Positions 1 to 64,000 of a stretch of 64,000 nt of DNA are shown here, in pieces. Positions within the stretch are counted from its first letter, which is position 1; every line of letters starts with the position of its first letter. The translations under genes were made by a program, and so were the position numbers. This DNA is from a virus, in IMG/VR virus record IMGVR_UViG_3300024346_000012, one strand, 5' to 3'. The notes beneath the pieces are model-generated. The model was not told the origin of the DNA, ran no database searches, and saw only the letters and a list, made by a program, of their open reading frames with translations.

Positions 1-319
1 ATCCTGTACCTGAAGAATCACTAAATAAAGAAGCTAGTACTCTATAGAATCCAGTACTAGGAGCTATAGATTTTATATTGTCATCTGAATAATAGTTATC
101 AATATTAAATTCTACAGTGTTGAATGGCACATCTGCAAATGAACCTGTCAAATCGAATGCAGCAGTAGTAGAAGCTTTTACACCGCTAAAAACTTTTCTT
201 GTAGTACTAGTAATTACGTCCCATACTGTGGAGTCGCTATCATACTGCCAAACAGCTTGATTGGGATCTGAATATAAACCTAAATGAGCAGGAGAAGCTG
301 GGAATTGAAGTGCAGTCAT
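1..319 (-). CDS. Virion structural/fibre protein, 5' part (runs off window), C1q-like segment
   Basis: Not in ORF track. Manual translation from ATG 319: MTALQFPASPAHLGLYSDPNQAVWQYDSDSTVWDV...VPFNTVEFNIDNYY...IYIAPSTGFYRV. The 'F-P-x-S-P' N-terminus is typical of T4-like fibre proteins; open to the window edge. Confidence 0.7.
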   Translation of the reverse strand, partial: MTALQFPASPAHLGLYSDPNQAVWQYDSDSTVWDVITSTTRKVFSGVKASTTAAFDLTGSFADVPFNTVEFNIDNYYSDDNIKSIAPSTGFYRVLASLFSDSSGTG

Positions 320-327
320 ATTATTTC

Positions 328-1539
328 CTATCCATTAAAACTTACGTTAATGCTTACTTCGTCCACTAAGCCTAATGGGTTAGTAACTTCTGCCCAGATC
401 CACCGACCAGCATCTATAGTAGCATTAGAAATACTGCCAACGTTTCCACTAGTTGTACTATTAATCGTGCCAGAAGTTATCAGAGTTCCTGAAGAGCTTC
501 TATCAGAATCATACTTAAGAGACATGCTCACACTTGATCCAGGGTAGCTAACTATTGATCTTACTTCAGAAACTATCATCTGCCTATCAGTATACATTAA
601 TGTTTGCTGATCGCCTGAATCTGGTGCTTGGAAAGAAATAACACGAGGACCGTATACACCCTGAGAACCAGTATAGCCAACTGAGCCAGAATAGCCTCTA
701 TCTCCATCAGATACTGTAGGATCTGCTTGCAGCACCCATTGCGACTGACTTGTCGAGGGATTAGTATAGTAGATATATGATTTCCCAGTGTTTGAATTGT
801 ACCAAATTTGACCGGCTGTAGGATTAGCCGGAACATTTTCACCTTGAAATATAGCCCCAGCAGATCCTGTAAATCCTCGTTGAGATGCACTTGCGTCTAC
901 CCACTGAGCACTAACGTCAGCTGCATCAACTACTATAATTTGGCCTTGCATTGATGGATGGGCTGAGCAGATATAGTAATATGTTCCTACGGAATTGAAC
1001 TGATAGCTGATTGTAGTACCGTTATAGCCACCATTATTAGTTACACCTGGAATATTATAGAGGGCATCATATGAGTTACTAAGACTTAACTGAGAAACTA
1101 AGAAGAACGGGTGAATTGCTGTAGCACTATTAACTACATTTAGTGTATCACCTTTATATATGTAAATAGTAGGATCAGGGTCGCTCGAGAACGTAGAACT
1201 TCTATCGCTACCAGTAAACAAATAATCTCCTGATTGTGCATTTGTTTGTGTAGCTGCTAAATTAATTGCTGCGGCTGCTGGAGTTGGTTCTCCATAGTAA
1301 ATTTTTAACTTACCGTTTACTGCATCCCACCATAAAGAACCATCTTGCAACGAGCTAGTAGGAGCTGCAGAATCTGTTTCCGCACCTCCACCTGAAATAC
1401 TTGAAACAGTATTAGATGAGGTTTTATAGTACAATCTACCATCGGCGTAGTTTAAAGCAACTTCGCCGTAGTCCAGATCTCCAGTTCCAGGAATCTTTCC
1501 AGAGACCGCGGATCTTTTTAGTTTTATATTTGCTGCCAT
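328..1539 (-). CDS. Tail fibre-like protein with gp37-like N-terminus and cupredoxin-like domain
   Basis: N-terminal IKLKRSAVSGKIP...GEVALNYADG resembles the T4 gp37 N-terminus; HPFFL...YYICSAHPSMQG; short G-x-x repeats; late promoter upstream. Confidence 0.75.
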   Translation of the reverse strand: MAANIKLKRSAVSGKIPGTGDLDYGEVALNYADGRLYYKTSSNTVSSISGGGAETDSAAPTSSLQDGSLWWDAVNGKLKIYYGEPTPAAAAINLAATQTNAQSGDYLFTGSDRSSTFSSDPDPTIYIYKGDTLNVVNSATAIHPFFLVSQLSLSNSYDALYNIPGVTNNGGYNGTTISYQFNSVGTYYYICSAHPSMQGQIIVVDAADVSAQWVDASASQRGFTGSAGAIFQGENVPANPTAGQIWYNSNTGKSYIYYTNPSTSQSQWVLQADPTVSDGDRGYSGSVGYTGSQGVYGPRVISFQAPDSGDQQTLMYTDRQMIVSEVRSIVSYPGSSVSMSLKYDSDRSSSGTLITSGTINSTTSGNVGSISNATIDAGRWIWAEVTNPLGLVDEVSINVSFNG

Positions 1540-1600
1540 TTTGTAACCCTAGTAAGGAAAGTCTTTTTTATGAGTAATAACTCGACTCCACAATTTACAT

Positions 1601-1608
1601 TATTTATA
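1601..1608 (-). promoter_or_regulatory. T4-type late promoter TATAAATA
   Basis: Exact TATAAATA in intergenic space upstream of 328..1539. Confidence 0.8.
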
Positions 1609-1612
1609 CAAG

Positions 1613-4600
1613 TTAATATGTACCGCCGTCAATAACACCATCAATTAATCCTGCTACTTTAATACCTCCTGGAGTTGACCACACGCGTCCTCCTCCTGTC
1701 GTATTAGTATTGGCTGAATTACCCATGTATGGATGATTTAAACATTGGTATGCTATAGTTCTTGGTCCGTAGTCGTGAACCCTAATTTGAGCGTAAGAGT
1801 TTCCTACGTTTTTATCTCCAGCCGTTCCTACATAAGATATAGTAGCCGCACTATCAGAGATAAGTCCATTCTTCGCATCATCATAGTAGAACCTAACATC
1901 GTGAGTGCTCATTGATGAATCGTGCATATGGAATTTGTATGTAACACCTGGTGTTAAATCAAGATGTGGAGCCTCGAGTGTGTAACCATAGCCACTTCTT
2001 ATATAATCAGAATCGTGAGATATGTAATATCCCTTTAATGAACCATTACCATAGTACCTATGGTCTGTCGTTTTAAAATCAGATCTCATATAGAAATTAA
2101 CAATAGGATCGCCAAATGAATCGTGATCGCCATCATTACTGTTTGGCGAAGCGTCTGAATCTCTATTTTGATATGTTCTAGCAATCATACCCACTTTAGG
2201 AGTCACAGCAAGGTTGCTACCGCTCATACCGGTAATATTTTGAATCCCGCTTAAATAGTTACCAAGGTATCTAGCGGCTAGTCTATTTAAGCCAATACCT
2301 GAAGTATTACCGTATTGGAGGTTTACACCGGTCTCACCAGATATGGCTACATAAGAACCTTCATTGGTAATCCAAGTTGGGATTTTGAAGCTATCGCCCG
2401 CTGGGGTAGTAGTTTGAAATCTAATAGGTCCTGAATTAGATTGATAAAGATCACCTGTGCCGCTTTGGCCAAATACGCCTTTACCTATTTCAAGCTTCGT
2501 GCCAGTCTGAAGAGTAACATCAGCACCAAATTCGTCTATTACTTCATCAAAAGATCCGCCATCAGCCGTAGATACGTTGTAAGTATTAGTAGCAGGTGTC
2601 CATGATGTAGAAGAAACCCCTGCGACACTTACTGTAGTTGCACTGGTAATTTGACCTTGATCATTGATTGTTAATTGCGGTACTGCCGAAGCGGAACCAT
2701 ATGTATTTGCAGTTACTCCAGTATTAGTAATGTCTATGGTACCAGTCGCGGGAGTATATGTTATCCCTGTTCCGCCGATAAGAGAATTTTTAGAATCACT
2801 ATCGGCTCTTGCACTAGTATAATATAGATTGGTAGAACCTTCTGAAAGATTATCCGTAGACTTAAGTGCCAATCTTACATCAAAATCTGAATCAGCTCTT
2901 ACTGTGGTGTAATATAAGTTGCTACCTTCGGCAACATCACCTGTAGACTTAGTTGCCAGTCTTGTGTCAAAATCTGAATTAGCGCGAGCTGTGGTATAGT
3001 ATAGATTAGTTCCCTCTGGTAATATAGTTGTTGATGAACTGCCTAAGTCGCTATCGAAATTAGCCTTACTATAAACTTCTTCAACATCAATACTGATAAC
3101 ACCAGTACTAGAATTATAAGAAAGGTCTCCTGTAACACTAATAGCGTTTTTAGCATCACTATCAGCTCGAGCAGCGGTGTAATAAAGATTAGTAGAACCT
3201 TCTGAAAGATCATCTGTAGATTTAGCTGCAATGTTTGCATCTACTCTAGCATCAGTATAATATAAATTTGTTAGTTCTGGTATTTCAGCAGTGTTTACAG
3301 CTCCTGGAGTTGAGCTGAAATTAATTGTAACAGCGCCGCTTGTTACAGCAAAATCATCACTACTGAATGAGGCAATACCTTTATTAGTATCGGTTGCATC
3401 CTCTCCCTTTATTTCACCCGATGATATATCAATACCCTCACCGGCAGTAAAATGAGCTCTAACTTCAGCAGCAGTAGGACCAGTGTAAGATATTACTCCA
3501 GTTGATTCTGTATATGATAAAGAACCATCACCACCGTTATCAGTAACACTAATTGATCTTTTAGCATCGCTATCTGCTCTTGCAGTAGTATAATAAAGGT
3601 TTGAGCCTTCAGTTAGATTAGTAGTAGTATGATTTGAAATATCAGAAGCTGTACCAGTTAAAGTACCAGTAAATCCCGTAGTCGCTTCAATTGTTGTACC
3701 AGAAATCTGTTTTGCTCTTAGATCTGCATAAGAGTATGTAGCGTGAGCAGTATTAATACTACCTGATGGTTCGGGCGTATAGTTATCAAAGAACTTCCAA
3801 GTACCGTCTGATGTATCTCTAAACAATCCAGCGTGGCGATAAATATCATCTGGTTCGTTATAGTTACCAGCGAGACCAATTTGAACGTTAATCGGTGACG
3901 CATCACCTGACCAGCTATCATTAAGATCATGCCCAGTAGCAGCATCAAAGTCTATAGAAACACCATAGCCTAAAGGCGCTATAAGTCCGTTATTAGTAAG
4001 GTTCCATGTAGATGGGCCTAGTGCAGAATCAAATGGTTGTACACCAGCACCAAAACTATCTAACGCCCATTCAATAGTATCTCCGCCGGTCGCACTAATT
4101 CTAACTCTAAAAGTCTCGTCTGAATCGCCTTTAAAGTGGCCAGTGAATGTAGCGTTTTGGTCGCCAGTACCATTAAAGTTAGTATTACCTGCACCGATTG
4201 TATCACCAGCACCAAGATAGATAAATGTATCCGCAACGTTGAGGTTTGATACCGCAGTACGAGTTTCCGTACCTAGAACGTTTAGGTTACCACCGATAGT
4301 AAGATCTGCATCTATTCTACCGTCACCTGCAACTCTTAAAGTTTCTACTACTTCTTTTGTAATAGTAACTTGAACACAACCACCAACATTATTTGCTTCG
4401 GCTGAATCAGCAACCAGAACCGTACCTATTTCAACTGCATAGTTTGGATAAACTGGGTTGTTAGAAATTAACTCACCTGCAGAATCTACTGATACGTGTA
4501 CTACATCGCCGGCTACAAAGTTTTGAGTGTCTAATCCTCCGACTAAACCCCTATTAATTACTAAACCATATTGGCCAGGAGAAATAATATCTTTAGTTAA

Positions 4601-7300
4601 ACCTAAAGTTTTGTATACTGTATTTAAACTATTTGCTCTTGCTAGTGCTACAGTTGGGAAGTCATTTGATGCACCAGTTACATAAACTGCTTTACCTTTA
4701 TCAATCTGGCTACCAGAGTTATTAAAGACTCTTGTTACTTCTTCTTGTCCCAGTTTTATTACACTTGCAGTAGAAGATTTATATACTAGAGCATCAGGTC
4801 CAGGGTTGTACCATAATCCACCTTCAACTGTTGTTGGAGCACTTCCGTCAGGATAACTAGTGGGATCTAATTCAATATACCCTAAGTTTGCCCGGCCTGC
4901 GTCAATGCTATCTACGGTAAGGTTAGATGCATTTATTTGTGTTATAGATGCAGAATCACTTGTAATTTGTCCTATTGTCGCAGAATCGAAAACACCTTGA
5001 CCAGCTTGTAATTTTATTTTACCTGAATTATGATTTCTCATAACCATGCTGCCATCGCTATCTGCCATGACTAGTGTGCCCAAATAAATGGAATTACCGC
5101 TTAGGTATAAATCTTTCCATTTTTGTGCTGAATCACCTAGATTATAAGCACTATCTGCTCCTGGAAGTAAATGGCCTGTAACAGTAACTGGACCGGTAAC
5201 ATCTATTCCTGCATTAAATTTTACTGCAGTACCAAAGCTATCGATTAGAGTATTAAACTCTCCACCATCAGCTGTATTAATTGTTAGTGTACTATTAACC
5301 CCGCTCCAAGATGTAGAATCAACACCTGCAACATTCACAGTTCCAGCCGCAGTTAACCTACCTTGTTGGTCGACAGTAAATGTAGGAACCAAGCTAGCCG
5401 ATCCGTATGATCCTGGAGTCACGCTTGTGTCGTCTAAATTTACTGTATTTGTTGCAGCATCATACGTAAGAGCGGTTCCACCAGATATAGCAGCGTCAAG
5501 GTCTGAATCAAAATTAGCAGCAGAGTATATGCTCTCAACGTCAATGCTAAAATCGCCAGTAGTTGAGTTATATGATAAATCACCGCTTGCGCTAAGATGA
5601 CTTCTAACTGCAGAAGCAGATGTGGCATCTCCTAATGCACTATCAAATCTTGCTCTAGTATAATAAAGATTATCGCCTTCTGAAAGATTAGTAGTGGATT
5701 TAGTTGCTAATCTTACATCAAATGCACTATCTACTCTCGACTGAGTATAATAAAGGTTTGTACCTTCAGCAACATCAGTTGTAGTTCTATCTGCAAATCC
5801 TTGGTTAATGTCGGAATCTGTTCTTACCTTAGTGTAATAAAGATTAGAACCTTCTGTAAGATCTGCAGTTGATTTTGTCGTTAGTCTATTATCAAAGTCA
5901 GAATCGGCTCTCGTAGTTGTATAATAGAGGTTGCTACCTTCTGATAGATCGCTAGTAGTGTTGGATTTTATTTCATCAATATAGAATGTACCAACCATAG
6001 CGGCATGTATTCCGCACTGATAAACTAAAGTATCGGGTGCATCAAATGGTACCGTGAATGTGATTTGATTAGTACCGTCACCTACTACGCCTGAAGTATA
6101 TTGCGTACCTCCGTCTTCCAATCTTATTTCGATAGGATGCGAGCCGTGTGACGGATTATTGATAATATATGTTTTACCACGTTGAAGATATATAGATGGA
6201 TTATCGCCAGATTGTACAGGGAAACCATCTCCTGTAAATTGATAAGCTCCGCCATTTGCACTTGCTACATCAATTATAACTTCAGCTCTTCTGATAATTT
6301 CGAAAGTGTCATGAGCTGAGTCATAAGTTAAAGTAACTGAAGATTGTAAAGCGTTATCTAGATCTGAGTCAAAGTTACTAGCGTCGTAGACTTGAGAAAC
6401 GTCAACAGAAAATTCACCAGTACTAGAATTATAGACAATATCGCCAGATGTAGAAAAATAGTTTCTAATAGCAGATATGCTAGTAGTATCTCCTAATGCA
6501 CTATCAAATCTTGCTCTAGTATAATAAAGATTAGAACCTTCTGCTAAATTACCAGTATTATAAGGATCTAAAGTAATTACTTCGGCAAAGGTTCCGCCAT
6601 CTGCGGTACTAATAGTAAACGTACCATTAGATGAATCAAAGTCTATACTTGAAACGCCTGCGACTGCAACCTCTCCGGCTGATTCCACTAAACCTAAATC
6701 ATTTAACTTAAATACCGGAATATTGGTTGCGCCGCCATATGTTCCTGCTGCTGCTCCAGCACTATCTAGAGCTATGTTTAAGTTATAGTCTAATCCTACT
6801 TTTGCGCCAGAAGTAGTTATTCCATTTCCGCCAATAGCATTTACAATTTCATTGCCGTATAGCTCAACAGAATCTATAAATCCTTCATCTGTTTTAAATT
6901 GTAAATTCGAAACTTTTCCTATTTCCGTATCAACATATATCTTAGGAGTAAGGTCATTATTATTAAATACTGAAACGTCATCTACACTAACAGTATTAGC
7001 TTCTAAATTGCCTGCTATATCTACAGCACCACTTATAGTAGTTGCAGCTGAAGTAATAGTTAGATTATTACCAGACATTGTTAGCGTATCGCTATCAAAC
7101 TGGAAATTATCTATATTAAGATTATTAAGAACAGAGGTATTTACAAAGGCGGCCGCTGCAGAATCGTACCTTAAAAGCTGGTTATCAGCTAAAGATGTTA
7201 AAGAAAATCCTGAAAGGTTCTGGATACTGAATGACCCTGAAGTAACATTTCTTAAAGGAGTTCCGACAACAACCTTTTTAATTATAGTAGTTACTGCCAT
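1613..7300 (-). CDS. Giant tail fibre/virion fibre protein (1895 aa) with EGSNLYYT repeats and two cupredoxin-like domains
   Basis: Ser/Thr/Gly/Asp-rich; about 11 (D/N)LxEGxNLYYT repeats; CGIHAAM and CLNHPYM motifs; C-terminal IDGGTY. Confidence 0.8.
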   Translation of the reverse strand: MAVTTIIKKVVVGTPLRNVTSGSFSIQNLSGFSLTSLADNQLLRYDSAAAAFVNTSVLNNLNIDNFQFDSDTLTMSGNNLTITSAATTISGAVDIAGNLEANTVSVDDVSVFNNNDLTPKIYVDTEIGKVSNLQFKTDEGFIDSVELYGNEIVNAIGGNGITTSGAKVGLDYNLNIALDSAGAAAGTYGGATNIPVFKLNDLGLVESAGEVAVAGVSSIDFDSSNGTFTISTADGGTFAEVITLDPYNTGNLAEGSNLYYTRARFDSALGDTTSISAIRNYFSTSGDIVYNSSTGEFSVDVSQVYDASNFDSDLDNALQSSVTLTYDSAHDTFEIIRRAEVIIDVASANGGAYQFTGDGFPVQSGDNPSIYLQRGKTYIINNPSHGSHPIEIRLEDGGTQYTSGVVGDGTNQITFTVPFDAPDTLVYQCGIHAAMVGTFYIDEIKSNTTSDLSEGSNLYYTTTRADSDFDNRLTTKSTADLTEGSNLYYTKVRTDSDINQGFADRTTTDVAEGTNLYYTQSRVDSAFDVRLATKSTTNLSEGDNLYYTRARFDSALGDATSASAVRSHLSASGDLSYNSTTGDFSIDVESIYSAANFDSDLDAAISGGTALTYDAATNTVNLDDTSVTPGSYGSASLVPTFTVDQQGRLTAAGTVNVAGVDSTSWSGVNSTLTINTADGGEFNTLIDSFGTAVKFNAGIDVTGPVTVTGHLLPGADSAYNLGDSAQKWKDLYLSGNSIYLGTLVMADSDGSMVMRNHNSGKIKLQAGQGVFDSATIGQITSDSASITQINASNLTVDSIDAGRANLGYIELDPTSYPDGSAPTTVEGGLWYNPGPDALVYKSSTASVIKLGQEEVTRVFNNSGSQIDKGKAVYVTGASNDFPTVALARANSLNTVYKTLGLTKDIISPGQYGLVINRGLVGGLDTQNFVAGDVVHVSVDSAGELISNNPVYPNYAVEIGTVLVADSAEANNVGGCVQVTITKEVVETLRVAGDGRIDADLTIGGNLNVLGTETRTAVSNLNVADTFIYLGAGDTIGAGNTNFNGTGDQNATFTGHFKGDSDETFRVRISATGGDTIEWALDSFGAGVQPFDSALGPSTWNLTNNGLIAPLGYGVSIDFDAATGHDLNDSWSGDASPINVQIGLAGNYNEPDDIYRHAGLFRDTSDGTWKFFDNYTPEPSGSINTAHATYSYADLRAKQISGTTIEATTGFTGTLTGTASDISNHTTTNLTEGSNLYYTTARADSDAKRSISVTDNGGDGSLSYTESTGVISYTGPTAAEVRAHFTAGEGIDISSGEIKGEDATDTNKGIASFSSDDFAVTSGAVTINFSSTPGAVNTAEIPELTNLYYTDARVDANIAAKSTDDLSEGSTNLYYTAARADSDAKNAISVTGDLSYNSSTGVISIDVEEVYSKANFDSDLGSSSTTILPEGTNLYYTTARANSDFDTRLATKSTGDVAEGSNLYYTTVRADSDFDVRLALKSTDNLSEGSTNLYYTSARADSDSKNSLIGGTGITYTPATGTIDITNTGVTANTYGSASAVPQLTINDQGQITSATTVSVAGVSSTSWTPATNTYNVSTADGGSFDEVIDEFGADVTLQTGTKLEIGKGVFGQSGTGDLYQSNSGPIRFQTTTPAGDSFKIPTWITNEGSYVAISGETGVNLQYGNTSGIGLNRLAARYLGNYLSGIQNITGMSGSNLAVTPKVGMIARTYQNRDSDASPNSNDGDHDSFGDPIVNFYMRSDFKTTDHRYYGNGSLKGYYISHDSDYIRSGYGYTLEAPHLDLTPGVTYKFHMHDSSMSTHDVRFYYDDAKNGLISDSAATISYVGTAGDKNVGNSYAQIRVHDYGPRTIAYQCLNHPYMGNSANTNTTGGGRVWSTPGGIKVAGLIDGVIDGGTY

Positions 7301-7301
7301 C

Positions 7302-7658
7302 TTATGCTCCTGCCTGTGTAACGTTAGGAGTTACTTGAAACCTACCTTCTAAAACTCTTTCAACAATAGTATCTCCATCGCTATCAGTAAAAGAAAGATT
7401 AACGTCATAAACGTATCTTCCAATTTGAAGCGCACTAGTATCAGTATTGGTGAGAGAAATGGTTGCTATACCGCCCGTAGGCGGAGCAGCTATAATTGAA
7501 TTAAAATCTACAGAAGCTTCTGAGCTATAATTGCGCTTTAAAGATGCACTAACTGAATGATTTGTTAAATTCTTAGTATTACCATTGGCATCAAGCATAT
7601 GAATCTCAATGGCAATGTCAGTACCCTTGTCTACACTAAATTCTTCGTATTGGGCCAT
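7302..7658 (-). CDS. Small virion protein, BppU-N-like adaptor
   Basis: GRYVYDV...VERVLEG...VTP pattern common upstream of fibre genes in T4-like phages; late promoter upstream. Confidence 0.6.
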   Translation of the reverse strand: MAQYEEFSVDKGTDIAIEIHMLDANGNTKNLTNHSVSASLKRNYSSEASVDFNSIIAAPPTGGIATISLTNTDTSALQIGRYVYDVNLSFTDSDGDTIVERVLEGRFQVTPNVTQAGA

Positions 7659-7717
7659 AAAACACTCCTGGTTTCTTTGTCGGACGTGCTAAATCGCCCC
7701 TGCCTTATATTTAGTGT

Positions 7718-7725
7718 TATTTATA
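7718..7725 (-). promoter_or_regulatory. T4-type late promoter TATAAATA
   Basis: Exact match, intergenic, upstream of 7302..7658. Confidence 0.8.
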
Positions 7726-7760
7726 AGAAAAGGAACTTATGTTTGATGAATTATAAGAAT

Positions 7761-8345
7761 TTATCTCCACCACATTTCGTGGATCCAGGACATGCTCGAG
7801 GCGGTCGAGCCTGGCCAAGATATTATAATGTCATCTGAAGTAAGATCAACACTTTCATTTACGAAAATTCTTTTATACTTAGACACTTTGTTTGATTCAA
7901 CGTTCCTTGTGCCAACGCTTTGATAACTTGAAAGGTAAAATTGCGGTCTCGTAGGAGAGTTATTTCCTCCACCAGCTTTAATATATACAAAAACAAAAGA
8001 GTTTATTCCAATATTCACCGCAGAGTCATCCATTGTATAAGCTCTGGAAGTTGCCGTACCTGCATTACTAAACTGTAATGTGATGTTTCCAGTCCAACTC
8101 TGAGTTCCGGATGCAATTGAGTTACATGTCATTTTTAATAGTGCTTCACTAAAATCATTTGTAGTGGGTTGTACGTTTTGTGTGTTCAAGTTCACAGTAC
8201 CTGCCGTCCAAGAAGCACTGCTTCTTTGATAAGACGAACCATTGTTCCACCGCCTTTGATCGTGAACGCTAGTAGGGACTACTGCAATATTAGATAACCC
8301 ATAACTATCACTCAAAACTTCTACACCGTTAATTTTATATCCCAT
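7761..8345 (-). CDS. Fibre-associated paralog A (putative adhesin/tip protein)
   Basis: Shares NLxTQNVQPTTNDFS and C-terminal MxWxHxxxWR with the next two ORFs; lies downstream of fibre and chaperone genes. Confidence 0.6.
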   Translation of the reverse strand: MGYKINGVEVLSDSYGLSNIAVVPTSVHDQRRWNNGSSYQRSSASWTAGTVNLNTQNVQPTTNDFSEALLKMTCNSIASGTQSWTGNITLQFSNAGTATSRAYTMDDSAVNIGINSFVFVYIKAGGGNNSPTRPQFYLSSYQSVGTRNVESNKVSKYKRIFVNESVDLTSDDIIISWPGSTASSMSWIHEMWWR

Positions 8346-8369
8346 TTGTTATACCTTTATTTGCAACCA

Positions 8370-8957
8370 TTAACCACGCCAGAAGCATCTGTGCGTCCAT
8401 GTCATAGTTGAAGGGCCGCCTCGCCATCTTATTTCAACGTCATCGGTAGTGTAATCCATATGTTGTCCTGCTAAGCTAACTGATGACATGATATCTTCCA
8501 CATTTGGATCTGTATAATAAGCTCTGATAAGACTCTTTCGATCATTATTAGGATTGGATATATTACTCTCTGTTGTTCGCACATGTATTAATAACTTTTG
8601 ATTTAAACTAATTGGTGGATTCGACGTAAACGCAAGCCAAAGCCATTGATGGCTACTGCCAAATCTGTATTCGATATTATTTGACCAGTTTTGACCTGAA
8701 CCACCACTTAGCGCAGTGCACTTAAATTCAAACCAAGCATCGCTGAAATCATTTGTAGTGGGTTGTACGTTTTGCGTACGCAAGTTTACAGTAGTGTCAA
8801 AAAAGGGGCCCCAGGTGGGACCTAAAGAGTATGTGCTTCCTGTTGACCAATTTCTATGACTATTAACACTACTCACATCGTCTACGTTTAATAGACTTCT
8901 AGAGCCATTTATAATGGTCCACGTATTACCGTTGGCGTCTGATGTGATCAAACTCAT
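8370..8957 (-). CDS. Fibre-associated paralog B (putative adhesin/tip protein)
   Basis: NLRTQNVQPTTNDFSDA; C-terminal MTWTHRCFWR. Confidence 0.6.
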   Translation of the reverse strand: MSLITSDANGNTWTIINGSRSLLNVDDVSSVNSHRNWSTGSTYSLGPTWGPFFDTTVNLRTQNVQPTTNDFSDAWFEFKCTALSGGSGQNWSNNIEYRFGSSHQWLWLAFTSNPPISLNQKLLIHVRTTESNISNPNNDRKSLIRAYYTDPNVEDIMSSVSLAGQHMDYTTDDVEIRWRGGPSTMTWTHRCFWRG

Positions 8958-8991
8958 TGCTTAAGCTCCGTTTTAGATAAGTAAAGATAAT

Positions 8992-9615
8992 TCATCGATA
9001 GTAACATTTGTGCGTCCAAGTCATGCTTGGCGCTGAATGGGTCGGATATGCTATTCTAATAGTATTTTGATCCGATGAATTAAATGACCCCCAATTAAAA
9101 AATCCAAAAAAGCTTTTATAACTGTTAGTAAGCTGATCAAGATATCCTGTTTGTGAATTAAATTTCTGATAAGCATGTGCAAGATAATAAGTATAAACCG
9201 AGGAGTTCTGAGCTCCGTTAAACACAACATGAATATACGCCTGATTACCAACATTTGTGTAATTGGCAAAGCTAATTAATGGTTCATTCTCATAATTGGT
9301 CCCAATCTCCCATGTCACACTACCATTAAAAGAATAGGTGTTGGATCCACCTGACATCGCAGTGCAACGAATCTCGAAAACGGCTTCTCTAAAATCCTTT
9401 GTTTGGGGCCAGCATTGTTGAGCTCTAAGATCGTAGGTTGTCGCTGTCGAAGTGTTGGCATGAGTGAAGCTACCAAATGCTTCGTTCCATCCACCCGACC
9501 CAAAGAATTTTTGCATAGTCCCTGTGTCAATATCAGTTATATTTTCGATATCAGGTTTGGTCCCAAAAGTAAAACCAGATGGTATAACCGTACTACCGTT
9601 TATTTTAAATGCCAT
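8992..9615 (-). CDS. Fibre-associated paralog C (putative adhesin/tip protein)
   Basis: MAFKINGSTVI start; DLRAQQCWPQTKDFREA; C-terminal MTWTHKCYYR. Confidence 0.6.
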   Translation of the reverse strand: MAFKINGSTVIPSGFTFGTKPDIENITDIDTGTMQKFFGSGGWNEAFGSFTHANTSTATTYDLRAQQCWPQTKDFREAVFEIRCTAMSGGSNTYSFNGSVTWEIGTNYENEPLISFANYTNVGNQAYIHVVFNGAQNSSVYTYYLAHAYQKFNSQTGYLDQLTNSYKSFFGFFNWGSFNSSDQNTIRIAYPTHSAPSMTWTHKCYYR

Positions 9616-9618
9616 TAA

Positions 9619-9930
9619 TTACACCTCGGGTTGGCTGGGCCAATCGTCATCTTCTAATAACGGCCAGTTAGAGTGTGTAGGTAAGTCTCTTAGAGATGCT
9701 CTATAAGTCTGATAAGGGCTTCTAATAGAATCTGGAACATCTACACCTTGTGTCCAATCACATTTTTTTAGAAGCTCTGTTCTTCTTTCCTTTTGTGCAT
9801 TAATAAAAGCAGGATCTGTAAAAAGAAATACTCTGTGTGCCTCTGCCTGCTCAATCATTTCAGGTGTCATATCTGCGGTCTGGACTGTGCCATCGCTGTC
9901 AATGTAATCATATGTTGTTACTACTGGCAT
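9619..9930 (-). CDS. Tail fibre assembly chaperone
   Basis: RxxLLxxCDWTQxxDxP...YRxxLRDLP...WP motif, directly after a fibre gene. Confidence 0.8.
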   Translation of the reverse strand: MPVVTTYDYIDSDGTVQTADMTPEMIEQAEAHRVFLFTDPAFINAQKERRTELLKKCDWTQGVDVPDSIRSPYQTYRASLRDLPTHSNWPLLEDDDWPSQPEV

Positions 9931-9931
9931 T

Positions 9932-12900
9932 TTAGTTACCCTTCAATTCTTCTATTTCTTGTTTTAATTCTTTGATAGCTTCAATTAGCACGCCAACCAT
10001 CTTACCATAGTCAACCGCTTTCATTCCTTCAGTATCAGTATGAACAACTTCTGGAAGAACCTCTTCTACCTCTTGAGCAATCACACCAACCTTACGCTCA
10101 TCTTTACCAATCTTGTTATACCACACACCACGTAGCTGTGATACTAGATCTAAGCCATTTGCAACAGTTTCAATGTTCTCTTTGGTTCTTACATCAGAAA
10201 CAGATGTAATGTCACCTTGAACTGTTAGATCATCACTACTGAATGTTGAGTTAAGAGTCGCTAAGTTGGCTCCAGTATAGATTTTAAGAGTGTTGTTTGT
10301 ATTTAAATCAAATCCAGCACGTTCAGTACCATCAGCGTACAAACCAATTTGCCCGGTTTGGGGATTTAAATTAACATCACCGCCGTTGTCCGCCGCATCA
10401 CCCGTGTATAAGGTTAAGGCACCGTTAGTTGCACCTACGTTTAAATCATCAGTTGCAATGATTTTTTGGTCTATTACTCCGAGATAAAACTCGATTTGAT
10501 CATTAGCTGTTGCGCCTCGCATATAAACACGACCATCAGTTGGGACTAGATAAATATCCTCTGTTGCTTTAATATACGTTTGCACAGGGCTGTTTATAGT
10601 TGTGCCAACAAGACTTTGGTTTGAGCTCGTGATTGAATTAAACCCAGAACCACCGTTTTGAATATAGAATTTTAATACCCCGTTTTCATCACCACTAGTG
10701 GTTGATCCAGCCGTGTATCCAGTAGTGCCTTGCATCCATGCATAATCATGTCTAACATTTGAAGAGTTTCGTCCTGCAAATCTTATATATCCGCAATTGG
10801 TGTTGTGAGCCATAGAAGTATCAGTATTCATTAACCTCAGTTCTATAGGGCGGCTTAGTGAATTTGAAGTAGATTGAGATAGCGTTAATGCACCAGTACT
10901 TGTAATATTACCTAACGTTTCAGACAATGTAATTGGTTCAAATTTAATTCTGTCGTGTTCGTAAGTCGAGTCAAAGCTAAACTCTGTACCTGATAGAACT
11001 AAGCCGTCACCAGCTGAGTAGGTAGTATTTGTATCAGCATCATCCCGCCATGCAGGATTACCACTTACGTCTGTTTTCCAAACTTTACTTGCAACAGAAC
11101 CTGGTGCAGCCACATAACCAGCTATAGTTTTAGTGTTTGCATTCCAAGTGTTTGTATTTGTATCGGCATCATCTCGCCATGAGGGAACACCACTTGCATT
11201 TGTTTTCCAAACTTTATTAGCTTGGCCAGCGCCTGATGCAACATAACCATCCGCCGTACTACTGTTTGCATTCCAAGTGTCATTATCAGCACCGGTAATA
11301 GTAAGTTCGGTGGCAGATGTTCTGGTAACTGAAACGCTTCCAGAGCCTGTAAACTTTACTCTATCTGAATCTCCATCAGAACCTAAAAGTCTTATATCTG
11401 TCCCAGCGCTAGGAGAAGCTAGACCGTAAGTAGTATTGTCATTATTATCAGTCCATGGAACATTAACATATGCCTTATCACCAGATAGTTCAACAGGATA
11501 GTTCTTACCAGATTCAGTGTAACCTACCTGTATACCACCTCTAGTACCATTAGTTGCCTTTGGTAAAGAATAGACATTGTTATTATATTCTGAAGATACT
11601 GGAATATTGTAATAGGTTGTGCCGTCATTTGTAAACTGCCAACGATCATCAGTCTCGTCCCACTTTAACACAGTATTACTTTGAGTTCCGCGCTCAATTT
11701 CAATGCCAGCATCTTCTGATGGATTAGTACCACCAAAGTCATTGTTGAGGACAATAGTGTTATCACCAATATTAAGTTGTGTAGCATTAATTTCTGTTAC
11801 TTCACCTTGGAATACTACATTGCCGTTAAATGTAATGTCTGAGTCATTAATATGGATATAACCGTTATTGGTATCACCGTGTATTTTAACCCCATTACCG
11901 CTTTTAACAAATCTACCAAAACGAGTACCGTTATTTTCTAAGAAAACGTTACCGTTGCCAGCATCAAGGTTAATGCTGTTAACTGTATCAAGAGTTACGT
12001 CATAACCTTTAGTGGTGACATCAATTTGATCTGTTCCAATGTGTAGATCTCTACTAGACCAAATACGAGATTTATTCCCACTTAGATATGGTTGCAATGA
12101 CAGCCCAACATTAGTACTATCATTATGAATTATGCCAAGGGAATTACTCTTTACATAAAAAGAATTTGTACCATCAGTTGTCATGATTGGAGCATTAGTA
12201 TCACTGTAATAACCAGCTGTATCAATTTTCAACGAAGGATTAGCAAAACCATCTTGCTTAAAGTTAAAGTTGCCATCAGCAGCTGAAGTAAGGTTAATAT
12301 CAGCAGCTGAAGTAAGAGTAATATCCCCGCTAGTATTTTGAATACTGTCTACTGTTAAGATACCAGTTGTTGCTGCGTTTGCAGTAAGGTCGCGAGTAAA
12401 GATATTGTCAAATGCCGCGCTATCATTTTGAAGTGCTAATCTATTAAGGCCAGTAAGTGTTCCTGCTTCCCAATAATCTCCTAATTCATTCCATTGTAGT
12501 ACTGCGCTATCAGTGCTTGGACGATCAACAGCTAATCCTGCTCTATTAATATCATTTACTGAAACACCGTCGTTTACTATCGTATAGCTGCTTGCATTCC
12601 TACTTACTCCAGTGGTAGTAAATGTTCCATTCACAGTAAAACCAGTAGAAACACTCAAAATGTCGAACGTAGCGCTATCTGCAGAAATACTTTCTATACC
12701 TGATATCTTATCTGGTAAACTGATAGTAGCGGAAGATCCTTCTCCCGGCGTATGAGAAACAGTAATCTCATTAGCTGTGCCTGAGATACCTGACACATAG
12801 TTGCCAGTAGTTTCTGTTCCAAGAATAACACCATCGTCTTTGATTGTTACTGCACCGTCAGTCACAGAGAAGTTTTGTGTACTGAATGAAGCTACACCTT

Positions 12901-14320
12901 TGTTAGATGATGTTGCCACTTCGCCATCAATCTTAATATTATTATTAGATACAGTTGTGGTAATACCTTCACCTGCTTCAAAAGTTATCGTATCTCCTAA
13001 CGAAACATTATCATCAGTACCTGTTTCAGCAGAAATAGTGAATGCAGTTCCTGTTGAAGTTACATTACCACCAATGTCCAAATTACCTGTGATATACGCT
13101 GAGTCATTAACCGTTAAGGCATCATCAAGAGTAGTAGTTCCCTGAACATTTAAAGCGTTACTTACAGTCGCGCTATCAAGAGTGGTAATTCCCTGAACAT
13201 CTAAATCACCTGATATAGTTGCGGAATCAGCAGCTAAATTATCAGCGTTAACTGTACCAGTAAAATAACCATCGCGCCACTGCTGACTATTGCTACCTAA
13301 ATCAAAAGAGTTATCTGCGTTGGGAATAATACTAGAATTAACATCGGCAGTGAATACTACATTGTCGGTATTAGCATCACCAAGAGTAACTGAGCCATTT
13401 GTACCGGCTTTAAAATTAACGGTACCGTCTACAGTAAGAGAGCCATCTACTTGTAAGTCGTTTGTAACTGTCACGGTAGTATCTGCAACTTCAATTCTTG
13501 AAGATCCGCCAGTATGTATATCTACTGCATCCGTACCAAATACAACTTTTGTATTATCATTACCTGAATGGATAATAGCATCTTTTACGTGCACGTTTGC
13601 TACGTCGTTAATATCGTATGTTCCAAGGGATAGTTCACCGTCTATCGTAGTACTGTCAAGAGTAGTCAATCCAGTTACATTAAAAGTAGTATCATCCCAT
13701 GTAAGGTTGGCATTATCTTCTAATTCTCCAGAAGTACCCGCAAATACAATTCTGTTATCAGTTAAGTCAGTAACTTTCATAGTACCAATAGTAGCACTAT
13801 CAGCTGAAACTTCATCAATGTAGCCAGTTCCATCTACATATAAATCACGCCATTCTTGTCCAGTGCTACCTAGATCAAAGGCGTCATCTGTATTAGGAAT
13901 AATACTTGAATTTATATCAGCATCGAATACGACGTTATCTGTATTGTCATCTCCAAGTGTTACAGTTCCTGAAGAACCAGCTTTCATGTTAACAATACCG
14001 TGGACTGTTAGACTTCCACCGATATCAACATTAGTATCTACTTTTAAATTACCTGCAAGTCTACTTGTAGATGAGCTATCATACACATCTAGTTTTGGTG
14101 TTCTTACTTTAATTGTGTCAGCAGAATCTAACTTTGCCTCGTGCTCTTGTAACGCCTCGCCAATAGTAGGTCTGCTTCCAGCGAAAGTAGATCTACCGCT
14201 AGTTTGATCAATGCTTGTTAGGCTCATATCACCAACTGAATCTAACAGCTGGTTAATTCTTCTTCGCTGCGTATTTAACGTATCAGTTAAAGTTATATTA
14301 GGTATTTTTGAATTAGCCAT
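9932..14320 (-). CDS. Long tail fibre with C-terminal intramolecular chaperone (peptidase S74-like)
   Basis: C-terminal SDVRTKENI...[13 protein letters not shown]...[17 protein letters not shown]; internal duplicated modules. Confidence 0.85.
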
Positions 14321-14528
14321 TTGAACCGTTCTCTAATAGTTTTTGGAGCATTGTTTTTATATCGTTTACATCACTTTTAAGTTGATCTATTTCATCTAGC
14401 TCTTTTTGCTTTCTCACATTAATCAGATTATTATACTTATGTTTGTTCTTATTTATATTCAAAATCATGTTAGTATTAGGATCTCTTACTAAATCCGGAT
14501 AATCTTTTACTGGTATATAGTCTGCCAT
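14313..14528 (-). CDS. Small conserved T4-like protein
   Basis: 71 aa; LVRDxxTxxIxN followed by coiled coil; overlaps both neighbours (translational coupling). Confidence 0.65.
14450..14457 (-). promoter_or_regulatory. Probable late promoter TATAAATA for the long fibre operon
   Basis: Exact match about 130 nt upstream of the 14320 start, inside the preceding small ORF. Confidence 0.55.
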
Positions 14529-16195
14529 TATGAGGTAGCTATTGTTCTTAAGTTTCTAAAACGAGGGAATCTAGTAGATTTCTCAGCATTCATTGTTATT
14601 TTTATTTGATACTCGTCAAAAGGAGAGACATTGAATACGTTAAACTCATATTCAACAAACCTAGAAAGGTCGCTGCTAGGCGGAATGTCTATATAACTAT
14701 TACCCTTAGTTACTTTTATGTCTTTAGAAAAAGCTGTCCAATCTTGCTCAGAAAGTTTGTTTCCACTTGAATTTAAATTGGTCCTAAACCATATATCAAA
14801 ATCAGCTCCTATAGGTCTTACTGCATCTACTAAAGTTACAATAGATGTAGAGGAGTTAGTAAGACTATAAACTATTGAAATATGTTTACTTCCACAAGTC
14901 CCGCCATCTGGAGAGGTTTCAGGTACATAATCTACAGTACTAATAAAGTTTCTATCAGTGGCTGTACCCACATCAGACTGCTGGTGGTCAATAAAATATG
15001 ACACAGTTTCGACTTGAGAACTATTAACATTAAAATAAGGAGCCGTATTTGCATTCGAAGTAGATAAGTTTACGCTTACCACAGTTGAAGGATTCCCACC
15101 TAGTTTATTAACTTCTTGTGCTCTTGATGCTATTACAGCAGGTTCATCAAGTATTTGAGGCCCTGATAGATTTAAGCCAACCCCAGCAATAGCTTGGTAT
15201 CCAGTATTAGTGTCATGCCAAGCTCCTATAGATGTAAAATCGGCACTAGCAGTAACGTTAGTACCAGATGGGGCTGATACTGGAATCTTAACCATAAATT
15301 CATCTATTTCGTGTTGTTCAGTAGCATATAAACCAGTACCGCCACCTCTAACAGAAGCAGTGGCTACTGAACCCATTTCAAACGTATAACCATACGGGTC
15401 TGCTGCAGTAATAACTCTATCGCCTAAAATGTTACTACCTAAGACGCCATTTACTGTATCTCCACTACTAAATCCTGTCGCGTCAGTGCTAAGAGTTACT
15501 GTATCTCCTACTCTAAAACCATGAGCGGGATGAAGAACAGAAACAGTAGCATCGCCAGCTGTAAATACTAAAGGATCATACACGTAATCGCCCAGTTGAT
15601 TTTGTACTAGGCTTTCTGTTAATTTTTTAGGAGGTGGAGTATTTATTTCTAGCTTAGCAACAGAAGACAGCGCTGTATCGAACTGCGCTTTATATACTTT
15701 AAATGTTAAATCTTTTGTATTATCACCTTCCCATGTTGTGCCATTTGAAGATGAGTATAACGCGCCGCCCGAAGTATTCACGGTAGAGTTATATCTCGAT
15801 GTAGTAGTTCCAATATTAAATTCACCGTTCTGAGCAAAATACGTTTGGTATGCACCAGCACCAGCGCTACTGTATATACACACCGATAAAAGTGTATTGG
15901 CTGGCACTTGTATAGGAGATGAAAATTCGAATTTGTATTCAGTCGCAGCTGAAAATGTTGTTGCAGCTTTGGCTCCAACTGCTGCAGCTGTTGCTACAAC
16001 TCTGCTGCCTGGTATATACCTCTTCGAAGAAGGTTGGCCTCCCTCAGTCGTAGGCCTAAGCTCTAATGTGATAGGAAGCAATGGATCAGCTGAGTAAAAG
16101 AATATGCCTATACCTGTTAACACACTTGCTTCATCAACCACAAAGGTTTGTGCTGTAGGAGATTTTTGCTCTGTTAATTGTAGAATACCTGTCAT
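14528..16195 (-). CDS. Virion structural protein (C-terminal part of DUF4815/VrlC-like)
   Basis: AQTFxV...GIFF, SSNGTTW...DLTFKVYKAQF and FDEYQIKI...PRFRNLRTIA, matching the C-terminal half of large T4-like baseplate-associated proteins. Confidence 0.7.
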   Translation of the reverse strand: MTGILQLTEQKSPTAQTFVVDEASVLTGIGIFFYSADPLLPITLELRPTTEGGQPSSKRYIPGSRVVATAAAVGAKAATTFSAATEYKFEFSSPIQVPANTLLSVCIYSSAGAGAYQTYFAQNGEFNIGTTTSRYNSTVNTSGGALYSSSNGTTWEGDNTKDLTFKVYKAQFDTALSSVAKLEINTPPPKKLTESLVQNQLGDYVYDPLVFTAGDATVSVLHPAHGFRVGDTVTLSTDATGFSSGDTVNGVLGSNILGDRVITAADPYGYTFEMGSVATASVRGGGTGLYATEQHEIDEFMVKIPVSAPSGTNVTASADFTSIGAWHDTNTGYQAIAGVGLNLSGPQILDEPAVIASRAQEVNKLGGNPSTVVSVNLSTSNANTAPYFNVNSSQVETVSYFIDHQQSDVGTATDRNFISTVDYVPETSPDGGTCGSKHISIVYSLTNSSTSIVTLVDAVRPIGADFDIWFRTNLNSSGNKLSEQDWTAFSKDIKVTKGNSYIDIPPSSDLSRFVEYEFNVFNVSPFDEYQIKITMNAEKSTRFPRFRNLRTIATS

Positions 16196-16992
16196 TAGAA
16201 ACCACCTCCAATTATACCATTACCTGAAGCAACAGATGCAACATTTGTAGCATTATATATGCTGGCGGGTCTAGCCTTTGGTCGAACAGATCCCATGTTC
16301 AACGGCGCTGATGAGCCCGGTAGAGAAAAAATAGGTTCGTTTTTAGGAGCAAAACACTGATTAACTCCCGCATGTGCGTCGTTATCATTATTATTGTCAT
16401 TTTCGTAAAAAACGCTTTCAAAATATGAGTAACTTTCAGAAAACTGCTTGCTTTCAGTATTAGTATATTCGTACCAGTATTCGTTTTGACCTTGAGCATA
16501 GAATTGAGCAGCAGCGTATGATAAAGCTTCGTTTCTATCTAGAACGGATACATCTAGTGCGCTAAAGTTTGTACCATCAGTATTGATAGGCCAGTTTGTA
16601 GTAGTGTTAGATTGCAAATAAAATAACCCACTTAATGAACCATCTGCAGAAGAAGTTAATGCGACATCAGCACCACCATTTGTAGCTCCTCCTAAACCAG
16701 CGGGAAAGGCTGTTTCAGTTATATAAGAATCTCCAGGCTCTTTAATAGTTGAAGTTCTTGCTGCAGTCGTATAGTCTGTTAAGCTATATGAGGTATTGCA
16801 GTATTTTGTTATCTGCTTATCAGCAAAGAAAATCCAATGAGGAATATTAGGTCTCAAACCTTTAAACTCAAAAAATATAATTTTTGGTCTATGTATATCT
16901 ACTTCACTATAACCTAAACGGTCCTGTTTTATAACATCACGTGTTCGTGTAACGTTTCTACTGCCCGTTCTTTTTACTTGTCTATATGGCAT
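16195..16992 (-). CDS. Virion structural protein (middle part of DUF4815-like)
   Basis: IFFEFKGLRPN...FF motif; lies between the other two parts. Confidence 0.6.
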   Translation of the reverse strand: MPYRQVKRTGSRNVTRTRDVIKQDRLGYSEVDIHRPKIIFFEFKGLRPNIPHWIFFADKQITKYCNTSYSLTDYTTAARTSTIKEPGDSYITETAFPAGLGGATNGGADVALTSSADGSLSGLFYLQSNTTTNWPINTDGTNFSALDVSVLDRNEALSYAAAQFYAQGQNEYWYEYTNTESKQFSESYSYFESVFYENDNNNDNDAHAGVNQCFAPKNEPIFSLPGSSAPLNMGSVRPKARPASIYNATNVASVASGNGIIGGGF

Positions 16993-17007
16993 CTCTTTAC
17001 CTTGTTT

Positions 17008-19980
17008 TTAACTGTAAGCACCAGTACTTACTGTGATAGTACCTTGAGAACTAATTTCTACAGTTCCATCTGGTAGCAATGATGCGTTTGATTGAGGCAC
17101 AAAGGATTTGTCCACCAAACGTTTATTCGTCCAATAATCGCCTTCTGGCGTAAGCTCTGCTGTACCAATACTTTGAGGTATATCAAATTGATTAACAGAT
17201 ATAACACCTGTAGCTTCGTCTTGGCCAAAACCTGAAACTACTTCAGTATATTTTGGCCAGACATTATTGCCCTTTATTACACATGTGTCTAAAGATAAGT
17301 CAGAATCATATGTTAGACCTATTGATTTGTTGAAATAAAGCGGGAACAGCTCACGCGTGTCAGCCATATGGCCAGCTCTATAATCATCATCAAACCAATT
17401 TGATTGAAGAGTAGTTTCAAAATTATCTCCGGTAACGCCTTCAGTTTGCCTAATAAACGTAGCATTATCAGGATCGTATACTTCTAAAGATGATAACTCA
17501 GCTTCTATTAATGAGAGAGTTGTTATTCTTTCAACATTAGAAATTCTATCATCTAGTCTTCGGATATCTGACATCTTATATCCGCGATTATCATACTGTG
17601 TTACTCTTAAATCTTCATTATTAAATGTGAATGGATACATAACAATATCATACAACTTCATGTCCCTACCATCTACACCTGTAGGAGGAACTAATGAATA
17701 AGATGAAGCACCTTGGTGATACTTTAAAGTTCCAGAAGAAGTTAGAGTAAGCGCATCTCTCCTAGGTAGCCAGTACTTAGTTAAGCCTACGGTAATTGTT
17801 GATTGATTTTTAGGCAGTGGCTCAACACGGGCAATGCCTCCAGTAAACGTTTCATCAGCAGGATTTTTTAAGGATCTCATATCAATTACGTCGGCTAGGT
17901 GGTATGTATCACCTCTTGCCGTAGTATATTTGGGAATCTGACTAAATGTGATATCACCATAAGAAGCCGCTCCTCCAAAATACCCAGCGCCGATCGGAGT
18001 ATCGTGTTGAAAGTACTTATATTCTACTGTGACCGTTCCGGCCGGAGCAGCTTGGCCACCTCTTAACTTACCTCTACCTGGTCCGTAATAGTTATCATCT
18101 TGTCCGTTATTTAAAATAAATTTATATGTTATAATTTCGTTAGTAGTATCATCTGTTACTTTATTAAATGAGAAGATATCAGCTTTTGAAAGTATAAACT
18201 CGTCGTTAACCAAACTAAGAGTTTCAGATGCCCAACTATTTGCGGCTGTGCCAGGTTGTAGCGATTTATTCTTACGAGTTAAAGTTGTAGTCTGATATGC
18301 AACAACATGGCCGTTACCATTCGAAGGACCGGTAATAGCAGCCTGTGTATTTGGACCGTTTCCACCATCGCTTAACGTTACACTTAAGTCAGTACTTAAA
18401 TCGCCTCCTGAGTTAACCTGATACACCCAATCATCTGTTTCAGTAAATGTATCGGTGTTACCAGTATTAATTGTTACGCTACTAGCAGTTTTATTTACAG
18501 TGTACACTTTACCAACAGTAGCAGTCACAGAACTTATTTCTTGTACTCTGTCACGTGGCAGTTCAAACAATAGATCATTTTCTTGTCTATTATAAATGTC
18601 AAACCTACTTTGCACTGATTTTAAATTTGCATAGTTATCAGCATCTATACCAATAGATCTAATATCGCCAGAGCTATATGAACTATTTGTAATATTAATA
18701 TCAAATATGTGAATTCTATAGTTTGTCTGTAGGTAATATAAAGCTCTTACTCTTGCTGTACCAAAATTTATTCCGCCGCGATCTACGGCAGTGTATAGAT
18801 TAACTTCAGTAAAGTCTTCTATATATCCTACGAGACCATACGCACTATCTGCTAACAGAAAATTACCTATATTAGCTCCGGACTTTTCACTAGTCTTTGA
18901 TACGGTATCATTTATAATATTTCTTGGCTTTGATACTTTGATTGGTAGATTAAAATCTCTTTCGACTCTTGATCCATTTACAAAACCAGTTCCTCCTGAA
19001 ACTTTAAAGTTTAAGAAGTCGTCGTCAGTATCAGTATTTATTGACAGGTCAAATTCACCGGTTGGTCTGCTCTCAATAAAATTACCTGTTTGAGAATAGG
19101 TTCTTGAATCGATAATACTACCTATTTTAGAAAGAATCTTATCGGGAGTTTTAGTAAGCGAAACTTGACCGTTGATTACCTTATAGACTTCATAAAATGT
19201 ATCGCTTGCAACAATCTGATCTTTTGTTGTTAGAGTTAATGTAATTTTAAGTCTATCAGCGCCTGGAGATGTAAGGTTGGGAGTAGAACCTGAATTATCA
19301 AAAAGAGCTATATTATCAGCTGTAGTAATAATTTCTTCTACTACTTTAAAACCAACAGTGCCTGTAAAGGTAGGAGTGTATTTAGAAAGAACTAATGATT
19401 GAGCGTCAACCATTACAAGATGGTTTCCAGCATATGTATCAAACTGAGGAATATCAACAATAGAACATTTTCCAACCGCGTCATTCACTGACTGAATGGT
19501 AATATTACCTAAATCAGTTGTAAGAGTAGCTCCTGCAACAAATGGCTTAGAAACTGTAGTAACTTCAGCTTCGTCTGCTCCTCCAACTTTACCCTCTGAC
19601 ATCTTTACGAATAGCGTATCAGGATCTCCATTTGCAGCCGGTAAGACATCTTTTACTATAGCAAACAAATCACCATCATTTATTTTAGTACCCTTTAAAG
19701 CTGCATAACCTATAGGTAAAGAACTGACTTTCAAGTACGTGTAAGAAAAGGCATTGACACCTGAAGCAAGGCTTGCTGAATTATTAAATATTGCGCCTTC
19801 ATTTACTATAAACCGTGAAAGCCTGGCTAGTTCTGCTTGTATAATAGATTGTGATTGCGTTAGCTCTCTAGCTTGAAGAGCACGACCGTTATTAAAAAGA
19901 ATACGATGGTAGTGATCACTATCTCTGAAGTCATCATTATATTCACTCAAGAACGTGGTGTTAGTAAGATTAGTTGCCAT
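17008..19980 (-). CDS. DUF4815/VrlC-like virion structural protein (N-terminal part)
   Basis: YNDDF...YHRILF...LQARELTQSQSI, PGADRLKI and YKMSDIRRLDDRISNVE motifs. Confidence 0.8.
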   Translation of the reverse strand: MATNLTNTTFLSEYNDDFRDSDHYHRILFNNGRALQARELTQSQSIIQAELARLSRFIVNEGAIFNNSASLASGVNAFSYTYLKVSSLPIGYAALKGTKINDGDLFAIVKDVLPAANGDPDTLFVKMSEGKVGGADEAEVTTVSKPFVAGATLTTDLGNITIQSVNDAVGKCSIVDIPQFDTYAGNHLVMVDAQSLVLSKYTPTFTGTVGFKVVEEIITTADNIALFDNSGSTPNLTSPGADRLKITLTLTTKDQIVASDTFYEVYKVINGQVSLTKTPDKILSKIGSIIDSRTYSQTGNFIESRPTGEFDLSINTDTDDDFLNFKVSGGTGFVNGSRVERDFNLPIKVSKPRNIINDTVSKTSEKSGANIGNFLLADSAYGLVGYIEDFTEVNLYTAVDRGGINFGTARVRALYYLQTNYRIHIFDINITNSSYSSGDIRSIGIDADNYANLKSVQSRFDIYNRQENDLLFELPRDRVQEISSVTATVGKVYTVNKTASSVTINTGNTDTFTETDDWVYQVNSGGDLSTDLSVTLSDGGNGPNTQAAITGPSNGNGHVVAYQTTTLTRKNKSLQPGTAANSWASETLSLVNDEFILSKADIFSFNKVTDDTTNEIITYKFILNNGQDDNYYGPGRGKLRGGQAAPAGTVTVEYKYFQHDTPIGAGYFGGAASYGDITFSQIPKYTTARGDTYHLADVIDMRSLKNPADETFTGGIARVEPLPKNQSTITVGLTKYWLPRRDALTLTSSGTLKYHQGASSYSLVPPTGVDGRDMKLYDIVMYPFTFNNEDLRVTQYDNRGYKMSDIRRLDDRISNVERITTLSLIEAELSSLEVYDPDNATFIRQTEGVTGDNFETTLQSNWFDDDYRAGHMADTRELFPLYFNKSIGLTYDSDLSLDTCVIKGNNVWPKYTEVVSGFGQDEATGVISVNQFDIPQSIGTAELTPEGDYWTNKRLVDKSFVPQSNASLLPDGTVEISSQGTITVSTGAYS

Positions 19981-19989
19981 TGTTTATCC

Positions 19990-21375
19990 TTAGAGTTTAA
20001 TAACTACTTTAATATCTTCAGTTTGAGCTGCATCTCGTGGGAGTTTTTGTCTGTTATTTAAAAAGAGTAACTCTCCAGAATATATATCAATCTCTCCAGC
20101 GACAATATCAGATATAGTAAATGTTCCAGCTTTACCTGTTATAGTTACGGTTTCTCCGATAGTAAAGTTCGAAAATCCAGTTTCTTCATTTTGATGATAC
20201 CAAATTGTAGAAATACCATCAAAATAGTCTATATATCCGCTGGCACTACCCGCTCCATTAATTGTTACGTCGTTGGCCCAAGAAAGCTCAGATATGGTTT
20301 CACTTAATACTATCTGCTTAACTGCTCTACCTTGTGTTTCAGTAAATAACGCACCGCCAGGTTGCTTAATATTTTTTAATAAGCCTATCTGTCTATACTC
20401 GTTATCAACTATCCAATCACCAGATACGTCGCCTTCGGGTTTGATATTAAACATTATGCTTGTAGATCGTAGATCCGATCTAGCATCTGCACCAATTCCT
20501 CCTTCAACAGCAAAAATGGGAAATACCTCTGCACTTGCTCCACTTGTTAAATTAGTTTGATCTACTGTTATTGAGGCTTGATTATACCCTGATCCTAAAT
20601 CTGATACAATATTAGTAACGGCCGAACTTGTTCCAACTTGAACTGCAGCAAGCTTTCCGGTATTATCTAAAATAGCGTGTGCATTTGCTCCAGTACCGTC
20701 ACCAACTACTGTAAGGCTAGGAGCTGCCGAGTAAACACCGCTGTTACTTTTAACTCTATAACCTATAATTTGTCCATCAATTGATGCATCCTGCACAGCT
20801 TTTTGAGGAGCTTCAGGATCAGTTGGCGCAGCATCAATTACGAACTTGACAGGCATAAAGTTAGAAGTTAAAAATCTATTTGCATCAGCAGTAGTAATAG
20901 TATACATGTACTTCCATATATATCCATCATTTTCAACCGGCAAAGTAGTATCTGTATGGTCTGGAAGGAAATTAGATACGACCGGAGATCCAAAACTATT
21001 TTTACCTTGACGAATACAAACATAAACATGGTTATCAGCTGTTTTAACGTAGTAACCAGGAGTTGGCTGACCAACTTGGTTGTCATTAAAAGAAGGGTAA
21101 ACGGTATTGGTTGTCCAATCAGTTAAAGGTACAACGAAAGAAAAAGCTTCAACTGCTTTTACAGATTGCATATTATATCTAAATAGTCTTCTATCTCTTT
21201 CAGTATTGCTGGGATCAGGCGTGACATCAGTGCCCAGTGCTGGCTGCCAAATTTGAGAGTGCCCTACGCCGATATAGAAATAGTTATCGGAATCACCAAG
21301 GTTTATGCCCTCATTTTCATCGAATACCTGTTGTGTAAATTGTCTTTTTATTCTGTCTGTAATAATTGCTGGCAT
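19990..21375 (-). CDS. gp8: Baseplate wedge subunit
   Basis: VYVCI...DGYIWKYMYTI, YRQIGLLKN, SGELLFLNNR...QTEDIKVVIKL. Confidence 0.85.
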   Translation of the reverse strand: MPAIITDRIKRQFTQQVFDENEGINLGDSDNYFYIGVGHSQIWQPALGTDVTPDPSNTERDRRLFRYNMQSVKAVEAFSFVVPLTDWTTNTVYPSFNDNQVGQPTPGYYVKTADNHVYVCIRQGKNSFGSPVVSNFLPDHTDTTLPVENDGYIWKYMYTITTADANRFLTSNFMPVKFVIDAAPTDPEAPQKAVQDASIDGQIIGYRVKSNSGVYSAAPSLTVVGDGTGANAHAILDNTGKLAAVQVGTSSAVTNIVSDLGSGYNQASITVDQTNLTSGASAEVFPIFAVEGGIGADARSDLRSTSIMFNIKPEGDVSGDWIVDNEYRQIGLLKNIKQPGGALFTETQGRAVKQIVLSETISELSWANDVTINGAGSASGYIDYFDGISTIWYHQNEETGFSNFTIGETVTITGKAGTFTISDIVAGEIDIYSGELLFLNNRQKLPRDAAQTEDIKVVIKL

Positions 21376-21385
21376 TGTCTATTTC

Positions 21386-22387
21386 CTATACGACTGCGTA
21401 TCCATAACCACCTACTATAATCCATCCACTTGTAGTATTCCATATAAGATGAACTGAATCGAGAGGATCAAAATTTATGCTTGTTCCGTGAGCGAGTGTG
21501 TCGGGTGTTAAACTTACTGTTCCAGTTCCTCCAGCGACTCTCGTGAATATTTTTGTTTCGCCCTGAAAGGTTCCATCTGCTAGTTGTACTGTGCCAGAAG
21601 ATGTTCCTGTAAGAACTATATATCCGTATTCTTGGTCTGCTGCGGTTCCATTTGCTGCAGTAGCCGATTGTACACCAACTTTATCTGCTACTACAACACC
21701 AATTCCCTTAGGCCTTAAAATCAGGTTTACGTTATTATCAGCCCCAATAGCTTCGATAATCGGAGAAGAACCGGTAGCTGTATCTGATACTTTAATGTTA
21801 TTTCTCGAAGAAGTAAAGTCATCAGTAAAAGATATTACTGAGTTCCCAATAGAATCTGCTAAATATTGGTGAACTCTTGCTTGCTGTATGATTGGATCAA
21901 ACAGTGTTTTATTCGTAAGAGTACCTGCAGCATCATTTAAAACTAAAGTATCATCTGCTGTTAAAGATGGAATACCAACGTCTTGATTTGCAGTTAATGC
22001 ACCCGCAACAAAATTGTAAGCGTGACTGAGGTCATTATCTTTTATACTTAAATTAAGTATAGAAGGATTATTTAAATCAGCACTATCTACGGTTTTATTT
22101 CTTAAGGTTTGTGTCGCAACATCAACTACTATGTTACCAGCCGAATCTGGAAAATCAATACTAATTTCTTGTGTAGGATCTGCTGCTCCTATTTTAGTTC
22201 TAGCAGTAACACCAATTATATCAAAACCACTGTCTGTAAGAGAAGTCGTATTAGGACCTACTACCTCACCGCCTAAAATGTTGTATAATTCTGTAAAATT
22301 GGCATTCATTTTTAAGCCTGCAGCACGTAAGGTATCTCCGGTCCTATCATTTGCCGCTGCGCCTACATTGATTGTCTGTCTCGCCAT
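21386..22387 (-). CDS. gp9: Baseplate wedge tail-fibre connector (gp9/gp10-like N-terminus)
   Basis: N-terminal QTINVGAAANDRTGDTLRAAGLKMNANFTELY. Confidence 0.75.
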   Translation of the reverse strand: MARQTINVGAAANDRTGDTLRAAGLKMNANFTELYNILGGEVVGPNTTSLTDSGFDIIGVTARTKIGAADPTQEISIDFPDSAGNIVVDVATQTLRNKTVDSADLNNPSILNLSIKDNDLSHAYNFVAGALTANQDVGIPSLTADDTLVLNDAAGTLTNKTLFDPIIQQARVHQYLADSIGNSVISFTDDFTSSRNNIKVSDTATGSSPIIEAIGADNNVNLILRPKGIGVVVADKVGVQSATAANGTAADQEYGYIVLTGTSSGTVQLADGTFQGETKIFTRVAGGTGTVSLTPDTLAHGTSINFDPLDSVHLIWNTTSGWIIVGGYGYAVV

Positions 22388-32272: not shown

Positions 32273-33331
32273 TTAAGTTCTCAGTAGTTTTTGGAATTCA
32301 TTATTTACTTGATTAGCCACTTGTGGTTTAAGAATTTTTATACTTCTTAATTTGTTATTCTCTTCTATAAGCCTATCTAAATATGAAACCGGAGTTCCAG
32401 ATTCTGTATCTGGTCTGTTTTTTACGCCACCGGAAGCATTAATTACTAAATCTATATCTCTACCACTACCATCTATATACCTTTGCGGCGCATTATACTG
32501 TACAATATTATTATGAGTAATAAGCGATCTTACTAAATCGTCGTCCCATTGCTTCACATCCGGTTGATCTTTCTGAGAATATATAGTAGTATTTATTGGG
32601 ACGTTAAAGCTAGAAAGTGTAGAAGTAGCAGTAGCTTGAACACCATTAGGAATATTAGGCTCTGAAATAGTTATAGTTGGTGCTGATGTATAACCTTCTC
32701 CGCCAGTGAGAACAGCTATAGACTGCAATGATTCAGAAGTAACTACTTCAGTTCCATCAATGTAAGTCATTACGGCCTGACCAGTTGCACCGCTACCTCC
32801 TCCACCGGAAATAGTTATTGTTGGCGGAGATGTATATCCGCTACCTGGATTTGTTATATTAATAACCTTTACGTCTATAATAGGTTTTATAACTATCTGA
32901 CCTAGGTCATAGCTTTTTTCTAGAATTCTACCTTTAAAGAGCGTTCCGAATTCATCAAAATTTACTCGGTCAGCTACTATATCTCCAATATAAAATTCAC
33001 CGTGCATAGTAGCGTCTGATCTAATAACTGTGTTGGGATAGTATACTTTAGCGTAATCATATACTTCAGCACTACTCATAGGCCAACCTTGGTATCTTAA
33101 AGTATGATTAAGTAGAAAGAAAGTCCAATACAAATTAGCTGTTTGATATAGTTCGTATGAAAGGACGTCTGGTCTTACTCCGTCTTGAATAAAAGTCGTT
33201 TCATAAAAAGAACCGTCGTTAGCTATTTGATCGATGATATCTATGTATGTGGTTAAATCCTGAAATAAAGCTGAAGCATTTTCTTCACCGAATCGGTAGT
33301 TTGTAATTGGAAAATTTCTAAAGAATGGCAT
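32273..33331 (-). CDS. gp53: Baseplate wedge subunit with inserted GSGYTSxP repeats
   Basis: MPFFRNFP...RPDVLSYELY...YWTFFLLN...WP; C-terminal EENNKLRSIKILKP. Confidence 0.85.
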   Translation of the reverse strand: MPFFRNFPITNYRFGEENASALFQDLTTYIDIIDQIANDGSFYETTFIQDGVRPDVLSYELYQTANLYWTFFLLNHTLRYQGWPMSSAEVYDYAKVYYPNTVIRSDATMHGEFYIGDIVADRVNFDEFGTLFKGRILEKSYDLGQIVIKPIIDVKVINITNPGSGYTSPPTITISGGGGSGATGQAVMTYIDGTEVVTSESLQSIAVLTGGEGYTSAPTITISEPNIPNGVQATATSTLSSFNVPINTTIYSQKDQPDVKQWDDDLVRSLITHNNIVQYNAPQRYIDGSGRDIDLVINASGGVKNRPDTESGTPVSYLDRLIEENNKLRSIKILKPQVANQVNNEFQKLLRT

Positions 33332-33332
33332 A

Positions 33333-34367
33333 TTATCCGGCTCCTGCTGATATTAGGTAATCGTTTGATAGCTCATCCACTTCGTTTAAAATATCCTTTT
33401 TAGTAAGAGCTCTTTCTTCTATGAAGGAAAGAGAAATATCTGTTTCTTGAAAATTACCATCTGAGTGAAATGACATACCAGTAGAGTTATAACTAACATC
33501 AACATTAGCCAGAAACGAAGGAAGTATTTTTGTTGCGATTCTCTTATTAGCATAAAACATTTTAATTCTAAACTTGCTAGGAAATCTTAGAGCTAAATCG
33601 ATTCCTTCGTTTGAAGTATCTGGATACATTTCTTCTCTAAAAAACTGAACTATGCTTTTAACTTCTTCGGCTTCTCTTTGTGATGTTGGAATCATTTTAA
33701 AAGCAAATCTAAATTGTCTAACTCCAACCCCTCGTAGAGATGATCTTCTGTTGGGATTCATCGAAATTCCTGTCGATGTTTCAACAGCGCCTTGAAGCTC
33801 TGGGCTCAGTCCTTTTGCAAGTCTTAAGGATGCAATTTGAGCAGCTTCTGATCTAAGACCTCTACCCGCTAAATCTGACAAACCACCAAGACCAGTAGCT
33901 TGAGAAATAGTGTCTTTCATAGCAGCATTCGGATCGCTTATTAACCTTGCGGCGCCTGAACCAAGAGCCCCTAAATCTACGTTTGTATATTCTATATTAT
34001 CTTGAAACTGTAAGGCAGAAGGAAGATATAGCGTAGCCTTTCTTCCGCTTGCCACTCTAGCAGCAGCAGACCCGCGTCTCGGTTCGTTCGTTCCTCTAAA
34101 ATTTACAAGAGCTTCCTTAGCCTCTTTGGCTTTATTAGAACCGTCATTTCCTATTAAACCACTAAGTAAACCCGCTGCGTCTTCTACTACTCCATTGCTA
34201 TTATCACTAATAATCTTAGCTGCTGCTGACGTACCATCGACGAATGCGTTAAAGGCCGTTTGAGGTAAAGTCTTGTAGTTTTCACCGAAGGCTTCAAAAA
34301 CTATTCTACCCTGATAGCCTTCGTCCTCGATGGGAAACTTAAAGTTTCTTTTATTTTTATATGACAT
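33333..34367 (-). CDS. gp48: Baseplate tail-tube cap
   Basis: LYLP, NP...RQFRFAFKMIPTSQREAEEVKSIVQFFR, LSFIE motifs. Confidence 0.8.
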   Translation of the reverse strand: MSYKNKRNFKFPIEDEGYQGRIVFEAFGENYKTLPQTAFNAFVDGTSAAAKIISDNSNGVVEDAAGLLSGLIGNDGSNKAKEAKEALVNFRGTNEPRRGSAAARVASGRKATLYLPSALQFQDNIEYTNVDLGALGSGAARLISDPNAAMKDTISQATGLGGLSDLAGRGLRSEAAQIASLRLAKGLSPELQGAVETSTGISMNPNRRSSLRGVGVRQFRFAFKMIPTSQREAEEVKSIVQFFREEMYPDTSNEGIDLALRFPSKFRIKMFYANKRIATKILPSFLANVDVSYNSTGMSFHSDGNFQETDISLSFIEERALTKKDILNEVDELSNDYLISAGAG

Positions 34368-34400
34368 AAGGAGTCCTTGATAAATATATAAAGTTTACAT

Positions 34401-34408
34401 TATTTATA
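34401..34408 (-). promoter_or_regulatory. Late promoter TATAAATA in the divergent gp48/gp4 intergenic region
   Basis: Exact minus-strand match; a variant GATAAATA at ~34379 on + could serve gp4. Confidence 0.75.
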
Positions 34409-34417
34409 AAGGTATCT

Positions 34418-34915
34418 ATGGCATATTCAGGTAAGTATAAGGTTAAAAACAGATCTAAATACAAAGGTAACCCCGATGGTGTAGTATTTAGGTCATTATG
34501 GGAAAGAAATGCCTTTAAATGGTGCGATGATTCGCGTGATATAAAGTATTGGTCAAGTGAAGAGGTTGTAATACCGTATTTCTATGAAGTTGATAAAAAG
34601 TACCATAGATACTTTATGGACCTTAAATTGACCTATAACAACGGTAAGACTGTGCTGGTTGAAATAAAACCAAATAAAGAAACAGCTCCTCCTAAGTTTA
34701 GTGGACGAAAAACCAAGAGATATATCAATGAAGGCATGACGTATGTTAAAAACGTAAATAAGTGGAAAGCAGCGCAAAGCTATGCTGCTGATAGAGGTTG
34801 GGCATTTCAGATATGGACTGAAAATGAATTAGGAGCTATGGGCATACTACCTCAGCCTAAGAAAAAGATTAAACCGTTAAAGCCACTTCGGAAGCCCAAA
34901 AACACATATAAATAA
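34418..34915 (+). CDS. gp4: Head completion nuclease
   Basis: KYKGNP...RSLWER...WSSEE...HRYFMD...VEIKP...NKWKAA. Confidence 0.92.
   Translation: MAYSGKYKVKNRSKYKGNPDGVVFRSLWERNAFKWCDDSRDIKYWSSEEVVIPYFYEVDKKYHRYFMDLKLTYNNGKTVLVEIKPNKETAPPKFSGRKTKRYINEGMTYVKNVNKWKAAQSYAADRGWAFQIWTENELGAMGILPQPKKKIKPLKPLRKPKNTYK
34907..34914 (+). promoter_or_regulatory. Late promoter TATAAATA
   Basis: Exact match immediately upstream of the gp2 start. Confidence 0.7.
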
Positions 34916-34919
34916 CGAT

Positions 34920-35504
34920 ATGGCAGATTTATTTAAGAATTTAGAAATAGAAGCTTTTAGAGCTGGAATTACACCTAGAACGCAAGAGTCTAGAGAGTGG
35001 TTCCGTAAAAAACTTACGCGTATTCGTAGGGTTAATCGTAATGAAATATTGAAAGATGATTCTCTTAATTTGGCTAACCGTCAATTAGTAGGATCTATGC
35101 AGATGTTTTTCTACGACGCTAAGAACAAAAAAACTTTGCCGTACTATGACGCGTTTCCTTTGACAATTGTTATAGGTCCGGCAGAAGGAGGATTCTTAGG
35201 ATTAAACCTACATTATTTGCCTCCTGCTCTTAGAGCTAAGTTTTTAGATGCGCTAATGGACATTACAAATAATAAAAAATATGATGACTCAACAAGATTT
35301 AGTGTAACATATAACACTTTAAAAAGAGCTGCAAAATATAAGTATTTTAAGCCTTGTGTAAAACATTACCTATCACAGCAAGTAAGAAGTAGATTCGCAA
35401 GAGTGCCAGCACCGGAATGGGAAATTGCAACGTTTCTACCTACGGCTAGCTGGCAAAAGGGTAATGGTACTCAAGTATATAAAGACTCTAGAGGAATGAT
35501 TTAA
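34920..35504 (+). CDS. gp2: DNA end protector protein
   Basis: YDAKNKKTLPYYDAFPL...GLNLHYLPP...CVKHYL. Confidence 0.92.
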   Translation: MADLFKNLEIEAFRAGITPRTQESREWFRKKLTRIRRVNRNEILKDDSLNLANRQLVGSMQMFFYDAKNKKTLPYYDAFPLTIVIGPAEGGFLGLNLHYLPPALRAKFLDALMDITNNKKYDDSTRFSVTYNTLKRAAKYKYFKPCVKHYLSQQVRSRFARVPAPEWEIATFLPTASWQKGNGTQVYKDSRGMI

Positions 35505-36223
35505 TGGCTAGTCTCGACCAATTTAAAAGCTTAGTTTCACAAAAAGGTGGTGCTGCCAGAAATAACATCTTTAGAGTAAAGATGCCATCTATACCTGGTG
35601 CTTCTTCATCTGATGTAAATTTACTGTGCAAGGATATAGTTCTTCCTGGAAAGCAGATTCTTACTACTGAAAGAAGAATAGGAATGCAAATACAGAAAGT
35701 TCCGTACGGCTATGCTGTTACAGATATTTCTATGACATTCCACGTTCTTAACGATTATGGTATTAGAAAATATTTTGATACTTGGCAAAGATTAGCCATA
35801 GACCAAAATGGTCAATCAAGTGGTTATTTAAGAGGTCAATCGGGGTATGGAAAGCAAATTGTAATAGAACAACTTAGAAAGGGAATAGGGCTTCCTGTAT
35901 ATTCTACTCCTCTTGGTATTCCTACTTTACCAGCGGAGATTCAGAGTCGCTTACCTAAACTAGGTCCATTTGATTTTGCTCAAGGTCAACTAGACTTAGA
36001 TTTTATTACGAGCGCTGATGTTGTTTATTCGTGCACACTTCAAGATGCATTTCCTACTACGATGAATGATATAAGCCTTAATAACGAACAAAACGGTACT
36101 GTAGAACTAAACGTACAGATGTCGTATACAAAATGGGTTGCAAACGAGGCCGAAGCTACTAGTAATGCAGATAGATTCGTTCAAACGCAAATTGGAACAG
36201 CCTTAGGAAAAATATTTAATTAA
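35504..36223 (+). CDS. Tail tube initiator / gp19-fold protein (gp54-like)
   Basis: GGAARNNIF...LPG...PYG...DAFP...V.MSY motifs. Confidence 0.7.
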   Translation: MASLDQFKSLVSQKGGAARNNIFRVKMPSIPGASSSDVNLLCKDIVLPGKQILTTERRIGMQIQKVPYGYAVTDISMTFHVLNDYGIRKYFDTWQRLAIDQNGQSSGYLRGQSGYGKQIVIEQLRKGIGLPVYSTPLGIPTLPAEIQSRLPKLGPFDFAQGQLDLDFITSADVVYSCTLQDAFPTTMNDISLNNEQNGTVELNVQMSYTKWVANEAEATSNADRFVQTQIGTALGKIFN

Positions 36224-36236
36224 AGGATGAATTGAA

Positions 36237-36944
36237 ATGGCACTACCTAAACTAAATGATAAACCAAAATATGAACTTGTAATACCTTCAACAGGACAGA
36301 CCGTAAGATTTAGGCCTTATCTTGTAAAAGAAGAAAAGGTACTAATGATGGCAATGGAAAGCGAAGATCAGGTATCTATGTTCTCTGCCATTGTTGACAC
36401 AATCGAGGCTTGTGTTGATGGAGATATCAACAAGCAAGCTCTCGCTAGTTTTGACGTAGAATATATGTTCGTTAAGATTAGATCAAAGTCTGTAGGAGAA
36501 AGTATAACTATTTCTCCAGAATGCAACCAGTGTGAAGAAAGAAATGAATTAAAAATAAGTCTAGATACACTAGATGTAAAAAAACCAGATGCAGCTAGCA
36601 TCATTGAATTGAATGAAGATATTAGTATTCAAATGAAATATCCGTCATACCTTAGTATGTTAGATAAGGATATCTTAGAATCTAAGTCTACTACTCACCA
36701 GACATTTGCTATGATTTTAAAGTGTATTGAAAGTGTAATGACCGAAGACGAAAATATGGCATTTAAAGATGAGACTCGCGAATCACAAATGGAGTTTATT
36801 GAATCATTAAGCTCAGAACAATTTGATTCGATTCGTAAGTTCATTGAATCTATGCCTCAAATATCACATGATGCCTCTTACACCTGTAAGAGCTGTGGCC
36901 ACAAAAATGATTTATTACTAAAAGGCATGTCTGATTTTTTTTAG
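36237..36944 (+). CDS. gp26: Baseplate hub assembly protein
   Basis: MALPKL...RPYLVKEEK...FDVEYMFVKIRSKSVGE; CxxC pairs; ends DFF. Confidence 0.9.
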   Translation: MALPKLNDKPKYELVIPSTGQTVRFRPYLVKEEKVLMMAMESEDQVSMFSAIVDTIEACVDGDINKQALASFDVEYMFVKIRSKSVGESITISPECNQCEERNELKISLDTLDVKKPDAASIIELNEDISIQMKYPSYLSMLDKDILESKSTTHQTFAMILKCIESVMTEDENMAFKDETRESQMEFIESLSSEQFDSIRKFIESMPQISHDASYTCKSCGHKNDLLLKGMSDFF

Positions 36945-37138
36945 TGTCTCTTTCTCATGATACACTCGTTAATTATTACCAAGTGAATTTTCAGCTGATA
37001 CAAAACCATAATTATTCTTTAGCTGAAGTTGAAAATATGATACCGTGGGAGAGAGAAATATACTTATCTATGTTACTGGATCAGATAAAAGAACAACAAA
37101 AAGAAGCTGAAAGGCAAAAGATGTCAAATGGCAGATGA
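36944..37138 (+). CDS. gp51: Baseplate hub assembly catalyst (gp51-like); possibly expressed by -1 frameshift from gp26
   Basis: LVNYYQVNFQLIQNHNYSLAEVENMIPWEREIY. Confidence 0.8.
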   Translation: MSLSHDTLVNYYQVNFQLIQNHNYSLAEVENMIPWEREIYLSMLLDQIKEQQKEAERQKMSNGR

Positions 37139-38987
37139 TTTTAAAGATTTCCAAAAGATTATTAAGGCTTTGGCCGGTAATAGAGATTTGCTTTTAGCGC
37201 AAGAAGAAACGACTGATGCTATAGAAAAGCTTAACGCTACTATGGCAAATCATTTCGAATATCTTAAACGGCAAGAGAAAGATAAACGAGAAGAAAAGCT
37301 AGAGACTAGTAAAGCTAAAAATCAGCAACAGCAGCAGGCTGGTGGAAGCGTTACAAACAATAATAGTAAGATTGGCTTATTAGGTCTTTTTGGAGGAATG
37401 AAAGGCATAGGAGCAATGCTCCTTCCTCTCACTGCAGGAATTGCGGCAGTAGCGGCAGCTTTTGCTGGTCTTAGAGGATGGGAACTCTCTGCCATTAAAA
37501 AAATAAATAGCATGGTAAAAGTACCATTAACTATGAGTAATGGCCTCATAAGAATGAGGAATGCAGCTTTTGCCATGTTTGGGCTGACTCCTGAAGGTCT
37601 TTTAACACGCGATGCAAAGGGAAGGTTTCAAAAAGCCGCACCTATAACAACTCAAATTGGAATGAGAATGAATGCTCTAAGAATTAGGGCATTAAGAATG
37701 TTTGGTATTGGTGCGGATGGGAAGTTACTAGCAATTAAAGGCGGTGATGGCCTATTTAAAAAGAATATAATTGGTAGAGTAACATTTCAAATTGGCAGAA
37801 TCTTAAGACCACTTGTTGCCGTTTCAGAGGGCGTGGCGAAGTTTGCTACTAGTAAGGCAGGGGCTTTCTTAAAAACAATAACATCATTTGGCGGAAAGTT
37901 TGGCGCATTATTCGCAAAGATCCTATGGCCTATTGGATTTATCGTAAGTTTATTTGATGGCGTAAAAGCTTACCAAGAATCAGATGCGGATGGCCTTATA
38001 GGAAAACTTGGAGATGGTGTTGGCGGTTTCTTAGGTTCATTGATTGGTGCTCCATTCGATTTGCTCAAGAAGGGGATCTCATGGGTAATCAAAAAGCTAT
38101 TTGGTGTAGAAACTGATGCTGATGGTAAGGTGAAAGAAGGTCAGGGTATGGCTGGTTGGGTCGTAAAACAACTCGAATCATTTAGCTTTGAAGAAACTAT
38201 AAAAAAGATAACCAGCGGAATATTTGGTGTTGTTGAAGGTGCCATAGAGTGGGTTAAACTTTTATTCTCAGATCCAAAAGAGGCTCTTACAACTGCTTTC
38301 ACTAATTTGCTATCCGCGTTAGGTTTTGCTGGAAAAACTTACTTAGATATTTTGTTTTTTCCAATCAACGCAGTTGTGCGATGGGCCAGTAAAATGTTTG
38401 GTTGGGATGATAAAGAATTGGAGGAGTTTAACTTAAGAGAAACAATCACAGGTTGGGTGAGTGATTTCTTTAATTGGTTAGGAGGCTTTTTACCAAATAT
38501 TTCAAAGCTAGCATCAGATTTAACTGCATCTATTACTGGCTTGTTACCTGATTGGCTGGTAGAAAGTTTAGGTCTTGCAAGGTCAAATGCATCTGTAGAA
38601 GAAATAGCTGCGGCCGCTAATAAAAAATCTACGAGAGAAAGCGACCTAATACAAGCTATATTAAAAGCAGATGCAAATGGTGATGGGATATTAACAAAAA
38701 AAGAAGCTTTAAGTTTTGACAAGTTTGGAATGGGAAAAAACTCTGAACTTGCTAAGAATATAAATGAATTAGATAAACTGAGAGGCGGAACGATCGGGCA
38801 GGCCGGAAATCTAATGCAAGGTTACTCGCTGACAATAAACAATGTTGATAACTCTAGTATACAAACTGCTCCAGCTACAGCACAAGCAGCGCCCTTTTCT
38901 GTTGAGGCCACTGGCTCTATTGATGAACATAGTGCTAAAAAACTTACGATGCGTGATTTTATTGTAGGCAACGGTCTTATACAATAA
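37128..38987 (+). CDS. Putative tape measure protein (gp29-like)
   Basis: 619 aa, helical G/A/L/F-rich, directly after gp26/gp51; size similar to T4 gp29. Confidence 0.6.
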   Translation: MADDFKDFQKIIKALAGNRDLLLAQEETTDAIEKLNATMANHFEYLKRQEKDKREEKLETSKAKNQQQQQAGGSVTNNNSKIGLLGLFGGMKGIGAMLLPLTAGIAAVAAAFAGLRGWELSAIKKINSMVKVPLTMSNGLIRMRNAAFAMFGLTPEGLLTRDAKGRFQKAAPITTQIGMRMNALRIRALRMFGIGADGKLLAIKGGDGLFKKNIIGRVTFQIGRILRPLVAVSEGVAKFATSKAGAFLKTITSFGGKFGALFAKILWPIGFIVSLFDGVKAYQESDADGLIGKLGDGVGGFLGSLIGAPFDLLKKGISWVIKKLFGVETDADGKVKEGQGMAGWVVKQLESFSFEETIKKITSGIFGVVEGAIEWVKLLFSDPKEALTTAFTNLLSALGFAGKTYLDILFFPINAVVRWASKMFGWDDKELEEFNLRETITGWVSDFFNWLGGFLPNISKLASDLTASITGLLPDWLVESLGLARSNASVEEIAAAANKKSTRESDLIQAILKADANGDGILTKKEALSFDKFGMGKNSELAKNINELDKLRGGTIGQAGNLMQGYSLTINNVDNSSIQTAPATAQAAPFSVEATGSIDEHSAKKLTMRDFIVGNGLIQ

Positions 38988-39025
38988 TAAAAAGTGGCTG
39001 AGGGCAGCATTAGCCGCCCTCAGTT
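38987..39025 (-). terminator. Intrinsic terminator between convergent gp29-like and gp32 genes
   Basis: Minus strand: ctgagggcggc-taat-gctgccctcag hairpin followed by a T-rich tract. Confidence 0.8.
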
Positions 39026-39030
39026 ATTAG

Positions 39031-39951
39031 TTAATCTTCTGCTGCAAGCTTAGCGAAATACGATAAAGTATCATCACTTTCAGCAACTTCAGCTGCAGAA
39101 GGAGGTGGCGCGCTAGGAGCACTAGGCGGAGTATGAGATTTAAAATCACTGATTGGCATACTATTATCAAGAGACTCCATTACCTTTGCATTCATAGGCA
39201 TTGAAGACTCGCCAAGAACCAAAGCGAGACGTGACTTAAGTTCGTCATACGATTTAAAGTTTTTAGCATCAGTCCATTCAGTCATTTCGTGTTGCTTCTC
39301 ATAGATGGTTTCTTTCTTTTTATCATCTCCAGCACATAGTTCTGTTGATGGTTTAAAAGATGAAGCATCATAGTTTGGATAACCTTCAACCTTACGAATC
39401 TTTAATGTAAAGTCTGCACCTTCCCACATATCGAATGGGTTGACTGGTGCTTCGTCAGGAAACTGAGGTTGCATGCTATCCATAATCTTATCAAAGATTT
39501 TCTTACCAAAGCGATAAAGTTTAACTTGACCTTCATTCTCCGGATTTGCAGGATCTGCAATAACAAGTACGTTTGCAATATAACGTAGATTACGCTTACG
39601 CTCACGTACGGTACGTTTGGCTTCGTCAGAGCCATCTTCATTCCATAGCTTGCTATTACTTTCGGATAGTGGATCCTGTTGACCAATAGATGTAAGAGAT
39701 TTCTCAATGTACCATTGACCTGTTGGGCCTTTGAAGAAGTGATCCCAATACCGAACCCATGGTGTTGGGGCTTCTGCGTCTCCTGGTAGGAAACGAATTA
39801 CAGCATAACCATTACCAGCCTTATCACGAGTAGGTGTCCAGAACCGAGGATCCTCTGACATTTTTGTGCTTTGTTGGGTATTATTCTCTTGGGCCTGACT
39901 AATCAAGCTGCTGAGATCTGTACGGTTACGTTTTAGTGCTGCGAACGACAT
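39031..39951 (-). CDS. gp32: Single-stranded DNA-binding protein
   Basis: DPRFW...DKAGNGYAVIRFLP, FGKKIFDKI, NYDASSF; acidic tail LSYFAKLAAED. Confidence 0.95.
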   Translation of the reverse strand: MSFAALKRNRTDLSSLISQAQENNTQQSTKMSEDPRFWTPTRDKAGNGYAVIRFLPGDAEAPTPWVRYWDHFFKGPTGQWYIEKSLTSIGQQDPLSESNSKLWNEDGSDEAKRTVRERKRNLRYIANVLVIADPANPENEGQVKLYRFGKKIFDKIMDSMQPQFPDEAPVNPFDMWEGADFTLKIRKVEGYPNYDASSFKPSTELCAGDDKKKETIYEKQHEMTEWTDAKNFKSYDELKSRLALVLGESSMPMNAKVMESLDNSMPISDFKSHTPPSAPSAPPPSAAEVAESDDTLSYFAKLAAED

Positions 39952-40006
39952 ATGTATTTTCCTTATATGTTAATATGTATTTTTTATCCACTGTATTCAT
40001 AATAAT

Positions 40007-40035
40007 ATTCTACCACAATTTACTCAAAAGGTAAA
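40007..40035 (-). promoter_or_regulatory. Early-type promoter for gp32
   Basis: (G)TTTACC-N17-TAGAAT. Confidence 0.65.
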
Positions 40036-40262
40036 CTGTTTTGTCGAGGCAAGTAGTTTAAATTCATTGCTTCTGCCTCTAACTTTGTCTTTATGATAGG
40101 AGATATGAATTTCTTCACGTCCTCTAAATCGACATCGTTTTTGTCACACAACCAAATGATTGCGTCCATGTAGGAAGACTTATGAGACTTAACTGTCTTT
40201 TCTATTAGTCTTCCGAACTCGCTTTTTGTTAGGAATTGGGCTGGTTGCTTTTGCTGTTCCAT
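40020..40262 (-). CDS. gp33: Late transcription coactivator
   Basis: FGRLIE...SYMDAI...IKTKLEAEAMNLNYL; start reassigned to ATG 40262. Confidence 0.85.
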   Translation of the reverse strand: MEQQKQPAQFLTKSEFGRLIEKTVKSHKSSYMDAIIWLCDKNDVDLEDVKKFISPIIKTKLEAEAMNLNYLPRQNSLPFE

Positions 40263-40791
40263 AGTCTTGATCTGCCATTTCGTTTGTATACTCTTCTCCA
40301 ATATCAGCATAAAATACTCCAACTGTTCGTTTAGGTGTGCCGTCTGCGTGGTATGCCATAGCTACAGAACGGTAACGGATTTTGCCTTGTTTTTCATTGC
40401 CAAAGCGATGATCGCGGTATATCCCATCATTGAGATACTTTTGCAAGTTAAAAACATATGCCTCAGTATCCCAATACTGCTGTCGTAGAGCAGAATCTTT
40501 ACTGTCTTTCTGGGGCTTTATAGACCTCAGCATATCCTTTTGTTCTTTTAGCCACTCTTTAACTTTAGTAGGTGATAACTTGTCACTATCTGGCAAGTTG
40601 CGGATTGATTCGTGTATCGAAAGGTGCTTAGCAGGACCACGAGCTTCTCTTGCTTTAGCCATACGATCAACTAATACTGCTTTTTGCTCTGGTGTAAGAG
40701 TACGCTTTTTACGCGTTTTTTTAACCGGCTTGACAGTTGAGGTTTTAGAGAATTCTTCGCGCATTTGATTCAGTTTAGATTTACGGGCCAC
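40189..40791 (-). CDS. Hypothetical basic protein upstream of gp33
   Basis: GTG start with AAGGAG SD, downstream of an early promoter. Confidence 0.7.
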   Translation of the reverse strand: MARKSKLNQMREEFSKTSTVKPVKKTRKKRTLTPEQKAVLVDRMAKAREARGPAKHLSIHESIRNLPDSDKLSPTKVKEWLKEQKDMLRSIKPQKDSKDSALRQQYWDTEAYVFNLQKYLNDGIYRDHRFGNEKQGKIRYRSVAMAYHADGTPKRTVGVFYADIGEEYTNEMADQDYGTAKATSPIPNKKRVRKTNRKDS

Positions 40792-40817
40792 ATTGATCTC
40801 CTTCATAATATACTACT

Positions 40818-40846
40818 ATTCTACCACATCGTGATAGTAATGTACA
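40818..40846 (-). promoter_or_regulatory. Early promoter TGTACA-N17-TAGAAT
   Basis: Member of a repeated promoter family with exact 17 nt spacing. Confidence 0.8.
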
Positions 40847-40870
40847 CGTTTTCTTTTTGTTAGATATCAA

Positions 40871-41092
40871 TTAGTTATGATTTTTTTCATCGATGGTCAA
40901 TATTTCTATATCACCGTTTTCGTCACGCTTCCATCGAATGAAGTTTTCGTGTATAAGATAAGTTATAGTACTGTCTATTACTTCTTCTTGAGACTTACTT
41001 CCTCTTATCTTACCTATAGCGTACCAGCATATGCAAGACCCGAGTAGTGTTAGCCATAGGCCAGTTTCAGAGGAAATATAATCTTGATACAT
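40871..41092 (-). CDS. Small membrane protein, hypothetical
   Basis: ATG 41092 with AAGGAG SD; one hydrophobic segment. Confidence 0.6.
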   Translation of the reverse strand: MYQDYISSETGLWLTLLGSCICWYAIGKIRGSKSQEEVIDSTITYLIHENFIRWKRDENGDIEILTIDEKNHN

Positions 41093-41120
41093 AAAAACTC
41101 CTTTGTACGGTATATTTATA

Positions 41121-41387
41121 CTAGGTAAAAGAGATAACATTTGCCACACGGAAAGAGCGATACTCAGATTTTTCTTGATCAAATGCTACTATTACTTCTT
41201 CATTAATAGCTCTAACTTTTTTCTGAGTAAGTGGCTCATCTTTCTTAGCATCTGGCAAAACATCTGCCATAAGAGTGCAAGTCATATCACGCTCTTCACC
41301 GTTTACTTTTTTAAATATGACACGGCAAACTCGCTCTTTGAGCTGAGCAACCATGTATTCACGAGAACTTGAATCAATTTCATTCAT
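41121..41387 (-). CDS. Sm-like/SH3 (WYL_2-like) protein
   Basis: VIFKKVNGEERDMTCTL...FD..KSEYRSFR motif common in T4-like phages. Confidence 0.75.
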   Translation of the reverse strand: MNEIDSSSREYMVAQLKERVCRVIFKKVNGEERDMTCTLMADVLPDAKKDEPLTQKKVRAINEEVIVAFDQEKSEYRSFRVANVISFT

Positions 41388-41538
41388 TATCTATAATCTT
41401 TCCTGCTTTGCGGAATCGTTTATTATATCCGCGTTTAATTTTTTTAATTTGCCCTCTGCTCCACATAAAAAATTTACGTGAACGTTTAGTTAGAGCATCG
41501 TATTCATCTCCTCCCTTCATGGGGATTCTTTTAGCCAT
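41380..41538 (-). CDS. Small basic protein (52 aa)
   Basis: Manual translation MAKRIPMKGGDEYDALTKRSRKFFMWSRGQIKKIKRGYNKRFRKAGKIIDNE; overlaps both neighbours. Confidence 0.65.
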   Translation of the reverse strand: MAKRIPMKGGDEYDALTKRSRKFFMWSRGQIKKIKRGYNKRFRKAGKIIDNE

Positions 41539-41672
41539 TACACCATTTCCAGATAGCAATAGCCGAACTCTAACCGAGACGAGTGAGAGTCTAGCTCGAT
41601 CTTGACTTGTTTAAGCCTACGAGCAACTGCAGGCCCTGGCTGACCCTGTGCATTTAATTTAAGTGCCCACAT
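41538..41672 (-). CDS. Small hypothetical protein (44 aa)
   Basis: MWALKLNAQG...; GAGGAG SD; TAATG coupling to the next ORF. Confidence 0.5.
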   Translation of the reverse strand: MWALKLNAQGQPGPAVARRLKQVKIELDSHSSRLEFGYCYLEMV

Positions 41673-41674
41673 TA

Positions 41675-42016
41675 TTATCTCCTCATTGATGCAGCATCTA
41701 TAGCTGCTTGTTTGTTATCTCTACGTACTGGCATAAGGTTTGATTTGTGTGTAGTAACAATTCCAGCAATCTCGGTACCAGTATATTGCTTACGTTCTTT
41801 TGCAAGACCATTGCCTGCTATACGATCACTCGTCATACTAGGACCGCAATTATAGTCAGGTAAGTCAGGTCTATAATTTGACTTACCTGAAATAAGTTTA
41901 TCTAAAAACTTTTGATGTTCGGCTTCCGCCTTCAATAATTTATTCGATTTTCGTTTCGCCTTACGGCGTTTCCCTACACCATGGACCTGAACTCCTCTAA
42001 TCATATGCATAGACAT
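41675..42016 (-). CDS. Hypothetical protein
   Basis: YTG..I.GI.T.HKSNL.PV motif; coupled to neighbours. Confidence 0.7.
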   Translation of the reverse strand: MSMHMIRGVQVHGVGKRRKAKRKSNKLLKAEAEHQKFLDKLISGKSNYRPDLPDYNCGPSMTSDRIAGNGLAKERKQYTGTEIAGIVTTHKSNLMPVRRDNKQAAIDAASMRR

Positions 42017-42222
42017 TACGCTGCATCCTTATAATACTGATCAAATGTGCCATAGATACGTAACTTAACATTACGAATATGGTTACATGGTTTGCGCGGT
42101 GCTTTTTTACAAGAACAGCTGAAACCTTCAGGATGCATGGTGACAATACCTTTGGCATATTGCCACTCGGTGCCTACCATCCAATGGCCCTTAGTATCGA
42201 TGAGACTGGTACTAAAAATCAT
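42016..42222 (-). CDS. SWIM-type zinc finger protein
   Basis: CSC-x7-CNH. Confidence 0.65.
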   Translation of the reverse strand: MIFSTSLIDTKGHWMVGTEWQYAKGIVTMHPEGFSCSCKKAPRKPCNHIRNVKLRIYGTFDQYYKDAA

Positions 42223-42440
42223 TCTGTGTATCTCCTATCAACTGCAGATGCATCCCACACATATGGCAGCTTCTTATACTTTGGTCCAAAGATAACGACA
42301 TCATCATCGCCAACTTCACTAAACACACGATCATCATAATCGCGGTGGATATAAACCGGTCCACCGAAGATCCTATGAGCGCGGACGTACTCGTCGCCTC
42401 TAAATCCTACATAGTGTACAGTCCTCATAACATCCTCCAA
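42219..42440 (-). CDS. Hypothetical protein
   Basis: TTG 42440 (AAGGAG SD) or ATG 42428 (GGAGG SD); ATGA overlap with the next gene. Confidence 0.65.
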   Translation of the reverse strand: MEDVMRTVHYVGFRGDEYVRAHRIFGGPVYIHRDYDDRVFSEVGDDDVVIFGPKYKKLPYVWDASAVDRRYTE

Positions 42441-42700
42441 ACTCCTTAATACTGAATAGTAGTCTTAACTTAGTCCCTCACCAGGATTTTACGGGTTCGG
42501 TTGCTAGCACCTACCTACCTGTTACGTTTCTTTGCTCGTACTATGCAGTATTAAGAAGTTTTCGTGGGAGAGCCTTTCTGCAGTGGCTCTCCCCTTATCT
42601 GCATTTCACGTATGCAGCAACCGACTGGGTTTAATTCGGTACCAGTGCCTATACCGACCTGTAATGCACCTCGAGGGTTTAAAGCAAACAGGGTTTTTCG
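42439..42700 (-). ncRNA. Candidate structured non-coding RNA / cis-regulatory leader
   Basis: GC-richer intergenic gap containing a 23 bp inverted repeat, several hairpins and crossing helices (see findings). Confidence 0.6.
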
Positions 42701-42713
42701 ATAACAACTAAGA

Positions 42714-42968
42714 TTAATCCCAATCGTTATCGAATTTCGTTGTATAGTGGAGCGTTTCGCCATAATACTCTTGAGCATATTTAGAAGCATCAGTCCACTG
42801 ATAGATATTAGACTCCTTAGGAATTTTAATTTCTTTGGCTTTACGTGAAGCAGTCTTAGCACGAGAGATAACCGATGCAGTCCGTTTACGGATCTTAGAC
42901 ATTTTCTTCTTGCGCTCAGCGATTTCTTTGATAAGAGCTAAACGGTCAGCTTTTTGTGAAGGTGTCAT
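42714..42968 (-). CDS. Hypothetical basic protein
   Basis: First ORF after the early promoter at 43.0 kb. Confidence 0.65.
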   Translation of the reverse strand: MTPSQKADRLALIKEIAERKKKMSKIRKRTASVISRAKTASRKAKEIKIPKESNIYQWTDASKYAQEYYGETLHYTTKFDNDWD

Positions 42969-42998
42969 AATATAATCTTTCTCTTTGTTTCTATAACC

Positions 42999-43027
42999 AT
43001 CCTACAGCATGTAGAAAGCAATGTACA
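42999..43027 (-). promoter_or_regulatory. Early promoter TGTACA-N17-TAGGAT
   Basis: Promoter family member. Confidence 0.8.
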
Positions 43028-43084
43028 CGTTTAATTTCATTTTTATGCGTTTTTGTTTTGTTTAAAAACAACGGCTTATAATTT
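43003..43084. repeat. 82 bp direct repeat, copy 1 (promoter cassette)
   Basis: 76/82 identical to 50479..50560 by manual alignment. Confidence 0.9.
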
Positions 43085-43381
43085 AAATTTAGACATGTCG
43101 ATATTTGTCATAGGAGCTAGTACTGAACCAATAGCCTGTCTATACCCATTAGCTAGTTCAAGATTTGTTTGAGCCACTAAAACAACATTTAGTATCTTTA
43201 CTTCTTCCGGATTACGTGTACCAGAGATGCATACTCCATCCATTAATCCAATACCTTCTTGTGATTGCCCTACTCCTTTTGGCTTTGCTAGTGTAAGAAT
43301 ATTATTTTCAAAACTTACAAATTTACCTACAAATTCGCCTACAGGAGTTACTGCAGAAACGATATCATCTTTATTAAACAT
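43076..43381 (-). CDS. Hypothetical protein (possible Sm-like fold)
   Basis: GEFVGK...LxKP pattern; GGAAG SD. Confidence 0.6.
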   Translation of the reverse strand: MFNKDDIVSAVTPVGEFVGKFVSFENNILTLAKPKGVGQSQEGIGLMDGVCISGTRNPEEVKILNVVLVAQTNLELANGYRQAIGSVLAPMTNIDMSKFKL

Positions 43382-43390
43382 TTTACTTCC

Positions 43391-44032
43391 TTAATATGTG
43401 TTATTACTAACAAGATGCGTTAGTGCATCTTTTGTACCAAATTCTCCACCAAGCCACGAATTAAAGGCCAAGCTAATTCTTTCCTCATCGTGCTCTATAT
43501 CATTAAAATGGTGATGTTGATTAGAGTTAAATAAAATTAAATCTCCGGTTTTAACTGGGACTATAAACTCTTTACCTGTGTATTCATTTCTTTCTTTTGC
43601 ATACCACTCAAGGTTCTTATATTCATGCTGTTTCGTAAAAATAATTTGATCTTCATTTTTAGCATTAATATAAAAAACACCACTAACAATACTATTGGGA
43701 TGCTTATGCCCATGCATACTTTCTCCCTTAACAGAATAAGTAAACCAGCTTTGTGTTATTACTGATTTGATGTTGCCATCTTCAAATGGAACTCCTAAAG
43801 CATGATAGTAGAAGTTTTCGAGAGAATCTTCTAAAAACTTAACTAGCTGAGAATGCTTAGTTTTAAATTCGTTTTGATCGGTAGTTAAAATCCTGTTTTC
43901 AATGCTTACCCTGTTGTGAGTATTTTGACCTTGGGATAAAGATTTAACATCATTAACCAGATCATAAGTTACCAAGTCTGGTGCGCTTTCGAACCCAATT
44001 GCGTTAGGAAATAGCGGCTGTAATTGTATCAT
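43391..44032 (-). CDS. 2OG-Fe(II) oxygenase (TIGR02466-like)
   Basis: LFP start, SW...HKHPNS.VSGVFY...GDLILFNS..HH...RISLAFN; start reassigned to MIQLQPLFP. Confidence 0.85.
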   Translation of the reverse strand: MIQLQPLFPNAIGFESAPDLVTYDLVNDVKSLSQGQNTHNRVSIENRILTTDQNEFKTKHSQLVKFLEDSLENFYYHALGVPFEDGNIKSVITQSWFTYSVKGESMHGHKHPNSIVSGVFYINAKNEDQIIFTKQHEYKNLEWYAKERNEYTGKEFIVPVKTGDLILFNSNQHHHFNDIEHDEERISLAFNSWLGGEFGTKDALTHLVSNNTY

Positions 44033-44034
44033 AT

Positions 44035-44277
44035 TTAGTTTCTCTCCACTGTTACAATATCGTAGGCTCCTTCCTGTAGGTCCCACGCTTTCATTAACTT
44101 TAAATACATTTCTGGTTTTAGAGTTATCACTTCGAATTTGTTTGCTTTTGCATTCCACTGTCTAAAATGACAGTAATCATCGTAAAGAAGAGCTACAACA
44201 TCTTCTAATTCTCCTGTGTTATCTAGTACAGTAATACACGTCTCATCTTCTTCAAACTCTACTGTAAACATTTCCAT
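44035..44277 (-). CDS. Hypothetical protein
   Basis: Acidic 80 aa ORF within the operon. Confidence 0.65.
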   Translation of the reverse strand: MEMFTVEFEEDETCITVLDNTGELEDVVALLYDDYCHFRQWNAKANKFEVITLKPEMYLKLMKAWDLQEGAYDIVTVERN

Positions 44278-44366
44278 GTCACTTTTATATAATGCGCATC
44301 AAGAATATCTCTAAATTCTATAGCGTCAAACACACATTCAAATCTTACTCCGTTGACTTCTATCAT
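44259..44366 (-). CDS. Small hypothetical protein (35 aa)
   Basis: MIEVNGVRFECVFDAIEFRD...; ATGA overlap with the upstream gene; fills a gap. Confidence 0.45.
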   Translation of the reverse strand: MIEVNGVRFECVFDAIEFRDILDAHYIKVTWKCLQ

Positions 44367-44632
44367 CCCCAATCCTTAAAATCTTTGTTAACAGTTTCAT
44401 TATACTCGTATCCAGCATAATACTCACCCAATTCTCGCTTAGTCATCTCACTTTTTTCTATACGATGAGATCTAAATGTATCGCCAACGAAATAATGAGG
44501 GCATATCTCACGACCGTAATAACTGTCAGCAGATCCACGATCGAATGGACCACCATGGCGGACCGTTTCTGATTCATTAAAGGTAACATCATATGTTTTA
44601 CCTTGATATTCGAAGTATTCAGGATCTGCCAT
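44363..44632 (-). CDS. Hypothetical phage protein
   Basis: HGGPFDRGSADSYYGR...PHY...YYAGY motif; GGAG SD. Confidence 0.7.
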   Translation of the reverse strand: MADPEYFEYQGKTYDVTFNESETVRHGGPFDRGSADSYYGREICPHYFVGDTFRSHRIEKSEMTKRELGEYYAGYEYNETVNKDFKDWG

Positions 44633-44780
44633 TATTAATTCTCCAAACTTTATAAGCCCTGATAGTTAAATCAGTTTGTGCCAAAGGGGCACGTTGAATG
44701 AACTCGATGAGTTGATCAAAGTCCATTCCTAGAAAATTGCACTGTTTATTTAAAACAGTCATTGCACCTTTAATTTGCAT
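44619..44780 (-). CDS. Small hypothetical protein (53 aa)
   Basis: MQIKGAMTVLNKQCNFLGM...; GGAGG SD. Confidence 0.55.
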   Translation of the reverse strand: MQIKGAMTVLNKQCNFLGMDFDQLIEFIQRAPLAQTDLTIRAYKVWRINNGRS

Positions 44781-44781
44781 A

Positions 44782-44973
44782 TTACGCTACCCCTCCTGTA
44801 GGTCTCATAGTAAGCTTAGCATACTCATTAGTATCATGCAGCCTACGAAAGTAATCACCAGCCTGCTTATGAGCAAGACCAGCTGCGAACTCTTGTAATT
44901 CATACTTTCCGTTTTTGAAAAAGAAAGCCTTTACAGTCCAGTACTTATTCTCATTCTTATCACGCATAGTCAT
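44782..44973 (-). CDS. Hypothetical protein
   Basis: AAGGAG SD; in operon. Confidence 0.6.
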   Translation of the reverse strand: MTMRDKNENKYWTVKAFFFKNGKYELQEFAAGLAHKQAGDYFRRLHDTNEYAKLTMRPTGGVA

Positions 44974-45367
44974 ACTCCTTATAATCTACGATCGCTGCAA
45001 GATCTTTAACTAGCTGCTTACCATAATTAGTAAACAAGATACCTTGTTCCCAGACAAAATGCTCTACATCTTGAATGTGATAGAAAGTCTCCGTACCAGA
45101 CATCCACAAAAGAGCGTTAGTACGATTACCAGCACCAAGCTTAATAATATCTTGGATACGAGCTTCGAACTTCTCGACAGCAACTACTTCAGCTGCTTTC
45201 TTAGCTTTAGTATTTTCTTCGAGTTGCTCACACAGAGCATCCCAAAGATTTTGCTTTGTTTCATCGTCAAACGCTAAAAGGTTTTTCATGAAAATTTCAG
45301 AAGGCCGGAAGCCATGAACGTCTTTGTGAAGGTCTGACCAAAGATCATCTGAGTAAGTAAATTCCAT
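44960..45367 (-). CDS. Hypothetical phage protein
   Basis: SDLHKDVHGFRP motif; AGGAG SD; early promoter upstream. Confidence 0.7.
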   Translation of the reverse strand: MEFTYSDDLWSDLHKDVHGFRPSEIFMKNLLAFDDETKQNLWDALCEQLEENTKAKKAAEVVAVEKFEARIQDIIKLGAGNRTNALLWMSGTETFYHIQDVEHFVWEQGILFTNYGKQLVKDLAAIVDYKEYDYA

Positions 45368-45391
45368 AGTATTTCTCCTTTTCATATATAC

Positions 45392-45420
45392 ATCTTACAC
45401 TATTACGAAGTGAATGTACA
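45392..45420 (-). promoter_or_regulatory. Early promoter TGTACA-N17-TAAGAT
   Basis: Promoter family member. Confidence 0.75.
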
Positions 45421-45436
45421 CAAAAAAGCGCCGAAC

Positions 45437-46135
45437 TTAGTAATTTTCTTTTAAAATCCTCCACGTATCTTGCCAGTCCTTTACAGTGTGCGACCTACTT
45501 GGGTGCTTTAATATTTTAGCCAGCGGATAATCATTTCCGCCTTGTTCTATTTTATCACCAAAGAATATGATTCGATCGAAAGAATTAAAATCTTTTATAA
45601 TTTGCGATTTATCAAATCCGGTAGGATAGATATCAATACCAGTCTCGCCTCCGACTGCTGCTGTTAAGTCTTCATAATCAAAATTAACGTGAAATGCAAT
45701 ACTTTCACGTTCTTTGTATGATAAGTCATGCTTAATATAATCTTTTCGTTGTTCTAATGTACAGTTACGTCCTATAATACTAAAATTCAAACATCCAGGA
45801 CGTTGTTCGATATGGTTGCCTGTCCTTAATGGAAAGCTACTAGTTTGCAACCGACCTTGCAAAAATGTTATTAAACTTTCTGGTGCAGTCCAGTTATTAG
45901 AGCGTATATTAACGCCGTGACTGTAAACATCATTACCGGAACAGTTATACGCAACCTTTACTATATTGTATAACTCTTCTCCTAACTGTTCGACAGTTTT
46001 ATCTTTATCAGAACCCGTAACTAAGTATACATCATGTGTATTACAGAATTCAAGAAAGAATTCACTAAACTTTGGATCAATAGATTGTCTGCTTGGTGTA
46101 AGTGTACCGTCTACATCAAATACAAATTTATTCAC
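45437..46135 (-). CDS. Eukaryote-type phosphomannomutase (HAD IIB)
   Basis: FDVDGTLT, VTGSD, IExR...NFSIIGRN, GGETGIDI, FFGDK...GGNDY; GTG start with GGAGG SD. Confidence 0.85.
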   Translation of the reverse strand: MNKFVFDVDGTLTPSRQSIDPKFSEFFLEFCNTHDVYLVTGSDKDKTVEQLGEELYNIVKVAYNCSGNDVYSHGVNIRSNNWTAPESLITFLQGRLQTSSFPLRTGNHIEQRPGCLNFSIIGRNCTLEQRKDYIKHDLSYKERESIAFHVNFDYEDLTAAVGGETGIDIYPTGFDKSQIIKDFNSFDRIIFFGDKIEQGGNDYPLAKILKHPSRSHTVKDWQDTWRILKENY

Positions 46136-46157
46136 AAACTCTCCTCCTCGTTTGTTT

Positions 46158-46727
46158 TCAAGCACTTACAGCAAAATTAAACCATTTAGGTACGTTGCGA
46201 TTTGTCCAAACCATTTTGAATCGATCTTGTTTGGTTTGATAATACTCTTGATATGAACGAACCGGATCATCTTCGTGAATGCATTGTGGTTCGTGTTGCA
46301 TAGCAAGAGCAAATGGCGTGTATTGATTTGACCAATTAGTATTTGTAGGTGCTCGACGTAATACTTCTCGAAGAAGAGTATCAGTTGAATGCACTTTATT
46401 ATAGCGATGCTGATATTCGTCACATAAGGATACAAAGTGTTTGTAATGCCATTCATAGTTAGCATTTGTTTTCATTGTCCATACGGTACAAGGATGCCCA
46501 TGATGAACAGCTCGATATAACACGTTTTCAAGATTACTATTTTTATGAACCCAGTATTTGACCATGCGCTTACCAGATTTAGATGGTCGCATTTCCATAT
46601 AGCCATCAAGCATACGGTGCGCCGTGGATAACATCTGAGCAGATTCTACGATCATCTTTACTACGTGTTTATCACACTGTAATTCGGCAGCAATTCTTGG
46701 GTCTTCGTGTAGTACAAATATATTCAT
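46158..46727 (-). CDS. Pyrimidine-dimer DNA glycosylase-like protein (DenV family)
   Basis: MNIFVL..DP..AA...CDKHVVKMIVESAQMLSTAH...HPCTVW. Confidence 0.75.
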   Translation of the reverse strand: MNIFVLHEDPRIAAELQCDKHVVKMIVESAQMLSTAHRMLDGYMEMRPSKSGKRMVKYWVHKNSNLENVLYRAVHHGHPCTVWTMKTNANYEWHYKHFVSLCDEYQHRYNKVHSTDTLLREVLRRAPTNTNWSNQYTPFALAMQHEPQCIHEDDPVRSYQEYYQTKQDRFKMVWTNRNVPKWFNFAVSA

Positions 46728-46750
46728 GATAACTCCTTTTCACTGGGATT

Positions 46751-46779
46751 ATTCTACTTTGTTTTACGACTATTGTACA
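46751..46779 (-). promoter_or_regulatory. Early promoter TGTACA-N17-TAGAAT
   Basis: Promoter family member, upstream of the glycosylase. Confidence 0.75.
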
Positions 46780-46975
46780 CCTTAAAATGCATAGCGCATG
46801 CTATTTTTGTTTGTTTTTCTGTCCACGAAAATTTCTTCATTACTACTTCAAGTATCTTCTTTTTGGTAGTAGGTTTCCCGTTCCACTTCGATATCAGCTC
46901 CCACAGATAACGATCTATCTGCAGCCAGTTCCAATCTTTCACGCTCTTCTTTGAATTTTCTTTTGATATACTCAT
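46754..46975 (-). CDS. Hypothetical protein (73 aa)
   Basis: Start reassigned to MSISKEN (AGGA SD) to avoid overlap with the + strand gene. Confidence 0.5.
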   Translation of the reverse strand: MSISKENSKKSVKDWNWLQIDRYLWELISKWNGKPTTKKKILEVVMKKFSWTEKQTKIACAMHFKVYNSRKTK

Positions 46976-47004
46976 GGTATCTTTCCTGCATAATGTTACT
47001 TTCT

Positions 47005-47012
47005 TATAAATA
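47005..47012 (+). promoter_or_regulatory. Late promoter TATAAATA
   Basis: Exact match 27 nt upstream of 47039. Confidence 0.8.
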
Positions 47013-47038
47013 CAATTGAAAAGGAATAGGAGAATAAT

Positions 47039-47413
47039 ATGGCTAAAAAAGCTAAAGTAATGGAAGCTGATTCCATCTACGCCCACCTCGATACTGATGG
47101 CGACGGAATTATTACTGACGAAGAAATGTCCCGCGCTAAAGAAATAGCAGAATGGGAACATAAAAAGAAAATGCAAGAGAACGAAGATGCTAAGGAAGAC
47201 CAGATAAGGTCTATGGCATGGTTTGCTCTATGGGGCATGCTTCTTTATCCTGTACTTATTCTACTTACTAGTATATTAGGCGTAGACAGCGCTGCTAAAA
47301 TAGTAGGTGATATTGCTCCTACATACTTTGTAGCAATCGCCGGCCTAGTAGCAGCATTCTTTGGAGCCCAAGCCTATTCAAAGGGAAAAAGTCCTAAAGA
47401 AGATAAGAAGTAA
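47039..47413 (+). CDS. Late membrane protein with EF-hand loop; holin candidate
   Basis: DTDGDGIITDEE loop, two hydrophobic helices, Lys-rich C-terminus, AGGAG SD. Confidence 0.65.
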   Translation: MAKKAKVMEADSIYAHLDTDGDGIITDEEMSRAKEIAEWEHKKKMQENEDAKEDQIRSMAWFALWGMLLYPVLILLTSILGVDSAAKIVGDIAPTYFVAIAGLVAAFFGAQAYSKGKSPKEDKK

Positions 47414-47908
47414 TTATTTCTTCTTTTTATCCATTTTAGCCTGAGCAGCATCAACATCGTCTTGAGAGACTATGCCTTCAGCAATGAGGCGTGCTCTGTT
47501 TACCATATGAGCTGCTTGGGTTTCTTCTTTACTACCACCGAAATATGGTACACAGTGACCTTCAAGAGTCATAATTTCAGTGACTCTTTTCATTTCACCG
47601 TGGTAATCTACTTCAAAATCTCCAAGAATACGTCCGAATTTACCCTTCATATCTTCGCCATGCTTATTTTCTGTGGTGATAAGTTTCCCACCGTGTTTCA
47701 TAAGTTCCTTTAAACGGGCTTTTGCAGCTTCGCCAAATAAGTCTTCAACTCTATCAGACGTTCGAGATTCTGGAGTATCGATACCCATCACTCTTACACG
47801 TTCGTCTTTCAAACATATGCCAAAACCCAAATCGATATCTACATCGACAGTATCGCCATCTACTACTTTTATTACAATTACATCGTACTTATTTTGATTC
47901 ATTGACAT
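47414..47908 (-). CDS. Thermonuclease (SNase-like)
   Basis: VVDGDTVDVDIDLGF...RVMGIDTPESRT...GKFGRILG. Confidence 0.88.
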   Translation of the reverse strand: MSMNQNKYDVIVIKVVDGDTVDVDIDLGFGICLKDERVRVMGIDTPESRTSDRVEDLFGEAAKARLKELMKHGGKLITTENKHGEDMKGKFGRILGDFEVDYHGEMKRVTEIMTLEGHCVPYFGGSKEETQAAHMVNRARLIAEGIVSQDDVDAAQAKMDKKKK

Positions 47909-47942
47909 AGTTTAACCTATCTTTATTATTATGATTAAACTA

Positions 47943-47950
47943 TATTTATA
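47943..47950 (-). promoter_or_regulatory. Late promoter TATAAATA
   Basis: Exact match, intergenic, upstream of the nuclease. Confidence 0.7.
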
Positions 47951-47954
47951 GGTT

Positions 47955-48557
47955 TTAACTACAATATTTAAGATTAGTTTGTAGCCAAAAATCTTTAGGT
48001 ATTAAATTGTTAATAATCTCAATATGGCAATTACTAAGTTTTTCAGGCTTTTGCGCTTTATAATACGGGTACATATCTTTAGTAAATGCTTCTTGCATAA
48101 ATCCTCCTAGTGGAGGTTCTAGCCACTCTTGATCTTTTCTTATCAAATCTAAATTCTCACCAGCTTTAATCTGTAGATCTATGTCATCTAGTAACGTTTC
48201 ATATATAAATGTATAATCAGCAACTGAAGAATGATTATCATAAAAAGAACAATAGAGATCCACCAAATTTTCTAAGTTGATATTACATTCGCCATAAGAA
48301 TTATCAATCATGAAATTACCTGGCTCTAAAATTTTAGGGAACCGAACAGGAAGATCTGCTGGTTCCCTATAAACTATAGACTCTACCCAAGTATATGGGG
48401 ATTTAAATATCACGCAAGTCGGATAAGAAAATGATTTAGGATCTAGCGTATGCTTGTGATATGAATTAAGTTCGGAACAATCAAAGTTTAGTTCAAGAAG
48501 AGATTTCAACCAAGTTGTACCAGACCTCTGTAATCCATATAGCTCAAAATAATTCAT
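47955..48557 (-). CDS. Sulfotransferase-family protein
   Basis: GLQRSGTTWL 5'-PSB loop, HKH, KSPYTWVES, YE.L. Confidence 0.7.
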   Translation of the reverse strand: MNYFELYGLQRSGTTWLKSLLELNFDCSELNSYHKHTLDPKSFSYPTCVIFKSPYTWVESIVYREPADLPVRFPKILEPGNFMIDNSYGECNINLENLVDLYCSFYDNHSSVADYTFIYETLLDDIDLQIKAGENLDLIRKDQEWLEPPLGGFMQEAFTKDMYPYYKAQKPEKLSNCHIEIINNLIPKDFWLQTNLKYCS

Positions 48558-48558
48558 A

Positions 48559-48834
48559 TTAGGGCTTTTCTAGCATATTTAACCTTTGATTAAGGATTTC
48601 AATAGAATCCTCAAACACATCATTATCAATTTGCTGACGAGCATAGAACGCAGAGTGCGATGCAGCAGTATTAATAATAGTTTGTTCGTGATCAGCAAGT
48701 TGTTCATTAATAATGGTATTTTCAACTTGAAGCATTACTATCTCTGCATTTAAGTTCTCAATACTACTTTTATTTTTTTCTATTTCTGTGTTCATTGCCG
48801 CCATTGACAAGAACCATACTACAATTATTTCCAA
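48559..48834 (-). CDS. Membrane-anchored coiled-coil protein
   Basis: TTG start with AGGAG SD just after tRNA-Pro. Confidence 0.55.
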   Translation of the reverse strand: MEIIVVWFLSMAAMNTEIEKNKSSIENLNAEIVMLQVENTIINEQLADHEQTIINTAASHSAFYARQQIDNDVFEDSIEILNQRLNMLEKP

Positions 48835-48855
48835 TTTATTTCTCCTGTTTGTGAT

Positions 48856-48932
48856 TGGTCTCGATGAAAGGATTCGAACCTCTGACATCCTGCTCCCAAA
48901 GCAGGCGCGCTACCAGACTGCGCTACACCGAG
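48856..48932 (-). tRNA. tRNA-Pro(TGG)
   Basis: CTCGGTGTAGCGCAGTCTGGTAGCGCGCCTGCTTTGGGAGCAGG...GGTTCGAATCC...ACCA cloverleaf. Confidence 0.95.
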
Positions 48933-48938
48933 TTTATT

Positions 48939-49015
48939 TGGCGAACACGGAAGGATTCGAACCCTCGACCTAGTGCTTAGAAGGCACTTGCTCTATCCAG
49001 CTGAGCTACGTATTC
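48939..49015 (-). tRNA. tRNA-Arg(TCT)
   Basis: GAATACGTAGCTCAGCTGGATAGAGCAAGTGCCTTCTAAGCACT...GGTTCGAATCC...GCCA. Confidence 0.95.
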
Positions 49016-49020
49016 ATTTA

Positions 49021-49097
49021 TGGTGCTCCCAGCAGGACTCGAACCTGCAACCGACCCGTTATGAGCGGGGCGCTCTAACCAATTGAGCTATCGGAGC
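49021..49097 (-). tRNA. tRNA with CAT anticodon (probably Ile2; otherwise elongator Met)
   Basis: GCTCCGATAGCTCAATTGGTTAGAGCGCCCCGCTCATAACGGG...GGTTCGAGTCC...ACCA; lacks initiator features. Confidence 0.9.
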
Positions 49098-49105
49098 TTA
49101 TTCAA

Positions 49106-49546
49106 TTATTTCTGAAACGGTACTACATACCGTTTTCCGTCTACGAAGAAGCGGATGGTAGAATGACTATATATTTCTACATTAGAATTCTGATATACAA
49201 CTACATCACTGCATTGCCGCTGAATTTCATATCCAGTTACCTTAGGACCTTTAGCAGATTCATTCGCAATGATTGCGCCACCTAAAGCACCAATAGCAGC
49301 ACCTTCGTCTTTACCAGATACTCCTCCGCCAAGTAAACCGCCGAGGATAGCACCAAGTAGTACGTCACCACCAGATGCTTGGCCACCTTGTTGGTAGATA
49401 GGAACCTTAATGTCTTGACATCTCCGTTCGGATACCGGCACGGATTGTGTCACGGTTTTAGTGTGATCATAAATTTTGATCTTAGTTACTTCTGCAGAAA
49501 CAGAAGTGGCGGCAAACAGTGCCGCACTGGCTAATATTAGTTTCAT
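49106..49546 (-). CDS. Exported glycine-zipper protein
   Basis: Signal peptide; GAILGGLLGG...GAAIGALGGAII. Confidence 0.75.
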   Translation of the reverse strand: MKLILASAALFAATSVSAEVTKIKIYDHTKTVTQSVPVSERRCQDIKVPIYQQGGQASGGDVLLGAILGGLLGGGVSGKDEGAAIGALGGAIIANESAKGPKVTGYEIQRQCSDVVVYQNSNVEIYSHSTIRFFVDGKRYVVPFQK

Positions 49547-49764
49547 GTTTTTTCTCCATACTCGGCTACTAATTCTTCCACTAGCTGAATTACTAAATCA
49601 GCCTCTTCAGCAAGTATCGGGCCAAGATCTTTATTATATATGCCTATTACAATTTTATCTTCAATATTACTACTGTTAACTTTGCCATTAACTAAAGGCA
49701 AATGCCAACCATTCGATATAATATTCATGGCCATACTTGAATAATCAGTTATTTTCATTCGCAT
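49543..49764 (-). CDS. Hypothetical protein
   Basis: Overlap-coupled ORF with GGAG SD. Confidence 0.55.
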   Translation of the reverse strand: MRMKITDYSSMAMNIISNGWHLPLVNGKVNSSNIEDKIVIGIYNKDLGPILAEEADLVIQLVEELVAEYGEKT

Positions 49765-49994
49765 ATCTCCATTCCGGTGAATCCTTCTTGAGTCCAGCCA
49801 CGAGCATCAGCATGCCCGCTTTTGATATTATCATAATGACTATGAGGCCACATACCTTCTTTAAGAGCCCACTGCTTCATGTCTTTTTGAACCATAATAG
49901 ATTGTTCACCTTGAACAGTCTCAGCATATATGCGTTCGATTTCATCTACAGACATTTCAAATCCATTACGAGTTGATTGAATCCAAGGCTTCAT
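49755..49994 (-). CDS. Hypothetical protein
   Basis: TAATG-coupled ORF. Confidence 0.6.
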   Translation of the reverse strand: MKPWIQSTRNGFEMSVDEIERIYAETVQGEQSIMVQKDMKQWALKEGMWPHSHYDNIKSGHADARGWTQEGFTGMEICE

Positions 49995-50194
49995 TACACA
50001 GCCCTCTTAGCAGCTAAGAATTGATCTGCCATATCGTCAAAGAACGAATTAAAGCTTTCACCTAATTTTTCTATCCAACCGTCAAGAGCCAAATCAGACT
50101 CAACATAGTTCCATATGACTGTGCCATCAGGAGTTTGGTTAACATAGTTATTGCACGCTTTTTCAAAGGCGGTTACGAATTCAGAATCAAACAT
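49994..50194 (-). CDS. Hypothetical protein
   Basis: WNYVESD motif; TAATG-coupled. Confidence 0.65.
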   Translation of the reverse strand: MFDSEFVTAFEKACNNYVNQTPDGTVIWNYVESDLALDGWIEKLGESFNSFFDDMADQFLAAKRAV

Positions 50195-50451
50195 TAAGCT
50201 GCCTCACATACGTTGTTCATGATACGGTTAAAAAACTTTTTAGCTCCATCGTCATCAGCAAAACCTTCTTCAGATGCGAAATCCATATCTGAAGAAAGAT
50301 AGCAATCAGAAGCAATGCCGTAACGCTCTACCAAATATACACCATCAGCAGTATCATCTGCACGACGTTCGATTTCACCTTCAGCGGTTTGAATACGAAA
50401 GCTAAGACCAGCGTTACAAGCATTTACAAAGTTGATTCCGAATTTTGACAT
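50194..50451 (-). CDS. Hypothetical protein
   Basis: SSDMDFASEEGF motif; AAGGAG SD; first gene after promoter. Confidence 0.65.
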   Translation of the reverse strand: MSKFGINFVNACNAGLSFRIQTAEGEIERRADDTADGVYLVERYGIASDCYLSSDMDFASEEGFADDDGAKKFFNRIMNNVCEAA

Positions 50452-50474
50452 TGTTTTCTCCTTTTGATATAACC

Positions 50475-50503
50475 TTTATACAGCATGTTGAAAGCAATGT
50501 ACA
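50475..50503 (-). promoter_or_regulatory. Early promoter TGTACA-N17-TATAAA
   Basis: Promoter family member within repeat copy 2. Confidence 0.7.
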
Positions 50504-50560
50504 CGTTTATTTTCGCTTTTATGCGTTTTTGTTTAGTTTAGAAACAACGGCTTATAATTT
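50479..50560. repeat. 82 bp direct repeat, copy 2 (promoter cassette)
   Basis: 76/82 identical to 43003..43084. Confidence 0.9.
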
Positions 50561-50562
50561 TT

Positions 50563-50703
50563 TTATCCGTGTTCAAAACGAGCATATGAAGGCGGTACTG
50601 TTTCCACTTCTTCTTTTTTATATTCTTTGTTAATTTTTACCCAACCTAACCATTCTGCTGGACTATCAGTTACGTCATCACAAGGATCATCGCTATCTGC
50701 CAT
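50563..50703 (-). CDS. Small hypothetical protein (46 aa)
   Basis: MADSDDPCDDVTDSPAEWLGW...; GAGG SD; overlaps the upstream stop. Confidence 0.5.
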   Translation of the reverse strand: MADSDDPCDDVTDSPAEWLGWVKINKEYKKEEVETVPPSYARFEHG

Positions 50704-51001
50704 CTTTACCTCTTAATGCTTGAAGTCCATATTTTACTCTACTTGGGTACTCACCTAAAAATGTACCAGCTTGTAGCATATCTTTACTTATACAATCCTT
50801 ATGGAAATGATCAATATTATCCCAATATTCTAACATTTTCTTTGTTAGTCTGTCAAAATAGCTATCCGACAGTATAGGACGATCTTCTTCATAATATGCA
50901 TATGAAGCCATAAGATACCATGGTACTGTCATATTAATATTGTCGTCAATTAGATCTCCACAGTCTTTGTCAAATATTCGATCTTCTTTACGTTTGGCCA
51001 T
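50693..51001 (-). CDS. Stand-alone NAD-dependent DNA ligase subdomain Ia-like protein
   Basis: AYYEEDRPILSDSYFD matches the YY..D.P.I.D..YD pattern. Confidence 0.65.
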   Translation of the reverse strand: MAKRKEDRIFDKDCGDLIDDNINMTVPWYLMASYAYYEEDRPILSDSYFDRLTKKMLEYWDNIDHFHKDCISKDMLQAGTFLGEYPSRVKYGLQALRGKDGR

Positions 51002-51356
51002 AGTAAGCCTCCGTTAATTGTTTCTCCTTTACAAGCGCTTCAATTTCATGCGGCCTTTTCTCATACGGAAGATCATAATCCATCTCTTCTTTATAGAGAT
51101 ACTGTTTAACATGAACGAGTTCATGCAAAAGTGTGGTTACGATTTCTTTTTGGGAAAGGGTTGTATCAAAGCGGATCGTGAAGTCACGATCGTCTTCATA
51201 CATGCAGTCGCCATATACTCCTTTATTGCGCATTGCAATAATATTTATATAAACGTGTTTATGGCGCGGAAATAATTTTTTACGTCCAAACTCCATTACG
51301 TCACAGATTAAATCTTGAAACTTAACGGATCGTATATTTTCAAACTCTATCATCAT
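50988..51356 (-). CDS. Zn metallopeptidase-like protein (HExxH)
   Basis: TLLHELVHVKQY...PHEIEA. Confidence 0.75.
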   Translation of the reverse strand: MMIEFENIRSVKFQDLICDVMEFGRKKLFPRHKHVYINIIAMRNKGVYGDCMYEDDRDFTIRFDTTLSQKEIVTTLLHELVHVKQYLYKEEMDYDLPYEKRPHEIEALVKEKQLTEAYYGQT

Positions 51357-51362
51357 AGTCAG

Positions 51363-51391
51363 ATCCTACAGCATCTGAAAGATAATGTACA
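51363..51391 (-). promoter_or_regulatory. Early promoter TGTACA-N17-TAGGAT
   Basis: Promoter family member; partial third copy of the 82 bp cassette. Confidence 0.75.
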
Positions 51392-51400
51392 CAGTTAATT

Positions 51401-52000
51401 TTAACTTTTTGTTCTTATTTCAACATTTTTTGGAACACTAAATTTAATATTATTGTGCTTGTGATATAAAACAAATTGTGTATCGCTAAACTCATTAAAA
51501 ATCCCTTGCCAGATTGGCCTCCAATTATCGTTTAATCTGACGTTATTTGTTGCACCGCGGTCTGAGTTAAGAACAAAATCTGTACTGCTTCTTAGGTTCA
51601 TATCAAAAAGCGAATCGAAACCATACAAATGGATCTCTGTAGCTTTTATTTTATTTGCAATATAGTGAGCTGCGAAATGGCCGCAATTTAGGTTTGTGTA
51701 ATTCTTAGCATACTCAGGTAGTACCTTATAGAATTCTCTTATTTGAGAACCAAATCTCATTTTAAAATTACCTTCATTTTTATCATACCAGATAGATGGC
51801 CTATAGCCCATAATCCAATCTCCAGGTATAACAACACTACCTTCAGTAATAGCCTTACACATTTTAAAATCAACAATTGTAGTGGCATAAGTATTACGCA
51901 CAGTAAACGGAGGCAAATTACATGTTATCTTTATTCCTTTGGCCGGTTTATACATTGAAGCATTATCACCATTTCCTATAAGATGCGCTACTTTACTCAT
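51401..52000 (-). CDS. Putative glycosyltransferase-related protein (Maf/sialyltransferase-like Rossmann fold)
   Basis: LIGNG...CN...IHLYGFD pattern; last gene of the GT cluster. Confidence 0.5.
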   Translation of the reverse strand: MSKVAHLIGNGDNASMYKPAKGIKITCNLPPFTVRNTYATTIVDFKMCKAITEGSVVIPGDWIMGYRPSIWYDKNEGNFKMRFGSQIREFYKVLPEYAKNYTNLNCGHFAAHYIANKIKATEIHLYGFDSLFDMNLRSSTDFVLNSDRGATNNVRLNDNWRPIWQGIFNEFSDTQFVLYHKHNNIKFSVPKNVEIRTKS

Positions 52001-52638
52001 TTAATTGTCTCACTAATCATTTGCTTTTTAATTTCTGCTTTACCTTTAGCTCCAGTCCAGTGCATAACCTTTATATTTGGAGGGTTGGTATTATCTAATA
52101 GATCTAGGCGTAGTACGTTATAACCTCTTGGGATATCTATTATGCTTACAATTCTATTTAAATTTTGGCCAACTAGTTCGTGAAGTATATCTTGGTCACC
52201 ATACATTGGGTGAGTCGACTCACTACTTTTTATCTTACAGACTTTAGCCCAATTTGCTAAAATAGAAGGTAGTCCTTTAAATACCACCACTCCGCTGTTG
52301 TGCCACGTTTCGCCTCTGCGTTTTGTCCACGGAACATCTTCTACTAAGCTTAATTTATTATGTTCTGCATAGTTAAAAATATCTTCAATGTTAGATCTGA
52401 TTTCGCAGTCAGTATCTAGCCAGCAAACACTACGAGCCATACCAGAAGCTGCAATCATGGATGAAGGCTTTTTAAACCATGTCTGGCATCCTAAAAACCT
52501 GGTGTCAAAATCAAACACTTCGAGATGCGCATTTGGCATATGCTTATAGAATTTTTCTTTAAACCATGGTAGCATCCACTTAGTATTTGAATCGCAACCA
52601 GTTATAAAAAGTTTATTATATAATTTCATAATTTTCAT
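51997..52638 (-). CDS. GT-A glycosyltransferase (GT8/GT77-like)
   Basis: WFKKP...WLDTD...NSGVV...GDQDIL...YN...HWTG. Confidence 0.8.
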   Translation of the reverse strand: MKIMKLYNKLFITGCDSNTKWMLPWFKEKFYKHMPNAHLEVFDFDTRFLGCQTWFKKPSSMIAASGMARSVCWLDTDCEIRSNIEDIFNYAEHNKLSLVEDVPWTKRRGETWHNSGVVVFKGLPSILANWAKVCKIKSSESTHPMYGDQDILHELVGQNLNRIVSIIDIPRGYNVLRLDLLDNTNPPNIKVMHWTGAKGKAEIKKQMISETIK

Positions 52639-53257
52639 TCCATGAATGTTTAGCGTAGCAACCTTGTTCTTTTTGAATAGTAGTAAAGGTATCTCTTGCT
52701 TCTACAGGCCAGGGATAATATTCTTCAAGCCAGGGAAAGGTGTCTATGTGTAGAAAGACATCGGTAGGTCTTGCATACTTTTGAGCTTGATTTATAAGCT
52801 GCTGAGCTCCCCAAGGATTAATTCTGTATGCGTGAGCACCAGGAAAGTATCTTTTAGAAACTAGCTTGTTTTTACCCAGTAGAGGCGGAATATTAAATTT
52901 GCCGTATGAAGGCTTGCCCAAACTTATACATCCATTAAATGCCATATTGGGAATGTAATCAACCACTACAGCATCGTGTTCAAAGATTGTAATTTCTTCT
53001 TTTATCTCTGTGCAGTGTTTCCACAAAGACCAATGAGAGTGAAATGCTGCCATACAATTTTCAAGTCTAGAATATTTTTCTTTAAAGCCTTCTTCTTTAA
53101 TGCCAGATGCTTCAAGTAAACTAGGCAAAAGAGTATTAGGAACAGTAGCACCCCATTTGGTAATCGAGATTCCTCTTTTTTTACCGGATTCTATACATCT
53201 TTCAGCCGATTCAACAGATTTACGATTCGTAAGTATTGTAATAACATAATTTTTCAT
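52616..53257 (-). CDS. Glycosyltransferase family 25-like
   Basis: YVITI...SHWSLW...IFEHDA...GAHAY.I.P.GA. Confidence 0.8.
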   Translation of the reverse strand: MKNYVITILTNRKSVESAERCIESGKKRGISITKWGATVPNTLLPSLLEASGIKEEGFKEKYSRLENCMAAFHSHWSLWKHCTEIKEEITIFEHDAVVVDYIPNMAFNGCISLGKPSYGKFNIPPLLGKNKLVSKRYFPGAHAYRINPWGAQQLINQAQKYARPTDVFLHIDTFPWLEEYYPWPVEARDTFTTIQKEQGCYAKHSWNENYEII

Positions 53258-53946
53258 TGTGTAGTAGTACTCTTTAAATTTTGAATAGTAGTATAGAATT
53301 TCTGCGTAACGTATAAATTAGGAAATAGCTGTTTACACATTATAGCATCATTGGGCCACAGTCCAAATTCTTCTACAAGCTTAAGCATCTTTATAGCTCC
53401 ACTTGGTTTAATTATATATGCACTATTTCCAGCTAATCCCTGAGGTACATTCTCGTTATCTACTTTAGGAGCAAGCTGAAATATATTTTGGTTACTAGTA
53501 ATTTTATGATGATATACTCTGGATTTTCTTGTACATCCAAGAGGATTATTAATTCCTATGATCTGACCTTTACATGCATTTGGATCAATATCTAATTTGT
53601 TTATAAAACAAGAGTCATGCTCTAATACTAGTATTGTTTCATTAAGCGTGGCTGCTTCTAACCATAAGGAGTAGTGACTTAGCGCTGTAGCTATCCTGGC
53701 TTTAGGTCTGGCCGTTACATATGCTCTTTTAGTTAGACCTGTTGCGAAATCAGTTACTTCACCTTTCCAAGGATAGTTCCACCGTAACTTTTGTTTTAAT
53801 AAAAGAGCATCAACTTGGCTTGGAATAATAGCATCAAACCTATTAATTTCAAAGTTGTTGTCGACTTTAAAAGAGCTTGCGAGCAATCCATTAAACCCAT
53901 ATTCAGAAATATCGTGGTCTTTAATTACTATAGCATATGTTTTCAT
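53254..53946 (-). CDS. Glycosyltransferase family 25-like
   Basis: RFDA...ALSHYSLW...VLEHD...AYIIKPSGA...PND. Confidence 0.8.
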   Translation of the reverse strand: MKTYAIVIKDHDISEYGFNGLLASSFKVDNNFEINRFDAIIPSQVDALLLKQKLRWNYPWKGEVTDFATGLTKRAYVTARPKARIATALSHYSLWLEAATLNETILVLEHDSCFINKLDIDPNACKGQIIGINNPLGCTRKSRVYHHKITSNQNIFQLAPKVDNENVPQGLAGNSAYIIKPSGAIKMLKLVEEFGLWPNDAIMCKQLFPNLYVTQKFYTTIQNLKSTTTQ

Positions 53947-53976
53947 TTTTTTACTCTAAAAATATTTCTGAAAATA

Positions 53977-54519
53977 TCATTTTTTAGCAACTTTCAATGT
54001 TTTAGAATTTTTCACGAACTTAGATTCTGAAAATAATTCATTAGTGTACAATTTTTCAACTTCTCTATTACAATCGTGTATAAAGACAGTAGTAGATTTA
54101 TCTGCTAATTTCCAAGCAGTGAATATACTTTGCATTCTTCCTGGCGCGCTATCCTTAGAACCTTGTGGAGCATCTACTAATATAACATCCCATGCAGTTT
54201 TAGTTATTTTATTAGGAAGAATCATTTCTAAATTTTTATAGTTATGCTCTTTAAACTCATCCAACAGCTGTTGATATTCAAATCTTTTAGTTTTATAATT
54301 TACTTTAATTACATCTTTTTCATTTTGCATCCATCTATCGTCATCTTCAAGAAAGTAAGTTATTCCACTATTATTACAAATTCTCCAATAGTCTGTATCT
54401 TTGCCTGTTCCAAAAACAAGAAAACTTTTACTTCCTAAATGAGAAGCTATAAATTCGTATTCGTGTCTTTCCATTTGCTTATTATTTGATATAGCATCTA
54501 AGATTAATTGTTTATCCAT
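53977..54519 (-). CDS. DUF579-like polysaccharide O-methyltransferase
   Basis: FLVFGTG...FLED...WDVILVDAPQG...APGRMQSIFTA...VFIHD..REVE. Confidence 0.75.
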   Translation of the reverse strand: MDKQLILDAISNNKQMERHEYEFIASHLGSKSFLVFGTGKDTDYWRICNNSGITYFLEDDDRWMQNEKDVIKVNYKTKRFEYQQLLDEFKEHNYKNLEMILPNKITKTAWDVILVDAPQGSKDSAPGRMQSIFTAWKLADKSTTVFIHDCNREVEKLYTNELFSESKFVKNSKTLKVAKK

Positions 54520-55289
54520 AAATCATGAGCCTCCTTAAGTAATGATTCTCTATGTCTATAAGTTCCTGTATAATGAACACCATTCACTCCATCTAAATTT
54601 ATATAAGATTTGCCTGAGGTAAAACCACTTCTTTCTCTTTGCAATTTTTCCCATATTCCGGGTATAACGTGAAAGCTTTGAGGTATTTCTTTTTGTTTTA
54701 TATTAAATTTTGCACACGTATAATATAAAAAACTTTGGTGTGGCTGTCTACAATTAAAAAGATTTAAATTATTAAAAATATGATCTTGTGAAAAATATTC
54801 TATATGTGATCTATCATATAAAACTAAACTGCTATTCGCGTATTTGGTCCAATCATAATATACCTCCATTAGATTATTTTCTTTTATATATTTTTTTATA
54901 GATTCAAATGAAACATTACTGGATGGCGTTGGCATTCCTTTTTTTAGATTCATATGTAATTCTGGATTAAATCCTAAGTAACCTTCTGGTATTAATTGAA
55001 ATAGATTATCTGCTTTAGACTTAATTATATATGAATCATCTATAACAGCTATTCTATCATATTTTTTTAAGTATTTTTCTACAACTAAAGCTTTAGCAAT
55101 ATAACCTTTTTTATTTGGTCTTCCCACATTTATAAATTTATTTTCAAAATTATTTATAGATTCATAATTACATTCACTTTCTACAATAAAATCGCTATTA
55201 ATATTTTTAGCATATCTTTCCATTGCACTAAAGGTATATTTTGTCCAAGGTCTTTTACCAATTGATACACAAACTATTGCATGATTCAT
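54504..55289 (-). CDS. GT-A-like glycosyltransferase, divergent
   Basis: YAKNINSDF...YDRIAVIDD...NLF...NS...Q...HYTG. Confidence 0.6.
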   Translation of the reverse strand: MNHAIVCVSIGKRPWTKYTFSAMERYAKNINSDFIVESECNYESINNFENKFINVGRPNKKGYIAKALVVEKYLKKYDRIAVIDDSYIIKSKADNLFQLIPEGYLGFNPELHMNLKKGMPTPSSNVSFESIKKYIKENNLMEVYYDWTKYANSSLVLYDRSHIEYFSQDHIFNNLNLFNCRQPHQSFLYYTCAKFNIKQKEIPQSFHVIPGIWEKLQRERSGFTSGKSYINLDGVNGVHYTGTYRHRESLLKEAHDLWINN

Positions 55290-55295
55290 AATTAA

Positions 55296-56051
55296 TTACC
55301 CGTATAATTCTATAATTTTTTTCTTATTATTGCCCGTATAATGAGCAAAATTACAAGGATAATCTTCATCCCTTGTTGGTGTTCTATTCCATTCTATTCC
55401 TAGTTCTTTAACATCAAAATTATACTTATTAAACATTACATTTAAGAATGGTTGGTCATAGCAATGTGAAGAATGTCCTACATTTTTAAGAGTTTTATCT
55501 AAAAATGGATTATTATAATTAAAATAGTCTTCATGACTATCAAATAATTTTCTAGCTTTTATTCTGGCATCTCTAGACCATATCATAACGCCTGTATTAA
55601 TAATTCTAATACTATTTTCTACAGTTTTAGGTTTTATAATAGGAGCACCAAACTTTTTAAAACGGTTTTCTAATGGAACGGAAAGTCTCCATCCGTTTGG
55701 ATCTTTTCTGGCAGGGTGATTGTGTTCAGGCCAACCTGCCACATCTTTAACATCTAAATTAAAAATATTTTCTTTCATATTTTTAGGTATAACATCGATA
55801 TCAACAAATAACAATTTGTCAAATTTATCAAAATATGGGTCTAAGTAAATTCTACAAGCTTCAAAGTAATTAGATTTGGTTTTTACTGTTCTTTCATTAG
55901 AAAAAAAATATTCTGCATTATGTACATCAGCATACTCTTTAAAATAGTTTTTACTTATATCAACAACTTTATCAACATAATTATAAAAATCATGGTTTTT
56001 ACCAACATGCATGTCATTTTTATCTAACCAATATTGGAAAATGACATTCAT
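55296..56051 (-). CDS. GT-A glycosyltransferase (GT8-like)
   Basis: FVDID...NTGV...DQPFLN...WN...HYTG. Confidence 0.8.
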   Translation of the reverse strand: MNVIFQYWLDKNDMHVGKNHDFYNYVDKVVDISKNYFKEYADVHNAEYFFSNERTVKTKSNYFEACRIYLDPYFDKFDKLLFVDIDVIPKNMKENIFNLDVKDVAGWPEHNHPARKDPNGWRLSVPLENRFKKFGAPIIKPKTVENSIRIINTGVMIWSRDARIKARKLFDSHEDYFNYNNPFLDKTLKNVGHSSHCYDQPFLNVMFNKYNFDVKELGIEWNRTPTRDEDYPCNFAHYTGNNKKKIIELYG

Positions 56052-56833
56052 TCTATTGCTTTCATAAGTTCATTCACATCTTCACCCCTATTTGGGAGTT
56101 TATCCTTAAGAAAGAAGTGAACAAAGTGACATTCTTTAATACGTGTATTTGCAGTAAACAAACCGTTCCACTTCCAATCCATATTTTTAATCTTCATGTT
56201 TTCTTCACGGATCCACGTATTTAAAAGTGTCTGGTCAGTAGACCATTTCCAAGCGCCCATACCATCAACGAAAGGTTTAAACTCAGAACGACGAAGAAAC
56301 TGAGCCGGCGTTTGACCCCTTAGGTATTCTTGGATTTTTTGATTCATAACCATAATGCCCATGTTCATGAACTCGGCACCAAGATTGTTCCACTTCCAAT
56401 CTACTTTCTTAATTGTTTGATACTGCATGCGTGAGTAGTTTGTGATTTTACCTTGGTACTGTTTTGTAATAGGCATCTCACGTTCAACCACGCCACCAAA
56501 ATCGTACTGTGGTTCTAAGTCATCAAAGATATTTGGTGCACCAGGACGAATCCACACGTCAGCATCTACTATTGCCACCTGGTCATAAGTCTTAAGATAT
56601 GAAAATGCATTTTCTTTTTCATAAATCGGTAGGTACCCACCATATTTTTCATATGACTCACGACTACGATTCGTAGAAAACACGTCAGGCTTAATCATAA
56701 GTATGGGGTTTCTTTGCACTTCATGTGCAATACCATGCGCCTTACAGTATTCTGCTACTGACTGAACACAATGATCATAGAGTTTCGAGCGCTTTCCGAT
56801 GTAGACTTGATAAATTAGTTTTTTCATTTTCAT
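56048..56833 (-). CDS. GT-A glycosyltransferase (GT8-like)
   Basis: IVDAD...NMG...DQTLLN...WN...HFF. Confidence 0.8.
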   Translation of the reverse strand: MKMKKLIYQVYIGKRSKLYDHCVQSVAEYCKAHGIAHEVQRNPILMIKPDVFSTNRSRESYEKYGGYLPIYEKENAFSYLKTYDQVAIVDADVWIRPGAPNIFDDLEPQYDFGGVVEREMPITKQYQGKITNYSRMQYQTIKKVDWKWNNLGAEFMNMGIMVMNQKIQEYLRGQTPAQFLRRSEFKPFVDGMGAWKWSTDQTLLNTWIREENMKIKNMDWKWNGLFTANTRIKECHFVHFFLKDKLPNRGEDVNELMKAIE

Positions 56834-57068
56834 AACTCTCTAAAATTTTTTTGGCTAGACTCATAGCCTCACTAAAGCCTTCTTTGAATCTATTACTTTT
56901 ATGGCCGTCTTTCACGAAATTCTCTAAACTACGTACATCGCTATCGCAACTTGGCATACTATAGTTTTTTTGATAAACAATAGCTTCCCACTGGGTTCTA
57001 AGATTTAAAATAGTAAAAATATCAGCCTTTGAGATCTTGGTTTTCATACTCGTCATTATCGCTTTCAT
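56775..57068 (-). CDS. Hypothetical protein
   Basis: Overlap-coupled ORF. Confidence 0.6.
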   Translation of the reverse strand: MKAIMTSMKTKISKADIFTILNLRTQWEAIVYQKNYSMPSCDSDVRSLENFVKDGHKSNRFKEGFSEAMSLAKKILESYENEKTNLSSLHRKALETL

Positions 57069-57207
57069 TATCGAACATTACTTCATTAATCATGTGTCGG
57101 CTTGGTCCTTCGCTAAATTCTTTTATTCGAGGATCTTTCTGTAGAGACATTGATTTGTGTCTACCATTTTTTTTATTGCGAGGATCATATCTAGAATATT
57201 TTGCCAT
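57022..57207 (-). CDS. Hypothetical protein
   Basis: MAKYSRYDPRNKK start; AAGG SD. Confidence 0.6.
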   Translation of the reverse strand: MAKYSRYDPRNKKNGRHKSMSLQKDPRIKEFSEGPSRHMINEVMFDNESDNDEYENQDLKG

Positions 57208-57218
57208 CTTGCCTTTCC

Positions 57219-57803
57219 TTAAGTTATATAATGGTATATATCTTTCCAGTTTTTCATTAACGGAAACTTCTCGTTATTCATGTTATGGCCATGCTCGACC
57301 AAAATGCTTTCTAAACCAAGGCTATCACCTAGCTCAGCGTTCTCTAATTTATCTTCTATCCACAAAAGGCCAGAGTCCCTGTAAGGTTCTAGAACCTCGT
57401 CTTTATCAGCACCGGTATCACAGAATATAAACTTCTCGAATACTGTTTCTCCAAATAACTTCTTGGTATTTTGAATACGAAGAGCCTGAGCATTATGATC
57501 AAGCGATAGAGAAGTAATCATATGAAAGACATATCCATGCTTACGATGCAATAAGTCGACATAGTACATAGCATCACGCAGCGGAGGAAGAAAACCGATA
57601 GCAGCTGATTCATTAAAAAACTTAACTAGTCCTTTCTTTTCAGTGTTAGTTAGTCCGTAACGATCACCCATATCATAATGGCCTGGACCGCTTGCAGTCA
57701 TTTCATAACCATGAGCTTGCATCCACGTATTAAATGCATATTCCCAATTCATTAGGACTCCATCACAATCTGTGAGGATTACTTTATTCAAATTATCAAT
57801 CAT
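57219..57803 (-). CDS. HAD-family phosphatase (T4 gp30.2-like / 5'-nucleotidase-like)
   Basis: ILTDCDGVL...ITS...WIEDK..NA. Confidence 0.8.
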   Translation of the reverse strand: MIDNLNKVILTDCDGVLMNWEYAFNTWMQAHGYEMTASGPGHYDMGDRYGLTNTEKKGLVKFFNESAAIGFLPPLRDAMYYVDLLHRKHGYVFHMITSLSLDHNAQALRIQNTKKLFGETVFEKFIFCDTGADKDEVLEPYRDSGLLWIEDKLENAELGDSLGLESILVEHGHNMNNEKFPLMKNWKDIYHYIT

Positions 57804-57827
57804 ATATTTCTCCTTAATTACAATGCT

Positions 57828-57856
57828 ATTCTACACTATAACTAATGGAATGTACA
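57828..57856 (-). promoter_or_regulatory. Early promoter TGTACA-N17-TAGAAT
   Basis: Promoter family member; heads the HAD-GT gene run. Confidence 0.8.
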
Positions 57857-57876
57857 CGTTTAAGTTTTGTTTAAAA

Positions 57877-58572
57877 TCAATAACCTAGCATTTCTTTTGT
57901 CATTATGTAGTCTCTTACAAAATCAGATCTTACGATATCTTCCCACCCAAAATTAACTATAGTGAAATTCTTGAGTTGTTCTACAATTTGTAAGAACTTG
58001 ACAATTCCTGCTTTTTCATCATCATATTTAAAATCGCTCTGTTTATAGTCTCCGCAGAAAATAATCTTGCTGTGTCTACCTACTCGAGTAATCACAGAGT
58101 CTAGTTCATGAAAATTTAAGTTTTGCATTTCATCAACCACAATAACAGTATTGTCGTATGTAGTTCCTCTTATAAACGATGTAGAATCAAACTGCATTTG
58201 ATTAGCGCTAATCATTTTATTATACGAAGATTTGTCACCAAATAACTCGTGACATATATTTTTATAGGGCAACGTAAAAGCATCTTCTTTTTCTTGTTTA
58301 GTTCCAGGCAAAAACCCCATATCTCTGGTAGGAACCATAGAACGTATTACTACAAGTTTGTCATGCTCTGTTTCTTTATCTAGGACATCTTCTAATGCCA
58401 GATAAAGAGCCATGAAAGTTTTACCAGTTCCTGCAGAACCAGTAAGAACTAAATTATCTCCGTCGTCCCATGATTTGTAAGTTTTTTCTTGATTTAGCGT
58501 GAGAGGGTCAAACTGAAGAAGATCATCCAGTCTGACCGTCATAGAATTATTTGTTGTTTTTTTACGATGCAT
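57877..58572 (-). CDS. phoH: PhoH-like ATPase
   Basis: GSAGTGKT, GFLPG, FIRGTT, DEMQN, GDYKQSD, DIVRS. Confidence 0.93.
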   Translation of the reverse strand: MHRKKTTNNSMTVRLDDLLQFDPLTLNQEKTYKSWDDGDNLVLTGSAGTGKTFMALYLALEDVLDKETEHDKLVVIRSMVPTRDMGFLPGTKQEKEDAFTLPYKNICHELFGDKSSYNKMISANQMQFDSTSFIRGTTYDNTVIVVDEMQNLNFHELDSVITRVGRHSKIIFCGDYKQSDFKYDDEKAGIVKFLQIVEQLKNFTIVNFGWEDIVRSDFVRDYIMTKEMLGY

Positions 58573-58575
58573 AAC

Positions 58576-58803
58576 CTAATTATTAATTGTGCTGTTCGGA
58601 TTGTTTGATTTAATACGACCCAGCATGTTGTTCCATTCGCTTCCAGCTCTGCGTAGAGTGCTAGTAGTATCTGCTACAAATTTTGCTGTAGATAACTTTT
58701 GCTCCCACTTATCATCAGCTAGAAACTCTTCTCGTTCTGCGAGCGATAGAACCATATCATGTTCCTCACCCGTTTCTTTATTGATCATTGTATATGATGG
58801 CAT
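58576..58803 (-). CDS. FmdB-like small protein (T4-like conserved)
   Basis: MPSYT...ETGE...W..MLGRIK, adjacent to phoH. Confidence 0.65.
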   Translation of the reverse strand: MPSYTMINKETGEEHDMVLSLAEREEFLADDKWEQKLSTAKFVADTTSTLRRAGSEWNNMLGRIKSNNPNSTINN

Positions 58804-58812
58804 CTTAGATAT

Positions 58813-58830
58813 TGGGGGCTTTCGCCCCCA
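58813..58830. promoter_or_regulatory. GC-rich GAAA-tetraloop hairpin between SD and start codon
   Basis: Minus strand: AAGGA-TGGGGGC-GAAA-GCCCCCA-9 nt-ATG. Confidence 0.6.
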
Positions 58831-58839
58831 TCCTTTCTT

Positions 58840-64000: not shown

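What the first reader, a model, noticed from the sequence alone, without database searches (positions are those of the whole stretch)
42439..42700. Unrecognised ~260 nt highly structured RNA element with pseudoknots
Seen: a 23 bp inverted repeat (42439-42461 with 42539-42561, 2 mismatches, one a G-U on the minus strand) encloses a bubble and an inner stem. A 9 bp helix (42497-42505 with 42616-42624) crosses it. Hairpins: 42566-42593 (9 bp), 42599-42617, 42636-42657 and 42658-42692. The loop at 42642-42646 can pair with 42624-42628, forming an H-type pseudoknot. The element lies in an early transcript in an otherwise gene-dense region, and the 3' arm covers the AAGGAG SD of the next gene. I cannot match it to tRNA, tmRNA, RNase P, SRP or a known riboswitch. 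Inference: a new phage ncRNA. It could be a conformational translational switch, or the stem-bubble-stem part could be a 6S-like polymerase decoy or protein sponge.
Basis: partly seen in the sequence, partly recalled or inferred. Interest (0 to 1): 0.75.

Follow-up and report, generated by a model that had tools for sequence, protein, structure and literature searches.

The report
Two phage RNAs with self-pairing loops
The 260-base gap in this uncultured marine T4-like phage holds two separate, conserved folded RNAs that match no catalogued family. Their hairpin loops always carry self-complementary six-letter words that change in step, which suggests (untested) that copies of each RNA stick together as the phage RNAs ROOL, GOLLD and manA do.

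Summary
The genes here run on the minus strand. The gap between an 84-aa gene and a 69-aa gene holds two independent RNA modules, not one 260-nt RNA.

- **modA (42554-42699):** four hairpins plus a small pseudoknot. There are 60 distinct copies in marine viral contigs; 96% of cells pair and 19 of 25 pairs show double changes.
- **modB (42440-42560):** a 20-22 bp closing stem around a nearly invariant core. There are 23 distinct variants, and 13 stem pairs show double changes.
- **RNA, not DNA or protein:** G-U pairs far outnumber A-C mismatches, so the sense-strand RNA is what folds. Coding is excluded, and Rfam has no match.
- **Context:** the modules sit at different places in related phages. 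modA follows gp32 (as a terminator), p84 or p69, or sits next to tRNAs. modB usually sits just upstream of, or inside, tRNA arrays.
- **New point:** the apical loops carry covarying palindromes. In modA P4 all 60 are palindromic (CUGCAG, CCUAGG, CCGCGG, CUCGAG). This is the signature used to support symmetric kissing loops in OLE and GOLLD.

Not supported: the 9-bp crossing helix, Shine-Dalgarno (SD) masking, and a 6S-like decoy. Earlier notes of this scan flagged both modules in other genomes. Function is unknown and oligomerisation is inferred.

The parts
42714..42968 (-). Upstream 84-aa gene (p84), no family assigned. Conserved neighbour in this phage clade.
   Evidence: ORF list. 64 related loci in IMG/VR. 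No Pfam match above cut-off and no PHROG match.
42697..42734 (-). Hairpin P0 spanning the p84 stop codon: UUCGAUAAC (42726-42734) pairs with GUUAUCGAA (42697-42705). An A-rich linker follows.
   Evidence: Palindrome I3. The arms are conserved in p84-context relatives. L306 keeps a hairpin in a shifted register.
42554..42699 (-). modA, a ~140-nt structured RNA module: P1, S1/P2 pseudoknot, P3, P4.
   Evidence: Covariance-model hit at 127.6 bits, E = 2e-24. 60 distinct homologues. 96.2% of cells pair, 19 of 25 pairs have double changes, and 0 of 500 shuffles reach this.
42658..42692 (-). modA P1 hairpin. Its apex carries the palindrome CCUCGAGG (42669-42676).
   Evidence: Five of the six basal pairs covary. 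31 of 42 distinct P1 interiors hold a palindrome of 6 nt or more, against 10.4 in shuffles. There are 12 different hexamers.
42625..42656 (-). modA pseudoknot region. S1 is CGGUA (42652-56) with UACCG (42637-41). P2 is CUGG (42642-45) with CCAG (42625-28).
   Evidence: P2: pair 78-120 is U-A in 46 and C-G in 12; 100% of cells pair. S1: four invariant pairs, and a fifth that is C-G in 30, U-A in 3 and unpaired in 20. In L024, L116 and L097, S1 and P2 appear instead as two consecutive hairpins.
42599..42617 (-). modA P3 hairpin, CUGCAU/AUGCAG. The loop is ACGUGAA, with ACG conserved.
   Evidence: Three of five pairs covary. Relatives' loops hold ACGU, UACGUA, CACGUG, UUCGAA or UGUACA. 5 of 19 distinct loops have a 6-nt palindrome, against 0.8 expected.
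42566..42593 (-). modA P4 hairpin (9 bp). The loop is A-CUGCAG-AAA, with the palindrome at 42578-42583. In relatives that follow gp32 the same hairpin is followed by a U run and acts as the terminator. The window copy ends CCCACGAAAAC with no U run.
   Evidence: Eight of nine pairs covary. The loop hexamer is self-complementary in 180 of 180 cells. Position pair (2,5) is U-A in 47 and C-G in 13. Pair (3,4) is G-C in 47, U-A in 12 and C-G in 1. Tails are listed.
42440..42560 (-). modB, a ~120-nt structured RNA module closed by a 20-22 bp stem (42539-42560 with 42440-42461).
   Evidence: Inverted repeat I1. 23 distinct variants from a metagenome scan. 13 of the 20 closing-stem pairs have double changes, 97% of cells pair, and 0 of 500 shuffles reach this.
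42473..42538 (-). modB core, CGAGCAAAGAAACGUAACAGGUAGGUA ... GAACCCGUAAAAUCCUGGUGAGGGAC. It encloses a variable hairpin (42499-42511) whose loop holds the palindrome GCUAGC (42503-42508).
   Evidence: The core columns are invariant or nearly so in A4, although 20 nt were fixed by the search pattern. Relatives' loop palindromes are GCUAGC, CCUAGG, CCAUGG, UCGCGA, GAUAUC and GCUGGC (wobble).
42219..42438 (-). Downstream 69-aa gene (p69). ATG at 42426-42428, preceded by the likely SD GGAGG at 42434-42438.
   Evidence: ORF list. GGAGGATGTTATG is conserved in L001, L003 and L005. 158 related stretches in IMG/VR.

Best explanation
The gap encodes two independent small structured non-coding RNAs, modA (~140 nt) and modB (~120 nt). 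Both belong to a pool of interchangeable RNA cassettes that an uncultured clade of marine T4-like phages carries in its early gene block and in its tRNA arrays.

They are transcribed as part of longer sense-strand transcripts. In this window neither has its own promoter or terminator by a simple consensus scan.

Inferred steps:
- They are cut out by host RNases. The 20-22 bp closing stem of modB looks like an RNase III substrate. In relatives, RNase P cleavage at an adjoining tRNA would set the other end.
- Each RNA then associates with copies of itself through symmetric (self-complementary) kissing loops. modA has two to three such loops with different sequences (P1, P4, sometimes P3) and modB has one. 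The products could be dimers or higher closed or chain-like homo-oligomers, as solved for the phage-associated RNAs ROOL, GOLLD and manA.

What the assemblies do is not known. The working guess is a scaffold or sequestering particle linked to the phage's tRNA and translation take-over module.
For: Shown:
- Real, conserved RNA structure. modA: 96.2% of cells pair, 19 of 25 pairs have double changes, 0 of 500 shuffles reach this. modB: 97% pair, 16 of 32 pairs have double changes, 0 of 500.
- The sense strand is what folds. G-U versus A-C cells are 56 vs 8 in modA and 71 vs 4 in modB.
- Not coding. 35 of 60 modA copies have stops in all six frames, and lengths are not multiples of three.
- No Rfam family.
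- Modularity. modA follows gp32 with a U-run terminator, or follows p84 or p69, or sits 5-8 nt before a tRNA. modB occurs with or without modA and usually lies just upstream of, or within, tRNA arrays; L349 reads tRNA-Pro, modA, modB, tRNA-Trp.
- The closest relatives (L086-L088; gp32 92% identical) carry a different cassette in the same gap.
- Palindromic loops. The P4 hexamer is Watson-Crick self-complementary in 180 of 180 cells, in four forms, with no one-sided change. One covarying pair joins adjacent nucleotides, which cannot pair within one chain.
- Enrichment of 6-nt palindromes: P4 11 of 11 distinct loops (0.66 expected), P1 31 of 42 (10.4), P3 5 of 19 (0.8), modB hairpin 11 of 12 (2.3). 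The P2 loop serves as an internal control at 1 of 25 (2.15 expected).
- In the same P1 columns the series UGUACA, UGUACG, CGUACG looks like a wobble intermediate.
- Among the copies where both loops carry a 6-nt palindrome, P1 and P4 share the same one only in L300.
- Loop-loop duplexes are predicted at -4 to -12 kcal/mol.

Precedent:
- The same palindrome-switching argument supports the symmetric kissing loops seen by cryo-EM in OLE and GOLLD (PMC12286853).
- The manA RNA of cyanophages, under 200 nt, forms 8-, 10- and 60-mers through kissing loops (bioRxiv 10.64898/2026.07.01.735769).

Weak: contigs from metatranscriptome libraries of four studies carry modA and/or modB of relatives. One 555-nt contig of depth 75 runs from modA through modB into a tRNA.
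Against: - Oligomerisation is inferred from sequence only. No tool here can model RNA-RNA complexes.
- A subfamily of modA (P1 loop AAGUGGC) has no 6-nt palindrome in P1. P3 has only ACGU or nothing in many copies.
- Perfect palindromes at the P1 apex in some copies could simply be hairpins with 4-nt palindromic loops.
- RNA contigs cannot show transcript ends, strand or level, and DNA carry-over is not excluded.
- The processing steps (RNase III, RNase P) are analogy, not data.
- No cultured phage carries either module, so nothing is known about expression timing or phenotype.
- The invariant modB core is partly an ascertainment effect of the 20-nt search pattern.
Confidence: 0.55

Rival explanations
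1. Purely cis-acting mRNA elements. These would be intergenic stem-loop cassettes that act as RNase III/E processing sites, 3'-end protectors or terminators for the polycistronic early transcripts, with no function as free RNAs and no self-association.
For: modA's P4 doubles as an intrinsic terminator after gp32. In the window both modules lie inside a transcript with no promoter or terminator of their own. A 20-22 bp stem is a classic RNase III substrate. A further hairpin spans the p84 stop codon.
Against: A processing site or terminator does not need about 60 invariant unpaired nucleotides, a conserved pseudoknot junction, or loops that stay palindromic through compensatory changes. The modules also sit inside tRNA arrays, where there is no mRNA to protect.
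Confidence: 0.2
2. A protein-binding decoy or sponge RNA. The conserved cores would bind a host or phage protein, for example an Sm-like protein such as the WYL_2 product encoded 1.2 kb downstream. The palindromic loops would bind a dimeric protein rather than another RNA.
For: The single-stranded cores are strongly conserved. A WYL_2 / Sm-like gene (41121-41387) is a constant member of the same gene block. An earlier scan note (e1-5798942) reports another phage RNA that always lies downstream of an Sm/WYL-like gene.
Against: At least 12 different hexamers occupy the P1 loop, and 4 the P4 loop. Only self-complementarity is kept, not identity. That fits base pairing better than recognition by a sequence-specific protein. 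There is no 6S hit in Rfam. The WYL_2 link is plain synteny within a conserved block.
Confidence: 0.1
3. DNA-level elements. These would be mobile or recombinogenic intergenic cassettes (in the manner of the promoter-stem-loop cassettes proposed for T4-type phages, recalled from memory) or palindromic protein or nuclease sites, with the hairpins relevant as DNA.
For: The modules sit at different loci in close relatives and are bordered by a recurring AGUUUG. All the loop words are palindromes in double-stranded DNA too.
Against: The strong excess of G-U over A-C (56:8 and 71:4) ties the fold to one strand, and that strand is always the sense strand of the neighbouring genes. The palindrome in P4 is off-centre in its loop (A-CUGCAG-AAA), so it is not an extension of a DNA inverted repeat. 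Related copies are present in RNA libraries.
Confidence: 0.07
4. A riboswitch or conformational translational switch that controls the downstream 69-aa gene.
For: In the window the 3' arm of modB ends 3 nt before the GGAGG SD of p69.
Against: The downstream partner is not constant: it can be p69, p113, WYL_2, tRNAs or nothing. The AAGGAG in the arm is not conserved. The stem does not cover the GGAGG. No riboswitch family matches.
Confidence: 0.04

Closest known systems
ROOL and GOLLD RNAs (Rfam families; cryo-EM structures in PMC12286853)
   Same: Encoded by phages and prophages, often beside tRNA islands. No known function. They form homo-oligomers held by kissing loops. The evidence for symmetric loops is the same kind: palindromes that switch (GGCC/GAUC/AGCU).
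   Different: They are 500-800+ nt ornate RNAs, whereas modA and modB are 120-140 nt. There is no sequence or model similarity (no Rfam hit). Oligomerisation is solved for ROOL and GOLLD and only inferred here.
manA RNA motif of cyanophages and Photobacterium (bioRxiv 10.64898/2026.07.01.735769)
   Same: An RNA under 200 nt from marine T4-like cyanophages. It assembles through loop-loop kissing into discrete 8-, 10- and 60-mers. It is the closest in size and phage type.
   Different: The manA kissing contacts are between different loops (L5-L7', L8-L9'), not self-complementary ones. manA is in Rfam and does not match this region. manA is described as a 5'-UTR element.
Phage T4 stable RNAs C and D (rnaC 139 nt, rnaD 119 nt; NC_000866 70908-71171)
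   Same: Two small stable non-tRNA RNAs of similar sizes, sitting in tandem at the tRNA cluster of a T4-type phage, with function still unknown. From memory, species 1 RNA is an RNase III substrate in vitro.
   Different: The modA model finds nothing in the T4 region (best 7.7 bits, E = 0.45, on a tRNA). rnaC carries a tRNA-like T-arm, which modA and modB lack. No tRNA was called here. In this window the pair lies 6 kb from the tRNA cluster.
HIV-1 dimerisation initiation site (established knowledge, from memory)
   Same: A hairpin loop of 9-10 nt made of a 6-nt palindrome flanked by purines. The commonest modA P1 loop reads AA-UGUACA-A (DIS reads AA-GCGCGC-A) and P4 reads A-CUGCAG-AAA. Subtypes differ by palindromes that stay self-complementary.
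   Different: Retroviral genomic RNA versus small RNAs of a dsDNA phage. It is an analogy of mechanism only.

Membership tests
Any Rfam 15 family (riboswitches, ribozymes, 6S, tmRNA, RNase P, SRP, ROOL, GOLLD, manA, wcaG, PhotoRC and others) | Covariance-model score at or above the family's gathering threshold | tested here: not met
   At gathering threshold the whole window yields only three tRNAs at 48856-49097. A permissive scan of 42300-42850 gives only chance hits, none with E below 0.6 and all far under their thresholds. Eight related loci yield only a tmRNA and a tRNA.
T4 rnaC / rnaD stable RNAs | Sequence and structure homology to T4 species 1 and 2 RNAs; a tRNA-like 3' domain in rnaC | tested here: not met
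   The modA model run over the T4 tRNA region with filters off finds no hit on rnaC or rnaD. The rnaC fold shows a T-arm. ARAGORN finds no tRNA-like gene at 42439-42700. modB was not compared by a model.
T4 rnaC / rnaD stable RNAs | Position inside or next to the phage tRNA cluster, co-transcribed with tRNAs | tested here: inconclusive
   Met in many relatives: modB lies 3-300 nt upstream of tRNAs in about 20 of 37 loci, and L349 reads tRNA-modA-modB-tRNA. Not met in the window, where the tRNAs are 6 kb away.
Homo-oligomeric kissing-loop RNAs (ROOL / GOLLD / OLE / manA type) | Loop nucleotides that covary so as to stay self-complementary, including adjacent positions that cannot pair within one chain | tested here: met
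   P4 hexamer: 180 of 180 cells are Watson-Crick, with four palindromes and adjacent positions 3 and 4 covarying. Enrichment in P1, P3, P4 and the modB hairpin but not in the P2 control loop.
Homo-oligomeric kissing-loop RNAs (ROOL / GOLLD / OLE / manA type) | Physical formation of defined RNA-only multimers | not testable with these tools
   Needs native gel, SEC or cryo-EM. Only nearest-neighbour duplex energies were computed.
6S RNA / RNA-polymerase decoy | A long rod-like hairpin with a central open-promoter-like bubble; match to the 6S models | tested here: not met
   No 6S hit. The modB interior is an asymmetric 77-nt conserved core with its own hairpin, not a two-stranded bubble.
Riboswitch / translational operator | A constant association with a regulated downstream gene, and an expression platform (SD or terminator) that alternates with the aptamer | tested here: not met
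   The downstream neighbours vary. The AAGGAG is not conserved. The GGAGG SD lies outside the stem.
Intrinsic terminator | A G+C-rich hairpin followed directly by a U run | tested here: not met
   The window's P4 is followed by ACGAAAAC, and no terminator-like site is found in 42439-42700. Relatives that follow gp32 do have the U run.

The most novel reading that the evidence does not exclude
modA is a natural three-valent RNA 'tile'. Its P1, P3 and P4 loops carry three different self-complementary words, which is what three two-fold interfaces of a closed D2 tetramer or a larger cage would need. modB, and the other stem-closed cassettes that replace it in relatives, would be further self-assembling units. 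Marine T4-like phages would then carry an exchangeable tool-kit of small RNA-only nanostructures next to their tRNA genes, working like miniature ROOL/GOLLD/manA particles.
Probability: 0.3. Interest if true: 0.85.

Novelty: new variant of a known kind. Interest (0 to 1): 0.72.

Why it matters
Natural RNA-only assemblies were until recently thought rare. ROOL, GOLLD, OLE and, in a 2026 preprint, the cyanophage manA motif show that phage-linked RNAs can build dimers and cages, but what they do is unknown.

modA and modB would add two small, abundant marine families that are easy to synthesise. Their predicted interfaces are unusually clear, with up to three different palindromic loops that covary. 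This makes self-assembly directly testable with loop-swap mutants.

They also extend the 50-year-old puzzle of T4's stable RNAs C and D. Small orphan RNAs around phage tRNA clusters appear to be a general, modular and exchangeable part of T4-type genomes.

Tried and rejected
- Rfam, at gathering threshold and in a permissive scan, gave nothing for the region or for eight related loci.
- blastn against 50,697 cultured phage records gave no match for the window region or for the gp32-type modA.
- The modA model, with filters off, found nothing around gp32 of the nearest cultured relatives (Phage C48C1, Melnitz) or in the T4 tRNA/rnaC/rnaD region.
- No whole genome is held for this window.
It was replaced by two tighter patterns.
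- Coding of the overlapping 103-aa frame is rejected.
- The 9-bp crossing helix is rejected because it is not conserved.
- SD masking is rejected.
- An integron attC-like recombination site was considered and dropped. The flanks do not fit the GTTRRRY core as I recall it, the interior is sequence-conserved, and no integrase was seen.
- The idea that the conserved AAUGUACA in P1 is a -35 box of an internal promoter was considered. It is not kept in the window or in gp32-type copies, so it was dropped.
- RNA-library contigs: parts of the stretch have no cover in the four runs laid. Contigs cannot give ends, strand or level.
- A quick tree of the short modA alignment gives 8 switches of the P4 palindrome. 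The tree is poorly resolved, so only the minimum of 3 is used.

Full report
**Setting.** The window comes from an uncultured marine T4-like myovirus. It encodes gp32, a baseplate wedge protein, ribonucleotide reductase and a 2OG-Fe(II) oxygenase. Its gp32 is at most 52% identical to that of any cultured phage; the nearest are Phage C48C1, Melnitz and cyanophages. All genes around the finding run on the minus strand. The finding is therefore the 273-nt gap between an 84-aa gene (p84, 42714-42968) and a 69-aa gene (p69, ATG at 42426-42428). No whole genome is held for the window.

**The observation.** The 23-nt inverted repeat, the 9-bp P4 hairpin, the other hairpins and the perfect 9-bp long-range match are all in the sequence. 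On its own the fold is only modestly better than shuffles (z = -2.4 on the sense strand and -2.2 on the other). The case therefore rests on comparison with relatives.

**Two modules, not one RNA.** I used the two flanking proteins to fetch 144 IMG/VR loci.
- blastn and nhmmer split the element in two. Positions 54-157 of the RNA (modA) recur at about 80% identity in many contigs. The rest (modB) recurred in only three.
- modA also lies at other places: directly after gp32, after p69, or elsewhere.
- The window's closest relatives (L086-L088; gp32 92% and p113 93% identical) carry a different structured element in the p84-p69 gap and have modA 3 kb away.

**modA.**
- A 16-sequence alignment (A1) gave four covarying helices and a covariance model (R1).
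- Two tighter DNA patterns followed by cmsearch raised the set to 83 hits, 60 of them distinct. The window copy scores 127.6 bits at 42554-42698.
- On that alignment 96.2% of cells pair and 19 of 25 pairs have double changes. No shuffle of 500 reaches this, and sliding the partners drops pairing to 36-49%.
P2 covaries. S1 is almost invariant, with one weakly covarying extra pair. In three divergent copies the two helices appear as consecutive hairpins.
- After gp32, the P4 hairpin is followed by a U run and serves as the terminator. After p84, as in the window, it ends CCCACGAAAAC and transcription must read on.

**modB.**
- One metagenome scan with a 20-nt core word returned 37 loci and 23 distinct variants.
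- The closing stem is 20-22 bp and 13 of its 20 counted pairs show double changes (97% paired, 0 of 500 shuffles).
- The interior is nearly invariant apart from one variable hairpin. Part of that invariance is forced by the search word.
- modB occurs with modA in 13 loci and without it elsewhere. It usually sits just before or inside tRNA arrays. In L349 the order is tRNA-Pro, modA, modB, tRNA-Trp.
- In relatives, at least three other stem-closed cassettes occupy the same slot, each followed by AGUUUG and sometimes by tRNA-Trp.

**RNA, sense strand, non-coding.**
- G-U pairs outnumber A-C mismatches 56 to 8 in modA and 71 to 4 in modB.
- The modules are always co-oriented with their neighbours.
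- 35 of 60 modA copies have stops in all six frames, and lengths vary without a period of three. This disposes of the overlapping 103-aa frame.
- Contigs from metatranscriptome libraries of four studies carry relatives' modA and/or modB. One 555-nt contig of depth 75 runs from modA through modB into a tRNA. This is weak support, because contigs show neither ends nor level.

**The palindromic loops.**
- Every one of the 60 distinct modA copies has a 6-nt palindrome in the P4 loop: CUGCAG (46), CCUAGG (12), CCGCGG (1) or CUCGAG (1).
- If the hexamer is treated as pairing with itself, all 180 cells are Watson-Crick. Positions 2/5 and 3/4 change only together, and 3/4 are neighbours that cannot pair within one chain.
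- The flanking loop letters do vary.
- P1 apices hold 12 different hexamer palindromes in 31 of 42 distinct segments, against 10.4 expected. They include the series UGUACA, UGUACG, CGUACG in the same columns.
- P3 loops hold a 6-nt palindrome in 5 of 19 distinct loops, against 0.8 expected.
- The modB hairpin holds GCUAGC, CCUAGG, CCAUGG, UCGCGA or GAUAUC.
- The P2 loop, an internal control, shows no enrichment (1 of 25 against 2.15 expected).
- Among copies where both loops carry a 6-nt palindrome, P1 and P4 share the same word only in L300.
- Kretsch et al. used this exact argument for the symmetric kissing loops seen by cryo-EM in OLE and GOLLD (PMC12286853).
- A 2026 preprint shows that the cyanophage manA motif, under 200 nt, builds 8-, 10- and 60-mers through kissing loops.
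- Predicted loop-loop duplexes are -4 to -12 kcal/mol.

- The 9-bp helix between the modules is not kept where modB is the same but modA differs.
- AAGGAG in the 3' arm is not conserved. The likely SD is GGAGG, outside the stem.
- The downstream partner varies.
- Nothing supports a 6S-like fold.

**Comparison and novelty.**
- Neither module is in Rfam or in any cultured phage record.
- T4's rnaC and rnaD are the positional and size analogues (139 and 119 nt, in tandem at the tRNA cluster). They are not homologues of modA, and rnaC is tRNA-like.
- By inferred mechanism the closest are ROOL, GOLLD and manA.
- I found no paper that describes these motifs.
- Earlier notes of this scan flagged the modA look-alike after gp32 in two other genomes, a modB look-alike in another, and several other orphan RNAs in phage tRNA arrays. 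Those are leads, not support.

**Verdict.** These are two new, well-supported structured RNA families in a modular cassette system of marine T4-like phages. Self-association through symmetric kissing loops is the best-supported mechanistic inference. The biological role is unknown.

Noticed in passing
L032, L060, L062, L066, L070, L074, L089, L053, L057 (p84-p69 gap); L012:470-712: A different structured cassette of about 190 nt occupies the same gap in close relatives. Its closing stem covaries (CCUCAUACG/CGUAUGAGG, CAUCAGCG/CGUUGAUG, CUGCAUACG/CGUAUGCAG). One hairpin loop switches between GGCC, GAUC, UGAUCA and CCGG. It has no Rfam match.
   Followed up: partly
L003:2903-2990, L005:721-805, L012:467-560: Two further short stem-closed units (types CUAUAUUAACCUGCG... 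and CUAUUUUAACUAGCG...) follow modA in other contigs. They share an inner motif, GAGGG-hairpin-CCUAAAAG. All units end just before AGUUUG.
   Followed up: no
window 41121-41387 (-): A WYL_2 / Sm-like SH3 barrel gene (PF10902, E = 6e-12) is a constant member of this gene block and is often the next gene after modA in relatives. It is a possible RNA-binding partner. So far the link is synteny only.
   Followed up: no
window 42985-43030 (-): Upstream of p84 the minus strand reads GTGTACA, 17 nt, TAGGAT. The same GTGTACA...TAG(T/A)AT arrangement precedes genes in L057 and L076. It is probably this clade's early-promoter form, and the sigma-70 scan missed it.
   Followed up: no
L280:1120-1167, L300:940-985: In other contexts modA is preceded by another hairpin with a conserved loop, GCCUAGCAAUUNCGCUAAA. 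This may be one more cassette.
   Followed up: no
L294:1207-, L280:1310-: In these contigs modA ends 5-8 nt before a sequence that starts like a tRNA (GGUUCCUUAGCUCAGC).
   Followed up: no
L001:13-496; L335:8254-8668; L337:1728-2166; L348:11702-12101: Permuted (two-piece) tmRNA genes lie a few kb from the modA/modB cassettes in several relatives.
   Followed up: no
window 48856-49097 (-): A tRNA cluster (Pro-UGG, Arg-UCU, Met-CAU) lies 6 kb upstream. In relatives the same tRNAs sit directly next to modB.
   Followed up: partly
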